A DNA stretch of 51,327 nucleotides from a virus (lineage: Duplodnaviria; Caudoviricetes), in IMG/VR virus record IMGVR_UViG_3300010354_000127, positions 1-51,327 of that record; one strand, written 5' to 3'. Positions within the stretch are counted from its first letter, which is position 1. Every line of letters begins with the position of its first letter. The translations under genes were made by a program, and so were the position numbers. Positions 1 to 51,327 of this stretch are shown here, one piece after another. Below the pieces are notes generated by a model. The model searched no databases, had not been told where the DNA came from, and saw only the letters and a program-made list of their open reading frames with translations.

Positions 1-11
1 GCTCGCGGACC
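1..11. repeat. Terminal 11-nt direct repeat GCTCGCGGACC (copy at 51317-51327); probable cos site or circular junction
   Basis: First 11 nt equal last 11 nt; lies upstream of the minus-strand packaging operon with a lambda gpA-type terminase. Confidence 0.75.
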
Positions 12-73
12 CGCAGGCATTTTGGAACCGGAGGACCCAAAGGGGTGGGGGTGGTTCCGAAAGCCCGAGGCGC

Positions 74-126
74 GGGAGGCGGCTGGGAGGCGGCCTGGGA
101 GGCGTCTGGGAGGCGTCTGGGAGGGG
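74..126. repeat. Five tandem GGGAGG(C/G)G motifs at 11-12 bp spacing
   Basis: Copies start at 74, 85, 97, 108 and 119. Confidence 0.8.
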
Positions 127-136
127 CGCACGGGGG

Positions 137-691
137 TCAGCGCCCGAAGCCGCGTCCCATGGCCCCCAGGGCGCGCAGGATGCCCTTCTCCAGCGCGTCC
201 TCGATGCGCACCTCGGTGCGTGCCTGGAGCGCAGGTGCCCACTTGCCCCCCGTGTAGATGGCGTGGATGGAGGGACCGTGGATGACGTCGAGGGGCATGC
301 GCGCCTTGGTGCGGCGCTTGAAGGGCTTGCCCTTGGCCATGAAGCCTGACTTCACCACGCTGCGCTCACCGCGGTAGATGCTCATGCTCAGGCCCGTGCG
401 GGTTTCGCGGGGCTTGAACTGCATGGCGGTGATGGGCTTGCGGTTGGTGCGGATGACTGCGGTTTGGCCACCGTCGGAGAACTGAGCAGGGGAGACGTCC
501 TGCTTGATGCGTCCTGCGGTGAGGCTGTAGCGCTGACCGATGGACTTGGCCAGGGTGGTGCGTCCTGCTCTGGCGGCATCACGGACACCGGCCTTGATGG
601 CCTTGGGGATGTCGTGGCTGGAGAGCTTGGAGAGGGTCTGAGCCAGCTCGGAGTCCCCGAGGATCCGTGCCGTGATGTCGATGCGGGCCAT
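137..691 (-). CDS. Phage minor tail protein Z-like / neck protein
   Basis: Basic 184-aa ORF (MARIDITARI...LDVIHGPSIH) resembling the lambda gpZ family; ATG at 691 chosen over the longer ORF-track start. Confidence 0.6.
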   Translation of the reverse strand: MARIDITARILGDSELAQTLSKLSSHDIPKAIKAGVRDAARAGRTTLAKSIGQRYSLTAGRIKQDVSPAQFSDGGQTAVIRTNRKPITAMQFKPRETRTGLSMSIYRGERSVVKSGFMAKGKPFKRRTKARMPLDVIHGPSIHAIYTGGKWAPALQARTEVRIEDALEKGILRALGAMGRGFGR

Positions 692-699
692 GGGTGGGG

Positions 700-936
700 T
701 GTTCCTACTGGTCGGTCTGGTCAGAACGTAGACGGTGCCTGGGATCTGCGGAGGTGTTCCAACCTGTTCCCACCGTCCTACCAAGTTTCATTCGCGGGCC
801 CACGCTCCCAATACTGCCCCTTATCCCCCCTCTTATTATTACTCTTCCCTTTAGGTAGGAAGGTAGGAACAGTAGGAACAACGTAGGCAGGGACTGGGGT
901 TTCGATGTTCCTACCTGGGATCGGGAGGTAGGAACA
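700..936. repeat. Iteron-like repeat cluster (TGTTCCTACC / GGTAGGAACA) around an AT-rich core; putative replication origin
   Basis: Degenerate copies near 700, 755-782 and 853-890; perfect 11-bp inverted pair at 906-916/926-936; AT-rich TCTTATTATTACTCTT at about 831-846; directly downstream of the primase/helicase gene. Confidence 0.6.
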
Positions 937-3157
937 CCCACTTCAGGCCTCCTTCATGGCGGCGCCTCACACGGCCCCATCCGAGGTCGCGCATGATGGT
1001 GCCGACCTGCATCTGATCGGTGCGGGTCTGCTGCCCGATCGGCTTCAGAACGGCCTCGGTCAGCAGCAGCTCGGAGGTGACGACGCGGCCGATGTTGGCG
1101 GGAGCGCGCAGCCAGGCCTCGATCGGTTCGCGCCATGGGTTGGAGACCTGGTAGGCCTCGTTCTCGGCGTTGACCTTGAGGGCCAGCTCGACGGGAAGGA
1201 AGTTCGGCTCACCGGCGCGGTGCGCGTGCACGGCTGCCGACCAGATGGCGTCGCGCTCAGCGGCGAGGGTGGGCGTGTCGATCGGGTTGGCCTCATTGCG
1301 GGTGCAGGGGATCACCCAGAAGCGGCGGTTGCCGGTGTCGTCGACGAGGAAGCCCTCGGAGCGGTTCGTGGAGCCGACGATGATCCCGCGCCTGGGGCAG
1401 GCCTCGACGGCCTTGCCGTAGGGAGCGCGGAAGAGGTCCGACTGGGTGGTGAGGAAGGACTTGATCTGGCCCGCGTGCTTCCGCGAGGTCACGTGATCGA
1501 GCTCGGCCCACTCCATGATCCAGGACCTGTGGAGCTTGAGGAGGTCGTCCTTGCTGGAGAGGTCCCCGAGAGAGTCGGAGAAGAAGGGCCCGCCGAGGCA
1601 TGACCAGAAGGAGCTCTTCCTGGCGCCCTGGTCTCCCGAGAGGATGCAGGTCGTGTCGTGCTTGGTGCCCGGCTCGAAGGCGCGCCGCACGGCGCCGATG
1701 AGGGTGCAGCGCAGCATGTGGTCGTAGAGGGTGGGCTCCCCCAGGGCGGCGTCCTCGGGCCGCAGGTAGGCCGTGGCGAGGCCGCCGATGTAGGCGGGCG
1801 GCACCGTGGCCGCTACGTGCTCCAGGTAGAGCGTCACGGGGTCGTAGGGGTGCTCCCGGGCCACCTGGACGAGGGCATCGATGGCCAGGTCCTTGGAAAC
1901 CTTGAAGCCTTGATCGGCGAGCTTGAGGTAGAAGCGCTCAGCGCCTTCGAGGGCGGCGCCGTCGATCTCCACCTGCTGGTGGAAGGTGTTCCAGCGGATG
2001 CGCTGCCCGTCCTGGGCCTGCTGGCGGAGCATGAAAAGGAGCTCAGCCGCTTCGAGCTTCTGGGGCTTGGCAAGGGTGGGCGCGTAGGCCTGCTGCTGCT
2101 GCTGCGCCGGTGGGTCTGGTGGTGGCGGCCCCGGTGGTGCCTGCTGCTGCTGAGGTGCGCTGCTGGGCGGCGGCAGGACTGGCCTGCTGATGCGGGTGTG
2201 GAACCGCAGCCGATCGTGGAGCTTGTCCTCAGGTGTCGAGGGCCTGGGGTTGCGGCTCTCGGCGCCGTCGAACCGATGCCAGGCCTTGCGCTCGTCGAAG
2301 TCGCGGGCCTTGGGCTTGGCCGCGGCCACGTGCAGGGCGAAGGCCTGGCTGGCGGTGATGTCGGGCTGATAGCCCTGTGAGCGGATCCACTGCTCGGTGC
2401 CGCGCAGGTCGAGGGCCAGCTTCAGCTGATCGTCATTCCAGGCGCCGGGGGTGCCACCGGACTCGACCAGCTCGCGGCTGTCGCGACTGATGAAGTCGAG
2501 GAAGGGGAGCGGCTCACCGGGGCCGATCTGCGGGACTGCCTGCGGAGTGAAGAGCGGCAGCGGCTCGGGCTCGGGTTCGTCGAGCAGGAGCTCGATGATC
2601 GCGTGCGGCGCATCGACCAGGGCCTGCTCGGCGGGGCCGCGGCCCTTGAGCCAGCGGTAGCCGGAGGTCTCCGGGTGAGCGCCGATGACGACGGAGTAGT
2701 GGCGGGCCCAGCGGAAGTCGATCATCTCGGCCTTGCCGTCAGGGCCGAGCACCTTGGTGGGCTTGCCAGAGGTGGGGTCCGGCTCCCCGGTGTGCCAGTA
2801 GCGGCGATTGCGGAGCGCGGGCCAGAACTCTGGCGGGACGCGGTAGAGGATCTGAAAGCGGCCGTCGCGGCCGGAGGTGGTGGCCCAGGACTTGGGGAGG
2901 GAGCGGAGGGGGATGCCGAGCCGCTCCAGCTGGGTGGTGGCGGAGATGCCGTCGTGATCGACGAACAGCAGGCCACCGGAGGCGGGGCCGCCCTGGACGC
3001 CGACGGCATGAGCGCGGCCGGCGGTGATCTCGGCGGCGATCTGCGCCTTGGTGAGTGGGTTGTCCTGCCAGGCTTCTTGGTAGGCGCGCTTGTTGCGGTC
3101 GACGGCCACAAAGGCCCAGTCATCAGGCAGAGCCTGGAGCTGCTCGAGGAGCGACAT
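911..3157 (-). CDS. Bifunctional primase-polymerase fused to a VapE-like helicase/ATPase
   Basis: N-terminal prim-pol motifs (LLFVDHDG, VVIGAHPETSGYRW); C-terminal Walker A GDQGARKSS, WAELD, FRAPYG, GSTN, DDTGNRRFW. Confidence 0.85.
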   Translation of the reverse strand: MSLLEQLQALPDDWAFVAVDRNKRAYQEAWQDNPLTKAQIAAEITAGRAHAVGVQGGPASGGLLFVDHDGISATTQLERLGIPLRSLPKSWATTSGRDGRFQILYRVPPEFWPALRNRRYWHTGEPDPTSGKPTKVLGPDGKAEMIDFRWARHYSVVIGAHPETSGYRWLKGRGPAEQALVDAPHAIIELLLDEPEPEPLPLFTPQAVPQIGPGEPLPFLDFISRDSRELVESGGTPGAWNDDQLKLALDLRGTEQWIRSQGYQPDITASQAFALHVAAAKPKARDFDERKAWHRFDGAESRNPRPSTPEDKLHDRLRFHTRISRPVLPPPSSAPQQQQAPPGPPPPDPPAQQQQQAYAPTLAKPQKLEAAELLFMLRQQAQDGQRIRWNTFHQQVEIDGAALEGAERFYLKLADQGFKVSKDLAIDALVQVAREHPYDPVTLYLEHVAATVPPAYIGGLATAYLRPEDAALGEPTLYDHMLRCTLIGAVRRAFEPGTKHDTTCILSGDQGARKSSFWSCLGGPFFSDSLGDLSSKDDLLKLHRSWIMEWAELDHVTSRKHAGQIKSFLTTQSDLFRAPYGKAVEACPRRGIIVGSTNRSEGFLVDDTGNRRFWVIPCTRNEANPIDTPTLAAERDAIWSAAVHAHRAGEPNFLPVELALKVNAENEAYQVSNPWREPIEAWLRAPANIGRVVTSELLLTEAVLKPIGQQTRTDQMQVGTIMRDLGWGRVRRRHEGGLKWVFLPPDPR

Positions 3158-3160
3158 GGA

Positions 3161-3367
3161 TCAGCCGGCCCCCTTCAGCACCTTGCGGAGACCTTCGAGG
3201 ACGATCCGCGCACCGTTGGTCTCGGCGCGGCTGAGGCCTTGGCGGTCGACCAGGAGCTCTTCGCTCATCATCCGCAACAACTTGCAGATCCGCTCGCGCT
3301 CGGAGAGGACGCCGGCACGCCAGGCGGCGCTGTCGGGGATGGAGAGGACGTCGCGATCGAAGCTCAT
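3161..3367 (-). CDS. Hypothetical protein
   Basis: 68-aa ORF packed tightly between neighbours; GGAGG upstream. Confidence 0.6.
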   Translation of the reverse strand: MSFDRDVLSIPDSAAWRAGVLSERERICKLLRMMSEELLVDRQGLSRAETNGARIVLEGLRKVLKGAG

Positions 3368-3675
3368 GCCTCCACCTCCAGTTCGGGGCTGGAGGGGAAG
3401 GGGAGAGCGGCCACGAAGGCCTCAGGAGTGGTGCCGGCCTCTTCGGCAGCGCGGCTGAGGCGGTTCGAGAGGATGCGGCACTGGCGGAGTGTGGCCTCGC
3501 AGACGTGCCAGGACCAGTTGCGGTAGCGGATCTGATGCTCGGCCCACAGCTCAGGCTTGAGGGCCCAGGCGATGGCCTGTTCGTTGGAGTGGGGGTCGCA
3601 GTGGTTGGCGTCGCGGTAGAGGCGGCGGAGGCGGACCATGGCGGTCTCGGGGGCGATGCTCATGGTGTGAGGCAT
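3364..3675 (-). CDS. Hypothetical protein
   Basis: C-terminal part of ORF 3364..4332 from the ATG at 3675 (MPHTMSIAPE); stop overlaps the next start. Confidence 0.55.
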   Translation of the reverse strand: MPHTMSIAPETAMVRLRRLYRDANHCDPHSNEQAIAWALKPELWAEHQIRYRNWSWHVCEATLRQCRILSNRLSRAAEEAGTTPEAFVAALPFPSSPELEVEA

Positions 3676-3733
3676 GGGGCCCCCGAACGCTACGGGCCGC
3701 GGCGGCTGTGAGCGTGCTGGCTGTGAGGTTTCG

Positions 3734-4126
3734 TTACATAGGCGGCAGCCAGGCGGGGCACAGGATGGCGCGGGCCTCGTCGACGTTGTGCGCCACACCG
3801 GCCAGGCCGCCGGCCTCCTGGACATTGGCGATGAACTGCAGCTGCTCGGGAGAGGGCTTGGCCAGGTCCTTGGACTCGATCGCTGCAAAGACGGCGATGC
3901 GCTGGCCGACCATCTCCGGCGTGATCGTGACGGTCCGCCATCCGATCCAATCGGACGGGCCTCGCAGCACCTTGCCACCGAACGAACCGAGGCCATAGGC
4001 CACCGGCCGGCCATTCCGATCGGGGAGCATCCCGACGTTGTTGCGCAGGAGGCGGCAGGGGCCGCGGCCGAAGGCCAGGGCGATGTCAGCTGACACCTTG
4101 GCCTCATCCGAATGCCGTCTTGCCAT
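3734..4126 (-). CDS. VRR-NUC-like PD-(D/E)xK nuclease
   Basis: LLRNNVG, GPSDWIG, FAAIESK, PSPEQLQFI, AGGLAGVA motifs; follows the SF2 helicase. Confidence 0.8.
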   Translation of the reverse strand: MARRHSDEAKVSADIALAFGRGPCRLLRNNVGMLPDRNGRPVAYGLGSFGGKVLRGPSDWIGWRTVTITPEMVGQRIAVFAAIESKDLAKPSPEQLQFIANVQEAGGLAGVAHNVDEARAILCPAWLPPM

Positions 4127-5507
4127 GGTGCTGTCCTCGCGCGGCGAGCATGTGGGCGACCCATCCTGGCTTGTAGCCACGCTCGCGAGCGATCGCTTCG
4201 AGCTCCTCGCGGGTGCGGGCCTGTGCCACCTCGCGGCGCTCCTGGCGGCGCAGCTCGGCGCCGGTGAGCTCGCGCAGGTCGCCATCGATGACCGTGAGCT
4301 CCCGCTTCAGGGCCTGCTCCAGGTGGCCGCACTCAGGGCAGGGATTGGCCGCGGCCGGGATGAGGCTGTAGCAGCGGGCGCAGGCGCGGACCGGCGGGGC
4401 CTGGCTGGGCTTCTTGGGCTTGCCCTTCGGCCGGCCTTCGAGGCTCCATTCGCGGGGATCGGTGGGCAGGCCGTGGCGGAGGGTGTTGCCCACGTGGTCG
4501 TTGACGATCGCGTGCGGCTTGCCGGGGCAGGGGCGCAGGACGCGGCCGACCTGCTGCAGATGCAGGCCCAGGCTGTCGGTGGGCCTGAGGAGCATGGCGC
4601 CTGTGACCGAGGGGATGTCGGTGCCCTCTGAAATGATGTCGCAGGAGGTGAGCACCTTCAGCTGGCCGGTGCCGAGGTCGGCAATGGTGCGGCGGCGCAG
4701 GCCCCGATCCATGGTGCCGTCGAGGGTGGCGGCGGCGATGCCGGCGTTGCGGAAGGCCTCGGTGACGGCGTGGGCGTGATCGACGCTGACGCAGAAGGCG
4801 ATGGCGGTGCCGTTGTGGGTGTCCTCGATGGTGCGTCGGTAGTGGGTGACGGCATCCCCCATGGCCTGGCCCTGGCGCAGGATCTCCTCGGATTGCTGGT
4901 GGCCCTTGCGGGTGTCGAAGCGGCGGATGCCTGAGAGGTCGATGCCAGGCGGGGCGAAGATGCGGGCCGGCACCAGGAAGTCTTCCTGCGTGAGCCAGGC
5001 AGCGTCGGGGCCCTCGATCAGGATGTCGAACTGATCACCTAGGCCGCGGCCGTCGAGCCGTTCTGGCGTGGCCGTGACGCCGAGGATGTGAGCGCGGGGC
5101 ATGGCGGCCAGCACCTTGGCCCAGGTGCCGGCGACGGCATGGTGTGCCTCGTCGACGATCAGCAGCTGGAAGAAGTCCGGCGGGATGGTGTGCAGGCGCC
5201 GGGCGAGGGTCTGCACGCTGGCCACCTGAACGGTGTGGGAGAGGTCCTGGCGGTAGCCAGCGGCGATCACGCCATGGTTGCAGCCGATGCTGTGAAGGGA
5301 GCGCGAGGACTGATCCACCAGCTCGGCGCGATGCACCAGGATGCAGACCCGGTTGCCGCGGATGGCGGCCTGCTCAGCGATGTAGACGAACGTGTAGGTC
5401 TTGCCGCCACCGGTCGGCAGGACGAACAGCACACGGCGATGGCCGGCCATGTAGGCGCCTCGGATCTCGGCGACGGCGGTGGCCTGAAAGGGACGGAGGG
5501 TGATCAT
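4104..5507 (-). CDS. Superfamily II DEAD/DEAH-box helicase with C-terminal Zn ribbon
   Basis: LPTGGGKT, IVDEAHH, TATP, EGTDIP, QQVGRVLR and CxxC...CxxC motifs. Confidence 0.92.
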   Translation of the reverse strand: MITLRPFQATAVAEIRGAYMAGHRRVLFVLPTGGGKTYTFVYIAEQAAIRGNRVCILVHRAELVDQSSRSLHSIGCNHGVIAAGYRQDLSHTVQVASVQTLARRLHTIPPDFFQLLIVDEAHHAVAGTWAKVLAAMPRAHILGVTATPERLDGRGLGDQFDILIEGPDAAWLTQEDFLVPARIFAPPGIDLSGIRRFDTRKGHQQSEEILRQGQAMGDAVTHYRRTIEDTHNGTAIAFCVSVDHAHAVTEAFRNAGIAAATLDGTMDRGLRRRTIADLGTGQLKVLTSCDIISEGTDIPSVTGAMLLRPTDSLGLHLQQVGRVLRPCPGKPHAIVNDHVGNTLRHGLPTDPREWSLEGRPKGKPKKPSQAPPVRACARCYSLIPAAANPCPECGHLEQALKRELTVIDGDLRELTGAELRRQERREVAQARTREELEAIARERGYKPGWVAHMLAARGQHHGKTAFG

Positions 5508-5599
5508 GCGAATCGGTTGACGTGCAGATGAGAATCCCAGATTGTGCAGCGAAATCAACGGGTTGTAACAGTATGTGACAGGAAGCGGGAGGATGTCGG

Positions 5600-5875
5600 A
5601 TGATCATCAAGGAAGCCGGTAGGGTCTCCAACGACCCCCGCAATGGAGCCATGAGGCACCTGTTCCGAGCCGTCCGAATCGGATGGCTGGCATTTCGAGA
5701 GCTGCGCCAGCAGGAGGCTTCGAGTCGTGATCGTGCGGCCCAGCAGCAGGCCCGGCTGCGCGCCATGACTAACGAGGAGCTTCAGGTCTGGGCGCTCCAG
5801 CCTGGCGCCGCGTTCTGCTACCCAGAGCTGCGCCGCCGCGGCCTGCCGGTACCGGGTGAGGTGACCAGTGCCTGA
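5600..5875 (+). CDS. Hypothetical protein (true start may be the ATG at 5651)
   Basis: First ORF of the rightward operon; overlaps the next gene. Confidence 0.5.
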   Translation: MIIKEAGRVSNDPRNGAMRHLFRAVRIGWLAFRELRQQEASSRDRAAQQQARLRAMTNEELQVWALQPGAAFCYPELRRRGLPVPGEVTSA

Positions 5876-6677
5876 GCTCACCTTCCACGAAGGCCTCACC
5901 AACGAGGACTACCACGCACTGAAGGCCGTCAGCCCGAGCCAGATCAAGACGCTGGCCCGCTCGCCGCTCCACTACTTCGACCAGTTCCTGGCGGACGACC
6001 GCGAGAAGAAGGAGCCGACCGACGCCATGCAGATGGGCACGGCGCTGCACACCGCTGTCCTCGAGCCTGATCTGTGGGACCAGACCGTGGCCGTGCCGAA
6101 GCACACCTTCGATCGCCGCACGAAGGTCGGCAAGGAGATGGCGGCCGAGTTCGAGCGCGAGAGCACTGGAAAGATCGTGCTTGACCCCGACCAGGCCGAT
6201 CAGGTGCTGCGCATGGCCCAGATGGTGCGCAGCCATCCGGCCGCCAGCTTCCTGCTGGAGCTCCCCGGTCGGCGTGAGGCCTCCTACACCTGGACCGACA
6301 GCACCACGGGTCTGGCCTGCAAGGTGCGGCCGGACTGGCACAGCGAAGACCGGCGCATCGTGGTCGACGTGAAGACCACCAAGGACGCCAGCCGGAACGA
6401 GTTCGCGAAGAGCATCGCCAACTTTGACTACCACGTCCAGGCGGCGTGGAACCTCGATGCCCTGGAGGCTGAGAAGTTCCTGATCATCGCCGTGGAGAAC
6501 GTCCGCCCCTTCGCGGTCGCGGTCTATCCGCTGTCGCCGTCGCTGATCGCGGCGGGCCAGAGGCGGATCAGCGCCGCGATGGAGCTGCTGGCCGAGTGCC
6601 ACCGGAGTGGCCGGTGGCCTGGCTACGGCGACCTGGTGCAGGACGACCTCGACCTGCCCGGATGGGTGCGTGACTGA
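5868..6677 (+). CDS. RecE/exonuclease VIII-like PD-(D/E)xK exonuclease
   Basis: YHA..AVSPSQIK, GTALHTAVLEP, CKVRPD, VDVKTT, YHVQAA and WPGY motifs. Confidence 0.88.
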   Translation: MPELTFHEGLTNEDYHALKAVSPSQIKTLARSPLHYFDQFLADDREKKEPTDAMQMGTALHTAVLEPDLWDQTVAVPKHTFDRRTKVGKEMAAEFERESTGKIVLDPDQADQVLRMAQMVRSHPAASFLLELPGRREASYTWTDSTTGLACKVRPDWHSEDRRIVVDVKTTKDASRNEFAKSIANFDYHVQAAWNLDALEAEKFLIIAVENVRPFAVAVYPLSPSLIAAGQRRISAAMELLAECHRSGRWPGYGDLVQDDLDLPGWVRD

Positions 6678-6762
6678 CCCCCAGCTGGCGGTGCTGCTGT
6701 GGGCCATCGCCTTGGGCGTGGCCTACCTCGCAGTCCGCCGGCCCTGAGAGAAAGGAGAACAG

Positions 6763-6927
6763 ATGTCCCTGCCCGACTCGTTGCAGTTCCTGGAGCCGCC
6801 CACCGTGGTCGAGGCGCTGCAGGCCCTGGAGCACCTGGCAGCCACCATTCAGATCCTGGATGAGCTGAGCGAGGCAGATCAGGACGCCATCGACCGCATG
6901 TTCCGATTCATTCAATCCAAGCGATGA
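6763..6927 (+). CDS. Small hypothetical protein (MSLPDSLQFLEPP..., 54 aa)
   Basis: AGGAG ribosome-binding site upstream; stop overlaps the next start (ATGA). Confidence 0.5.
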   Translation: MSLPDSLQFLEPPTVVEALQALEHLAATIQILDELSEADQDAIDRMFRFIQSKR

Positions 6928-7685
6928 CCGATTCAACCGCGATCACAACAGTTGAGCAGCAGCAGCAGCAGCCAGCGCCGCTGGCGTTCCTGCACGACGG
7001 CAAGGCATTCGACCACCTGTGGCGCGTCGCCAAGGCGTTCAGCATGAGCGGGATGGTTCCATCTCACTACCAGGGCAAGCCGGAGGCCTGCATGGTGGCG
7101 CTGATGTACGCCGAGCAGCTGGGAGAGCATCCGATGCTGATGTTCCAGGAGATGGCGCCGATCAAGGGCCGACCGAACACGTCGGCGCGATTCGCCATCG
7201 CCCGTGCGAATAAGTCGGGCCTGTTGAAGGGCCCGATCGGGTGGAGCAGCAAGGGGCAGGGGGAAGCTCTGGAGGTGACCGCGAAGGCGGTGCTGCGCGA
7301 CACCGGGGAGACGGTCAGCACCACGGTGACGATGCGCGAAGCGATCGCCGATGGGTGGACCAAGAACGACAAGTACAGGTCGATTCCTGAGCAGATGCTG
7401 CGCTGGCGGTCCGCTACCCGCCTGATCAATCTCTACATCCCCGAAGTGCTGTTCGGGTTGGGCGTGAGGGAGGAGGTCGAAACCGTAACCGTGAGGGGTG
7501 CGGATGTGTTGCCAGCCAGCAACGATGTCGTCGCGCAACTGAACGATCAGATCCGAGCGAATGCCGAGACTGTAGAAGTGCTGGATGAGCATCAAGTAAC
7601 AATCGAAGCGGCGCCAGAAGCAACAACAACGCCACCTGCCACGCAGCAGGCGGAGATTGTCACCGTAAAAGAAGATCCATTCTGA
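6924..7685 (+). CDS. RecT-like single-strand annealing protein
   Basis: SGMVPSHYQGKPEACMVA and PEQMLRWRS motifs; downstream of the RecE-like gene; acidic C-terminus EDPF. Confidence 0.75.
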   Translation: MTDSTAITTVEQQQQQPAPLAFLHDGKAFDHLWRVAKAFSMSGMVPSHYQGKPEACMVALMYAEQLGEHPMLMFQEMAPIKGRPNTSARFAIARANKSGLLKGPIGWSSKGQGEALEVTAKAVLRDTGETVSTTVTMREAIADGWTKNDKYRSIPEQMLRWRSATRLINLYIPEVLFGLGVREEVETVTVRGADVLPASNDVVAQLNDQIRANAETVEVLDEHQVTIEAAPEATTTPPATQQAEIVTVKEDPF

Positions 7686-7692
7686 GGACTCG

Positions 7693-7905
7693 ATGACAGA
7701 CGACGCCTATCTGACACCCAAGGAGCTCGCCCATCGTTGGCGGCTCAACCACCAGACCTTGGCCAACTGGAGGATGGCCAAGAGCGGCCCGCCGTACATC
7801 AAGATCGGCGGGCGAGTGCTTTATCCCAGGGAAGGAGTCCAGGCCTATGAGAAGCTCAACCGCTCATGGCTTGGTGACAGTCAACCATCGCAACAACAGG
7901 CATGA
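7693..7905 (+). CDS. Helix-turn-helix (excisionase-like) DNA-binding protein
   Basis: YLTPKELAHRW...TLANWR...GPPYIKIGGRVLY. Confidence 0.85.
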   Translation: MTDDAYLTPKELAHRWRLNHQTLANWRMAKSGPPYIKIGGRVLYPREGVQAYEKLNRSWLGDSQPSQQQA

Positions 7906-8468
7906 GTGATCTCACTGCAACATTGCTCCGTGCTTCAGTGCACAACTTCGTCGGTCGCATGGGTGCCGACCCACAGATCAAGTATCTGGACGGCGGGAAT
8001 GTGGTGGCCACCGGGAGGATGGCCATCAACCGCCTGGGCGTGCCGCGCGGGCAGGATGTGCCGCCGGACTGGTTCACGATCGAGGTGAGGGGCGACAAGG
8101 CCCAGGGCTTCGTCGACACCTGTCGGAAGGGCAGCCAGGTGCAGGTGATCGGCCGGGTGAAGTCGAACCGTTGGACCGATCGGAACAACGTGGAGCGGGT
8201 GGATCTGATCGTGGTGGCGGAGGTAGCGCAGCTGCTGGCGCCGCCGCGTGATCAGCAGCAGGCGCCGCCGGTGCAGCAGCAGGGCTACGCCCCGCAGCCG
8301 GCCGCGGCCCCACCTCAGGGCTATGCGCAACAGCCGGCACCGCAGGCCTATGCCCAGCCGGCACCGCAGGGCTATGCGCAGCCCCCAGTGCAGCAGGGGC
8401 AGCAGTGGAGCCAGCCGCCGACGCCAGCTCCCCAGGGCCCGCCGAGCGACGACGACGTGCCGTTCTGA
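7902..8468 (+). CDS. ssb: Single-stranded DNA-binding protein
   Basis: VGRMGADP, KGSQVQVIGR, WTDRN; Q/P-rich linker; C-terminal DDDVPF. Confidence 0.9.
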   Translation: MSDLTATLLRASVHNFVGRMGADPQIKYLDGGNVVATGRMAINRLGVPRGQDVPPDWFTIEVRGDKAQGFVDTCRKGSQVQVIGRVKSNRWTDRNNVERVDLIVVAEVAQLLAPPRDQQQAPPVQQQGYAPQPAAAPPQGYAQQPAPQAYAQPAPQGYAQPPVQQGQQWSQPPTPAPQGPPSDDDVPF

Positions 8469-8506
8469 GCAGCAGCAGGCCCCGGGCGACCGGGGCCCAT
8501 CCCCCC

Positions 8507-8980
8507 ATGATCGAACCCGATTTCCTCGCCAGGCTGCGCCAGCAGCACTACGCCCCCCAGCTGCTGCTGCTGGTCCAGCTGGAGCAGGTCACGCCGGGCT
8601 ACTGGCTGACGCAGGCGGAGCTGGCGGAGCAGCTGGGCATCGGCCCAGAGACGCTGCGGAAGAGCATGGCCTGGCTGCGCGACCGCGACCTGCTGCGGTT
8701 CACGTGCACGATGCGTGGCACGTGGGTGTGGTGGGTCGCCAGGCGGCAGGGCGAGCAGCCAGACGAGAGCCAGGAGCCGTGCTGGGTGTTCCGCAACCTC
8801 CACAACCGATACCGGCCGAGAGTGCCGATGTCCGGTGTCGAGAAGTGGCGGCAGCAGCAGGGGATTCACAAGGAGACGATGAAGCACTGGCTGATGGGAA
8901 CGACGCTGGTGCTGAATGGCACATGGGTGGTGGCGTCTACGCCGATGGACCCGTTCATGCCGGTTTGTGAAGATAAGTAA
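8507..8980 (+). CDS. HTH-domain DNA-binding protein
   Basis: TQAELAEQLGIGPETLRKSMAWL helix-turn-helix. Confidence 0.65.
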   Translation: MIEPDFLARLRQQHYAPQLLLLVQLEQVTPGYWLTQAELAEQLGIGPETLRKSMAWLRDRDLLRFTCTMRGTWVWWVARRQGEQPDESQEPCWVFRNLHNRYRPRVPMSGVEKWRQQQGIHKETMKHWLMGTTLVLNGTWVVASTPMDPFMPVCEDK

Positions 8981-9055
8981 CAGCCGCGTGGCGGCCAGCC
9001 TGGCAGCGCGGATAATGACCCCACGGGCGGAGACGCCCACCACCCCCTGATCACC

Positions 9056-9229
9056 ATGTTGTTCAAGGTCAACTACCGCGATCGCAGCCCCTCCGGGGAC
9101 GTGATCGGCCGCGGCCTCTTCATCGAGGCGGACTGCTTGGAGGATGCCGAAGCCCGCGCGTGCCTCCTGGCTCGCGGTGACGAGGACATCGAGTCCGTGC
9201 GCCGCTTCGCTCGCGGGGAGGCAGCCTGA
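9056..9229 (+). CDS. Small hypothetical protein (MLFKVNYRDR...)
   Basis: 57-aa ORF with a TGATG overlap to the next gene. Confidence 0.55.
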   Translation: MLFKVNYRDRSPSGDVIGRGLFIEADCLEDAEARACLLARGDEDIESVRRFARGEAA

Positions 9230-9489
9230 TGGAGCTCATTCACCAGGACGACCACGACTGGAGCCTTCGCCCGCGCTGGCGGGTCGAGCGCCAGCCGGAT
9301 GGCACGACGAACCCTTATCTGGTCCGCTTCATCAAGCAGGGCCCGGCCCGCAAGCTGCTCGACCAGATCGCCGAGTGGGATCCTGACGCCAAGGTCTGGG
9401 GCTCCAGGCGCTGGGTGCCGAAGCACCCGCTGGTGCCACACACGCTCCTCGCGATCGTCGAGGCCCACATGCGGGAGGTGAGGGCCTGA
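9229..9489 (+). CDS. Hypothetical protein
   Basis: TGATG overlaps at both ends. Confidence 0.65.
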   Translation: MELIHQDDHDWSLRPRWRVERQPDGTTNPYLVRFIKQGPARKLLDQIAEWDPDAKVWGSRRWVPKHPLVPHTLLAIVEAHMREVRA

Positions 9490-10898
9490 TGTTCAACCCC
9501 GACTTCTACCCCACGCCGCCGGAGGTGGCGGCCACCATGCTCGATCCCCTCGACCTTCGCGGTCGGGTCGTGGTCGAGCCGTCAGCCGGTAGCGGCAACC
9601 TGGTGCGCGAGTGCCAGGCCCGGGGCGCCGCCGACGTGCTGACGGTGGAGCCTGAGCCGAAGCTGCGGGCCATCCTCACCGCCATCCCCGACAGCCGCCT
9701 GATCGGCGCCGACTGGCGCCAGGTCACGGCCGACCAGATCAGCCACGCCGATCTGATCGTGATGAACCCTCCGTTCTCGGCGGACGAGCACCACATCCTG
9801 CACGCCTGGGCCATCGCGCCGGCTGGCTGCCAGATCGTGAGCCTGTGCAACTGGAGCATCGTCACCAGCGACCGCTGGGGCAGCAGGGCCAGCAGGGAGC
9901 TGCGCACGCTGATCGAGCAGTACGGCAGCCGCCAGAACCTTGGCTCGGTGTTCGAGGACGCAGAGCGCACGACGCTCTGCGAGATCGGCCTAGTGCGGCT
10001 GACGAAGCCCGGCGATCGGCCCGGCGCCGACGAGTTCGACGGCTTCTTCCTGGGGCCTGACGACCTCGAGGCCGAGGGCCATGGCCTGATCAAGTATCGG
10101 CGCAGCCGCGAGCTGGTGCAGCGCTACGTCGAGGCCTGCCGCATCTATGACGAGCAGCTGGCCGCCGGCGTGCGCCTCGAGGCGGCAGTGGGCGGCATCT
10201 ACAAGGGCGAGCTGGGCATCCAGATCAGGATGGAAGGCTGCGCCGCCAGCCGGAACCGCTTCCGCAAGGAGCTGCAGAAGGCCTTCTGGGAGTCGGTGAT
10301 CGCCGAGATGCTCCCGCGCGAGATGGCCACCTCACAGCTGCAGGGCGACATCAACCGGTTCGTGGAGCAGCAGACCAAGGTGCCGTTCACGGAGCGGAAC
10401 CTGTTCAGGATGTTGCAGATCATCGCTGGCACCACTGACCAGCGGATCGATCGGGCCGTCGAGGCAGCGTTCGATGAGCTCACCCGCCACACCGCCGAGA
10501 ACCGGTGGCAGGTGGAGGGCTGGAAGACGAACGACGCCTACCTGTTCAATCAGAAGTTCATCGTCCCCTACCTTGCCGAGAAGAACTGGAGCGGCCTGGG
10601 TGTGGACCTGAAGCAGTGGGGCGGCAACTTCCCGCGCATCAGGGATCTAATCAAGGCGCTCTGCTACATCACCGGCAGGCCTTATGCCGAGGTGGAGCAT
10701 CCCGCATGTGGCTACGACCGGGTGGAGCCCGGTGTGTGGCACGACTGGGGGTTCTTCGAGTTCAAGGTCTACAAGAAGGGCACCGGCCACTTCCGGTTCA
10801 AGGACCAGGAGGACTGGGCGGCGCTGAATGCCAGGGTCGCCCGGATCAAGGGGCTGACCCTGCCGGAGAAGCTTCGGCGCCGGAAGGCCGCGGCCTGA
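9489..10898 (+). CDS. Amino (probably N6-adenine) DNA methyltransferase with DUF4942-like C-terminus
   Basis: DFYPTP, EPSAGSG (SAM binding), IVMNPPF (catalytic); C-terminal FFEFKVYKKGTGHFRF. Confidence 0.85.
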   Translation: MFNPDFYPTPPEVAATMLDPLDLRGRVVVEPSAGSGNLVRECQARGAADVLTVEPEPKLRAILTAIPDSRLIGADWRQVTADQISHADLIVMNPPFSADEHHILHAWAIAPAGCQIVSLCNWSIVTSDRWGSRASRELRTLIEQYGSRQNLGSVFEDAERTTLCEIGLVRLTKPGDRPGADEFDGFFLGPDDLEAEGHGLIKYRRSRELVQRYVEACRIYDEQLAAGVRLEAAVGGIYKGELGIQIRMEGCAASRNRFRKELQKAFWESVIAEMLPREMATSQLQGDINRFVEQQTKVPFTERNLFRMLQIIAGTTDQRIDRAVEAAFDELTRHTAENRWQVEGWKTNDAYLFNQKFIVPYLAEKNWSGLGVDLKQWGGNFPRIRDLIKALCYITGRPYAEVEHPACGYDRVEPGVWHDWGFFEFKVYKKGTGHFRFKDQEDWAALNARVARIKGLTLPEKLRRRKAAA

Positions 10899-10921
10899 TC
10901 ACCATTCGCTTATCTGAATCC

Positions 10922-11236
10922 ATGGACTCCCTCTACCACTACCGAGCCGAACTGGTGCGGGTCGTTGACGGCGACACGATCGACGTCGATCTGGACCTCG
11001 GCTTCGACCGGATCCGCACCCGCCAGCGACTGCGGCTGCTGGGTGTCGACACCCCAGAGCGGGGCCAGCCGGGGTTCGTCGAGGCCACCGACTGGACCCG
11101 CGACATGCTCAGCGGTGCATCGCGAATCATCGTCAACACCGTCCGCAAGGACAGCTTTGGCCGCTGGCTGGCGACGGTTTGGGTCGACGGCGTGAACCTG
11201 AACGACGAGCTGGCCTCCGCCGGCTGGCCCGCTTGA
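10922..11236 (+). CDS. Thermonuclease (SNase-like)
   Basis: RVVDGDT, RLRLLGVDTPE and DSFGRWLA motifs. Confidence 0.88.
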   Translation: MDSLYHYRAELVRVVDGDTIDVDLDLGFDRIRTRQRLRLLGVDTPERGQPGFVEATDWTRDMLSGASRIIVNTVRKDSFGRWLATVWVDGVNLNDELASAGWPA

Positions 11237-11303
11237 TCCCATGGACTACCAACCCGCCTGCGGAGCAGGCAATCTCCTACTCGTCAACCCACCATTCGCC
11301 CTC

Positions 11304-11594
11304 ATGACCACGAACATCGACCAGATCCTCGAGGAGCGCGGCAAGCGCTACGGCAGCTTCAGGGGGCACGCGTGCATCACGCAGTGTCTCAAAAAGACCA
11401 TCGAAGCTGGGCTGAAAGACAGAGGAACGCGACTCAGAGATGATCAGCAGGAGGCGCTCGACATGATCTGCCACAAGATCGGCCGGATCATCAACGGCGA
11501 CCCGGACTATGCCGACAGCTGGGACGACATCGCGGGCTACGCCAAGCTCGTCGCCGATCGCCTCCACGCCGAGCAGCAGCAGACCCCTTCGTAG
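11304..11594 (+). CDS. DUF6378-like phage protein
   Basis: ILEERGKRYG...KIGRIINGDP..DSWDDIAGYA. Confidence 0.75.
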   Translation: MTTNIDQILEERGKRYGSFRGHACITQCLKKTIEAGLKDRGTRLRDDQQEALDMICHKIGRIINGDPDYADSWDDIAGYAKLVADRLHAEQQQTPS

Positions 11595-11603
11595 ACTCCC
11601 CAC

Positions 11604-11693
11604 GCCGGGTCGGCCCCACCCGTAAGGGCGGGCACCTCCATGACGGAACCGGGGGGTGGCCGTCACAGCCGATGGAGGCATCGGAGGCCCGGC
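11604..11693 (+). ncRNA. Candidate structured RNA or leader (four-way junction)
   Basis: Closing stem GCCGGGT/GCCCGGC encloses three hairpins; TAGACT -10-like box at 11592-11597. Confidence 0.35.
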
Positions 11694-11704
11694 ATTCATC
11701 CCCC

Positions 11705-12202
11705 ATGAACAAGACCTGTCCCGCCTGCGGCAGCGCCAAGACTGTCCAGGTCGATAACAACCGTCTCGCAGATGGCCTGCGCCGTCGTGTGCGCCGCTCC
11801 TGCCAGGCCTGCAGCCACCGCTGGACACTGATTGTCCCGATCAAAGGACCAGAGCTGCCCTGCGAGGCCTGCGGCAGCCTGAGCGCTGAGGTGCTCGAGT
11901 CACATGCAATGAAGAACGGCCGCCGCCGCCGCCGGCAGCAGTGCAATCACTGCAGCCACCGTTGGACCGTCTGGCTGCTGCCCGATGGGTCTGTGAGCCG
12001 CGCGGCACAGCGGCAGAGCCGGAAGCGCGCCAGCGAGGAGCGGCCGCAGATCCGCCGGCGGACCTGCAACGACTGCGCGAACTGGCGCGATGACCACTGC
12101 TGGTTCCGTTTCCCCGACCCCCTGGAGGACGGCCTCGGCTTCGCCGCCGACTGCCTCCAGTTCATGCAGCGTGAAGAGTTGCAACAGGCCGATGGCGCCT
12201 GA
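11705..12202 (+). CDS. Zn-ribbon protein with two NrdR-N-like repeats
   Basis: Two copies of CxxCGS...RRR..CxxCSHRWT plus a third Cys cluster. Confidence 0.7.
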   Translation: MNKTCPACGSAKTVQVDNNRLADGLRRRVRRSCQACSHRWTLIVPIKGPELPCEACGSLSAEVLESHAMKNGRRRRRQQCNHCSHRWTVWLLPDGSVSRAAQRQSRKRASEERPQIRRRTCNDCANWRDDHCWFRFPDPLEDGLGFAADCLQFMQREELQQADGA

Positions 12203-12242
12203 CGCGGCGTCCCGCAAACTATCCCCGTTCACGTCCACCACG

Positions 12243-12368
12243 ATGCGTTCCCTCATCTTCCTGCTGGCCTTCGCCAGCTTCAGCTTCCACACGCTCACCA
12301 ACAGCCTCGACAGGATGACCCAGGCTGACTGCCGCTCCGGCATTACCCGCGCGTGCGGAGGCCGCTGA
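12243..12368 (+). CDS. Small hydrophobic protein
   Basis: MRSLIFLLAFASFSF...; TGATG overlap with the next gene. Confidence 0.45.
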   Translation: MRSLIFLLAFASFSFHTLTNSLDRMTQADCRSGITRACGGR

Positions 12369-12586
12369 TGTACGGCCTGAAGCGCGCCGGGCAGTGGGTT
12401 TCTGCCGGCTCCCCCGTGATCAACGGGCTCATCCCCGCGACCATCCTGCTGTCGGACGACAGCCGCGACGCCTGGCTGTCGCCCACCCTGGACGACGCCC
12501 TAGAGCGCCGGACGCTGCTGCAGATGGTCTTCGGCCTCACCACCGAGGTGAGGCCCCTTCGCCCTTCTACCTCCCGCGACGAATGA
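12368..12586 (+). CDS. Hypothetical protein
   Basis: MYGLKRAGQWV...; overlaps both neighbours. Confidence 0.55.
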   Translation: MYGLKRAGQWVSAGSPVINGLIPATILLSDDSRDAWLSPTLDDALERRTLLQMVFGLTTEVRPLRPSTSRDE

Positions 12587-13092
12587 TCCTCCCTGACTTC
12601 CAGATCCGCCGGCTGTGCGAGGCCGGCATGGTCGAGCCGTTTGATCCGGCCCTGGTGAACCCCGCCTCGCTGGATGTGCGGCTGGGGCACAAGCTCCTGA
12701 TCGAGGGGGCCGAGAGTCGCCGGATGGTGTCCTACCCGTTCCACACCCACACCGAGGAGGAGCCGTATCTGCTGGTGGCCGGCCAGTTCGTGCTCGCCCC
12801 GACGCTGGAGTTCGTGCGGGTGCCCGAGACCTGCAATGCGCAGTTCGTGCTGAAGTCGAGCAGGGCCAGGGAGGGGATCGAGCACCTGCTGGCTGGATAC
12901 CTCGATCCGGGGTTCCATGGGGTGATCACGCTGGAGCTGCACAACAGCCGGCAGCTGCATGCGGTGCCGATCTGGCCTGGGATGAAGATCGGCCAGCTTG
13001 TGTTCAGCCAGATGCTGGCGCCGCCGGAGCGCAGCTATGCCATGACGGGCCGCTACCAGGGCGACACGACCGTGATGGAGTCGAAGGGCTGA
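12583..13092 (+). CDS. dcd: dCTP deaminase
   Basis: MILPD, VNPASLDVRLG, KSSRAREG, AGYLDPGFHGVITLEL, GMKIGQL, GRYQG. Confidence 0.92.
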   Translation: MILPDFQIRRLCEAGMVEPFDPALVNPASLDVRLGHKLLIEGAESRRMVSYPFHTHTEEEPYLLVAGQFVLAPTLEFVRVPETCNAQFVLKSSRAREGIEHLLAGYLDPGFHGVITLELHNSRQLHAVPIWPGMKIGQLVFSQMLAPPERSYAMTGRYQGDTTVMESKG

Positions 13093-13191
13093 GCCGTCTG
13101 TGAAGCATTGTTACGAACGCCGTGCCGTTGGGTGCGGCGTCGTGATGATGGGAGCACCGGGGCGAAGACGCCCCACCACCCCCTGAGAGTC

Positions 13192-13482
13192 ATGTCCAGT
13201 GACCGCAAGAGCATCACCCTCGTCGGCCGCGCCAGCAAGCTGGCGCTGCACGCTGACCACGCCTCGTTCCTGCTGACCGTCAAGGGTCGCGGTGATCGGC
13301 CTGAGCTCGTCGTTGAATGCCAGGCCCGGGGCCAGCGGCTCCTTGAGCAGTTCGAGCTGATCGACGAGGGCAGCCTCGTCGGCATCATCGGCACGCTGCA
13401 ACCGATCGAGGAGCAACACGCACACTCGATCGTGCGCATCGACCGCCTGGAGTACCTGGGCAAGCCGCTGGCCGCGGCCTGA
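13192..13482 (+). CDS. Short OB-fold (SSB/PriB-like) protein
   Basis: SITLVGR...VECQARG...EGSLVGIIGTL...IDRLEYL follows the SSB strand pattern; no acidic tail. Confidence 0.55.
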   Translation: MSSDRKSITLVGRASKLALHADHASFLLTVKGRGDRPELVVECQARGQRLLEQFELIDEGSLVGIIGTLQPIEEQHAHSIVRIDRLEYLGKPLAAA

Positions 13483-13539
13483 TCACACGGCCCGCCGGGG
13501 CCGTGCCCAATCCGGCAGCTACCCCATTCACCTCCTGCC

Positions 13540-13806
13540 ATGTCACTCGAAACCCGCACCGTCGTTCTCAACGGCACTGAGTTCACCCTGGGCCAGAAGT
13601 ACCGCGACACCGTTCTGGGAACTGAAGGTGTCGCCATTGCCGGCGCCAGCTACATGACCGGCTGCGACCAGATCCAGCTGGCGGCCCGCGACGCGAACGG
13701 AATGCCCTACAGCGTCTGGATCGACGTCACCCGCATCGAGGGCGTCACGGTCGAGGAACGACCCGGCGGCCCCGGCCCCGACATCACCCAGCGTCACCCG
13801 GGATGA
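13540..13806 (+). CDS. Hypothetical phage protein
   Basis: 88-aa ORF with normal protein-like composition. Confidence 0.7.
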   Translation: MSLETRTVVLNGTEFTLGQKYRDTVLGTEGVAIAGASYMTGCDQIQLAARDANGMPYSVWIDVTRIEGVTVEERPGGPGPDITQRHPG

Positions 13807-13870
13807 TCCTCCCCGGCGCCGCCATCGCGGCCCGCCTCTGGGCCGCTCTCACCATCACCACCCGATTCCC

Positions 13871-14083
13871 ATGGATCACCAGCTCCGAGTCAACGTCGCC
13901 CGCTGCGCCACGGCCAGGGCTCACCTCGCCGGCGCCGAGGCCATGGCGTTACGAGAACAGGCCGAGGTTCTGATGAAGCGCGCGGATGCCGCCAAGCGCC
14001 GGTACTGGCGCGAGGTGGCGTTCGCGCAGTCCCTGACCATCGGCCGCCAGGAGCTGGCCGAGCAGCTGGGGGCCGAGCCGTGA
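13871..14083 (+). CDS. Hypothetical protein
   Basis: 70-aa ORF within the rightward operon. Confidence 0.55.
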   Translation: MDHQLRVNVARCATARAHLAGAEAMALREQAEVLMKRADAAKRRYWREVAFAQSLTIGRQELAEQLGAEP

Positions 14084-14236
14084 GCACCAACCACCTCGAC
14101 CACGCCAGCTTCGCCTGGGGCCTGGCCCTGGGCGTGACGTTCGGCTCCTGGCTGCGCGGCACCCTCGACGCGCTGTTCCTGCGCCCGCGCCGCATGAGCA
14201 TCACGACCAACGAACCATTCCCCCGCTGATCCCCCG

Positions 14237-14770
14237 ATGACCATCCCCCAACGCTTCACCACCGGAGACGCCACCTTCTACGTGCTGGTGGTCTCCGACG
14301 ACATGACCGACGACAGCGGCAACCCGATCGTGTGGGAGCACCCGTTCCCCGAGGGCACCGAGCTGCGCGAGGTGCTGAAGCGCCAGCGCTCGCTGGGCGG
14401 CCGGTACGGCACCAGCTGGGTCGCCGAGTGCCGGATCATCCCTGAGACCCGCTTCGCAACTGTCAAGGAATCCTTGACAGCTCCCGAGATCTTCACGAGC
14501 CAAAAAGCGGCCGTCATGTGGGCCAACGCGGCGATAGCCCCAGCGGATGCCCGAAGTGAGCATCAGCCGCCGGGGCGCTACATCCCCGTCCCGATCACCG
14601 AGCGGGCGCCGATGAGCCAGGAGCTGGATTCTCAGGGCAGGTGCTGGTTCTACGACGCCTTCGTGTGCCCCGGCTGGCTCCTGCTTAGGCCGGACGCCAG
14701 CACGCGTGGCACGCACTGGCTCCCCCACTGGTGCTTTCCGGTTCCAGGCGAAGAGGCCAACCGTGCCTGA
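14237..14770 (+). CDS. Hypothetical phage protein
   Basis: C-terminal ERAP...DSQGRCW...THWLPH motif, of a type I recall from cyanophage small proteins. Confidence 0.6.
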   Translation: MTIPQRFTTGDATFYVLVVSDDMTDDSGNPIVWEHPFPEGTELREVLKRQRSLGGRYGTSWVAECRIIPETRFATVKESLTAPEIFTSQKAAVMWANAAIAPADARSEHQPPGRYIPVPITERAPMSQELDSQGRCWFYDAFVCPGWLLLRPDASTRGTHWLPHWCFPVPGEEANRA

Positions 14771-14918
14771 CCCCACCCCCACGACCAAGACGCTGCCCGA
14801 CGGCGCGATCCGCGTCTGCCTGGGCCGCGCCTGCGGCATCGTCAGCAGCTGGCACCTGGTGCCAGGCAAGGTCGCGCAGCTGCGGCGGCTTCTGTCCACC
14901 ACCACCGACACCCCATGA
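14763..14918 (+). CDS. Small hypothetical protein
   Basis: GTG start overlapping the previous gene; LPDGAIRVCLG..GIVSSWHLV. Confidence 0.55.
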   Translation: MPDPTPTTKTLPDGAIRVCLGRACGIVSSWHLVPGKVAQLRRLLSTTTDTP

Positions 14919-15301
14919 CCACCCGCACGATCACGCTTTCCGCTGAGCACTGGCAGCGGATCAGTGAAACCCTGGAAGACTGTCACGACGAAGGACCGAA
15001 GGGCGAGGGCTGGCAGAGCGCTGAGCTGTCGGCTGCCGCTGCGGCGCTGGACGCCGCCCTGGCCCAGCCGGAGCCGGTGGCAATGCCGCAGTCGCCAGTG
15101 ATGACTGATTTCACCGCAGGCGCTTGGCAGTCAATCGAAACTGCGCCTGATGACGGCACCGAGTTTCTTGCCACTGACTACGACTGCATCGACATCATTC
15201 ATGGCGAAGGCCGCCATTGGGAAAACCGTGATGGCGAGTTCTTCTACCCATGCCTATGGCAGCCACTGCCGGATGTCCCCGAGCTTCCTGATCAGCCCTA
15301 G
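14915..15301 (+). CDS. Hypothetical protein with DUF551-like C-terminus
   Basis: WQSIETAPDDGT...WQPLP motif. Confidence 0.7.
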   Translation: MTTRTITLSAEHWQRISETLEDCHDEGPKGEGWQSAELSAAAAALDAALAQPEPVAMPQSPVMTDFTAGAWQSIETAPDDGTEFLATDYDCIDIIHGEGRHWENRDGEFFYPCLWQPLPDVPELPDQP

Positions 15302-15317
15302 AGAAGGAGACTAGAGG

Positions 15318-15653
15318 ATGGCTCAACCCATAGCGTGCCCGTGCTGCTTGCACGAGGAGACCATGCGTGCTCGCACTCAGAGGCGTGAACCATGCCACGA
15401 CGATCAAGCCTTGATGCTCTGGAACAAGCCTCGTGGCGGCGCACGCGGTCAGCAAGTCACGGAATGGGATCAAGGTTGGTGGGAGTGCGTGATCTGCGAT
15501 CTGCGTTTGACCCCACACAAGGCAGGCGTCTTGCTGGATGCGGCGCTGATGCACGCCTTCCCTGATTGCGATTCAATCAGTTCGGAAGGAATCCACGCCG
15601 ACACGCTCAGAGCGCTTCAGGGCGGGAGCAGAACCACAAGTGAAGCAGGCTAA
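15318..15653 (+). CDS. Hypothetical Cys-rich protein
   Basis: AAGGAG upstream; CPCC and CVIC motifs. Confidence 0.6.
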   Translation: MAQPIACPCCLHEETMRARTQRREPCHDDQALMLWNKPRGGARGQQVTEWDQGWWECVICDLRLTPHKAGVLLDAALMHAFPDCDSISSEGIHADTLRALQGGSRTTSEAG

Positions 15654-15730
15654 TGCCAGCGCAGCAGGCACCTGCGCTGTGGGAACGTCGTGGGAACGCT
15701 TCCGGCTGATCTCCCGTAAAACCCTGATCT

Positions 15731-15822
15731 GACAGCGCTGAGCGCCGCTACGCCGCTCATCGCGTCGCCTAGCTGCGCAGCTCCTCGCACCGCCAACCAT
15801 CGGGGGCCTCACCCGAGGCCCC
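15731..15822 (+). ncRNA. Pentamer-repeat unit 1 (putative guide-like RNA)
   Basis: gacAG cgcTG agcGC cgcTA cgcCG ctcAT cgcGT cgcCT agcTG cgcAG ctcCT cgcAC cgcCA accAT, then CG and hairpin GGGGCCTC-accc-GAGGCCCC. Confidence 0.75.
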
Positions 15823-15851
15823 ACACCCCACCCCTGAGCCACCGGCTCACT

Positions 15852-15950
15852 GGTGGGCTGTCCCACCGACCGCCGCGACGCATCGCGACGCTGCACCGCG
15901 CCGTCCATTGCGGCGCTCAGCACACCACCGGGGGCCTGTCTTCAAGCCCC
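15852..15950 (+). ncRNA. Pentamer-repeat unit 2
   Basis: 5' hairpin GGTGGG-ctgt-CCCACC; accGC cgcGA cgcAT cgcGA cgcTG cacCG cgcCG tccAT tgcGG cgcTC agcAC accAC; then CG and a GGGGC...GCCCC hairpin. Confidence 0.75.
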
Positions 15951-15971
15951 TCCATCTATCCCACGAGGACC

Positions 15972-16601
15972 ATGGCATTTCGCCGTTTCCAGCTGACCAT
16001 CGAGGGCACGCGCCCTCTCATCCTGTCCAATCCCTGCACCGTCGACCCCCTGGGCCCGCACGCTGCAGCCATCAAGTACTTCACCGGCCTGAAGAAGAAC
16101 CGCAACGAGCACGCGCTGCGTCGCCTCCACTGGCTGTTCTCCGGCTACTGGGGCACCGAAGGCACCTTCACCTATGGCCCCTCCCTCGATGGTGATTCCG
16201 CCTTCGAGGGCTTCGCTCATCCCTTCCTCCCCGCTCAGAATCTGCAGCGCTGCATCCGTGATGGCGCGACCGCCTGGAAGCTCGGGAAGGACACGAAGCG
16301 CGCGATCGTCGTCGAGGGTGACGCACCACTGGGCTACGAAGGCCCGACCGATGCCGGGCTGATGTACGAAGACCCGCGCTTCGTCTCGATCGCCCCCACC
16401 GGCCGCGGCACCATGGCGGTGCGCGTGCGCATCCCACACTGGAGCGCCAGCTACTCGATGCTGGTCAACGACGAGATCATCGACCCGCAGACGCTGGCCA
16501 AGATCCTCGATCGGGCCGGCATCGCCGAGGGCCTCGGCACCTGGCGTCCAATGCACGGCCGCTTCCAGGTGACGCAGCTCGATGAAGTGGAGGTGGGCTG
16601 A
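15972..16601 (+). CDS. Standalone Cas7/RAMP-like RNA-binding protein
   Basis: N-terminal strand LTIEGTRPLIL, PFLPAQNLQRCIRDGA, and a C-terminal Gly-rich loop AGIAEGLGTWRPMHGRFQV, the layout of RAMP proteins; GAGGA upstream. Confidence 0.65.
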   Translation: MAFRRFQLTIEGTRPLILSNPCTVDPLGPHAAAIKYFTGLKKNRNEHALRRLHWLFSGYWGTEGTFTYGPSLDGDSAFEGFAHPFLPAQNLQRCIRDGATAWKLGKDTKRAIVVEGDAPLGYEGPTDAGLMYEDPRFVSIAPTGRGTMAVRVRIPHWSASYSMLVNDEIIDPQTLAKILDRAGIAEGLGTWRPMHGRFQVTQLDEVEVG

Positions 16602-17104
16602 TGAGGGCCGCTTCGATCGACGCCACCAAGCTGTTCAAGGGGCAGACGATCCCCGGGGAGCTGGTGTGGGAGCACTACGTGAACAGGAAGCCCGACAAGC
16701 TGCAGGCCTGGCTGGATGAGCACGGGGATGAGGAGACCGCCAAGCTGGCGCGGCTGCCCTATGTGCTGCTCCAGGTGAGGGACTGGCTGGAGCGGGACCG
16801 CCGGGAGGCGGAGCTGCCGCCGCTGGTGATGAACACGGTGGGCGGCGTGATCAACGTGCTCACTGACGAGAAGGCCTCGACCTACCTGAACGATCAGGCG
16901 TTCCAGGGGCTGCGGCGGCACCAGCGGGCCACGAACCGGCTGGTGACGGCAGTGGACGAGAGCCGGCTGACGGGTGCCGCGAAGCGTGAGCACCAGAATC
17001 GGATCAACGTGCACAGCTTCATCGCCGCATCGGCCCAGGGTGCGCAGCGTCAGCTGCGGCTGCTGAAGCGCGCTGGCAAGGAGGCGCCGAAGCTGGAGGG
17101 CTGA
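16601..17104 (+). CDS. Hypothetical partner protein, translationally coupled to the RAMP-like gene
   Basis: TGATG overlap; 167 aa; lies between the repeat clusters. Confidence 0.75.
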   Translation: MRAASIDATKLFKGQTIPGELVWEHYVNRKPDKLQAWLDEHGDEETAKLARLPYVLLQVRDWLERDRREAELPPLVMNTVGGVINVLTDEKASTYLNDQAFQGLRRHQRATNRLVTAVDESRLTGAAKREHQNRINVHSFIAASAQGAQRQLRLLKRAGKEAPKLEG

Positions 17105-17107
17105 TGG

Positions 17108-17219
17108 CCTGGGCATCCGTCAGGTGTAAGCCCCAGGACCGCGCCTCTCTCCGCCGCGCCTCGCGACGCGCCGCCTCACACCGCGCCGCCAACCACCGAG
17201 GCCCTGGGCAACCGGGGCC
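17108..17219 (+). ncRNA. Pentamer-repeat unit 3
   Basis: 5' stem CCTGGG...CCCAGG; gacCG cgcCT ctcTC cgcCG cgcCT cgcGA cgcGC cgcCT cacAC cgcGC cgcCA accAC; then CG and hairpin GGCCCTGG-gcaa-CCGGGGCC. Confidence 0.75.
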
Positions 17220-17228
17220 GCCCTTCAT

Positions 17229-17347
17229 CACCCGCTGCAGGCGCATGAGCCGAGCGGGTGCCATCACCGACGCCTTGCCTCGCCACGCCGCGCGTCGCAT
17301 CGCTCCGCACCGCAGCGCAGCGCACCGGCCCCCTCTTCGGAGGGGGC
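17229..17347 (+). ncRNA. Pentamer-repeat unit 4
   Basis: 5' stem CACCCGCT...AGCGGGTG; accGA cgcCT tgcCT cgcCA cgcCG cgcGT cgcAT cgcTC cgcAC cgcAG cgcAG cgcAC; then CG and hairpin GCCCCCTC-ttcg-GAGGGGGC. Confidence 0.78.
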
Positions 17348-17377
17348 ACACCCCACCTCTCAGCTGCTCGGCTGCCA

Positions 17378-17470
17378 GGTGGGCTGATCGCTCACCACGC
17401 CGCAGCGCCGCGCGACTCAGTGCGCCGCGCCGCTGAGCGGCGCATCGCACCGGGCCCCCGCCAGGGGGCC
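17378..17470 (+). ncRNA. Pentamer-repeat unit 5
   Basis: 5' hairpin GGTGGGC-tgatc-GCTCACC; cacGC cgcAG cgcCG cgcGA ctcAG tgcGC cgcGC cgcTG agcGG cgcAT cgcAC; then CG and hairpin GGCCCCC-gcca-GGGGGCC. Confidence 0.78.
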
Positions 17471-17495
17471 TCATCAACCATCACTCACTCCAGCC

Positions 17496-17741
17496 ATGAC
17501 TCTCGCCGCTGCCCAGCAACGCCTCCTGGAGGCGCAAGCCGAACTCACACGGCTGCAGGCCCAGCAGTTCCACGGCATCGGCCGCCAGGTGCGTGATGCG
17601 ATGCACCGGGTCGCGTCTGAAGCCGTGCCTGAGATCAGCGTCATCGCTGGCGGGCTGACTCCCTATCAGCGGGTTGCGATCGAGGGGGTCCTGCAGCGCC
17701 GCATCTCGGACAAGCTGGCCGCCATCGCCGATGGCGCCTGA
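17496..17741 (+). CDS. Hypothetical helical protein
   Basis: 81-aa ORF directly after unit 5. Confidence 0.6.
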   Translation: MTLAAAQQRLLEAQAELTRLQAQQFHGIGRQVRDAMHRVASEAVPEISVIAGGLTPYQRVAIEGVLQRRISDKLAAIADGA

Positions 17742-17778
17742 TGCTGTATCAGCAGCGCACACTTATCACCCAGATCGC

Positions 17779-18165
17779 TTGCGCTGCAGTCGATGTCTTA
17801 TTGAGAACCGCTGAGAATGGCCGATTGTGAACGGATGTAACGCAGGCCAGTGTGACACCTGTGGAAATCGAGTTCTCCACAGGTACGCCCGTACCAGTTC
17901 GGCCAGATCCCTTGCGCCGCAATGTATCTCGGCTGTGGTACGCCCGTATCATTGGGCCTCATTCGGTATCGCCCTGATACCAACGCTGCAACGCCTTGTG
18001 CCAATTTCGGCCCGTTCCGTGTGCAGCGAGTGTGCCAATTTTTTCTGATAGTGCCACTTGCTCACCGGCACACGCACCGGCAGACCCGTTGCGCTGCAGT
18101 CGATCTCGCCGATCTTGGTACGCCCGTACCAGCCGCGTCGGCGCCGCGTCGTGCAACGCCTTGCA
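17779..18165. promoter_or_regulatory. Non-coding region rich in repeated palindromes (putative protein-binding sites)
   Basis: GGTACGCCCGTA(C/T)C at 17882, 17937 and 18117; TTGCGCTGCAGTCGAT twice; further inverted repeats. Confidence 0.55.
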
Positions 18166-18197
18166 GCACATTGGAGCGGTCCCACGCACCACCCCCC

Positions 18198-18386
18198 ATG
18201 GGCGTCATCGCTGACACGCTCCGCGCCTCGCTCCGCGAAATGGCCGCCGCCGACGCGCGGCTCTACCGCGGCCTCGCCGCCGAGCTGGCCGACGCACCGG
18301 CCGCCCGGCCGGCGCTCCCAGCCGACGAGATCGCGGCCGCCATCGCGCTCCTCGAGCGCCACGGCTACACCGTCACCCGGCCCTGA
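18198..18386 (+). CDS. Hypothetical protein
   Basis: MGVIADTLRASLRE...; Ala-rich, 62 aa. Confidence 0.55.
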   Translation: MGVIADTLRASLREMAAADARLYRGLAAELADAPAARPALPADEIAAAIALLERHGYTVTRP

Positions 18387-18445
18387 GCGGGCCGCACACG
18401 GGGCGCCCCCAGGCGCCCCGCCGACCACCCCCCCCGGAGGCCGCC

Positions 18446-18685
18446 ATGGCTGACACCACCACCGACATCGCCGCCCTGGAGGCGGAGATCGCCGCCATCG
18501 AGGCGGAGCACACCGCCACCATGGCGCGGGTTGACGCCCTGCTGGCGCGGCCGATCCCGGCACGCCCGGCCACCACACGCGAGCGCATGGACGCGCTCTG
18601 GGCCGGCGTGCGCCAGCTGGAGCGCGACAGCCGCGTGCAGGAGCGCTACCAGCGCCGCATCGCACGCGCCATCGACGCGCTCTGA
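18446..18685 (+). CDS. Hypothetical coiled-coil protein
   Basis: GGAGG upstream; 79 aa. Confidence 0.6.
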   Translation: MADTTTDIAALEAEIAAIEAEHTATMARVDALLARPIPARPATTRERMDALWAGVRQLERDSRVQERYQRRIARAIDAL

Positions 18686-18709
18686 GCGCCCCCACCACCC
18701 CACCACGCC

Positions 18710-19060
18710 ATGACCACCCCCACCGACCGCGAGGCCGCCATCCAGGCGGCGCTCCTCCGCAAGCGAGCCGAGGCCCAACGCCGCTCCCGCGCGCGCCGTG
18801 CCGGCCTGCTGGAGCCGCTGCCGCGCTGCCAGTGCGGCGCCCGCTGCTACACCGACCGCTGGCTGCCGCTCTGCTCCACCTGCGCCCGCAGCGCCGGCGT
18901 GGACCGGCTGGGCTACGTGCGGCCTGGGAACCAGCCACGCGCGCGCCGGCTTGCCGCTGAGCAGCTGCTGGCCCAGCTGCGCGCCGAGGCCCGCGCGGAG
19001 GCGCCTGTTACGAACTGCGACGACGCCACCCCGGACCGGCTGACCCAGCCGGTAGGGTGA
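18710..19060 (+). CDS. Hypothetical Zn-finger-like protein
   Basis: CQCG...CSTC. Confidence 0.55.
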   Translation: MTTPTDREAAIQAALLRKRAEAQRRSRARRAGLLEPLPRCQCGARCYTDRWLPLCSTCARSAGVDRLGYVRPGNQPRARRLAAEQLLAQLRAEARAEAPVTNCDDATPDRLTQPVG

Positions 19061-19125
19061 CCGCATCGGCAGGCCGAGCGCGCCGCCGACCCAACCACAT
19101 CGCCCGGCACTGGCCGGTTCAATCC

Positions 19126-19461
19126 ATGACCACCACCACCGTCCTGCGCACCCTGCGCACCGTCTGCATCGTCACCGGCCTCGCCCTGGTGGCCGCCGCC
19201 CGCTTCATCTGGGCCCACCGCGCCGAGATCCGCGCCGCCCTGGTCCGCGCCGTCGCCATGCTGATCGTGGCGGCCCAGCTCACCTACGAGGCCGGCTGCT
19301 GGACCCGCCGCACCATCGAGGCCGTGAACCAGCGCTCCGCCGTGCTGCTGCCCCAGCAGCCGCTGCCCGCCGTCGCGCCTATCACCGCCACCATCCAGGC
19401 TGCCCGCGAGGCCCTGGCCCGTCTGGTGGCCCGCCTCTATCCCCAGCCGATCAACGCCTGA
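19126..19461 (+). CDS. Hypothetical membrane-associated protein
   Basis: Hydrophobic N-terminal segments; ATG at 19126. Confidence 0.55.
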   Translation: MTTTTVLRTLRTVCIVTGLALVAAARFIWAHRAEIRAALVRAVAMLIVAAQLTYEAGCWTRRTIEAVNQRSAVLLPQQPLPAVAPITATIQAAREALARLVARLYPQPINA

Positions 19462-19524
19462 TCGAGAGCACAGCGGCCTGGTGCCCCTTCAGGGCCGCTA
19501 CACTCGGCTGGGACGTGAGCTCTA

Positions 19525-19556
19525 CCCCCGGAGTGCAGTGACTCCGGGGGCTTTTT
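19525..19556 (+). terminator. Rho-independent terminator where the two transcription directions converge
   Basis: CCCCCGGAGT-gcagtg-ACTCCGGGGG followed by CTTTTT. Confidence 0.85.
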
Positions 19557-19993
19557 CATGCCCACAGCTCGCGTGGATCCTTGCCGGTGGCCATCATCCG
19601 GCTCAGCCGCTCGGCGCGCTGGCCGACCTGTCCAGCCCACCGGCTGTCAAGCATCATCGTCGCCGCCTGCTGGTACTGGCCCGCCTGCACGGCCGCCAGC
19701 GTGCGCTTGAAGTTCAGCAGCCCGACGATGCCCAGGTTGAAGGCCATGTCGAGCAGCACCCGCTGGCGCACGTCGTCCAGGCGCGTCACCCATGGCAGCG
19801 CCCGCTGCAGCTCCCGCTCCATGTCGGCGATGTCGTTGGCCAGCAGCATCGCGGACTCAGCGGCGGTGATGCCGCGGTCCTCGAGGTTGCGGCCCACGCC
19901 GATCGTGAGCTTGCCGGCGGTACAGCGGTAGGGCTTCAGCCGCTCCCCCTCATGCAGGCGGAGCTGGCGCACCATCGCGTCGCGGTTGATCAT
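19556..19993 (-). CDS. T4-type lysozyme (GH24) endolysin
   Basis: LRLHEG..LKPYRCTAGKLTIGVGRN, DMAFNLG, MLDSRWA.QVG.RA. Confidence 0.92.
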   Translation of the reverse strand: MINRDAMVRQLRLHEGERLKPYRCTAGKLTIGVGRNLEDRGITAAESAMLLANDIADMERELQRALPWVTRLDDVRQRVLLDMAFNLGIVGLLNFKRTLAAVQAGQYQQAATMMLDSRWAGQVGQRAERLSRMMATGKDPRELWA

Positions 19994-20178
19994 TTGCCGC
20001 GCAGCCGATCGAAAGGGCTCCGGGGCTTCCGGGGCTCATAGGGATAGGCGCGCATCGCGGCGCTGATGATCAGCTGCAGGATGCTGTTCGACCGCAGCTT
20101 GCTCATGCCGATGATCTCGCTGGCCACGAACAGGCCGAAGCCGATCGCGGCCTCATGCTGCGTCAGATCAATGTCCAT
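19990..20178 (-). CDS. Small membrane protein, holin-like
   Basis: Hydrophobic GFGLFVASEIIG segment; inside the lysis cassette. Confidence 0.55.
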   Translation of the reverse strand: MDIDLTQHEAAIGFGLFVASEIIGMSKLRSNSILQLIISAAMRAYPYEPRKPRSPFDRLRGK

Positions 20179-20190
20179 GCTGGTTCTCCT

Positions 20191-20907
20191 TCAGTGTTGA
20201 GCAATGATCGCCCAGCCGGTGCCGGGCCCCTCGACCATCCAACGATGGGCGAGGTTCTGGCGGGAGTAGCGCAGGCGCGCCCCCCAGTTGTTGACGTAGC
20301 CGCCGTTCAGCAGGTCCAGCTCGCCAAACGGGTCGTGCACGATGATGCTGTCCGCGTCGTAACCGATCGCGCAGATCCAGTGGCCGCCGCCGGTCGGTGC
20401 CGACACCAGGCCCTTGTGCAGGATCCCCAGCGGCACCGGGATGCCGCGGTCGATCTGTCCTTCGATCGTCTTCCAGTCGCCGGCCTTCGTCATGCTGGCC
20501 GTGACGCCGAAGCTGGCCAGCGCCTTCAGCTGGGCACCGGCATCGGTGGTGTCGCCGTAGCGCAGCACCCGGCCCAGGTAGGCGTCGTCACCGTTCGGGC
20601 CCTGGAGGGTGCCGGGCCGGAGCGCCTCGAGGAGCATCGCGCAGCTGGAGCTGAAGCACATGCGCAGGGCATGTTCCGTCGCGCTGTCGCGCTGGCTGAA
20701 GAACGGCACCCGCAGCGGGTTCGTCACCTCGGGCTTCTCGGCCGGGGCCTGCGCCGCCTGCCAGGTCTCATACCAGGCCGCGTCGCGCTTCTTCAGGCTG
20801 GCGGGCACCGCCTCCCAGAACTGGCAAACCGCGGCGCGCTGATGGGGCTGGCCCTTCCAGTTCTCGAAGAACGGAATGATGTCTGGCAGCAGCTGCTCAT
20901 CGCTCAT
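20191..20907 (-). CDS. C39-like cysteine peptidase (putative second endolysin)
   Basis: VPFFSQRD, CFSSSCAM, GGGHW..AIGY and HDPFG (Cys-His-Asp). Confidence 0.8.
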   Translation of the reverse strand: MSDEQLLPDIIPFFENWKGQPHQRAAVCQFWEAVPASLKKRDAAWYETWQAAQAPAEKPEVTNPLRVPFFSQRDSATEHALRMCFSSSCAMLLEALRPGTLQGPNGDDAYLGRVLRYGDTTDAGAQLKALASFGVTASMTKAGDWKTIEGQIDRGIPVPLGILHKGLVSAPTGGGHWICAIGYDADSIIVHDPFGELDLLNGGYVNNWGARLRYSRQNLAHRWMVEGPGTGWAIIAQH

Positions 20908-21163
20908 CGGCCTGTGCTGCAGGGGGATCGCCAAAGTGTAGGCGTGGGCTGATGGCTGTCACCAGCAGCGGGATCAGAAGGCTCAAGATCAGGCAAGCGC
21001 CGACGATCTTGCCCAGCGCCGTCTCGACATTGCGGATCCGGTCGAAGGCCGTGTTCATGTCCTCCCGCTTCTGGATCAGCGACAGGCTCATCGCATCGAG
21101 CTTGCCCTCCAGGCTGCCGAGCTTGTGATAGATGTCGCCGTGCGAGACCTCGTGCTCCGGCAT
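20897..21163 (-). CDS. Coiled-coil protein with one transmembrane helix, holin-like
   Basis: LGSLEGKLD...RIRNVE followed by a hydrophobic helix; first gene of the lysis cassette. Confidence 0.55.
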   Translation of the reverse strand: MPEHEVSHGDIYHKLGSLEGKLDAMSLSLIQKREDMNTAFDRIRNVETALGKIVGACLILSLLIPLLVTAISPRLHFGDPPAAQADER

Positions 21164-21191
21164 CGGGGATTGCTCCTCTTCAGTGGTCAAG

Positions 21192-22607
21192 CTACTTGAG
21201 GCGCCAGTATTCCGGTGTGCGCCCGTAGTAGCCGGCATAACCGCTCGGCGACGCCACCCAGCTGAAGGTGCCACGGCTGGAGCTGTTGCTGATGATCGAC
21301 CCGTCGCGCTGCACGATCCCGATGTGGGGGTATGGCGGGCTGCCGTTGTCGCGCATGATCGCGATGGCGCCAGGCTCTGGGCCGCTGAGCAAGGTGCCGG
21401 CACCACTGGCCAGCACCGACCGAGCGGTGGGCACGTAATTGCTGCTGCCCCAGGGGGGCGTGATGCCCGCCTTCCTCAGTACCTTGTTCACCGCATAGAG
21501 GCAAGCGTTGTTGCCGCCATCGGGGCCGCCGCGCGTGTTCATCCCACGCGAGCTCGCGGCAGCATCCGCCACCGCCTTGGCCTTCACGCTGGCTGGCTTG
21601 CCGTTGTTCGCCCCGCTGCCGCCGGCCCACTCGCTGTTCTCCTCTCCCTTCGTCCCACAGTCGACCGAGGTGGTGTAGCCGCCGCTGGAGAGCTCATGGG
21701 TGATCTGCTTGATCACCCACGTTCCATCCACGTACTGCCTGAACCCCTTCAGCGTGATCTCGCCGTCGGCGTTCAGCTCTGGCCGGCCTGGCATCTTCAG
21801 GCTGATGCGCACCTCGCCCGACTTCAGTGACTGCAGCCTGCTCTCGGCAGCCTTCTCCGCCTCCTTCTCGTCGCGGAACAGGTGCTTCTCCTCGAACACC
21901 GGCAGCGGCCCCTTCGCCCCGAAGGTCTTGATCTTCTCCTTGTTCGTCTTGCGATCCAACCACTTCACCTTCACCTGGCCATAGGCCCCCCGGTTCTTGA
22001 GGGTGCAGCGCCAGTCGGTCACCTCCGACAGCGTGACGGTGAAGGCGCCCGCGCCTTCCGATCGTGGCGCCAGGATCAGCTTCCCGTCGGCCGGCTTGAT
22101 CGTCGCCTTGTTCTTCTCCGCCAGCCTGGTGAGGAAGCTCTGGTCGCTCTCGTTCGTCTGGTCCTCATGCTTGATGACCGTGCTGCCGACGTTGCCCTTG
22201 ATCACCACCTGCAGGCCGTTGCGCTTGCCGATCTCCTGCGCGATCTGGGCCAGGGTCTTGCCATGCCAGCTCTGCGTCCGCTGCTCCTTCACCAGCTCCG
22301 GTGCGGTCTGGGCAGCCGTGGCCTTGATGACCATCGACCTGGGCCCCATGCTCAGCTCCACCTCATCGATGGCGTAGCTGCCGAAGTAAATCGGCAACCT
22401 CCCGTTGTCGCTGTAGCCGAGCCAGACCTTCAGCCATGCGCCGGAGCGCGGCACCGGCAGCAGGCTGTCGCGATCGTCGAGGGCGATCTCCAGGCTGTCG
22501 CTCTGCTGGCCCGCCTGGTCGTTGATCCGCAGGCTCAGCAGCCGATCAGCGATCGCAGCCGTCACATCGGTGCCATCGGCCTCGATGCGGAATGCCGGCG
22601 TGCTCAT
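21192..22607 (-). CDS. P2 gpD-like baseplate hub with C-terminal CHAP/NlpC-like domain
   Basis: RLLSLRINDQAGQQSDSL, DQTNESDQSFLTRLA; C-terminal NACLYAVN...HIGIV. Confidence 0.85.
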   Translation of the reverse strand: MSTPAFRIEADGTDVTAAIADRLLSLRINDQAGQQSDSLEIALDDRDSLLPVPRSGAWLKVWLGYSDNGRLPIYFGSYAIDEVELSMGPRSMVIKATAAQTAPELVKEQRTQSWHGKTLAQIAQEIGKRNGLQVVIKGNVGSTVIKHEDQTNESDQSFLTRLAEKNKATIKPADGKLILAPRSEGAGAFTVTLSEVTDWRCTLKNRGAYGQVKVKWLDRKTNKEKIKTFGAKGPLPVFEEKHLFRDEKEAEKAAESRLQSLKSGEVRISLKMPGRPELNADGEITLKGFRQYVDGTWVIKQITHELSSGGYTTSVDCGTKGEENSEWAGGSGANNGKPASVKAKAVADAAASSRGMNTRGGPDGGNNACLYAVNKVLRKAGITPPWGSSNYVPTARSVLASGAGTLLSGPEPGAIAIMRDNGSPPYPHIGIVQRDGSIISNSSSRGTFSWVASPSGYAGYYGRTPEYWRLK

Positions 22608-22816
22608 GGATCCCAGATCCGCAGGGTGGTGGTGGTCTCAGGCTGCTGCAGATCCGGCAGCACGATCGTCAGGCCCTCGGGCAGGATCGGCATCAGCTCC
22701 GCCAGGTTCTGGTTGGCGGCCAGCACCGCCTCGACTGTGCCCTGCGTGCGGCCGTAGTACCGGTGGCAGATCGCATCCACCTCATCGAACTGCCTGGTGA
22801 TGTAGCGCTGTGCCAC
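22604..22816 (-). CDS. P2 gpX-like tail protein
   Basis: DAICHRYYG..VEAVLAAN..LA...LPEGLTIVLP..LRIWD. Confidence 0.9.
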   Translation of the reverse strand: MAQRYITRQFDEVDAICHRYYGRTQGTVEAVLAANQNLAELMPILPEGLTIVLPDLQQPETTTTLRIWDP

Positions 22817-22817
22817 G

Positions 22818-23801
22818 TCAGCCTCCTCCGGTGAGCTGAATCAGGGGCCGCAGGGTGTCCGTCACCTTCGGATCGACCTTCAGGATCTCGCCCAAGGTGG
22901 CGGTGCTGTCGAGCAGGGTGCTCACCGACTGCAGATCCTCCGGCTTCGCCAGGCCCGACGCCTGCAGCGCTGGCGCACCCACCAGCGAGGCTGCCTCGAG
23001 CGCGATCGCCATCCCGGTCGGGCCGTTGCCGGTGGCATAGGCCTGAGCCAGGTTGGCGGCGTTGATCCCGATCTGTGCCCAGGCATCGTTCTGGTCGACG
23101 TTGATCCCCAGCACGCCCATGGTGCCGAGTGCCGCGCCCACATAGTCGCCGCTGGAGATCTGGCCGGCGAGCCTGATGCCGGTCTGGGCGATGCTGGCCA
23201 GCTGGCCCAGGCCGAAGCCTGCCTGCGTCGCCTGCTGGGTCAGCGCCTGGAAGGGTGACTTCTGCGTCCAGTCGACGAGGCCGAATGAGCTGCCGAAGCC
23301 GGTGAAGTCGAGGGCGCCAGCCGGCAGCTGCAGGCCCTGTGCGACGAAGCCGGCCGCGGCGCCGAGGGCCGGCGCGACGCTCAGCGGGCTGGCGGCAAGG
23401 CCGGGGTTGTCGTCGGCGTAATAGACCAGCTGCACGGAGAACGTGATCTGCCTGGCAGCACCACCCGGGGCGAAGACGCCGCGGCCCTCACGCAGCTGCT
23501 TGATCGCCCACTTCCCGTAGATCCTCCCCAGGCCGTCGGAGAGCATGAGCGGCTTGCCTGCGCGCGCGATGGCCCGCAGCTCCTCGACGGTGCCCTGCCG
23601 GCCGCTGAAGCCTGGGTAGAGCACCCCCTCCATCGTGATGTCCTGGGCGCCAGGCCCGAGGAACTGCTGAGCGGGATCGCGCAGCAGCCGGCCCTGTTCC
23701 TCCCATCGGTAGGAGGCGTCCCAGTCGAGGGTCTGGGGTGCGCCGTTGAGCAGGGAGAACTGGAAGTCGCCGAGCTGGTAGAGCGGTGTGGTGCTGCTCA
23801 T
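22818..23801 (-). CDS. P2 gpU-like tail protein with long C-terminal extension
   Basis: LGDFQFS, YRW..Q.R, QFLGPG..ITMEGVLYP, GRIYGKW. Confidence 0.85.
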   Translation of the reverse strand: MSSTTPLYQLGDFQFSLLNGAPQTLDWDASYRWEEQGRLLRDPAQQFLGPGAQDITMEGVLYPGFSGRQGTVEELRAIARAGKPLMLSDGLGRIYGKWAIKQLREGRGVFAPGGAARQITFSVQLVYYADDNPGLAASPLSVAPALGAAAGFVAQGLQLPAGALDFTGFGSSFGLVDWTQKSPFQALTQQATQAGFGLGQLASIAQTGIRLAGQISSGDYVGAALGTMGVLGINVDQNDAWAQIGINAANLAQAYATGNGPTGMAIALEAASLVGAPALQASGLAKPEDLQSVSTLLDSTATLGEILKVDPKVTDTLRPLIQLTGGG

Positions 23802-23803
23802 GA

Positions 23804-26800
23804 TCAGTCGTTCAGGAGCACGCGATGGGAGGACTCGAGCTCGCGCTGGATGTCGGCGAAGGCGAGCTCCACCTGACGGCGGATCTCCAGTGCATCGCCT
23901 CCTGAGCCACCTGCGTGGATGGTAACGGGGGCATGGATGGTGACCGGTGCGACGGCCCGTTGCTGCTGCTGCGGGGGCAGCGGGGCGGGCACGTTGATGG
24001 CCGGCGCCGGCGGTGCCTCGGCTGGAGCAGCAGGAGCCGTCAGCGCGATCCGGTTGATCACCGGCGACGCCATTTGGGCCGGGCCTGCGAACTGCGGCGT
24101 GGGCAGGTTGATCAGCGGCGCGACGGGCTGCGGCGCGGTCAGGTTGACGGCCGGTGCGGGGACCATCAGGGGGGCAGGGGCCCCAGGCGCCGCGATGTTC
24201 ATGGTGGGCGGCGGCACCAGCTGGGGCGCGGGGGCGCTGGCGGCTGCCACGTTCACCGTCGGCGAGGCGACGCGCACAGCTGGCGCTGGGGCCACGGCCG
24301 CCGGAGGAGCGGCGACGCGCGGCGCAGGGAGGTTGATCAGCGGCCGAGGTGCATCGGGCGCTGCCAGGGTCACAGCCGGCGGCGGCACCAGCTGGGGGGC
24401 GGGGGCGCCTACCACGTTCACAGTCGGTGGTGCTGCGACGCGGGGGGGCGCGACGTTGACAGCCGGCGGCGGCACCAGCTGCTGGGGCTGGACCGCAGGG
24501 GCCGCGACATTCACCATGGGCGCCGCGACGCGCACCATCGGCGCCTGCGGCTGAGGCATCGCCGGGGCGGCCGCGGCCATCGCCACCATCGGCGGCGGTG
24601 CATCGATCCGCACCATCGGCTGCGGCAGCATCTCTGCGGCCACCGGCTGCGCGGCCAGCATTGCGGCCACCGCACCAGCGGTCAGCGGCTGGGCGACGCG
24701 CGGGATGATCGCCCCGTTGAACTCTGGCCAGAACAGCTCGGCCCGCCGCTCGCCCACGATGTAGGGGGAGCCCTTCCGCACACGGCCGCCGGTCGCGCGC
24801 GGCTGCGGCGCCCTGCCAGGGGAGGCGGCACGCGCGACAGCAGAACGCCCCGGTGCAATCGGCTGCGGCCGCGCCACGTTCGCCGTGTCGGCAGGGCCAC
24901 CGCTCACCATGCTCTTGATGCGGCTCCAGGTGGAGCCGATCCAGCCGAACAGCGCGCCGGCACGGGACTTGAGGCCGTTCATGATCGCCTCGATCACCGC
25001 GCTGCCGACGCTGGCGACACGGCCAGGCGTCTGCCGGATGAAGGCGACGACGCGGTTGAAGATCGCCTGGATGCCAGGCGCCAGGCGCTGGAAGGCGCCG
25101 ACGATCAGGCCCGGGATGGGGAAGATGATCCTGAGGATCTGCGGACCCCACGCGCGCACGACGGCCAGCGCCCTGGCCCAGGTTTGGGCCATGAAGGTGC
25201 CGATGCTGGTGAACAGCGACCGGATGGCCGGGCCGAGGGCCTGCAGTGCCGACATCATCTGGCCTGGCAGCGCGGCGACGATCGCCAGCCCCTGCACGGC
25301 CCAGCTGCGGATCGCCGCCAGGCCGCTGCTCAGCGTCTGGCCGATGCCCAGCACGACGGCACCGAGGCCCTGCAGCCCAGCCGAGAAGCCGGTGACGACG
25401 AACCGGCCCATGCCGATCGCCTGCTGCAGCAGCCCAGCACCGATCTGATCCAGGCCGCTGAAGGCCTGCGCGATGCCGGCGACAGCCTGGCCCGGGTTCA
25501 GGGTGAAGACCCCGACGAGGGTGTTCCAGATCCCCCGGGCGACGTTGACCACGCCGGTCAGCGCGGTCCTGACGCCCTCGATCATCTGCCCCAGGCCGGC
25601 GCCCATGATCGCCGCCCACCCCTGCTGGGCCAGCCGCGCGCCTTGGCTGAAGAGGCCGCCGATCCAGGTGGTGAACTGCCCCCATCCGGCCTTGATCCCC
25701 TCCCATGCGCGCGCCGCCGCGGCGCTGACCTGCGGCCAGTATTTGACGAGCGCGAAGATCGCGGCGCCGATGCCGCCGATCAGGGCGATCCATGGCAGCA
25801 GCGGCAGCATGGCGGCGAAGGCTGCGCCTCCGACGGTCGTGAGGCCTGCGACGGCGGTGCCGACGAAGCCGGCGATGGCGGTGCCGATTGCTGCGAGGGC
25901 CGGCCCGACGACGCCCAGCGCGCCGGCGATCGTGGCGCCGAGGCCACTGAACCAGCCGGCGACGATGCCGATGCTGCCCAGCCAGCCGGCGATCGTGGCG
26001 CCCAGCGACACGCCGGCCAGGGCGGTGCCGATGGTGCCGATCGCGCTGATCACCCCGGCGATGATCGGCAGCGCCACCACCAGGCCGGCCAGCGCACCGC
26101 CAATCAGCACGATGCCGGTCACCAGGCCCTGGTTGTTCTGCGCGAACTCAGCGAAGCGGACCATCACCGGGCCGATCGCCTTCATGATCGCGTTCAGGCT
26201 CGGCAGGATCGCCGCGCCGATGCTCACCCCGAGGGCATTGAGGCCGTTCTGGAAGATCTTCGCCTGGGCCCCGGCGGTGCCCATCTGGTTGTTGAACTCC
26301 TTCTGCATCGAGCCGGCGAAGGCCTGCTTGTCGCGGATGAGGTCGAACGCCTGGCCGATCAGCTTCGTGTTCGTCAGCAGCGGCATGATCGCCGCCTTGC
26401 TCTCCTCGCCGAACAGGGCGCCGGCGATGCTGACCTGCTGCTCTTTCGGCAGCTTGGCCATCTTCTCGAGGACGCTCTTCATCGTCCCTTCCGGGTCGAT
26501 CTGCATCCCCTTCGCCAGCTCCTCGGAGATGTCCATGGCGGCACCCTTCGCCGCCTTCTTGATTGCCCCCTTGCCGCCCTTGATCTGCGCCGCCAGGTCC
26601 TCGCCGCGGAACAGGGTCGCCAGGGCGAACTGCTGATTGGTCGTCGCCTGGCTGCCCTTCGTCAGCGCGTTCAGGAAGTTCTTCAGGCCGGTGGCCGCCA
26701 CCTCCGTCGGGGTGCCGCTGGCCAGGAACGCCGCGCCCATCCCCGCCACCTGCTCAGCGGTCAGGCCGGCGGCCTTGCCGATCGCGCCGATCCGCCGCGT

Positions 26801-27430
26801 CACCTCCGTGAGGTCGGCCGCGTTGACGGTGCCCTGGAACTTGTCCGACAGGAAGTTGATGGCGTCGCCGAGGTTCTCGACCTGCGGCTGCGTCAGGCCC
26901 ATCGAGGCCCGCAGCGCCACCATGGCGTCGCCGGCCTGCTCGGCGGTCATCTGGAACGCCACACCCATCCGCGCGGCCGCGCGCGTGAAGGGGATGATCT
27001 CGCTCTCCTTGTAGCCGGCGAAGCCCGCGCTCGCGGCGATCTGGCTCAGCTGCGCAGCGGTGTAGGGCAGCTCCGTCGACAGCTTGATCAGCCGGTTGCC
27101 GAACCGCTTCAGGCCGGCCTCACCATCCTTGAAGTCAACGGCCTTACGGACGTCCGCCATGGCCTTGTCGAACTCCATCGCCGCCCGCACCGACAGGCCG
27201 ATGGCTCCAGCGAACGCCGTTGCCCCCACCGTGGCCTGCTGCCACAGGGCGGTGTCGAACATCGACTTGAACGATCGCCGGCCGGCAATCGCTGCATCGT
27301 TCAGGGTGCGGTTCACGTTCCGCCCCAGCGACGACACCTGCACCTGGGCCTGCCGGATCGAGGTGCCCAGGCTGGCCGCGATCTTCCCGCCGATCTCGAC
27401 GGTGATCTTCTGCTGGGAGCCGCCGATCAT
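23804..27430 (-). CDS. Tail tape measure protein (TP901 family)
   Basis: FDKAMADVRK, EVAATGLKN, LFGEE; 1208 aa; follows the tail chaperones. Confidence 0.92.
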   Translation of the reverse strand: MIGGSQQKITVEIGGKIAASLGTSIRQAQVQVSSLGRNVNRTLNDAAIAGRRSFKSMFDTALWQQATVGATAFAGAIGLSVRAAMEFDKAMADVRKAVDFKDGEAGLKRFGNRLIKLSTELPYTAAQLSQIAASAGFAGYKESEIIPFTRAAARMGVAFQMTAEQAGDAMVALRASMGLTQPQVENLGDAINFLSDKFQGTVNAADLTEVTRRIGAIGKAAGLTAEQVAGMGAAFLASGTPTEVAATGLKNFLNALTKGSQATTNQQFALATLFRGEDLAAQIKGGKGAIKKAAKGAAMDISEELAKGMQIDPEGTMKSVLEKMAKLPKEQQVSIAGALFGEESKAAIMPLLTNTKLIGQAFDLIRDKQAFAGSMQKEFNNQMGTAGAQAKIFQNGLNALGVSIGAAILPSLNAIMKAIGPVMVRFAEFAQNNQGLVTGIVLIGGALAGLVVALPIIAGVISAIGTIGTALAGVSLGATIAGWLGSIGIVAGWFSGLGATIAGALGVVGPALAAIGTAIAGFVGTAVAGLTTVGGAAFAAMLPLLPWIALIGGIGAAIFALVKYWPQVSAAAARAWEGIKAGWGQFTTWIGGLFSQGARLAQQGWAAIMGAGLGQMIEGVRTALTGVVNVARGIWNTLVGVFTLNPGQAVAGIAQAFSGLDQIGAGLLQQAIGMGRFVVTGFSAGLQGLGAVVLGIGQTLSSGLAAIRSWAVQGLAIVAALPGQMMSALQALGPAIRSLFTSIGTFMAQTWARALAVVRAWGPQILRIIFPIPGLIVGAFQRLAPGIQAIFNRVVAFIRQTPGRVASVGSAVIEAIMNGLKSRAGALFGWIGSTWSRIKSMVSGGPADTANVARPQPIAPGRSAVARAASPGRAPQPRATGGRVRKGSPYIVGERRAELFWPEFNGAIIPRVAQPLTAGAVAAMLAAQPVAAEMLPQPMVRIDAPPPMVAMAAAAPAMPQPQAPMVRVAAPMVNVAAPAVQPQQLVPPPAVNVAPPRVAAPPTVNVVGAPAPQLVPPPAVTLAAPDAPRPLINLPAPRVAAPPAAVAPAPAVRVASPTVNVAAASAPAPQLVPPPTMNIAAPGAPAPLMVPAPAVNLTAPQPVAPLINLPTPQFAGPAQMASPVINRIALTAPAAPAEAPPAPAINVPAPLPPQQQQRAVAPVTIHAPVTIHAGGSGGDALEIRRQVELAFADIQRELESSHRVLLND

Positions 27431-27610
27431 GCTTCCTTCAGCTGCTGGGCAATCTCATCCTGGACCCCTTGAGCGGCGCGGAGCCAGGCGAGGAAGTCGT
27501 CGATGAACTCGTCGAGGATCTCAGCCAAACCCCAGCCGGTGAGCTTCGACAGGATGACGATCATCCGCCGAAGCTCAGACAGGCTGGTCAGGGTTTGGCC
27601 TTCTGAAAAA
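27427..27610 (-). CDS. gpE'-like extension of the tail chaperone (-1 frameshift product)
   Basis: The -1 frame is open from CTTTTTC and reads ...LRRMIVILSKLTGWGLAEILDEFIDDFLAWL...; its stop overlaps the tape measure ATG. Confidence 0.7.
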
Positions 27611-27863
27611 GCACCACCTGCTCTTCCAGCTTCTTCCAGTCGGCGGAGTCGAGCTCGAGGAGCTCGTCCCTGGTGATCTCGCAGAGGTTGGAGATCAGCA
27701 CCAGGCCGGTCTCCGCATCGTCGCCACCACCGGCCTTCTGGGCCGTGATCATGTCGCGCACCTTGGGCCGGCGCATGACGAGGTACTGGACCTCAGCGCC
27801 GCTGATCTGAATGGGGAAGTCGAGCTCGATCTTCGCCGTGTTGGGGTGGGGGGTTTTGGACAT
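27588..27863 (-). CDS. Tail assembly chaperone (P2 gpE / Mu gp41-like)
   Basis: LVMRRPKVRD, LISNLC, LD..D motifs; between tube and tape measure genes. Confidence 0.85.
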   Translation of the reverse strand: MSKTPHPNTAKIELDFPIQISGAEVQYLVMRRPKVRDMITAQKAGGGDDAETGLVLISNLCEITRDELLELDSADWKKLEEQVVLFQKAKP

Positions 27864-27868
27864 TGAAA

Positions 27869-28378
27869 TCAGACTCCGATGGCAGTGCGGATGGTGGCGA
27901 GCTGATCGACACCGTTGATCTTGCGGATCATGTTCACCACGTCGATCTCATGAACGACGCGGCCGCCCACGGTCTCCTTGTAGTAGCGCAGGGCGAGGTT
28001 GAACTTCACGCTGCTGGTGTCGCCGGACTTCCAGTCGCCGTGATCGAGCTCTTTGACCACGCCGGTCATGTTCACGATCATCGGGACGGCGGCTTCACCG
28101 TCGCGACGGAGAGCGCCACGGGCCGTGAGCTGCGTCGCGGCACCGTCGGCCAGGCCGTAGAGCGAGAGCATGTCGGGCTCGTACTCGAACAGCTCGAAGC
28201 TCGTCTCCAGCTTCTCCATGCCGAGGTCGATCTCGGCAGGGATGTCCATGCCGCCGCCGCGATACTCCTCCATCTTGGTGGTGAGCTTCGGCAGCGTGAG
28301 CATGGAGACCTGTCCGGCGAGGCCGCGGCCATCGACGAACAGGCTGAAGTTCTTCAGTACGCGGGGGATCTGGGCCAT
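27869..28378 (-). CDS. Major tail tube protein (P2 FII-like)
   Basis: LKNFSLFVDG, LPKLTTKMEEYRGGGM, EIDVVNM..INGVDQL. Confidence 0.93.
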   Translation of the reverse strand: MAQIPRVLKNFSLFVDGRGLAGQVSMLTLPKLTTKMEEYRGGGMDIPAEIDLGMEKLETSFELFEYEPDMLSLYGLADGAATQLTARGALRRDGEAAVPMIVNMTGVVKELDHGDWKSGDTSSVKFNLALRYYKETVGGRVVHEIDVVNMIRKINGVDQLATIRTAIGV

Positions 28379-28413
28379 GGGTCAGTCCTGCAGGGTGGGC
28401 GGTTGAAAGGCGA

Positions 28414-29832
28414 TCAGCGGAACAGGTCGACGACGTAGCTGTTGACCAGGTGGCTGCGGAACGTGACTCGCTCAGCCGGGAAGGGCGGAGTGAAGTCGAA
28501 GTCGAAGAACACCTGCCCGTTGGCGATGCTCGTCGGGCTGTTCAGTTCGGGATCGACCCAGACGTCGCCGCCGAGGATGGCGCCGCGCGACTGGAGATTG
28601 CGGAGATAGCCCCGCACGCTCTCCTGAACCTCCTCGAGGTAGGTGGCGGTGATGCAGCGGTCAACGGCCCAGAGGTGACCGCGCAGGATGGACTCGTTGA
28701 TCATGTCGGCCGTGCGCCGGACCGACAGGAAGGCGTACTTCGGATCCATCGCCAGGGTGCGGTTGCCCCACAGGCGGAAGCCCTGCTCGCGAACGATCGT
28801 CGCGATCTTCGATTCGTTGAGCAGGTTGGCCCGGGAGGTGTAGTCGCCCAGGGCGAAGTCGATGGCACGTGCGGTGCCCTCGATGCCGGCGATCTCGTTG
28901 TTGGAAGGGCTCCACCAGAAGCCGCGCTCGTTGTCGACCTTGTTGATCAGGCCGGCGACGGCGGCGGAGGCAGGCACAGCGGCGCCGTCGCGCAGCACCC
29001 AGGGATCGACCACGTAGATGCGGTCGCTGCCGAAGTCGTCGGCGATCTGGATGGCGGCAGCGTCGGTGGTGTTGGGCCCGTCGGCGACGATGACCGCGCG
29101 GAGGCGGAAGGCGATGCCGAGCAGTTCAGCCAGCACCTCGGAGCGAACGGTGCCGCGGTTGATGGTGCCGGCCGTGGCCTGGGTGCCGCCGCTGGGCGGT
29201 GCACCGATCGTGACGGTGGGGTTGGTGGCGTAGCCCGAGCCAGGGTCGGTGATGGTGATGCTCACCACCTTGCCGGCGTTTTCGCCGGTGCCGAGCACCG
29301 CCACCGCCGTGGCCTGCTTGCCGCCACCAGCAGGGGCGGCAATGGTGACCGCCGGGGCCGTGGTGTAGCCAGCCCCCTGGTTCTGCACGGCGATCGAGAG
29401 GATCCCGTTGGTGCTGCGCTGATGGGTGAACCCAGGAGCGATGAGGATGCGGGGTGCGAAGCCCACGGCGCCCTCGGCGGCCAGGAAGGCATGCACGCCC
29501 TCATAGGCGCCGGTGCCGTTGTTGATCCCGCCTCGGACGTTGTTGATGGTGGCACCTTCGTTGAGGCCCTCGGCCACTCGCACCACCACGACCACGGCGC
29601 CGGCCTGGTCGTAGATCAGGTCCAGTGCGGAGGGGAGAGTGCCGGTTTCACCGAGGCCCTGCATCTCACCCCGGCGCGTCACGAGGACGGGGGTATTGAG
29701 GGGGAAGGCATCGGCATCGGCATCAGGAGCAGTGCCGATCAGACCGATCACGCTGGAGCGGATGGTCTGAATGGGGCGAGCTCCAGTGTCGACCTGGAGA
29801 ACCTCCACACCGTGGAGAAAGGTGGTAGTCAT
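28414..29832 (-). CDS. Contractile tail sheath protein (P2 FI-like)
   Basis: FLHGVEV, PRILIAPG, GFWWSPSN, GFRLWGNRT, FLSVRRTAD. Confidence 0.95.
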   Translation of the reverse strand: MTTTFLHGVEVLQVDTGARPIQTIRSSVIGLIGTAPDADADAFPLNTPVLVTRRGEMQGLGETGTLPSALDLIYDQAGAVVVVVRVAEGLNEGATINNVRGGINNGTGAYEGVHAFLAAEGAVGFAPRILIAPGFTHQRSTNGILSIAVQNQGAGYTTAPAVTIAAPAGGGKQATAVAVLGTGENAGKVVSITITDPGSGYATNPTVTIGAPPSGGTQATAGTINRGTVRSEVLAELLGIAFRLRAVIVADGPNTTDAAAIQIADDFGSDRIYVVDPWVLRDGAAVPASAAVAGLINKVDNERGFWWSPSNNEIAGIEGTARAIDFALGDYTSRANLLNESKIATIVREQGFRLWGNRTLAMDPKYAFLSVRRTADMINESILRGHLWAVDRCITATYLEEVQESVRGYLRNLQSRGAILGGDVWVDPELNSPTSIANGQVFFDFDFTPPFPAERVTFRSHLVNSYVVDLFR

Positions 29833-29883
29833 GCGCGGAGAACCTCCTGTCAGATTGAGTCTAGCCGCCCCGGCCCAAAGGCC

Positions 29884-30633
29884 TCAGCGAACAATGATGA
29901 CGCCGACGCTGCTGCAGTCGATGCCAGCCGGCGCCGCCTGGTTGGTGGAGCCAACGAGGATGCGCAGAGCTTGGGGCGTCTTCGTCGTCGGCGCCGAGGT
30001 CTGGCTGTTGGCGTGGTAGTCGACAACCGTCTTCGGGTTGTTGGTCGCAGACGATGGCGCCATGCCGGCTGCTGCGTAGTTGGCGTCAACCAGTGCAGCG
30101 GCGAAGTTGATCACGTAGTCGCCGGTGCCGCAGTCGCTGATCGAGTGAACGTTGTTGTGGGCGTTGATCTGGCAGCGCTTGATGGCGACGTTGCCACTGG
30201 TGCTGCCGCTGGTGCCGTGAGTGACCGTGAACGTGTTGGCGTCGGGCACGCTGACGATCGTGAAGACGCCATCGCTGGCCGTGCCGGAGGTGAAGTCCAG
30301 CGAGACCACGTGGCCAGGCAGGTAGCCGTGAGCCGTGCTGCTGACGGTGACGGTGGTGCCGCTGCGGACGTAGGTGGCACTGACGTCTGCCTGCAGGGTG
30401 CCATTGAACGACACCCAGGTCGGAGTGCCGATCGGGGCCGCCTGCTGGAACGCTGTCAGCCTGGCGTCGAAGGTCGCGACCAGTGCCTCTACGGCAGCGA
30501 AGTCCGCCAGCAGCTCAGGGATCTCACTGGGCTGGGTCTGCAGCTGCCAGCCAGTGCCGTTGAACCGCCAGGTGCGGCCCTGATACGAAACGGTCTGGTT
30601 GACCGTTGGATTGGCTGGGAAGTCGAGGGCCAT
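29884..30633 (-). CDS. Tail fibre / receptor-binding-associated protein
   Basis: Beta-rich; N-terminal MALDFPANP; C-terminal NVHSISDCGTGDYVINF. Confidence 0.65.
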   Translation of the reverse strand: MALDFPANPTVNQTVSYQGRTWRFNGTGWQLQTQPSEIPELLADFAAVEALVATFDARLTAFQQAAPIGTPTWVSFNGTLQADVSATYVRSGTTVTVSSTAHGYLPGHVVSLDFTSGTASDGVFTIVSVPDANTFTVTHGTSGSTSGNVAIKRCQINAHNNVHSISDCGTGDYVINFAAALVDANYAAAGMAPSSATNNPKTVVDYHANSQTSAPTTKTPQALRILVGSTNQAAPAGIDCSSVGVIIVR

Positions 30634-30635
30634 GA

Positions 30636-31133
30636 TCAGAGGATGAGTGTGACGCGACGCGGACGGGGCAGTTCAAGCTCGGCCCAGCTGAGAACAGCAG
30701 TAGTGGTGCCATCCGTTGTGGTGGGCCGAAAGGTTAGGCCTAGTTGCCAGTTGGATCTGTAAAGCGCGGAGATTGAGAACTGCTGCTCAAATGTCTGCCA
30801 GCCGCCCATTGTGCTGCCGCCAAAGCTGATGGTGCTGCCGTTTCTGACGTTGTAGACGCTGGTGGTCAGGTTCAAGTTGCCGCCACCACCAATGACTCCA
30901 CCGCTGATCTTGGCAGCTCGCCATCTGACGACTCCAACATCACTGCCAAACTGAGTCAGCGATGTAGCTGCCAGGCCGATCCGCAGCTCTTCGCCAGATG
31001 AGCCCCCCAAAATGTAGGTGGCATCGTTGGGAATCGCTTCATTGATGCTGGTGAAGCTGCCGGTCCACGGGGTAAGGCCAACCACGTTGCTCCCGTAGCT
31101 GATCACCTGATCTGGCCTGAGGATCTCGCGCAT
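30636..31133 (-). CDS. Hypothetical virion protein
   Basis: Gly/Ser/Thr-rich; visibly lower GC than neighbours; in the fibre cluster. Confidence 0.6.
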   Translation of the reverse strand: MREILRPDQVISYGSNVVGLTPWTGSFTSINEAIPNDATYILGGSSGEELRIGLAATSLTQFGSDVGVVRWRAAKISGGVIGGGGNLNLTTSVYNVRNGSTISFGGSTMGGWQTFEQQFSISALYRSNWQLGLTFRPTTTDGTTTAVLSWAELELPRPRRVTLIL

Positions 31134-32227
31134 CAGAATGTCAGGCTCACATTCAAGCTGGAGACAAACCCACTCAGGGCAGATGTCGTCAGCCAGACCC
31201 AGCTGTTGGCCGGGATGCTGGCATTGCTGAACGAGGTGGTCGCCTGGCCTGTGGTGGTGTTGGTGGTTGTGATCCCTCCGGTGACAACCTCGGTGCCAGC
31301 TTGGCTGAAGTCAGCACCAAAGCGGATCGAGAACGTTGCGCTCGGGGTGCTGCTGCCCATCACCACCGAGCTGATGCGCGAGATCGTCAACGCCGAGGTG
31401 GTGTAGAACAGCGCCACCTTCTCGCTCGACGTCGGGCTGACGATGCTGACCGCCTTGGGACCCATGGCACCAGGGGCACCAGGAGCGCCGGTCTCGCCGC
31501 GCGGGAGGATGAAGTTCAGGATGGCAGCCGTGGCTGTCCCCGAGTTCGTGACTTGCGCTGCGCTTCCGGGCGCGCTGGTGGCAACAGTGCCGATGCTGAC
31601 CAGGCCGGCGGGGCCCGAGGCGCCATAGCCAGGCGCGCCAGTCTCCACCCACTGTGAGGTGTTGCCGTCGTTCAGCCAGGTGTAGCGGATGCCCGTCGTC
31701 GCATCCAGCCACTCATCGCCTGGCGACGGGCTGGCGGGTGCGGTCTGGCTGAAGGTGAAGGCGTTGGGGCCCACGCCACCGCCGCCGCCACCGCCGCCCA
31801 GGACAGCCTTGACGAACGCCGTGGTGGCGAGCCTGGTGCTGTCGTCGGCCGCATCCTGCGTGGGCGCCGTGGGGGTGCCGGTGAACGCTGGGCTGTTCAG
31901 CCTGGCCACACCGCTCACGTCATCGGCGGTGAGCTCCACATCGCCCGTCTTGCCGGCGACACTCTGCACCGCCTCATCCCCAGCCTTGAGGAACGACTGA
32001 TCGCGCACCCATTTCGTCGTCGCGACCCGGCTGCTGTTGTCGTTCGCCGGTGGAGTGGTGGCCGTTGGCGTCCCGGTGAGGGCAGGGCTCTCCTTCGGCG
32101 CCCGTGCGTCCATGTCCGCATCCACCTGATCCAGGGCGGTGCGCAGGCGCGTCACGTCATCGATCAGCAGGTTCGCCGCGTTGGGCTTCGGATAGCCCCG
32201 CTTCTCAGTCGTGTCGTTGATCGGCAT
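31133..32227 (-). CDS. Tail fibre protein
   Basis: Two SPA.TGTPTA.T...D.S.R.ATT..V fibre repeats; VQSVAGKTGDV; short collagen-like stretch. Confidence 0.75.
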   Translation of the reverse strand: MPINDTTEKRGYPKPNAANLLIDDVTRLRTALDQVDADMDARAPKESPALTGTPTATTPPANDNSSRVATTKWVRDQSFLKAGDEAVQSVAGKTGDVELTADDVSGVARLNSPAFTGTPTAPTQDAADDSTRLATTAFVKAVLGGGGGGGGVGPNAFTFSQTAPASPSPGDEWLDATTGIRYTWLNDGNTSQWVETGAPGYGASGPAGLVSIGTVATSAPGSAAQVTNSGTATAAILNFILPRGETGAPGAPGAMGPKAVSIVSPTSSEKVALFYTTSALTISRISSVVMGSSTPSATFSIRFGADFSQAGTEVVTGGITTTNTTTGQATTSFSNASIPANSWVWLTTSALSGFVSSLNVSLTF

Positions 32228-32231
32228 GGGA

Positions 32232-33674
32232 TCAGATCACCACAACGCGAAGCTGGCGCACCTGGGGACGATCGGCTGCAGTGCCTTCGAGGGTCAGCCG
32301 CACGCGGGTCGTGGTGCCGCCGGCCGCGAAGCCGCTGATGGTGTGGATCCGCTCGAACCAGCCATCGCCCACCGCGGCGGTGCTGGTCACCGCCTGGGCC
32401 TGCCACGTGCCATCGGCCTTCTCCACCTCGACCGTCACGCCACTGGTGCCGGGCAGGATCGCCTCGTAGGTGATCGTCACGCGCGCGTTGGCCGCGCACG
32501 GGATGGCCCGGGTGATGTAGGTGCCGGTGGCGCGCTGCACGCCGTAGACCGCCTGCGTGCCGGCGAACAGGTACGGCGACTCCGTGACCGTGCCACGCAG
32601 CACCGCCGAGAGGTTCACCCGCTGGTTCAGCACCTCGTTCAGGCGGATCCTGGCGTTGTCGGCGCCACGGATCTGCGTGCCATCCGCGAGGGTGTAGATG
32701 AACTCGACGTCGGTGGAGTTGTTGATCCGGTCGACGCCGGCCAGCGTCAGCAGGTCCGTCACGTCGCCGACCACAGCTCGGATCGTGCCCGTCGCGGGAG
32801 TCATCGGGCTGCCAGAGACCGTGAAGGTGAAGGTGTTGGCGTCGACCACGGTCACGGTGAAGGCACCGTTGTAGCCCGACTGATCGGCGCCATAGAGCAG
32901 CACCTTCTGCCCCGTGGTGAACCCGTGCCCCGGAGCGGTGGCAGTCGCCGTGGTGCCGCTCCGGCTGATGCCGGTCACCGCCGCCTGGAAGATGTCGCCC
33001 AGGTCGACGGTCCGAGAGGTGTTGGTGAACCGGGCACCGTAGAGCCTGAACGTCAGGTCGGTGTCCTGCACCGGTGTCCAGGTCGAGGCGTTGCTCGACT
33101 TCAGGAACACCCCGACGGTGTAGGCCTGAGAGGTGACCCACTGATTGGCCGTGCTGTCGAACTTGCCCGACTGCGCGATGGCCACCGCATGGTCAGGGTC
33201 ATCGGTGAGCAGCACGATCGCGTACTCGACGTTCGCCTCGAGGTAGGTGGGCCTGGTGAAGGTGGCCTTGGTCCAGCCTGTGGTGCTGATCGAGCTCCCC
33301 AGGATGATGCCTTCCGTGACGAGGTTGTCGTTCGGGATGCCAACCGTCGTTTCGCGGATCTGGACGACGACATTGTTGGCGGTGGATCCACGCACCTTGA
33401 ACGCCAGATCGAGGCCGGTCACGTGGCGGCCCTGCTCCAGACGGAACGTCTGCGCCAGCGGGTCCACCGGTCGCGTGGCCGCCTGCAGCGTCCTGGTGAT
33501 GGTGTTCACCGTCCGCATGTTGCGGGTGACGATCTCGCCCTCGCCCACGAAGCGGGCCTCGCCCAGGCTCCCCTGATTCCCCTCGAACGCCACGCGCTTG
33601 GCACCAGCGGGCACGTTCGCGGGGATGCGGAACTTGCCGCTGATCTGGCCCTGTGCGTTTGCGGTGAGTGTCAT
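32232..33674 (-). CDS. Baseplate/virion structural protein
   Basis: GKFRIPANVPAG, DPLAQTF, SSNASTWT..QD.DLTF motifs; paired with the upstream DUF4815-like gene. Confidence 0.7.
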   Translation of the reverse strand: MTLTANAQGQISGKFRIPANVPAGAKRVAFEGNQGSLGEARFVGEGEIVTRNMRTVNTITRTLQAATRPVDPLAQTFRLEQGRHVTGLDLAFKVRGSTANNVVVQIRETTVGIPNDNLVTEGIILGSSISTTGWTKATFTRPTYLEANVEYAIVLLTDDPDHAVAIAQSGKFDSTANQWVTSQAYTVGVFLKSSNASTWTPVQDTDLTFRLYGARFTNTSRTVDLGDIFQAAVTGISRSGTTATATAPGHGFTTGQKVLLYGADQSGYNGAFTVTVVDANTFTFTVSGSPMTPATGTIRAVVGDVTDLLTLAGVDRINNSTDVEFIYTLADGTQIRGADNARIRLNEVLNQRVNLSAVLRGTVTESPYLFAGTQAVYGVQRATGTYITRAIPCAANARVTITYEAILPGTSGVTVEVEKADGTWQAQAVTSTAAVGDGWFERIHTISGFAAGGTTTRVRLTLEGTAADRPQVRQLRVVVI

Positions 33675-33683
33675 CGGTCAGCC

Positions 33684-35618
33684 TCAGTAGGGAGTCACGG
33701 GGATGTCGTCGAAGGTCACCTCCGTCAGCACCTCGTTTGGCTCGAAGCCAGCGAGGGAGAAGGTCACCTCGATCTGTCGCAGGAACTGTGCCGCCTGGCT
33801 GTTCACGCTGACCAGCTCCTGTCCCTGGGTCACCGTCTGGCTGACCACAACGGTGCCGCTGCCGCGATTGAACACCTGCGTGATCGGGCTGAGCCAGACG
33901 GTGTTGATCTGCTGCCAGCGGTCGATCGCCGGCGTCAGCGTCACCAGCGAGGGCAGCGGCAGGAACACCTGGAACGGGTTGATCTTCTCGCTGCCGGTCT
34001 GCCGCGTCTGGCTCAGGATGATCTCCTCGGTGAAGGGGAGTGTCCAGTCCTGGGTGTTGTTGGTCGTCGCCTGGTAGGCCGCGGCCTCGATGCCGAGGGT
34101 GAGGACGCCCTCGCTGGAACTCGCGGTCTGCGCCAGGCCCTGGTCCCGCAGGTCGTCATCGAGGAACGGATCGACGAACACGCCGCGCTTCGTCGTCGGC
34201 TCGCGGCTGCTGACGTCTCGCTGCAGTCGCTCCAGCGCCACCAGGTCGAACAGGTCGACGATCAAGGTGCGCATCCGCTCCAGCTGAACGAACGGAATGG
34301 CGCGCACGCCGTCGTTCGTCACCAGCGGGCCCACACCCCAGCGATGCTGCAGCGTCGCCAGCGGGAGCAGGGTGCTGGAGACGGACGGTGGAATGGGGTT
34401 GAACCGGGTGCTGACGCCCTTCACCCGCACGAAGTCGCCATTCTGATCGATGGCAATCCGGTCGTAGCGGGGCAGCTTCCACACGTAGTCGGCCAGCACC
34501 AGCGTGCCATTCACAGGGCCCTGAACGGCGAAGGTGCCGTTCTGCAGGTCGATCTGTGACGGCGAGACGTTGGTCAGGTAGCGGTAGGTGACGGAGTAGG
34601 TGCTGCCCGGGGCAGGCTCCGCCCCGCCGGGGGCCCAGCTCACCCTGTCGCCGTTCAGCAGGTAGTCGGTGCCGGCGGTGTAGGTTGTGCCGCCCTGCGT
34701 GATCGACTGGATGCTCAGCACCGACACGTCGGGCAGGTCATCCAGGCCGCCGGTGAAGCCGCCGCGGGTGATGGTGACCGTCTTCTGCAGGGTGGCCACC
34801 ACCTCGGTGATCTCCTGCAGCGGGAAGCGGTTCAGCTGGATGCTGCCAGGATCGCCCGTCGCCGAGGTGAAGGTGTCGGGCTCAGCCGTCACCACCTCCA
34901 GATCAGGATCCTCGGCGTAGACCAGTCGAGTGCTGACCCTCTTGTCGATCTTGTAGCCCTGGATGTTCCCGGTTCCGTCCTTGACGGTCAGGATGTTGTT
35001 TCCGCCGGTGAGCGAAACGAAGCCTACATTCAGCCCATCGACGATGTAATTGCCGTTGCTCTCCCGGTCATAGCGGGCGAGGGCCTCGAAGAAGGCGTTG
35101 TTGTTCAGCGGCGGGTTCTGAGTGATCAGGTTCCCATCCACCAGGGTGAACACTGGGTAGAACGCACCAGTGCCGAAGCCCTCGCGCCCCCACGTGCCAG
35201 TCACCTGCAGGCGGCCGGCGCCAGGTTCGTTGTAGTTGCGGGTGTTCGGGGCCGGGTCGCGGAGCGTCGCGTCATCGTCCTCGGTCAGCTCCTGCTCCAC
35301 CAGGAACACGCCGACGCGGACCAGGCCGACGATGGGGATGCTGACGACGGCCTGCGGGATGTCGCGCATCGCGCCACGCAGATAGACCGTCGCTGCCGGG
35401 CAGGTGATCTTCTCCTCGAGCAGGTCGACGATCGGGTCGACGCCTTGCACCACCTGGCCATCACGGAACACCTTGTCGGCGATCCGCCGGAGACGATCCA
35501 GCATGGTGCTCTGGATCTCGTTCAGCTCGGCCGACTGCAGGCCCTTGCTCGCACGGAACAGGAGCTGGTCGTACTGATCCGCCGGGTCGAAGCGGTTGAA
35601 GTAGCCGGGGAGGGTCAT
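33684..35618 (-). CDS. DUF4815-like baseplate/virion structural protein
   Basis: YFNRFDP, LQSAELNEIQ, RESNGNYIV.G, GVFVDPF.DD. Confidence 0.75.
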   Translation of the reverse strand: MTLPGYFNRFDPADQYDQLLFRASKGLQSAELNEIQSTMLDRLRRIADKVFRDGQVVQGVDPIVDLLEEKITCPAATVYLRGAMRDIPQAVVSIPIVGLVRVGVFLVEQELTEDDDATLRDPAPNTRNYNEPGAGRLQVTGTWGREGFGTGAFYPVFTLVDGNLITQNPPLNNNAFFEALARYDRESNGNYIVDGLNVGFVSLTGGNNILTVKDGTGNIQGYKIDKRVSTRLVYAEDPDLEVVTAEPDTFTSATGDPGSIQLNRFPLQEITEVVATLQKTVTITRGGFTGGLDDLPDVSVLSIQSITQGGTTYTAGTDYLLNGDRVSWAPGGAEPAPGSTYSVTYRYLTNVSPSQIDLQNGTFAVQGPVNGTLVLADYVWKLPRYDRIAIDQNGDFVRVKGVSTRFNPIPPSVSSTLLPLATLQHRWGVGPLVTNDGVRAIPFVQLERMRTLIVDLFDLVALERLQRDVSSREPTTKRGVFVDPFLDDDLRDQGLAQTASSSEGVLTLGIEAAAYQATTNNTQDWTLPFTEEIILSQTRQTGSEKINPFQVFLPLPSLVTLTPAIDRWQQINTVWLSPITQVFNRGSGTVVVSQTVTQGQELVSVNSQAAQFLRQIEVTFSLAGFEPNEVLTEVTFDDIPVTPY

Positions 35619-36103
35619 CAGAGGGTCACCACGATCTCGAAGAGCTGGCGGGTTGTGATCTCACGCACGATGGGTGCGCTGCGCTGGATGACGAGCATCC
35701 GCCCTGGATCCGCCACCTCGCTCGGGGCCAGGTAGAACTTGCCCGCCGGCACGTTCGGCGCCTTCACGGTGTCGAGGAAGATCGCCTGCTCACGGATCAC
35801 CGAGCCGAGACCTTCCTCGAACTCGAAGAAGAATCGGAAGTACAGGTGGTTCGTGGGGGTTTGCGTGACCACGAACCGGCCATCGGGCACGACGATCGGC
35901 CCGGCGTTGTCGGGAAGGCAGTAGTCGATCGACGTGGCCTGCCGCCTGCCAACCTCCGAGACGAGGGTGGAAGCGTCGACGGGTGGAGGCGGTGGGGTGT
36001 TGCCCCATGCCGGATTGCCGATGCCCCACGCCAGATGCGCGACGCGCGCCTTCACAGACGCCGCGAGGCCGATCCGGCCAGAGGTGGTCAGGATTGCTGC
36101 CAT
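35618..36103 (-). CDS. Baseplate-associated protein
   Basis: AILTTSGR..LA, HLAWG.G..W, EVGRR; between gpI and the DUF4815-like gene. Confidence 0.65.
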   Translation of the reverse strand: MAAILTTSGRIGLAASVKARVAHLAWGIGNPAWGNTPPPPPVDASTLVSEVGRRQATSIDYCLPDNAGPIVVPDGRFVVTQTPTNHLYFRFFFEFEEGLGSVIREQAIFLDTVKAPNVPAGKFYLAPSEVADPGRMLVIQRSAPIVREITTRQLFEIVVTL

Positions 36104-36136
36104 GGTGCGAGTCTAGCCGTGCTCCGTTCAGGCTCC

Positions 36137-37135
36137 CTATTGCAGGGTGGTGATCTGGGCTTCCCAGTTGGTGAGGTGCCACGCCTCGTCGAGGGCGTCG
36201 CGGCTCAGGATGAACCGGTCGTGATCGACCGCATGGGTGATGACGATGCCATCGACGATCGTGCCGCTCTCGAAGACGTCATCCTCGAACACATCACTGT
36301 CGAAGACCGACTGGACACCCACGCCGACGGTGGTGATGGCCGCCGGCCAGTTGGTGACGTGCCATTCCTCATCGAGGACGCCCTGGCTGAGGAGGAAGCG
36401 ATCCTGGTTCGTCGCCGCTTCCATCCGCATCGCGGTGGCGACGCTGGCCACGACCGTTTCGATCGCGACCTGGAATGCCTTCAAGGCGCCGAAGCTGACC
36501 TGCGGGAAGTCCTGCAGGTCGGACTCGATGGCCTGCGTCCACGGCTGATCGTTCCAGCTGAACAGGCCCCAGGTCAGGCCGGTGCCCAGCTCGGAATTGA
36601 ACAGCCGCACCCCGCTGTGATCCGACAGCATCCCGCCCTCGGAGAGCAGGGTGTCGTCCAGCACGAATCGGCGCATGTCGTAATGCACCGAATAGACCCG
36701 CTGCAGTCGGCTGCGCACCGGCGCGCTGATCCGGCTGAGGCCCACCAGACGGCGCAGCGCATCGAACCCGGTCGACGGCTGCTGCAGGCCCACCATGAAC
36801 TCCGACCAGCGGAAGGTGCCGGCCTCCGGTTCCTCCACCCACCCGTCAAGGTTCAGCCAGCTCAGGCCGATGGTCAGCGCCTGGGGCGTGCCCCGGATCC
36901 GCTGCCACAGGATCCCCTCGGCCAGCGCCCGGCGCTCATCCTCCAGGTAGGGCAGCAGCTCGCCGAGGCCGTATTCGTAGATCAGCCATGGCACCACGCT
37001 GTCGGGGATGTTGAGCCGCTTGGCGGTGCGGATGATCGGCACCGGACCGGCGGCCCGCACCAGGCTGGAGGTGGACCGGCTGAGGTCGCGCTCCAGCTGC
37101 GTCGCATTGGGCGGCAGCAGGTCGTGACGGCTCAT
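36137..37135 (-). CDS. P2 gpI-like baseplate protein
   Basis: LLPPNAT.LER, VPWLIYEYGL, WQRIRGTP; follows gpJ. Confidence 0.85.
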   Translation of the reverse strand: MSRHDLLPPNATQLERDLSRSTSSLVRAAGPVPIIRTAKRLNIPDSVVPWLIYEYGLGELLPYLEDERRALAEGILWQRIRGTPQALTIGLSWLNLDGWVEEPEAGTFRWSEFMVGLQQPSTGFDALRRLVGLSRISAPVRSRLQRVYSVHYDMRRFVLDDTLLSEGGMLSDHSGVRLFNSELGTGLTWGLFSWNDQPWTQAIESDLQDFPQVSFGALKAFQVAIETVVASVATAMRMEAATNQDRFLLSQGVLDEEWHVTNWPAAITTVGVGVQSVFDSDVFEDDVFESGTIVDGIVITHAVDHDRFILSRDALDEAWHLTNWEAQITTLQ

Positions 37136-37974
37136 CGATCGCGACCGGCGAACTGCAGCGCGACGGTGCCCAGGGCCGGGGCAGTCGCTGGGTCACAGGT
37201 GACTGTGGCAACCGGCGCATTCAGCCGCACCCGTTGGATGCCAGGCCGCTGCAGCTGCGCGATCAGCCAGCTCTGCGTCACGTCCCACCCCAGACCGGCA
37301 GCAGCCTCGAATGCTGTTCGCAGGCTGGCCTCCAGTCCGTTGAACACCGCGATCGGAGTGTCGGGCAGGAGGTAGATGTCGGCGTTGACGTTCACCGTCT
37401 CGATCGTTGCGCTCACCGTCGTCACCGTGTCGGTGATCACCCGCACATCGTCGCTCTGCACCACGTTCTCCACCAGCTCCAGCAGGGCTGCATCGGCGGT
37501 TCCGTCTCCCTCCTTGCTGAGCACTGACACGCGCACCTGCCCGGGGCCGGGGCTGTCGACGTTCACGTCAGCGATCAGCGGGCTGGCGGTCAGCGCCTGG
37601 TAGCGATACCAGCTCTTGCCGCCCGCCGTGCTGCTGCCCTTGATCCGCTCGATGGTGCGGGCCCGCAGCGCCTCGTCACTCTCATCGGTCAGCCGAACGA
37701 CGCCATAGAAGGCGGCCAGATTCTCAAGGTCGGCGGAGATGGCAAACCGCAGAAGGGTTGCCTTGAGGGCGTCGTTGATGCGCTGTCTGAGGATGAGCTC
37801 GCGGGCCGCGGCCACCTCCAGGATCTTCACCCCTGGATCGGACTCGAGGATCTCGGAGTAGGAGGGATCGCGGCTCTGAAGGTCCGCAATCATTGCCTGA
37901 AGGATGGTCTCGAAGTCAAGCTCCTCGATGATCGTCGGAGCTGGAATGGAGCTGAAGTCGATTGCCGTGCTCAT
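37132..37974 (-). CDS. Baseplate assembly protein J
   Basis: IIEELDFETI, ESDP..KILEV.A.RE, STAG...Y. Confidence 0.92.
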   Translation of the reverse strand: MSTAIDFSSIPAPTIIEELDFETILQAMIADLQSRDPSYSEILESDPGVKILEVAAARELILRQRINDALKATLLRFAISADLENLAAFYGVVRLTDESDEALRARTIERIKGSSTAGGKSWYRYQALTASPLIADVNVDSPGPGQVRVSVLSKEGDGTADAALLELVENVVQSDDVRVITDTVTTVSATIETVNVNADIYLLPDTPIAVFNGLEASLRTAFEAAAGLGWDVTQSWLIAQLQRPGIQRVRLNAPVATVTCDPATAPALGTVALQFAGRDR

Positions 37975-38312
37975 CAGATCACCAGCCCCTCGATCTCGAT
38001 GCGCTTGCCCTCGAGGAGATAGTAGCCAACGAGGCTCAGCTCGATCCTGCCTTCAGAGCTGACGCTGTGCACCTTCACCTGCTCCAGGCGGAGGCGTGGT
38101 TCCCAGCGGTCGAGCGCTTCGGCGGTGGCGGCCACCAGGTCGGCGACGAGGCTGGCATTGATGGGGCGATCGACCAGGCGGGGGAGGTTGCTGCCGTAGT
38201 CGCGGCGATGCACCCGTGATCCGACGGGAGTGGTGAGGATGTCCTCGATGCTCTGCTTCAGGTGGTCGAAGCCACCGAGCGCCTTGCCGGTCGTGCGGCT
38301 CATGCCGGCCAT
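37974..38312 (-). CDS. GPW/gp25-family baseplate wedge protein
   Basis: HLKQSIEDILTTPVGSRV.RRDYGS, WEPRLRL. Confidence 0.92.
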   Translation of the reverse strand: MAGMSRTTGKALGGFDHLKQSIEDILTTPVGSRVHRRDYGSNLPRLVDRPINASLVADLVAATAEALDRWEPRLRLEQVKVHSVSSEGRIELSLVGYYLLEGKRIEIEGLVI

Positions 38313-38322
38313 CGCCGCCTCC

Positions 38323-38580
38323 TCAGTTGCAGTAGACGTTCGAGCTCCCACCGGTCAGGGTAGCCCCGCAGGCGGTGCTGTCCCCGACGCGCGCGATGCG
38401 GCGGCCATTGGCCTGCGTGTCGTCGCTGGCGGTGACGATCGGGTTGGGCCCGTGAATGGGGCAGCTGTAGATGTCGCCGATGCGGGCCACCGAAATGCCG
38501 TTCACGCGAATGGAGGGGCTGCCAGTGGTGACCACACCACCGTGGCTGCCAGGGTCTCCAACTCGCACGACGCTGGGCAT
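38323..38580 (-). CDS. PAAR-domain spike tip protein
   Basis: RVGD..SHGG, VARIGD..CP.HG, IARVGD...CGA. Confidence 0.9.
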   Translation of the reverse strand: MPSVVRVGDPGSHGGVVTTGSPSIRVNGISVARIGDIYSCPIHGPNPIVTASDDTQANGRRIARVGDSTACGATLTGGSSNVYCN

Positions 38581-38582
38581 GG

Positions 38583-39140
38583 TCAGGGGTTCAGGTTGAT
38601 GGATGAGCCGCTGATCGTCACCGCGCCTGTGGCCTGGATGGTGGCCGATCCTCCGGCCTGAACGGTGGTGTCACCCGAGGACTGGATAGTCACGGTGCCG
38701 GCCTTGACCAGGACGGTGCCGTTGCTGGCGGTGGTGTCGATCAGATACTGGTTCGCCTCGCGGTCATATTCGATGACGGTGCCGTCGTCGAACGTCTGGC
38801 GCTGCACCGTTTCGCGGTCGCCGTTCTGGTTGTCGTTGGAGAAGGCAGCGGGGAGCGCGACAGCATTGGCCAGCTCGCCAGAGGGGGCCAGCAGCAGCAT
38901 CACCTCGCCGACCTCCGGCGCCCACCAGAAGCGATCGCCGCCCGCGCGCAGCGTGATCCATGGGATCCAATCGGTGAGCAGCTCACCCTCCTGGAGCTCC
39001 ACCCGGATCAACGCCTTCTCATAGTCCGCCTCCTTCACCACGCCATAGCGGATGAAGTTCGCGCCGCGCCGTGAGGCCTCGGTGTGCTCGAACGCACCGA
39101 CGCCAGAGGTGATCTGATCGTCGCGATTAACCCTGAGCAC
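38583..39140 (-). CDS. Baseplate spike protein V
   Basis: TDWIPW...RAG..RFWWAP.VGE, FDDGT.IEYD; GTG start inferred. Confidence 0.88.
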   Translation of the reverse strand: MLRVNRDDQITSGVGAFEHTEASRRGANFIRYGVVKEADYEKALIRVELQEGELLTDWIPWITLRAGGDRFWWAPEVGEVMLLLAPSGELANAVALPAAFSNDNQNGDRETVQRQTFDDGTVIEYDREANQYLIDTTASNGTVLVKAGTVTIQSSGDTTVQAGGSATIQATGAVTISGSSINLNP

Positions 39141-39459
39141 CGGCGGCCAGGCGGAAGTAGTAGCGGGCGGTGAGCGGGATGTCGGCCTCGGTGATGGGCC
39201 CCTCGAAGATGCCCTGCAGCACCAGCTTCGAGGCGAGGAGCATGATGCCCTGGCGAAGCGGATGGGGGAGGAGGTCAGGCAGTGGTGCACCGATGAACTC
39301 GGCAGCGGCAGCCATCGCCAGTTCGGTGGCGCGCTCCAGTTGCTCCTCGTCGGGTTCCTGCAGACCCATGAAGGTGGCGAGCTCGGCCGCGGCCTTGGAG
39401 GCCGGCAGCGGCACAGAAGTGTCGCCGGTGGGGGGTTTGGGTTTGCGGTTCGTGGCCAT
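39127..39459 (-). CDS. Head-tail connector-like protein
   Basis: AAAEFIG...LPHPLRQGIMLLA resembles HK97 gp6-like adaptors. Confidence 0.5.
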   Translation of the reverse strand: MATNRKPKPPTGDTSVPLPASKAAAELATFMGLQEPDEEQLERATELAMAAAAEFIGAPLPDLLPHPLRQGIMLLASKLVLQGIFEGPITEADIPLTARYYFRLAAGAQG

Positions 39460-39473
39460 CAGTCGATCGGCTC

Positions 39474-40064
39474 CTATTGGCTGAACAGTTCGGCGTCTCC
39501 GATGGGGCAGGCCTCGCCGGTGTTGCCTGCTGGGCACCCTGCGGTGACCTGACCGCCAGGGTAGGCCCCAGAGCGATAGATGCTGTCGGGCTCCTCCTGA
39601 ACGTAGGGATTGCTGCAGTCGCGGAACGGGGTGCGGTACTTCACGCCGTAGCGCAGGGTGGTGGCGCCGGTGGTGAGGCTGCCGCTGAACTCCGGGTCTT
39701 CGGAACGTGTGTCGATCAGGTGAGGGTCGGAGGACTCGAAGCCTGGGATCACCCAGCTCTGGAGCCGAGCTTCGACGGCAGCAGCCATGTCGTCGAGCTC
39801 GGTGTCGATGTCGTCGAAGGACTGCGCGATGCAGATGACGGAGACGATGCAGAGGCGCTCCTCGAAGCCGTTCCAACCGGAGGGGCTGCGCTGCTGAAGC
39901 TCCTCGCGGTCGCGGGTGTGAACGACGATGGCCGGTAGTGTCGGTTCTGTCTCCTCATCGCCGATCGGCATGAGCCGGCCAGCATGAACGCGCTCCTCGG
40001 CGGGGGTGGTGTCCTTGAGGCGATCGACGAACGCGGCGCGGATGAGGGAGCGAGGGTGCGGCAT
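39474..40064 (-). CDS. Tail completion/terminator-like protein
   Basis: HPR..IR.A.V..L, LPAIVV, LDDMA..VE; position between head and baseplate genes. Confidence 0.6.
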   Translation of the reverse strand: MPHPRSLIRAAFVDRLKDTTPAEERVHAGRLMPIGDEETEPTLPAIVVHTRDREELQQRSPSGWNGFEERLCIVSVICIAQSFDDIDTELDDMAAAVEARLQSWVIPGFESSDPHLIDTRSEDPEFSGSLTTGATTLRYGVKYRTPFRDCSNPYVQEEPDSIYRSGAYPGGQVTAGCPAGNTGEACPIGDAELFSQ

Positions 40065-40068
40065 GGCC

Positions 40069-40731
40069 TCAGTAGAACGATGCGGCGACCAGGCGAAGGC
40101 TGCCGGAGGCGTTGGGGGTGGCGGTGATGGTCAGAGTTCCGTCGTCGGATGTGGTCAACGATGCGCTTGATGCAGCGCGGCTGCTGCTCCCGATCAACAC
40201 ATCAAAGTTCTCGTTGACGCCAGTCCACGTGAAGCTGGTTATCGCATTCTCGCTCGAAGCGGCAGCGGCAATGATGAAGCCAGCCTTGTGCGCAAGACCA
40301 AAAGCAATGGAGGTGCTACTGGCGAGTGCAGATTGATTGCTGGCGTGCGGCGTATTGGTGGTTAGATCGTAGGCCGCATAGAGCCCAACCGCACAGCTAT
40401 TGAAGTTGCCGTTTAGCGTGACAACAACATTCCCTGTAGTGCCGGTTGGAACATTTGCAATCCACAGCTGAACTGTGGGGCCGTTTGGTGCGATCGGATT
40501 GTCGCCGATGATGCGAGTTGCGGCGACGCCAGCAACAGTCAGCGACGTTACTGTCCTTGCGGCGTTCTGACCTGCAAGAGCAACAATGATCCGGCGGCTG
40601 CTATCTGCCTGACCGAGCGACAGACTGGAAAATGTGTAGCTTGAGCTAGCTGACGTGTTCGCGGCGCTAGCAGTGAACGCAAATGATGCCGGCTTGGCGA
40701 ACCGATACGGGTTGAAGAAGATAACGCTCAT
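40069..40731 (-). CDS. Hypothetical beta-rich virion protein
   Basis: Ser/Thr/Ala-rich; N-terminal FNPYRF; visibly lower GC. Confidence 0.65.
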   Translation of the reverse strand: MSVIFFNPYRFAKPASFAFTASAANTSASSSYTFSSLSLGQADSSRRIIVALAGQNAARTVTSLTVAGVAATRIIGDNPIAPNGPTVQLWIANVPTGTTGNVVVTLNGNFNSCAVGLYAAYDLTTNTPHASNQSALASSTSIAFGLAHKAGFIIAAAASSENAITSFTWTGVNENFDVLIGSSSRAASSASLTTSDDGTLTITATPNASGSLRLVAASFY

Positions 40732-40733
40732 CG

Positions 40734-42365
40734 TTACGTCCGTAGCACGATCAGATACACCTTCAGGCCAGCACCCGCGACAGTCGACCCAACCTGGTCG
40801 ATGTCCACGCTGATCTCGGCGTCATCCGCCAGGGCGCTGTCTGTGATCGTCGCGGCGCTCGCGGCTGTCGTGCTGCTGAACTCGGTGGCGTCGATCGACA
40901 GCTTCGTGCCCAGCAGGCTGACGCCGTTCTCGTTGATGTCCACGATCAGCGTGCTGCCGGTCGGTGCCGTGTTCACGCTGGCCCGCACCGCCAGCAGCGT
41001 GGCCGCGAATGGCATTCGGAACCGCACCCGGTTCGTGCTCACCGTCAGCGCTGTGGTCTCATCGCTGCAGGCCAGCACGATCACATCCGTGTCGCGCTGG
41101 TGCACGTGATCAGCGCGTGAGGCGGAGGCCGCTACACCAGCCGAGGCGCTGGCGCCCAGGGCCTGCGGCGTCGCATTGCTGTAGCTCGCATCAGCGCCTG
41201 CTGGCCCCTGCGCTCCGGTGTCCCCTCGGGGGATCGTGAAGTTGAGGACGGCAGCGCTGCTGGTGCCGGTGTTCGTGATGCTGACGTTGCTGCCAGCCGC
41301 ACCAGTGCTGACGGTGCCGAGCTGGAACGTCGCGGCGGCCCCTGCTGGCCCCGTCGCGCCAGCCGGCCCGGTCGCCCCCTGCGGGCCGGTGATGTCCGCG
41401 AGCGCGACGAGGTTCGTCCATGTGGTCGTCCCTGCGTACCGCCACTGCAGGTAGAGGCTCGACTTCTGCAGCTCGATCTCTCGGCCGTCAGCCCCCGTCG
41501 GCCCGGCCGGGCCCGTCGCGCCAGTGTCGCCGCGCGGAATCGTGAAGTTCAGGACGGCTGCCGAGCTGCTGCCGCCATTGCTGACGCTGGCATTGCTGCC
41601 CGGTGCGCCGGTCGTCACCGTGCCGACGCTCACCGTGGCCGCAGCGCCAGCAGGGCCCGTCGGGCCGGTCGCCCCCTGTGGCCCCGTGATGGCGCTGAGC
41701 GCCACCAGGTTCGTCCAGGTCGTCGTCCCCACGTAGCGCCACTGGACGTGGGTCGCGCTGACCTGCAGCTCGACCTCCCGGCCATCGTCGCCAGCAGGGC
41801 CCTGGATCGGGCCCAGATTCACCCAGGCGGTGCCGCTCCACACATGGACATCGCCGGTGCCCGTCACCTTGTAGGCGTCGCCCTCAGTGGGGCTGCTGAT
41901 CGTGCTCAGGTCGCCGACGGTCGCGACGGTGCCCTTGATCACGAACCCAGTGCCGTCTGCACCAGCAGGGCCCGTGATGGTGCTCAGCGGCACCAGGTCG
42001 GTCCATGCCAGATCGCCCACGAACCGCCACTGCACGGCGGTCGCCGACTTGCGCAGCTCGATCTCTCGGCCGTCGTCACCAGCAGGGCCGGCTGGGCCAG
42101 CGGCGCCAGGGGTGCCGGCCGCTCCAGCCGGGCCAGTGATGTCCGCCAGCGGCACCAGGTTGGTCCAACTGGTGTCGCCTGCATACCGCCACTGCACGTG
42201 GGTCGAGGACTTCTGCAGCTCGATCTCACGCCCATCGGCGCCAGGCTGGCCGGCCGACTGCGACGCAGCCTCGATCGCTGCCTCGAGCAGATCAAGGTTC
42301 TGGTCGTGCTCCGCCTTCGTCAGCGGCGCCCCTTTGATCAGGCGGCGGATCAGGTTCAGTGGCAT
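40734..42365 (-). CDS. Collagen-like repeat fibre protein
   Basis: GXY runs; four DGRE(I/V)EL...QWR(Y/F)...WT.LV.L..ITGP modules. Confidence 0.8.
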   Translation of the reverse strand: MPLNLIRRLIKGAPLTKAEHDQNLDLLEAAIEAASQSAGQPGADGREIELQKSSTHVQWRYAGDTSWTNLVPLADITGPAGAAGTPGAAGPAGPAGDDGREIELRKSATAVQWRFVGDLAWTDLVPLSTITGPAGADGTGFVIKGTVATVGDLSTISSPTEGDAYKVTGTGDVHVWSGTAWVNLGPIQGPAGDDGREVELQVSATHVQWRYVGTTTWTNLVALSAITGPQGATGPTGPAGAAATVSVGTVTTGAPGSNASVSNGGSSSAAVLNFTIPRGDTGATGPAGPTGADGREIELQKSSLYLQWRYAGTTTWTNLVALADITGPQGATGPAGATGPAGAAATFQLGTVSTGAAGSNVSITNTGTSSAAVLNFTIPRGDTGAQGPAGADASYSNATPQALGASASAGVAASASRADHVHQRDTDVIVLACSDETTALTVSTNRVRFRMPFAATLLAVRASVNTAPTGSTLIVDINENGVSLLGTKLSIDATEFSSTTAASAATITDSALADDAEISVDIDQVGSTVAGAGLKVYLIVLRT

Positions 42366-42408
42366 CGGCCGCGCGCTCCTACGTGGGGTCCGTCAATCTC
42401 GATCGTGC

Positions 42409-42729
42409 TCATGAGGCCGTCCGGTGCAGCAGCAGCAGCCAGCCGGTGTGGCCATCCGACTGTGGGTCGCGCACCTTGAACCGCTTCCCACGCACCTCCA
42501 CCTCATCGCCCTGTCGTGGCTCGATCGGCAGGTCGCGCGCATCGATCAGCAGCACCGGCTGGGTGGAGCGGACCTGCACGCCGGTCTCGGGGTCGAGGCC
42601 GACGTGCGAGGCCTGGTAGACGCCACGGACCTGGTGGACATCCTCGCCGCGTCGGTAGGTGACGGGAGATTGCTCCCCCATCACCCGCACGACTGCGCGC
42701 ATTGCGAGGCCCGCCAGGTCCTGTCGCAT
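42409..42729 (-). CDS. Head-tail joining protein
   Basis: 106 aa; VTYR...V.GV...P.QGD.VEV.G..F.V...DG pattern; follows the capsid genes. Confidence 0.7.
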   Translation of the reverse strand: MRQDLAGLAMRAVVRVMGEQSPVTYRRGEDVHQVRGVYQASHVGLDPETGVQVRSTQPVLLIDARDLPIEPRQGDEVEVRGKRFKVRDPQSDGHTGWLLLLHRTAS

Positions 42730-43064
42730 CAGGCCGACTCGTTCAGCCGCACACGGGCCACCGCATCGGTGGTGGCCTTGGCCGCCAGGAACACGCCGAT
42801 CTTGGTGTTGCTGGTGCTCACCGGCGTGACCTTCTTCGCGCTGTTGTCCCAGTAGGCCAGGGCGCCCACCGTCGCGTCGGTGCTGGCACCGGTCGCAGCG
42901 GCGATGTCGTAGACGCCCTCGGTGTGGATGTTGATGCTGTCGTTCTGCGCGCCGTCGACGACGCAGACGCCGAACAGGCTGCCGACCAGCACACCCTCGC
43001 CCGACTTGCGGGCATAGGGCAGGGGCACCTCGACGTAGCACCCCTCTTGCACGTAGTTCTTCAT
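42729..43064 (-). CDS. DUF2190-family capsid decoration/cement protein
   Basis: MKNYVQEG, SGEGVLVGSLFGV, EGVY, YWDN, VRLN. Confidence 0.88.
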   Translation of the reverse strand: MKNYVQEGCYVEVPLPYARKSGEGVLVGSLFGVCVVDGAQNDSINIHTEGVYDIAAATGASTDATVGALAYWDNSAKKVTPVSTSNTKIGVFLAAKATTDAVARVRLNESA

Positions 43065-43103
43065 GGATCAGTCCTCAGATGGATGGTCAGGAGGGAGCGC
43101 CGA

Positions 43104-45032
43104 TCAGGCGCCGGTGGAGCGGTAGAAGCCCTGGTGCTGGCCGACGGCGCAGCCGAAGTCGTGGCGCAGGTAGGTCACGATGCCGTCAGGATCGCGCTTG
43201 ATCTCCGACTCGATCGTCGGGCCGGCCTCGCCTTCCAGGTAGCCGTAGATCAACTTCGTCACGCCGGGATAATCGCCGACGATGTAATACTGCGTAGTGC
43301 TCGACGCATCCAGACGCGGCTCAACGATCTTCTGCAGGTAGCCCGAGAAGATGTTGACGTTGCTGGTCTGGTTCGGAATGATCGACGAGTTGAACTTGTC
43401 GAACGTCGTCTCCAGCGTGGTCGGCAGCAGGATGTACCGCGGCGTCACGTAGAGCGGGTTCTTACCGGTGAAGTCCTTCTGGTTCCGCATCGCCTGCCGC
43501 GCGGCAGAGATGGCGGTCTCACCGATCACGCCGGTGCCGGTGTTGGCGTGGTCGTTGTGGAACAGCGCCTTGCCATCCGACATGCACTTGGCGTTGCCGG
43601 TGATCAGGGCCCACATCTGGTTGGCCTCGAAGGTGGCGACGCCACGGGCCAGCACCTGCACGGCACGGGTGATGTAGCCCAGGTTGTCGTTGATGATGAG
43701 CCGACGGCCGATCACCAACTTCTTGCCGTACTCGCTCAGGAACCAGCTGCCTTGTTGCTCCTGCAGAGTCCCGGTCTTGTATTCGCCGCCTTCCTTGATC
43801 TCCTCCGGCAGCATCTGGCCGCCGACCTCGATCTCCTTCATCTCGCGGAAGTCGGGCAGGTTCCGCTGCTCCGCCAGGGGGCGCCAGGTCTGCTGCTCTT
43901 CGGCATAGGCGGCCTTCAGCGAGACACGCTGGATGGAAGCCATCAGCAGCGGGAAGTCGCTGGTGGAGTGGAACGCACGAACAGCGATCTCGCTCTTGTC
44001 CATCCCGCGGTGGTTGACACCGGCGAGCTCCAGCGACTCGCGGGCCAGATCAAGCAGGGTGGTGCCGCGATACTCGCGGATGCCGTCGCCAACTTCAAAT
44101 TTGCAACCGGCTTCGTGGTTGGCGCGGAACTTCAGGTAGTCGAGCTTCGCTTCAAAGCGCTTCTCGCCGTGGTCGTGGGTGATCTCCACGCGGGAGAAGC
44201 CGGGGGTCTTGCGCTGCTCCTGGGCCTGCGCGTCGATCAGCTGCATCCGGGCCTCGTCGAGGGCCACGCCATCGGCGATCAGCTTGTGCGCCAGCTCCTC
44301 GCCCACCTGCAGCTTGCGGGCGCAGTCGAGGATGCCAGCAGCGCGGCGGCGCTCCTCAGCGCGCACGGCCTCCAGGTCCACCGCCGGGGCGGTGGGTGCC
44401 ACTGGAGCAGGGGCGGCCACAGGGGCAGCAGCGCGGGACTCGATGTCCTGGGTGGGCTCGGGAGCCTGCACCCCATCAGCGGGAAGGGTCATGGATCGTT
44501 CCTTTTCAGGTTGGGTTGCAGGCGGCTCCTCAGAGCGCACCTGGGCCCCGGCATCAGCCGGGATCGGGACCAGCGAGAGCTCATACGGCTCCCAGTCCAC
44601 CGCGCGTTCCACCGGCACTGCGCCGGTTTCGTCGCGCTCCGTCTTGTGGACCTTGTAGCCCACCGAGACGTTGCGATAGATGCCGTCGATCACATCCTGG
44701 AAGATGGGCTCGACGTCATCCCGCCGGCTGAACTTCACCAGGGCCCGGCCCTCGTTGCCATCCAGCCATGCTCGCTGCACCACACCGATCTGGCTGCGCA
44801 GTGAGTAGGAGTCGTGCGCATCGAGCAGCGGCCCACCCTTGTTCAGGCGGTCGAGACGTACAGCGCCAGGCTGCAGACTCAGCTCCTCGATGTAGTCGCC
44901 GCGTGCCCAGCTGGCACGCCGCACCTGGGCGCCGGTCGTCCAGACCAGCTCAACAGTCCGCTCCTCGACGTTGATCGTCTCGGGAGCGAACATCGCCCGG
45001 GTCTGCAACAGACCGTCGCTCGGCATTGGCAC
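43104..45032 (-). CDS. Prohead protease-major capsid protein fusion
   Basis: PLLDAH, VSVGY, WEPYELSLVPIPAD (protease); HSTSDFP, IINDNLG, YLEG..GP, RHDFG (capsid). Confidence 0.92.
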   Translation of the reverse strand: MPMPSDGLLQTRAMFAPETINVEERTVELVWTTGAQVRRASWARGDYIEELSLQPGAVRLDRLNKGGPLLDAHDSYSLRSQIGVVQRAWLDGNEGRALVKFSRRDDVEPIFQDVIDGIYRNVSVGYKVHKTERDETGAVPVERAVDWEPYELSLVPIPADAGAQVRSEEPPATQPEKERSMTLPADGVQAPEPTQDIESRAAAPVAAPAPVAPTAPAVDLEAVRAEERRRAAGILDCARKLQVGEELAHKLIADGVALDEARMQLIDAQAQEQRKTPGFSRVEITHDHGEKRFEAKLDYLKFRANHEAGCKFEVGDGIREYRGTTLLDLARESLELAGVNHRGMDKSEIAVRAFHSTSDFPLLMASIQRVSLKAAYAEEQQTWRPLAEQRNLPDFREMKEIEVGGQMLPEEIKEGGEYKTGTLQEQQGSWFLSEYGKKLVIGRRLIINDNLGYITRAVQVLARGVATFEANQMWALITGNAKCMSDGKALFHNDHANTGTGVIGETAISAARQAMRNQKDFTGKNPLYVTPRYILLPTTLETTFDKFNSSIIPNQTSNVNIFSGYLQKIVEPRLDASSTTQYYIVGDYPGVTKLIYGYLEGEAGPTIESEIKRDPDGIVTYLRHDFGCAVGQHQGFYRSTGA

Positions 45033-45056
45033 TCTTCGTCCTCCTCGATTCTAGGG

Positions 45057-46607
45057 TCAGCCTGCAGGAGGCCTCACGGCCGGTGCTGGCGGTGGCGCTG
45101 GCTCCGTCGGTGGCTCACCCGTGGGCGGCAGCGCCGACCCGCTCGGCCGCGCCTGCGTCAGCCCTGCCGCGCTCACCTTCCGTGGGTCGCTGTCGAGCAC
45201 CACGCCCGCCGCATCCAGCTGCGCGTTCCACTCGGAGTAGAGCTTCAGCACCTCGTCCGGCTCATACCCATCGAGGCGGATCGCCTCCTGCGGCGGCAGC
45301 AGGCCCGCACGCACCCGACTGAGCGTGCTGCTCGTCTCCGACTGCGGGTCGTAGAGCTCACGCCGCGGCGGCGTCCAGTCCGCGCTCAGGCCATCGGTCG
45401 CGACACCCACGGCGGCCATGGCGTTGAACGCCCACTCCGCCACCCGATCGAACAGCAGCGGCGCCAGCACCTGCCACGTGTCGCTCGCCAGGCGCCGCTG
45501 GAACCCGATCCAGCCCATCCGGCCCTGCGTGAAGCTGCCGCCGCTGTAGTCGCCCGTCAGCTCCTCGTAGGTGATGCCCACACCGGCCGCGATCTCCAGC
45601 AGGAATGTCTTGATCACCCGGTCCAGCTCGCCGGCACCAGGTGGGCTGATCGTCCTGATGTCCTGGCCAGGCCCCAGCCGCACCACCGCACCGGGCTCCA
45701 CCCGATCACCAATCGTCGACTTCTGGTCGCCGATCCCATCCAGGTCGGTGATCGCCACGCTCATGCACGCCGCGATCTTCTCCTTCATCAGCCGGGCATC
45801 GAGCAGGTCGCCCAGGTCCTTCAGCCGCACCATCACCGGCGACAGGCAGCTCACGCCGCGCGTCATACCCGGCCGCTCTGGCGTGAACAGGTGGATGATC
45901 TGCTCCGCCGGCACCGTGTTGCTGACCTGGCTCACGGCCTGCACCGCACCTTCGCCTGGGTGGTAGTTGTAGATCCAGAACGCCTCGCGGCGGCCCTCAG
46001 CGTCGTAGACGATCCCGCGCTTCGTGAAGCCCGCGCCGGTCTCGGTGCCCACCGTGTCGTGGCTCTCGTCGATCCAGTCGCCTTCCATCACCTGCAGCTG
46101 CAGCGGGATCGTCATCCCCAGCCGGCGCATGGTCGCTCTGGTCGGCGTGCGCATCCTGATCAGCACCTCGCCAGCCTCCTTCCAGCAGCGCACCGCCTGG
46201 GCCATCAGCCCGTCGAAGTTCTGCAGGCCCTCGTAGTCGCACTGGCGCGGGTCCGCCATCCAGGCCCGCATGATCTCGGTGACACGCTCGCCCTGCTTCC
46301 CGTTCTTCCTGGCCTGCTTGGCCTTGAAGCTCCAGCCCGAGCCGATCAGGTTCGTCACCCACGACTCAACAGCCTTGCGCGCATACGGGTTGTTGCGCAC
46401 CAGGTCGCGCGCGCGGTCGCGCATCACCCCGAACCCACGCGCCGTCGCGGCATCCGCGCTGCTGCCCTGCGTCACCCAGCTGTCGGTCCGCCGGCCCCGC
46501 GCCGCCGCGTCGTACCGGCGCATCTGCTCCAGCTGCAGCCGTGCCGCCTGGCGTCGCAGCGCCGCGCGTGGTGCGATCGCTGCCAGCAGCTGCTCGAAAG
46601 GGTTCAT
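45057..46607 (-). CDS. Portal protein, lambda family
   Basis: YDAA..GRR, RARDLVRNN.YA, ERPG..RG, YEELTGDYS. Confidence 0.93.
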   Translation of the reverse strand: MNPFEQLLAAIAPRAALRRQAARLQLEQMRRYDAAARGRRTDSWVTQGSSADAATARGFGVMRDRARDLVRNNPYARKAVESWVTNLIGSGWSFKAKQARKNGKQGERVTEIMRAWMADPRQCDYEGLQNFDGLMAQAVRCWKEAGEVLIRMRTPTRATMRRLGMTIPLQLQVMEGDWIDESHDTVGTETGAGFTKRGIVYDAEGRREAFWIYNYHPGEGAVQAVSQVSNTVPAEQIIHLFTPERPGMTRGVSCLSPVMVRLKDLGDLLDARLMKEKIAACMSVAITDLDGIGDQKSTIGDRVEPGAVVRLGPGQDIRTISPPGAGELDRVIKTFLLEIAAGVGITYEELTGDYSGGSFTQGRMGWIGFQRRLASDTWQVLAPLLFDRVAEWAFNAMAAVGVATDGLSADWTPPRRELYDPQSETSSTLSRVRAGLLPPQEAIRLDGYEPDEVLKLYSEWNAQLDAAGVVLDSDPRKVSAAGLTQARPSGSALPPTGEPPTEPAPPPAPAVRPPAG

Positions 46608-46813
46608 TCGTAGTCGCGCACCACAGCGGGATAGTCGATCCGAACCACGGGCGAGGCCGCCGCAGCCAGGCTGTTCGCGATCAGGGCGCGCGCCTTCAGC
46701 ATGTCCGACATCGACTGATACCGGACCGTCTTGTCGTCGTAGCGCACCTCCGCATACCCGTTGGCGATCGCTTCATCGATCGCCTCCAGATGGGCCTGCG
46801 TGAAACCTGCCAT
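46604..46813 (-). CDS. gpW-like head-to-tail joining protein
   Basis: AI..G...V.Y.DKTV.YQS..D; between terminase and portal. Confidence 0.85.
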   Translation of the reverse strand: MAGFTQAHLEAIDEAIANGYAEVRYDDKTVRYQSMSDMLKARALIANSLAAAASPVVRIDYPAVVRDYE

Positions 46814-46840
46814 AGCGCTACCTCCTCCCGGCCAATCTAC

Positions 46841-48754
46841 TCAGTCCCAGAACGACGACCTGGCCGGTGCCGGCGCCGACTCCGCTGCATCGTCCTCGCG
46901 CTTCGTCTCCACCGGCTGCGGCCGCGCCACACCACCCGACGCCTCCTCGTCCCATCGCTCGTCGCTCCACCGGTCAGCACCCACCAGGGCGGCCGCGGCC
47001 CGGGCATAGACCCGGCAGTCCAGCGCCTCGTTCCGGGGCCGGGTCTTGATCCACTCGAACCGGGTGTAGCCCCGCCGGTCGACCGTGTTCGTCAGCCGCT
47101 CGGCGCACAGCTGCCGGAACCACTCCTCCCCATACTGCGGGAAGTGGCACCAGCCATGGGGCAGCGGCTCACCCTGATCTGGCATCGGCCGCCGCAGCCA
47201 GCCGTAGAGCTCGCTCTTCACCGTGCCGCTACCCACCGGCCAGACCTTCACGCCACCGCGCAGCGGCCGGCCATTGCGCAGCACCTCCACCCGGCCAGGC
47301 GTGCCGATGATCGCCGTCTGCGTCTCCTGGCCCTTGATGGCGATCACCCGATGCCCGGCCTGGCCACGCACCCAGCGGTAGACCTCCTGGCTCCTGAAGC
47401 CCGAGTCGATCGCCGTCATCCTGATCGGCAGCCGCTGCCCATCACCCCGGCCGAACTCCGACCGCACGAACCGGCTCAGCTCTCGCCACACCTCTGGCTG
47501 CGCCGTGTCGCCCGCCAGCACCTGGTAGTCCAGGCTCCAGCTCTCCATCCCGCGGCCCCAGCCCACCACCTCCAGCTCGATCCGATCCATCTGCACGTCG
47601 ATGCCGCAGGTGAGGAACACCACCGGGTCGGGCACCGTGCCCAGCTCATAGACCTCGCGGCGGTTGTAGAGCGCCTCCCAGTCCGGCGCCTCGCCGTCGT
47701 CGTTCCAGCATTCCGCCAGCACCGTGTTGGTCCAGGGCTTCAGCTCCGCCGGGTTGTCCTTCGCCTTCTCGTAGCCCACCACCGCATCGGTCCAGCTGAA
47801 CCATCCCAGCGGCGCATAGAGCGCCGAGCAGTGGTAGCCCTGCACGCTCCGCTCGGGGAACGTCGGCTCCCACCAGTCGTCGGTGAAGACCTCGGGGTCA
47901 TACCACCAGGCCTTCGTGTCCTCCTCAATCCCCTCGCCACACTCCTCGCAGATCAGCACCGGCGGGGTCCGCAGCGTGTTCGGCAGGCCAGGGTCCTTCG
48001 GGTCGTACCGGATCCGGTCCCACACGATCGACTGCCGATGATTGCAGTGCGGGCAGGGCAGCAGCAGGTGCTGCTGGTTGCTGTCCTCCCACTTCGACCA
48101 GATCGCGCTGCGGCCCGCGATCGTCGGAGTCGACGTCCACGCTTGTTTCTTCCGCACGCCGAACGTTCGGGTGCGGGCCGTCACGATCGCCAGCGGGCTG
48201 CCTTCCTCGTCGACGTCGCTCGGCCACCGGTCGATCTCGTCCCCGCCCAGGTAGCGGATCGGCATCGAGGCCAGGCCGCTCGCGGCGTTCGCGCCACCGA
48301 GGATCAGGAAGCCCCCGGTGAACTCCTTCATCAGCTGCGTGTTGCCGCTGTCCCGCTCTCGCGGCGCCTTCACCTTCTCCTGCAAGCTCGGGCTCGCCTC
48401 GATCATCGGGGCGATGCGCATCTTGCTGTAGCGCTTCGCCAGATCGATCGTCGGCTGCACGAACAGCGCCGGCCCTGGCGCGATGTCCATCGTGTAGCCG
48501 GTCCAGTTGTTCAGCGCCTCGCTCTTCCCCATCTGGCTGCCGAACACCAGCACCACCTCCTGCACCGTGCTGGTGGCCGACAGGTCGTCCATCGGCTTCC
48601 GCAGGTAGGGCGTCCTGCTCGTCCGCCACGGACCGTGCTCACTCGAGGCCTTCGGGCTCAGGATCCGCCGCTGGTCCGCCCACTCGCTGACCGTCAGCAG
48701 CGGGTCCGGCTCCAGGCCCCGCCGGAACGCGCGCCGGCACTCCTCAATCAGCAT
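46841..48754 (-). CDS. Terminase large subunit (lambda gpA family)
   Basis: VSEWAD, PYLR..MD, SQMGKSE, DEIDRW, STPT, GIDVQ, IDSG, RNEALDC.VYA. Confidence 0.95.
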   Translation of the reverse strand: MLIEECRRAFRRGLEPDPLLTVSEWADQRRILSPKASSEHGPWRTSRTPYLRKPMDDLSATSTVQEVVLVFGSQMGKSEALNNWTGYTMDIAPGPALFVQPTIDLAKRYSKMRIAPMIEASPSLQEKVKAPRERDSGNTQLMKEFTGGFLILGGANAASGLASMPIRYLGGDEIDRWPSDVDEEGSPLAIVTARTRTFGVRKKQAWTSTPTIAGRSAIWSKWEDSNQQHLLLPCPHCNHRQSIVWDRIRYDPKDPGLPNTLRTPPVLICEECGEGIEEDTKAWWYDPEVFTDDWWEPTFPERSVQGYHCSALYAPLGWFSWTDAVVGYEKAKDNPAELKPWTNTVLAECWNDDGEAPDWEALYNRREVYELGTVPDPVVFLTCGIDVQMDRIELEVVGWGRGMESWSLDYQVLAGDTAQPEVWRELSRFVRSEFGRGDGQRLPIRMTAIDSGFRSQEVYRWVRGQAGHRVIAIKGQETQTAIIGTPGRVEVLRNGRPLRGGVKVWPVGSGTVKSELYGWLRRPMPDQGEPLPHGWCHFPQYGEEWFRQLCAERLTNTVDRRGYTRFEWIKTRPRNEALDCRVYARAAAALVGADRWSDERWDEEASGGVARPQPVETKREDDAAESAPAPARSSFWD

Positions 48755-49316
48755 CGGCCGCCAACCCCTCCAGGGCCTTCACGATATGGCGCTCCAGTAC
48801 CAGCAGCACCTCCGCACGCTGCTCCGGCGTCAGCCCCCCGGCCGCCCGGGCGATGTCGCCGATCATCAGCTGCGGAGTCCGCCGCAGCGAGTCGCGCACC
48901 CGCTGGCCCTCCTCGAACCACACCCGCTCCACATCCGCCTTCGGCACCAGCTGGCCCTGGCGCTCCTTCAGATCCAGCTCGAGGAGCTTCGCCTGGTAGA
49001 GCGTCCGCAGCGCCTGGGCCTGCGCATGGCTCGGCGCCTTCGCCAGCACATCCGTGCCGCTGCCCGCGCTCGGTGGCTGCCGCCCCTCGATCTCCCGCGC
49101 GCGCTCCGCCGCCTTGCCCCGCTGCTTCGCCGGTGACGTGTTCCGCTGCCATTCCCGGTCCGCAATCTCTGGATCGATCAGCCACCCAGGCCGCCCGGGC
49201 CGGCCGTTCGCCTCCCGCTTCGCGCCCTCCTTGATCCGACCTTCCGCAATCGCCTTCCGCACCGCACGGCCAGACACTCCGCGCTGCTCTGCGTAGTCGT
49301 CGAGGGAGATCAGCAC
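48744..49316 (-). CDS. Terminase small subunit
   Basis: N-terminal HTH YAEQRGVS..AVRKAI..GRI; AKLLEL......G.LV; overlaps the large subunit start. Confidence 0.85.
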   Translation of the reverse strand: MLISLDDYAEQRGVSGRAVRKAIAEGRIKEGAKREANGRPGRPGWLIDPEIADREWQRNTSPAKQRGKAAERAREIEGRQPPSAGSGTDVLAKAPSHAQAQALRTLYQAKLLELDLKERQGQLVPKADVERVWFEEGQRVRDSLRRTPQLMIGDIARAAGGLTPEQRAEVLLVLERHIVKALEGLAADAD

Positions 49317-49588
49317 AGCTCAACGAAGAAGCCTTGCTCCGCCAGCTTCCTGCCCACACCAGGCGGGAACGGGCCCACCAGCTGAATCGGCGTGTCGGTG
49401 CCGGTCATCCCGCGCACCAGCGCCACCAGCTGGTCGATCAGCATCACGGTGTGGCCGCGGCCCTCCAGCATCTCGTCGACCGTCACCTCAGGGCCCACAG
49501 CACCGAACCGGATGCGCATCGGCCAGGCCCTCACGTGACCGTCCTCGCCCCACTGGCAGCCATACCCGATCTGCGCAACCTCAATCAT
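49310..49588 (-). CDS. Hypothetical protein, possibly a QueE-like remnant
   Basis: MIEVAQIGYGCQWGEDG...IRF loosely echoes the QueE N-terminus; no CxxxCxxC. Confidence 0.4.
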   Translation of the reverse strand: MIEVAQIGYGCQWGEDGHVRAWPMRIRFGAVGPEVTVDEMLEGRGHTVMLIDQLVALVRGMTGTDTPIQLVGPFPPGVGRKLAEQGFFVELC

Positions 49589-49964
49589 CGAACCCGGCAA
49601 CGAACGGCCTGATGCAGCTGGCAGGCGCATCCTGCCAGGGCATGAGCACCTGGGTGCCGCGGCTTGCCGTCATCACTCCCGACCCAACCGGGCACACGCG
49701 CACCCATGACCAGAGCTCAGCGATCTCCACCCGCAGGTAGCGGGGTGGCGCCTCGAGGACGCCATAGACCAGCAGGCCACCGGCCCGTGGTCGCTCCGTC
49801 ACCTCCAGCCCCAGCCGGTCGGCCAGCGCCCACGCCAGCAGCAGGCCGCCACGGTCCATCCCGCACACGCCAGTCAGATCTCGTCGACACTGCGCCGCAA
49901 TCAGGTCCACTGCCGCGTCGAAGCCCGCCCAAGTCAGCGTCAGCAGCGGCCCGTCGCTGCTCAT
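49581..49964 (-). CDS. Degenerate phosphoribosyltransferase-like protein
   Basis: LTW..F...V..IA, G..RGGL.LA.ALA.RLG and a terminal MPW; the PRPP-binding VDD...G.T motif is absent. Confidence 0.55.
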   Translation of the reverse strand: MSSDGPLLTLTWAGFDAAVDLIAAQCRRDLTGVCGMDRGGLLLAWALADRLGLEVTERPRAGGLLVYGVLEAPPRYLRVEIAELWSWVRVCPVGSGVMTASRGTQVLMPWQDAPASCIRPFVAGFDD

Positions 49965-50413
49965 CCCTTCCCCGGCACCCACGCCTTGTTCAGCCCGCGG
50001 CCGCGGCCCACCTGCGCAGGCATCCCAGCGCGGTTCACCAGGCGTTGCACCTCCTCGCGCTCCATCCCCAGCCGCTTCTGGATCGTGCGCTCTGGCACTC
50101 CCTCGTCCACCATCCGCCGCACAATGTCCGCCATCCGCAGCACACCATGCGTGCCCCGGGCTCGGTTGTGGCGGATGGTGCTCATCATCCGGTGCACCGG
50201 ATCCAGACGCACCTGCACAGTAGGCACCAGGCCGCCCGTCAGGCCGGCCACTCGCGGATCCGCGCTCACCGTCCACCGGTGGAAGCCATCCACGATCACG
50301 TGGCGGCCATCCACCTCGGGCAGCACCACGGCATAGACCCGCGTGCCGATCTCCTCCAGATCCAGCAGCAGGTCGTTCCGCAGCTTCAGTCCCTCAAACG
50401 CCCGTTCGAGCAT
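49961..50413 (-). CDS. IbrB-like ParB-family protein
   Basis: IVDGFHRW, MMSTIRHNRARGTH, LGME.EEV.RL. Confidence 0.75.
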   Translation of the reverse strand: MLERAFEGLKLRNDLLLDLEEIGTRVYAVVLPEVDGRHVIVDGFHRWTVSADPRVAGLTGGLVPTVQVRLDPVHRMMSTIRHNRARGTHGVLRMADIVRRMVDEGVPERTIQKRLGMEREEVQRLVNRAGMPAQVGRGRGLNKAWVPGKG

Positions 50414-51128
50414 CCATCCACTCCCGGCAGACCTTCACCAACGCCTCTGGCGTCCCCTCCAGTCCGCTCGCCTCCTTCGCCATCCGCACCGCGCTCAGCA
50501 CTACCTCGCGGTCATCCCACGGCAGGTTCACGCTGAAGACATGGCGCTCCTCCACCTCGCCGCTCTCGGCGGTCGCGTCCGCATCGTCGTCATCGTCCTC
50601 ACCCACGGGCCCCAGGCCCAGGCCTTCCTGCCGCTCCGGCTCCGCCCGCTCCGTCCCGGCAGCAGCAGCCACGCCCTCGAACGATCCCAGGTCCAGGTCA
50701 TCCTGCAGCCGCTGCAGCTCGTCGTCGCTCCAGCCCAGCGCCTCCAGGTCGAAGTCCTCCACCCGCAGCGCCTCGAGCTCCTGCTGCAGCAGCTCCAGAT
50801 CCCAGCCCGCGTTCTCCGCCAGCCGGTTGTCGGCCAGCACATAGGCCCGCCGCTGCTCAGCCGTCAGGTGGTCGAGCACCACCACCGGCACCTGGGCCAG
50901 GCCCAGCCGTCGCGCCGCCTCCAGTCGCCCATGCCCGGCCAGGATCCCGTCCTGCCCGTCCACCAGGATCGGCGCCGTGAAGCCGAACTCCTGGATCGAC
51001 GCCTGGATCTGTTCCAGCTGGCGCTCGGAATGGGTCCTGGCGTTCCGCTCATACGGCTGGAGCCGCTCCAGCGGCCACAGCTCCAACCGTGACGCCATCG
51101 TCGGCGCCTTGCCTTTGCGCTTCGTCAT
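50394..51128 (-). CDS. ParB/Srx N-terminal domain protein
   Basis: PYERNARTHS..Q..QI.ASI.EFGF..PIL, AGHGRLEAA, LADNRLAE.AGWD. Confidence 0.88.
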   Translation of the reverse strand: MTKRKGKAPTMASRLELWPLERLQPYERNARTHSERQLEQIQASIQEFGFTAPILVDGQDGILAGHGRLEAARRLGLAQVPVVVLDHLTAEQRRAYVLADNRLAENAGWDLELLQQELEALRVEDFDLEALGWSDDELQRLQDDLDLGSFEGVAAAAGTERAEPERQEGLGLGPVGEDDDDDADATAESGEVEERHVFSVNLPWDDREVVLSAVRMAKEASGLEGTPEALVKVCREWMDARTGV

Positions 51129-51316
51129 GCGGTCATCAGATCACAGCAGGCTCAGTTTCGGAACCTGACGGAACATCCGCCGGCATCCTCAGTGATCAGA
51201 AAACCCGCCAGAACCTCCTGATTCCCGGTCGCAATTAGCGCGGTCTATTGAGAACCGCAGTCATAGCAGGCGGTTTCGGAACCCATTCTGGAACCTGGCC
51301 CTAGCGAAAAATCGGG

Positions 51317-51327
51317 GCTCGCGGACC
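51317..51327. repeat. Terminal 11-nt repeat (copy of 1-11)
   Basis: GCTCGCGGACC. Confidence 0.75.

Follow-up and report, generated by a model that had tools for sequence, protein, structure and literature searches.

A VIPR locus with CGC/NNC repeats in a probable cyanophage and a candidate target in the integrase of its siblings

VIPR systems of type II have been described from Escherichia phage SUSP1 and from a Pseudomonas fulva prophage, as set out in the discovery paper (10.64898/2026.04.26.720920) and in the report on their structures (10.64898/2026.04.26.720927). According to the structural report, the SUSP1 Vipr protein reads G1 of the triplet by H17 and D177, G2 by R138 and W178, and Y3 by the R179 pocket, with K82 being essential (10.64898/2026.04.26.720927). 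The discovery paper also defines the 1-nt skip with which guides meet their targets (10.64898/2026.04.26.720920). A SUSP1 guide against the recombinase of the F5 satellite is described in the available part of a further report, as are solo vrRNAs (10.64898/2026.10.15.759431). Triplets other than GGY are not unprecedented: NNNGG, YNNNG and NNNNG arrays appear in the discovery paper (10.64898/2026.04.26.720920), and 21 non-canonical clusters, with triplets such as GAC, CAC, WGT and TGH, in the accessible part of another study (10.64898/2026.10.21.760802). VIPR itself, recombinase targeting, solo guides and non-GGY repeats are thus already in print.

Architecture of the locus

The stretch of DNA analysed here (51,327 nucleotides; hereafter the window) is a 51-kb phage genome with a completeness rating of 100%, in which terminase, portal, capsid, tail sheath and baseplate genes are present (PHROGs, 58 ORFs). 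All of its endolysin matches (105/105) are Synechococcus phages or cyanophages, and Cyanobium is the name on a 54%-identical relative of the integrase found in sibling phages. On these two grounds we infer a picocyanobacterial host, and the phage is probably a contractile-tailed phage of picocyanobacteria, which would separate it from the described type II systems. Relatives of Vipr and of the integrase were absent from the genome contigs searched. Pfam gave no match over the cut-off for four ORFs, and PF00589 had no match anywhere in the window.

The initial annotation, made from the sequence alone, had proposed a Cas7/RAMP-like gene and a resemblance to VIPR, and both proposals held. The gene (15972..16601, + strand) encodes a 209-aa protein that retrieves the SUSP1 Vipr chain 36pp_D from the PDB at E 1e-11, with 25% identity, and matches 129 phage records, all below 60% identity; PHROGs returned an unknown family only. 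In the fold check, the AlphaFold model (pLDDT 88.8) found its best matches among RAMP subunits, including those of type III Csm/Cmr (Foldseek E 7e-6), with a Z of 10.2 and an rmsd of 3.4-3.5 over 137-153 residues. The RRM core, thumb and G-loop are shared with the Cas7-group RAMPs of class 1 CRISPR systems, such as Csm3 and Cmr4, and the G-loop motif reads GLGTWR where SUSP1 has GVGDWR. The protein is therefore a Vipr, a family of stand-alone RAMP homologues of about 20 kDa, with a Cas7-group fold. Unlike in class 1 CRISPR systems, pairing would be gapped and not contiguous, and the PHROGs scan of the 58 window ORFs returned no Cas or CRISPR annotation, in line with the earlier statement that cas1 and cas3 are missing. 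What remains is a VIPR-like minimal phage locus, consisting of vipr and one accessory gene.

The coupled accessory gene (16601..17104, + strand) encodes 167 aa, modelled largely as helices, with a basic helical hairpin at the C-terminus. It aligned colinearly with a Felixounavirus Vap1 over 118 columns, weakly (E 0.013, probability 3.4%), and did not align with two other partners. Foldseek returned no match to its fold at E 0.001, the resemblance being to generic helical hairpins only (Z at most 7.3), and its Atlas matches were viral clusters without a name. The product may be Vap1-like, to which it is weakly alike in sequence. A coupled ORF stands after vipr at 84 of 98 loci, and several loci of the far clade have no partner gene.

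Five phased pentamer tracts flank this gene pair on the + strand, starting at 15731, 15869 (15864 with one extra unit), 17137, 17266 and 17391; the two coupled genes between five arrays are arranged as first annotated, and the dinucleotide strings given for each unit agree with the sequence. Upstream of vipr lie guide 1 (15731..15800, 14 pentamers) with its 3' tail hairpin (15803..15822), a linker stem with an internal loop (15827..15857), and guide 2 (15864..15928, 12-13 pentamers) with its tail hairpin (15930..15951). Downstream of the partner gene, a conserved bulged leader stem (17108..17137), whose pattern recurs beside 23 of the 67 unique vipr genes, precedes guide 3 (17137..17196; tail hairpin 17200..17219). 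A linker stem (17229..17260) leads to guide 4 (17266..17325; tail hairpin 17328..17347), and another with an internal loop (17352..17383) leads to guide 5 (17391..17450; tail hairpin 17452..17471), all three of these guides having 12 pentamers and all elements lying on the + strand. Each tract is closed by an 8-bp GC hairpin (-12.4 to -18.8 kcal/mol). Units 2, 4 and 5 also have a long, internally looped stem on their 5' side; the stem noted earlier before unit 3 is likewise present and is of a different, bulged type. These linker stems are possible processing sites. The cassette is bordered on its right by an 81-aa ORF (17496..17741, + strand) that resembles the small terminase in its C-terminal part.

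Counting the terminal units, the tracts comprise 14+12+12+12+12 = 62 pentamers, one more than the 61 of the hand count, which had the CGC number and the invariant C right. The third position is C in 62/62 and the triplet is CGC in 39/62; C occupies position 1 in 47/62 and G position 2 in 46/62, positions 4-5 take all bases, and GGY occurs in 0/62. The best run in the window has nine CGC per ten phased pentamers, whereas 200 block-wise dinucleotide shuffles, made on the entire window, gave seven at most and did so once, and within the 51 kb only the five tracts reach six or more per ten. An origin of the tracts as a reverse-strand artefact of a GGC array was rejected, because reversed GGC arrays fix C at position 4, which is free here.

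The locus thus shares with the type II systems of SUSP1 and P. fulva a homologous RAMP protein, two coupled genes and guides both upstream and downstream, as well as tracts within the range of 9-16 pentamers, a structured 3' tail, a 1-nt wobble skip and targets in competing elements. It departs from them in its triplet (CGC/NNC, not GGY), in the replacement of H17, D177, K82 and C173, in an insertion of some 16 aa that is specific to the clade, in a tail that is a plain hairpin and not a pseudoknot, in the structured linkers between guides and in a partner that is only weakly Vap1-like. VIPR types I and V have hammerhead ribozymes between guides; Rfam returned nothing meaningful and no ribozyme family for the window region or for 11 loci. 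Since the definition of VIPR covers GGY or a related consensus (10.64898/2026.04.26.720920), the window, with 12-14 pentamers per tract and a CGC/NNC triplet, holds a member of VIPR that is not of the canonical GGY type.

Triplets and triplet-reading residues across the clade

Homologous vipr loci numbered 24 in one viral scan and 80 in a second. The relatives of the window Vipr form a single branch with a support of 99 in a quick tree, which took in 82 of the available rows and drew on representatives up to P0262 only. One far-clade member is present in NCBI nr.

A triplet-blind finder recovered CGC, CTC or TTC beside clade members and GGT or GGC beside 4/5 reference phages; at its threshold roughly one in two clade proteins lacked a tract. 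A C-directed finder yielded 112 unique tracts at 67 homologous loci; the expectation that homologues would carry arrays with different dinucleotides was borne out, as these vary freely across the clade, while the final unit usually carries AC, AA or CA. Four low-GC far-clade loci (L077, L086, L099 and L104) showed no tract near vipr. Among close relatives CGC makes up 49% of units, and among far relatives CTC makes up 25% and TTC 22%. Position 3 is C in 94-100% of the units of clade tracts (1601/1668, partly built into the finder), and GGY accounts for 16 of the 1668 pentamers. Clade guides therefore use NNC-NN instead of GGY-NN, with C3 as their only constant feature, and CGC is the consensus of a freshwater-type, GC-rich subclade. 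The early suggestion of a CGC variant code was right in that the code is not GGY, and too narrow in that CGC is not constant across the clade.

A hairpin tail stands after 53/55 close-clade tracts, and a pseudoknot-like tail motif was found in 0/58 close tracts as opposed to 51/54 far tracts. The hexamer TAnnnT lies 3-11 nt 5' of the first unit in 6/14 loci, some of them closely related, against a background of 2.7%; it is absent before the first unit of the window itself, for whose tracts we found no promoter. The sequencing runs listed included none of RNA, and the one run used, probably of DNA, gave a few short contigs that say nothing about expression. Because TAnnnT precedes first units and the tails stand 3', the guide RNA is likely made from the + strand.

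Alignment with SUSP1 Vipr shows which of the reading residues have been preserved. R138, W178, R179, K33, G87 and K88 are kept in the window protein, H17 is replaced by S19 and D177 by T190, K82 aligns to T100, and C173 aligns to a glutamate. The loss of H17 and D177 is common to the clade. In 151 rows of the broad family, with kinship ignored, H17 and D177 occur together in 78, are both missing in 48 and stand singly in 25. The correlation of these residues with the triplet suggests that the S19/T190 exchange may have caused the change of code, with the cause itself being an inference from aligned sequences.

This account has to be weighed against one in which the system is a genuine VIPR but CGC is not a code that the protein reads: positions 1-2 would be unread, C3 alone would set the register, and CGC as against CTC or TTC would reflect composition and drift. 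Consistent with it, the G2 share tracks the GC content of the contig (29 loci, Spearman 0.61), C3 is the only near-fixed position in the clade, and far-clade tracts have T2 in 58% and C1 or T1 in 80% of units although the equivalents of R138, W178 and R179 are the same. Composition alone is nevertheless insufficient, because G2 is only 0.14-0.15 in loci L018 and L019 and 0.74 in L008, all at a GC of 0.60; moreover, G1 makes up no more than 11% anywhere, an avoidance that points to a genuine preference. We consider this alternative a substantial possibility that falls clearly short of even odds. A faster drift of triplets than of dinucleotides in homologous guides was not supported, with 12, 11, 5, 17 and 18 differences per position (156 units from 12 non-independent guide pairs).

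In pairing a fixed non-GGY triplet with a Vipr-like fold, the window resembles the published non-canonical arrays, and the pattern YNNNG fits 46/62 of its units. It differs from these variants in that the passages on them give no CGC or C-only code and no explanation by target or residue, although Figs S17 and S10 may list the clade. 'CGC' and 'cyano' are absent from the main texts of both papers (10.64898/2026.04.26.720920; 10.64898/2026.10.21.760802), whose data files and supplements, like these two figures, may still include it; 'cyano' is also absent from the text of the supplementary PDF of the discovery paper (10.64898/2026.04.26.720920). A literature search for VIPR with cyanophage returned nothing relevant. 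Neither a CGC/NNC code nor a cyanophage host of VIPR was found in the texts searched, in which the key figures were not visible.

Guide 1 and the integrase of sibling phages

Sibling phages were collected by homology to two other window genes, blind to the guides. In a comparison of 57 guides with 1.71 Mb of their sequence, guide 1 matched sibling L157 at 10/13 dinucleotides, a score that one other guide also reached and that none of 228 shuffles exceeded or equalled (at most 9). Translated, this site reads HVSLQSTRRYAHL, which is the catalytic end of a tyrosine integrase, and the skipped bases are the wobble positions of its codons. A 20-base pattern of guide 1, drawn after this first match, occurs in two contigs among all viral contigs, both with sibling integrases; the second fits one of the two dinucleotides left open, placing guide 1 at 22/24 bases. 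Across 2.39 Mb, skips of 0, 1 and 2 gave best scores of 17, 22 and 17 of 24 bases, and 0/3166 shuffles reached 22, with 20/3166 reaching 20. Read as codon prefixes, guide 1 spells 11/13 residues of the motif, and none of the other 113 guides spells more than 8 in this set of 120 integrases. One dinucleotide is fully mismatched in every integrase seen, and exact patterns had no match, either for the 24-base target in metagenomes or for 18 bases in viral contigs. These results point to guide 1 being aimed at the catalytic-motif codons of a sibling tyrosine integrase, the one convincing target in wobble phase, and the gapped target in a competing phage that the initial annotation had imagined appears to exist.

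As in the available account of SUSP1 and F5, the guide would read recombinase active-site codons in wobble phase; unlike there, the targeted integrase belongs to full-size sibling phages and not to a satellite, and the cassette sits at the integrase locus itself (10.64898/2026.10.15.759431). L157 is colinear with the window, and its integrase immediately precedes the common block that picks up again at window position 17745; in L157 and L172 the integrase lies between the same flanks where the window has the VIPR cassette. A short direct repeat pair (15678..15699, + strand) was compared with L172 and L174. Siblings carry the same pair twice, around a presumed attP core upstream of the integrase, and the window keeps the pair without the rest of that region; these repeats are probably remnants of arm-binding sites for the integrase. 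L174, another sibling, has an integrase and two solo guides with window-like tails but no vipr, an arrangement like the solo vrRNAs described in the accessible passages of that report (10.64898/2026.10.15.759431), and its integrase is the poorest match to guide 1 (7/13). A counterpart of the 81-aa ORF also stands after the solo guides of L174.

For guides 2-5 no target was found in the sequences searched. Guide 3 with up to 3 mismatches met 0/44 records; a 16-base pattern of guide 5 had 15 matches, none of which extended (16-19/24). Self-targets in the window reached at best 14-17 bases (at most 71%). A guide of locus L009 matched window positions 13127-13165 at 10/13, an unconfirmed match that could have arisen by chance. 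The 52 far-clade guides gave no target in 0.92 Mb, and none of them rose above its own shuffles. Among the close-clade guides, 2/56 score at least 90% at skip 1, with 0/56 at skips 0 and 2 and 0/168 shuffles. Matches with a 1-nt skip falling on wobble positions were accordingly seen for 1/5 window guides and 2/56 close-clade guides. The other example, a guide of L032, matches a gene of the related phage L035 at nine dinucleotides in a row, in codon phase (18/20; 16/20 in its own orthologue); this match alone is weak, since 9/1113 shuffles reach 18/20 and 56 guides were tried.

The strand of these matches bears on the nature of the target. Guide 1 runs antisense to the mRNA of the integrase, as it would if the guides acted by pairing with RNA and not DNA. 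The closest folds are also those of RNA-targeting type III subunits, and the available part of the structural report has SUSP1 Vipr forming a duplex with ssRNA (10.64898/2026.04.26.720927). The candidate guide of L032, however, has the same sense as its target's mRNA and therefore could pair only with DNA; in addition, the full SUSP1 filament needs a third strand of DNA, according to the same part of that report (10.64898/2026.04.26.720927), and the K88 clamp is kept in the window Vipr. Action on RNA is, in our judgement, very improbable.

A decaying or decoy system, whose protein still binds the RNAs while silencing has been lost and guide 1 is a relic, would account for the threonine at the position of K82, the absence of the pseudoknot, the four of five guides without a target and the fixed mismatch of guide 1. 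Against such decay, neither ORF is broken and each is conserved in a large set of homologues (83 and 182 clusters), the tail hairpins keep pairing despite varied arms, and guide sets differ among close relatives. We regard this alternative as improbable.

Proposed mechanism and significance

The whole is very probably best explained by a VIPR system in a probable cyanophage that uses a CGC/NNC code and directs guide 1 against the integrase of its siblings. Five guide RNAs of about 90-130 nt would be made from the + strand. Each Vipr subunit would then take one pentamer, tucking the triplet away and presenting the dinucleotide, and the resulting filament would pair with dsDNA, skipping every third base and blocking transcription without cutting, as transferred from SUSP1. 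CGC/NNC may have taken the place of GGY when the His and Asp that read G1 were replaced by Ser and Thr, with the C3 pocket staying strict. Guide 1 could prevent the excision of a sibling prophage already resident in the cell, or the integration of a sibling that co-infects it.

A wider reading, which we advance tentatively and at just under an even chance, is that an unreported, large cyanophage branch of VIPR rewrote its scaffold code. The loss of His and Asp would have freed the triplet, leaving a single C to set the register, with CGC in GC-rich members and CTC or TTC in others, while the 1-nt skip was kept, so that the branch would be orthogonal to GGY systems. The cassette standing in place of an integrase would disarm the integrase of temperate siblings, amounting to a switch between lytic and temperate forms in one lineage.

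These findings would extend VIPR warfare to phages of picocyanobacteria. The natural target of guide 1 would show that the gapped code outlives a change of the scaffold triplet, and the two exchanged residues offer a testable account of how Vipr reads it. A CGC/NNC Vipr, at about 23 kDa, would make an orthogonal programmable repressor if it ignores GGY guides. The exchange of an integrase for a guide against integrases would also bear on the control of lysogeny in aquatic cyanophages.

Leader and linker stems

The window carries a leader stem at 17108-17137 and linker stems at 15827-15857, 17229-17260 and 17352-17383, of a recurrent form in which an inner hairpin is combined with a short bulge. 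This stem type is conserved over loci spanning 40% to 100% protein identity and has no match in Rfam, and the stems are candidate guide-processing sites.

Guide arrays beside Vipr homologues

Canonical GGC-NN arrays adjoin Vipr homologues in the actinophages Gordonia phage Trine (L025, 2122-2190) and Mycobacterium phage LittleE (L028, 1174-1370 and 2660-2950); in Trine, one such array is contained in an annotated hypothetical CDS. The far-clade viral loci L052-L073 hold up to 6-7 guides per array (e.g. L059:2900-3900), and certain guides run to at least 20 pentamers. The triplets in these arrays are CTC/TTC, and the pseudoknot-like tail is conserved, with paired variation in its stem. A subgroup devoid of the partner gene (L074, L076, L082, L083, L085) displays a leader stem, followed by guides, directly 3′ of vipr. 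Four low-GC loci (L077, L086, L099, L104) possess both vipr and partner, and no nearby tract was detected; their guides may lie elsewhere or be written in another code.

Solo guides and candidate targets

The sibling phage L174 lacks vipr and carries two solo CGC-type guides (L174:11246-11460, identical with L160:18214-18430), located directly 3′ of an intact integrase. Among the integrases compared with guide 1 (window 15731-15800), that of L174 is the poorest match. A target for the L174 solo guides was sought and none was found.

Two further possible matches were noted. A guide at about -244 from vipr in locus L032 has a candidate target at L035:9618-9647, within a 234-aa gene adjoining the VIPR locus; this guide could possibly be aimed at a relative while sparing self. 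A guide of locus L009 matches window 13127-13165 at 10 of 13 dinucleotides, as a candidate only.

Region to the right of the cassette

An 81-aa ORF (window 17496-17741) resembles the C-terminal part of the small terminase of the same phage (40% over 50 aa, E 4e-5), and its counterpart in L174 accompanies the guides. It is followed by a repeat-rich non-coding block (17745-18420), common to the siblings at 77-94% identity, which is perhaps an origin or packaging region. The 81-aa ORF would possibly act as a packaging decoy.

What the first reader, a model, noticed from the sequence alone, without database searches (positions are those of the whole stretch)
15972..16601. Orphan Cas7/RAMP-like protein in a phage with no cas operon
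The 209-aa ORF shows a RAMP-like layout: first strand with a Pro (LTIEGTRPLIL), a P.LP...L...IR helix entry, and a terminal Gly-rich loop followed by GRF.V. No other Cas-like gene is visible. It may be a minimal effector backbone, or an anti-CRISPR mimic. The fold call is pattern recognition only.
Basis: inference. Interest (0 to 1): 0.8.

Follow-up and report, generated by a model that had tools for sequence, protein, structure and literature searches.

The report
Phage VIPR system with CGC-scaffold guides
The flagged gene encodes a Vipr protein, a Cas7-like protein that phages load with their own short guide RNAs to silence rival phages, and this copy belongs to a branch whose guide RNAs use a CGC scaffold instead of the published GGY one.

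Summary
It is not an orphan. It is the Vipr protein of a VIPR (Viral Interference Programmable Repeat) system, a kind described in 2026 preprints. Its only PDB sequence match is the SUSP1 Vipr structure 36pp (E = 1e-11 alone, 1.3e-21 as a profile).

The locus spans about 15735-17480 and has the published layout: two vrRNA genes, vipr, an overlapping 167-aa accessory gene, then three more vrRNA genes. Each vrRNA has 10-12 pentamer units followed by a hairpin tail.

The fixed triplet is CGC (more broadly Y-[G/T]-C), not GGY. The two SUSP1 residues that read the first G (H17, D177) are Ser and Thr here; the other contacts are conserved. Across 117 loci, repeat base 1 tracks residue 17. My first idea, that D177 to T alone explains the switch, was refuted.

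The accessory gene is unrelated to vap1 but travels with this Vipr subfamily.

A sister cassette's guide matches a rival phage gene at 20/20 NN positions under the 1-nt-skip rule, with skips at wobble positions. No target was found for this phage's own five guides, and no expression data could be obtained.

Verdict: a new member of a known kind; moderate interest.

The parts
15735..15834 (+). vrRNA U1: 12 pentamer units (8 exact N-CGC-N) at 15735-15794, then a tail with an 8-bp GC hairpin and a C/A-rich 3' end
   Evidence: Register and units; tail fold -18.4 kcal/mol, z=-4.2
15873..15955 (+). vrRNA U2: 9 units called at 15873-15917 (6 exact CGC) plus 2 degenerate units, then a hairpin tail that ends about 17 nt before the vipr start codon
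   Evidence: tail fold -12.4 kcal/mol, z=-2.7
15972..16601 (+). vipr: 209-aa RAMP/Cas7-like protein with G-loop E-G-L-G-T-W-R-P; Ser at SUSP1 position 17 and Thr at position 177
16601..17104 (+). 167-aa accessory gene in the vap position; its start overlaps the vipr stop by one base; mostly helical; no known family
17141..17232 (+). vrRNA D1: 10 units (8 exact CGC) at 17141-17190, then a hairpin tail
   Evidence: tail fold -18.4 kcal/mol
17270..17357 (+). vrRNA D2: 11 units (10 exact CGC) at 17270-17324, then a hairpin tail; the most regular guide
   Evidence: tail fold -17.9 kcal/mol, z=-3.4
17400..17479 (+). vrRNA D3: 10 units (7 exact CGC) at 17400-17449, then a hairpin tail that ends just before the next gene (17496)
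   Evidence: tail fold -18.8 kcal/mol, z=-3.6

Best explanation
The ORF encodes Vipr, the RNA-binding backbone protein of a phage VIPR system. The cassette at about 15735-17480 encodes five roughly 90-100-nt vrRNAs, Vipr, and a 167-aa accessory protein. By homology with SUSP1 VIPR (inferred, not shown here), one Vipr protomer binds each pentamer unit and the protomers form a helical filament along the vrRNA. The fixed triplet (CGC here) is flipped into protein pockets. The two variable bases of each unit are left exposed to pair with double-stranded DNA that carries matching dinucleotides separated by one skipped base. Binding silences transcription of a competing phage or satellite in the same host, probably a Cyanobium-type picocyanobacterium. 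This copy belongs to a Vipr subfamily (Ser17, G-loop EGLGTWR) that reads a Y-[G/T]-C scaffold instead of GGY and is always paired with its own accessory-protein family.
For: Homology: 36pp 'SUSP1 Vipr protein' is the only significant PDB sequence hit (E=1e-11 single sequence; E=1.3e-21 as a profile). Fold: pLDDT 90 model whose best PDB matches are all Cas7-family subunits. Arrays: at >=5 of 7 CGC at period 5 the whole window has exactly five arrays, all on the + strand flanking vipr. At >=6 of 8 it has two, against 0 in 50 simulated windows. In 24 related IMG/VR loci a scan of all 64 trinucleotides gave 36 CGC arrays, 1 CTC array and nothing else, in 18 of 24 loci for CGC, always beside vipr on its strand. 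Over 425 units from 43 distinct arrays the fixed positions are C 84% / G 88% / C 96%; the two N positions have 1.96 and 1.97 bits and use all 16 dinucleotides. Positive control: the same scanner finds GGT/NN arrays, 1 upstream and 3 downstream, in Felix O1-like phage Z31, the arrangement published for SUSP1. Tails: 43 of 43 fold into a hairpin of >=5 bp using 25 different stem arms, with compensatory changes at all 4 aligned pairs. Contacts: R138, W178, R179 and K33 are conserved. Code: a guide of sister cassette G304 matches phage G305 at 20/20 NN positions under the 1-nt skip only, in phase with codons and with skips at wobble positions. The best of 860 shuffled guides reached 0.938. The window's guides do not hit their own genome: best scores 13-16 of 18-24 NN positions, all below 80%. 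Mechanism details come from sections of 10.64898/2026.04.26.720920 and 10.64898/2026.04.26.720927 read.
Against: No natural target was found for any of the window's five guides. No expression evidence: the sequencing-run tool could not be reached, and a sigma-70 consensus scan found no promoter. By sequence only residues 86-205 align to 36pp. The defining GGY motif is absent and both G1-contact residues are replaced, so RNA loading is inferred for this clade, not shown. The accessory protein shows no similarity to vap1 and no recognisable DNA-binding fold (best Foldseek E=0.49). The one perfect target comes from another phage's cassette, and that guide also matches its own genome at 18/20. Fixed-position frequencies are partly circular, because the arrays were found by their CGC content. 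The host assignment rests only on TerL similarity to contigs binned in MAGs.
Confidence: 0.9

Rival explanations
1. Anti-CRISPR mimic: a stand-alone Cas7 look-alike that poisons host type I or type III effector complexes or soaks up host crRNA, with no guides of its own.
For: It has a Cas7-like fold, is phage-encoded, and has no cas genes nearby.
Against: It is homologous to a characterised guide-binding Vipr. It is always flanked on its own strand by period-5 arrays whose variable positions are near maximum entropy. A sister guide matches a rival phage gene at 20/20. Nothing in the window resembles a CRISPR repeat.
Confidence: 0.02
2. Same components, different action: the complex guides destruction of DNA, or acts on RNA, with the unknown 167-aa partner as the effector, rather than silencing transcription.
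For: The discovery paper says some VIPR types carry nuclease or helicase vap genes. This partner has no assigned fold or family, so an enzymatic role is not excluded.
Against: The model is a small helical protein with no nuclease or helicase family hit. The paper ties nuclease-bearing types to cellular defence islands, whereas this cassette is in phages.
Confidence: 0.06
3. The CGC tracts are not guide RNAs. They would be DNA-level elements (protein-binding iterons, or GC-rich spacers with terminators), and the protein does something else.
For: No transcript data, no promoter predicted, and the genome is GC-rich, so CGC is common.
Against: 0 arrays in 50 composition-matched simulations. No arrays elsewhere in the 51 kb at >=5/7. 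Strict strand bias relative to vipr: 0 GCG arrays among all 64 trinucleotides scanned. The variable positions are A/T-enriched relative to the genome. Low-GC relatives keep the same architecture with CTC/TTC units. The codon-phased 20/20 match fits a pairing code.
Confidence: 0.02

Closest known systems
SUSP1 / Felix O1-like phage VIPR (type II; PDB 36pp; bioRxiv 10.64898/2026.04.26.720920 and 10.64898/2026.04.26.720927)
   Same: Homologous Vipr. Same locus order of vrRNA(s), vipr, an abutting small gene, then a vrRNA array. 10-12 pentamer units followed by a structured tail. R138, W178, R179 and K33 conserved. The 1-nt-skip code with wobble-phased targets holds in this clade.
   Different: About 26-27% identity. 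Scaffold CGC, not GGT. H17 becomes Ser and D177 becomes Thr. An insertion of about 18 aa after residue 60 and a 3-aa shorter thumb. The accessory protein is unrelated to vap1. Two upstream vrRNAs rather than one. The host is probably a cyanobacterium rather than an enterobacterium.
Non-canonical VIPR arrays (bioRxiv 10.64898/2026.10.21.760802) and the alternative units NNNGG, YNNNG, NNNNG (methods of 10.64898/2026.04.26.720920)
   Same: Period-5 arrays of about 10 units with a fixed triplet other than GGY beside a Vipr-like protein (passages read). CGC/NN formally fits YNNNG.
   Different: The examples named in the text are GAC, CAC, WGT and TGH. 'CGC' has 0 occurrences in the text of all four VIPR papers. 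The CTC/TTC units of the low-GC relatives contain no G and fit none of the named units. The figures and supplements that list all motifs could not be seen.
Class 1 CRISPR backbone subunits Cas7 (Csm3, Cmr4, Csf2, type VII Cas7)
   Same: RRM core, glycine-rich loop and thumb. Best structural matches have probability 1.00 and TM about 0.5. The protein multimerises along a guide RNA with periodic base flipping (by homology with SUSP1 Vipr).
   Different: 9-12% identity. No CRISPR array, no cas genes and no adaptation module. The period is 5 nt with 3 bases sequestered, not 6 nt with 1. It is encoded by a phage.

Membership tests
VIPR system | Protein homologous to a characterised Vipr | tested here: met
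   36pp_D at E=1e-11 and E=1.3e-21 with a profile. It is the only PDB sequence hit below 0.01.
VIPR system | RAMP architecture: RRM core, glycine-rich loop, thumb | tested here: met
   pLDDT 90 model. All top Foldseek hits are Cas7-family subunits. G-loop G-L-G-T-W-R-P and the thumb Arg align with SUSP1.
VIPR system | RNA and target contact residues of SUSP1 Vipr for G2, Y3 and the skipped base (R138, W178, R179, K33) | tested here: met
   All four are identical in the window protein. Among 134 family representatives R138 is kept in 129 and R179 in 123.
VIPR system | G1 contact residues H17 and D177 | tested here: not met
   Ser and Thr in the window protein. This is consistent with a scaffold whose first base is C, not G.
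VIPR system | Intergenic arrays of 9-16 pentamer units beside vipr, a fixed triplet alternating with a hypervariable NN | tested here: met
   Five arrays of 9-12 called units. 0 arrays in 50 simulations. NN entropy 1.96-1.97 bits. Conserved in related loci.
VIPR system | Canonical GGY/NN (YNNGG) unit | tested here: not met
   No GGY array in the window or in the 24 window-clade loci or 66 distant Ser/Gly17-type loci. G at position 1 is 1%. The discovery paper allows 'a related consensus'.
VIPR system | Conserved structured 3' tail after the repeat tract | tested here: met
   43 of 43 tails form a hairpin, with 25 distinct stem arms and compensatory changes. A pseudoknot like that of SUSP1 was not tested.
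VIPR system | Minimal two-gene locus (vipr plus vap), phage-borne, no cas genes | tested here: met
   The partner gene follows vipr in all 22 loci that extend far enough and in 61 distant loci. The window is a complete phage genome. There are no defence-family hits. The partner is not homologous to vap1.
VIPR system | Natural targets matched by NN positions with a 1-nt skip, skips at wobble positions | tested here: inconclusive
   Met for the clade: a G304 guide matches a G305 gene at 20/20, in codon phase. Not met for the window's own five guides: no target was found.
VIPR system | No self-targeting at >=80% NN match | tested here: met
   The window's guides score 16/24, 13/18, 15/20, 15/22 and 14/20 against their own genome, within the shuffled-guide null.
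VIPR system | vrRNAs expressed and bound by Vipr | not testable with these tools
   The sequencing-run look-up failed four times because the machine was busy. This needs small-RNA sequencing and a pull-down.
CRISPR-Cas class 1 (Cas7) | Association with a CRISPR array and other cas genes | tested here: not met
   No repeat with a CRISPR-like period. No Cas or defence hits for 10 proteins. Nine of the 10 largest ORFs match ordinary phage families and one matches none.

The most novel reading that the evidence does not exclude
Ser17-type Vipr, its private accessory-protein family and Y-[G/T]-C vrRNAs form an orthogonal VIPR subtype. In it, the residue at position 17 of strand 1 sets the first scaffold base (His or Gln reads G, Ser reads C/T, Asn reads A). 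Such a protein-RNA 'scaffold code' would stop each Vipr from being loaded with rivals' or satellites' decoy vrRNAs. It would also give mutually insulated VIPR tools. The subtype is widespread in aquatic phages, including likely cyanophages.
Probability: 0.4. Interest if true: 0.6.

Novelty: new member of a known kind. Interest (0 to 1): 0.45.

Why it matters
VIPR is a newly described RNA-guided system proposed as an ancestor of the CRISPR RAMP proteins. This locus shows that the architecture and the 1-nt-skip code persist when the scaffold triplet, both G1-reading residues and the accessory protein are all different, and it extends the system to probable freshwater cyanophages. The residue-17 versus scaffold-base correlation is a directly testable specificity rule. 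It bears on how phages avoid hijacking by decoy vrRNAs, a conflict documented for SUSP1 satellites in 10.64898/2026.10.15.759431 (passages read). It also bears on building orthogonal programmable repressors. As an instance it is unsurprising: the family has over 1,500 50%-identity clusters. Members of this clade are in NCBI, so the authors' classification probably already contains it.

Tried and rejected
1. I first proposed that D177 to Thr alone explains the G1 to C1 switch. This is rejected: Gln17/Thr177 loci carry GGC arrays. Residue 17 fits the data better.

2. Targets of the window's guides were sought and not found:
- Own genome: nothing above the shuffled-guide null.
- Five cassette-bearing phage genomes: best 16/20, within the null.
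- IMG/VR exact patterns for the D2 core, D1 and U1: 0 hits each.
- Metagenome contigs, D2 full length: 0 hits.
- Metagenome contigs, D2 9-unit core: 4 hits, on contigs of 42-46% or 73% GC, adding only 0-2 of the 4 flanking NN positions, so chance.
- 301 genomes of the Cyanobium family: 4 hits at 3 mismatches, against far more for the tool's reversed-pattern control (roughly 130 by my count of the rows), so negative.
- Guides D3 and U2 were not searched in the collections.

3. None of the 38 guides from other loci clearly hits this phage. The best was 19/24 against a null maximum of 18.

4. Accessory protein: no Pfam family, no PHROG, no PADLOC hit, no PDB fold match, hhalign probability 0.4% against Z31 vap1. 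The atlas gives only viral 'hypothetical' clusters.

5. Rfam: no family for the vrRNAs.

6. No close Vipr was found in 185,579 species genomes with this query, nor in three MAGs that carry a related TerL.

7. Single-protein locus searches for Thr177 lineages: P0103 found nothing. P0105 found two His-type loci.

8. Promoter and terminator consensus scan: uninformative.

9. Not available or not used:
- The look-up of sequencing runs was unreachable four times, so read laying was never used.
- Supplementary files and figures were not available.

Full report
**Observation**

The ORF at 15972-16601 (+) exists and encodes 209 aa. In an AlphaFold2 model built on 28 homologs (pLDDT 90.0, pTM 0.84) they fall on strand 3-12, helix 88-102, and a glycine-rich loop followed by strand 198-206. 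Pfam gives nothing significant. PHROGs gives phrog_4652, function unknown, at E=1.3e-25.

The family is large and viral:
- 129 GenBank phage records (Felix O1-like coliphages, Gordonia, Mycobacterium and Pseudomonas phages), all below 60% identity; every annotated match listed is 'hypothetical protein' or 'Phage protein'.
- 83 metagenomic homologs at E<=0.001.
- 1,511 50%-identity clusters at E<=0.001.

**Identity**

A sequence search of the PDB returns one real hit, 36pp 'SUSP1 Vipr protein'. It scores E=1e-11 over residues 86-205 and E=1.3e-21 with a family profile.

The literature search led to three 2026 bioRxiv preprints on VIPR systems. I read these parts:
- 10.64898/2026.04.26.720920: the Results and four Methods sections.
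- 10.64898/2026.04.26.720927: two Results sections.
- 10.64898/2026.10.15.759431 and 10.64898/2026.10.21.760802: passages only.

According to these papers, VIPR loci hold a RAMP homolog (vipr), an accessory gene (vap) and vrRNAs. Each vrRNA has 9-16 pentamer units in which GGY alternates with a hypervariable NN, followed by a structured tail. Vipr forms a filament with one protomer per unit. The NN bases pair with double-stranded DNA while skipping every third target base, and binding represses transcription of rival phages or satellites.

Foldseek against the PDB supports the RAMP relationship independently. That copy runs to April 2026 and so lacks 36pp. Its best matches are Cmr4, Csm3, type VII Cas7 and Csf2, with probability 1.00, TM about 0.5 and 50 matches at E<=0.001.

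**The locus**

A strict GGY scan of the window found nothing. Reading the intergenic DNA showed period-5 tracts whose fixed triplet is CGC. Laid out in register, there are five tracts on the + strand:
- U1 at 15735-15794
- U2 at 15873-15917
- D1 at 17141-17190
- D2 at 17270-17324
- D3 at 17400-17449

Each has 9-12 called units with a few degenerate ones. Each is followed by a GC-rich hairpin and a C/A-rich end.

Statistical support:
- At >=5 of 7 CGC these are the only arrays in the 51 kb, on either strand.
- At >=6 of 8 two remain, against none in 50 simulated windows.

The same scanner recovers GGT/NN arrays, one upstream and three downstream, in the Felix O1-like phage Z31. That is the arrangement published for SUSP1, so this serves as a positive control.

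Between vipr and D1 lies a 167-aa ORF (16601-17104) whose start overlaps the vipr stop.

The window is a complete virus record. It is a myovirus-like phage with sheath, tape measure, portal, TerL and a replication module, and it has no tRNAs.

**Comparative evidence**

24 IMG/VR loci encode Vipr at 49-96% identity.
- A scan of all 64 trinucleotides found 36 CGC arrays and one CTC array and nothing else. CGC arrays occur in 18 of the 24 loci. All flank vipr on its strand.
- I pooled 63 arrays, of which 44 are distinct. I dropped one, in L019, because it lies far from vipr inside coding sequence. Over the remaining 425 units the fixed positions are C 84%, G 88% and C 96%, and G at position 1 is 1%.
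- The two N positions carry 1.96 and 1.97 bits and use all 16 dinucleotides. The fixed-position figures are partly circular, because detection used CGC.
- All 43 tails fold into a hairpin of at least 5 bp (mean -16 kcal/mol, mean z -2.8) using 25 different 6-nt stem arms. The four pairs that MAFFT aligns all show double-sided compensatory changes. Rfam has no matching family.
- The 167-aa gene follows vipr in all 22 loci that extend far enough. Five other window genes are found in none of the 26 loci then held.
- Four complete phage genomes carrying the cassette have no close relative of this phage's TerL: one has a 44%-identical TerL and three have none. So the cassette moves between unrelated phages.

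**Does the code hold?**

I fetched five cassette-bearing phage genomes. I scored all 43 guides against them and the window under 0-, 1- and 2-nt skips.
- Only the 1-nt skip gave a perfect hit. The best of 860 shuffled guides reached 0.938.
- When extended, the second upstream guide of G304 matches G305 over 10 consecutive units, 20/20 NN positions. The match lies on the coding strand at residues 6-15 (TAQGIYDLLA) of a 234-aa gene of unknown function, and every skipped base is at a wobble position.
- Expected chance matches are 2.5e-5 at p=0.25 and 0.02 at p=0.35.
- G304's own 93.6%-identical homolog matches at 18/20. That is above the paper's 80% threshold, so whether G304 discriminates self from rival is open.

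For the window's own guides the results are negative. There is no self-match above the null and no target in the five genomes. Exact IMG/VR searches for the D2 core, D1 and U1 gave 0 hits each, and metagenome searches gave only chance-level hits. Across 301 genomes of the inferred host family there was no enrichment over the reversed-pattern control.

The host inference comes from TerL at 85-86% identity on contigs binned with Cyanobium and Synechococcaceae MAGs. Those MAGs show no Vipr with this query.

**How the scaffold is read**

In SUSP1, G1 is read by H17 and D177, G2 by R138 and W178, and Y3 by a pocket that includes R179. K33 holds the skipped base. In the window protein R138, W178, R179 and K33 are conserved. 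H17 is Ser and D177 is Thr.

I first attributed the G-to-C switch to D177T. A panel of 80 Thr177 loci refuted that: Gln17/Thr177 proteins carry GGC arrays.

A motif-free caller was then run on 117 loci. Its dominant motif calls were:

| Residues 17 / 177 / 178 | Dominant motif (number of loci) |
|---|---|
| Ser / Thr / Trp | CGC 14, TTC 4, CTC 1, no |
| Ser / Ala / Trp | CGC 4 |
| Asp / Thr / Trp | CTC 1, no |
| Gln / Thr / Tyr | GGC 7, AGG 1, AGA 1, no |
| His / Asp / Trp or Tyr | GGT 1, GGC 3, CGG 1, no |
| Asn / Thr / Tyr | AGC 1 |
| Gly / Thr / Trp | no |
| Other (6 loci: gaps at 17 or 177, His with Glu, Ala or Thr at 177, Cys17) | CGC 1, GGC 1, no |

I then tested the degenerate motifs directly at >=7 of 8 units. 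The counts below are loci with an array on the vipr strand:

| Group | Y-[G/T]-C | GGY |
|---|---|---|
| Window clade (24 loci) | 22 | 0 |
| Distant Ser/Gly17 loci (66) | 16 | 0 |
| Gln17 loci (11) | 0 | 4 |
| His17 loci (8) | 0 | 4 |

Two control motifs of equal degeneracy gave one array in total. On the opposite strand, Y-[G/T]-C arrays appeared in 4, 0, 1 and 1 loci respectively.

So base 1 tracks residue 17. The lineages number only about four or five and are not independent, and most distant loci gave no call. This is an inference to test, not a result.

**The accessory protein**

It has no BLASTP or hhalign similarity to the vap-position proteins of Z31 or Medea1. It has no Pfam, PHROG or PADLOC family. 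Its model is helical (pLDDT 81.7) with no significant PDB match (best E=0.49). The atlas gives only virus-restricted 'hypothetical' neighbours.

Its homologs lie just downstream of vipr in 61 distant loci, all within L088-L155, which have Ser, Gly or a gap at position 17. There are none in the 13 His17 and 11 Gln17 loci. It therefore defines a subtype together with the Vipr signature and the scaffold.

**Novelty**

VIPR itself, alternative units (NNNGG, YNNNG, NNNNG) and 21 clusters of non-canonical arrays (GAC, CAC, WGT and TGH named) are all in print. 'CGC' does not occur in the text of any of the four papers. However, the figures and supplements that list motifs and types were not visible. 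Members of this clade are in NCBI, so the authors' set probably includes it.

I therefore file this as a new member of a known kind. The scaffold code, the private accessory family and the cyanophage setting are the parts worth following up.

Noticed in passing
window 17771-18163: The intergenic region downstream of the VIPR cassette holds three families of direct repeats (27 nt x3, 16 nt x3, 12 nt x2) and a 13-nt inverted repeat. It could be an iteron-like or regulatory region. It has no period-5 structure.
   Followed up: partly
window 15827-15857, 17229-17260, 17352-17383: A second hairpin lies between consecutive vrRNAs but not after the last one of each group. It has outer CCCACC/GGTGGG-type arms and an inner stem that varies between loci. 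It may be a processing site or a 5' handle. This was read from the sequence and not tested.
   Followed up: no
L028:3118-3260 (Gordonia phage Trine); L031 (Mycobacterium phage LittleE) arrays at 2165, 2295, 3656, 3745, 3892: Actinophage vrRNAs (GGC/NN) end in tails that contain a tRNA T-arm-like GGTTCGA-TCC motif (my recognition of the motif). Trine's array lies inside an annotated 'hypothetical protein' CDS (gene 40), which suggests a mis-annotation.
   Followed up: no
L127, L128, L132, L135, L148, L153, L108 (IMG/VR, GC 0.36-0.41): Low-GC phages with the same Ser17/EGLGTWR Vipr use CTC/TTC units that contain no G. Each array is followed by a conserved ATCGC-type tail and hairpin. These units fit none of the alternative units named in the papers' text.
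   Followed up: partly
L092:3712-4170: An Asn17/Thr177/Tyr178 Vipr is flanked by four AGC/NN arrays, three of which share a near-identical tail.
   Followed up: partly
G304 (L055) about 7056-7085 versus G305 (L060) about 36573-36601: The G304 guide that matches G305 at 20/20 also matches G304's own homologous gene at 18/20. The two mismatches are in adjacent units (QGIY versus QELY). It is unclear whether this is self-avoidance or self-regulation.
   Followed up: partly
genomes G001-G303: The tool's control (the D2 pattern read backwards) hit roughly 130 of the 301 genomes, about once each, while the true pattern hit 4. The reversed pattern evidently matches some conserved gene, so this control is not neutral.
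   Followed up: no
L032-L034 (Cyanobium / Synechococcaceae / Cyanobacteriota MAG contigs): Contigs with TerL 85-86% identical to this phage's are binned in picocyanobacterial MAGs, and no Vipr was found there with this query. These are either related phages without the cassette or prophage or co-binned phage contigs.
   Followed up: partly
window 12394-13092 and 15318-15653: A dCTP deaminase lies upstream (Pfam DCD 1.8e-28; PHROG 1.3e-49). A 111-aa ORF directly upstream of U1 has a weak, sub-threshold match to the restriction-alleviation protein Lar (E=0.035).
   Followed up: no
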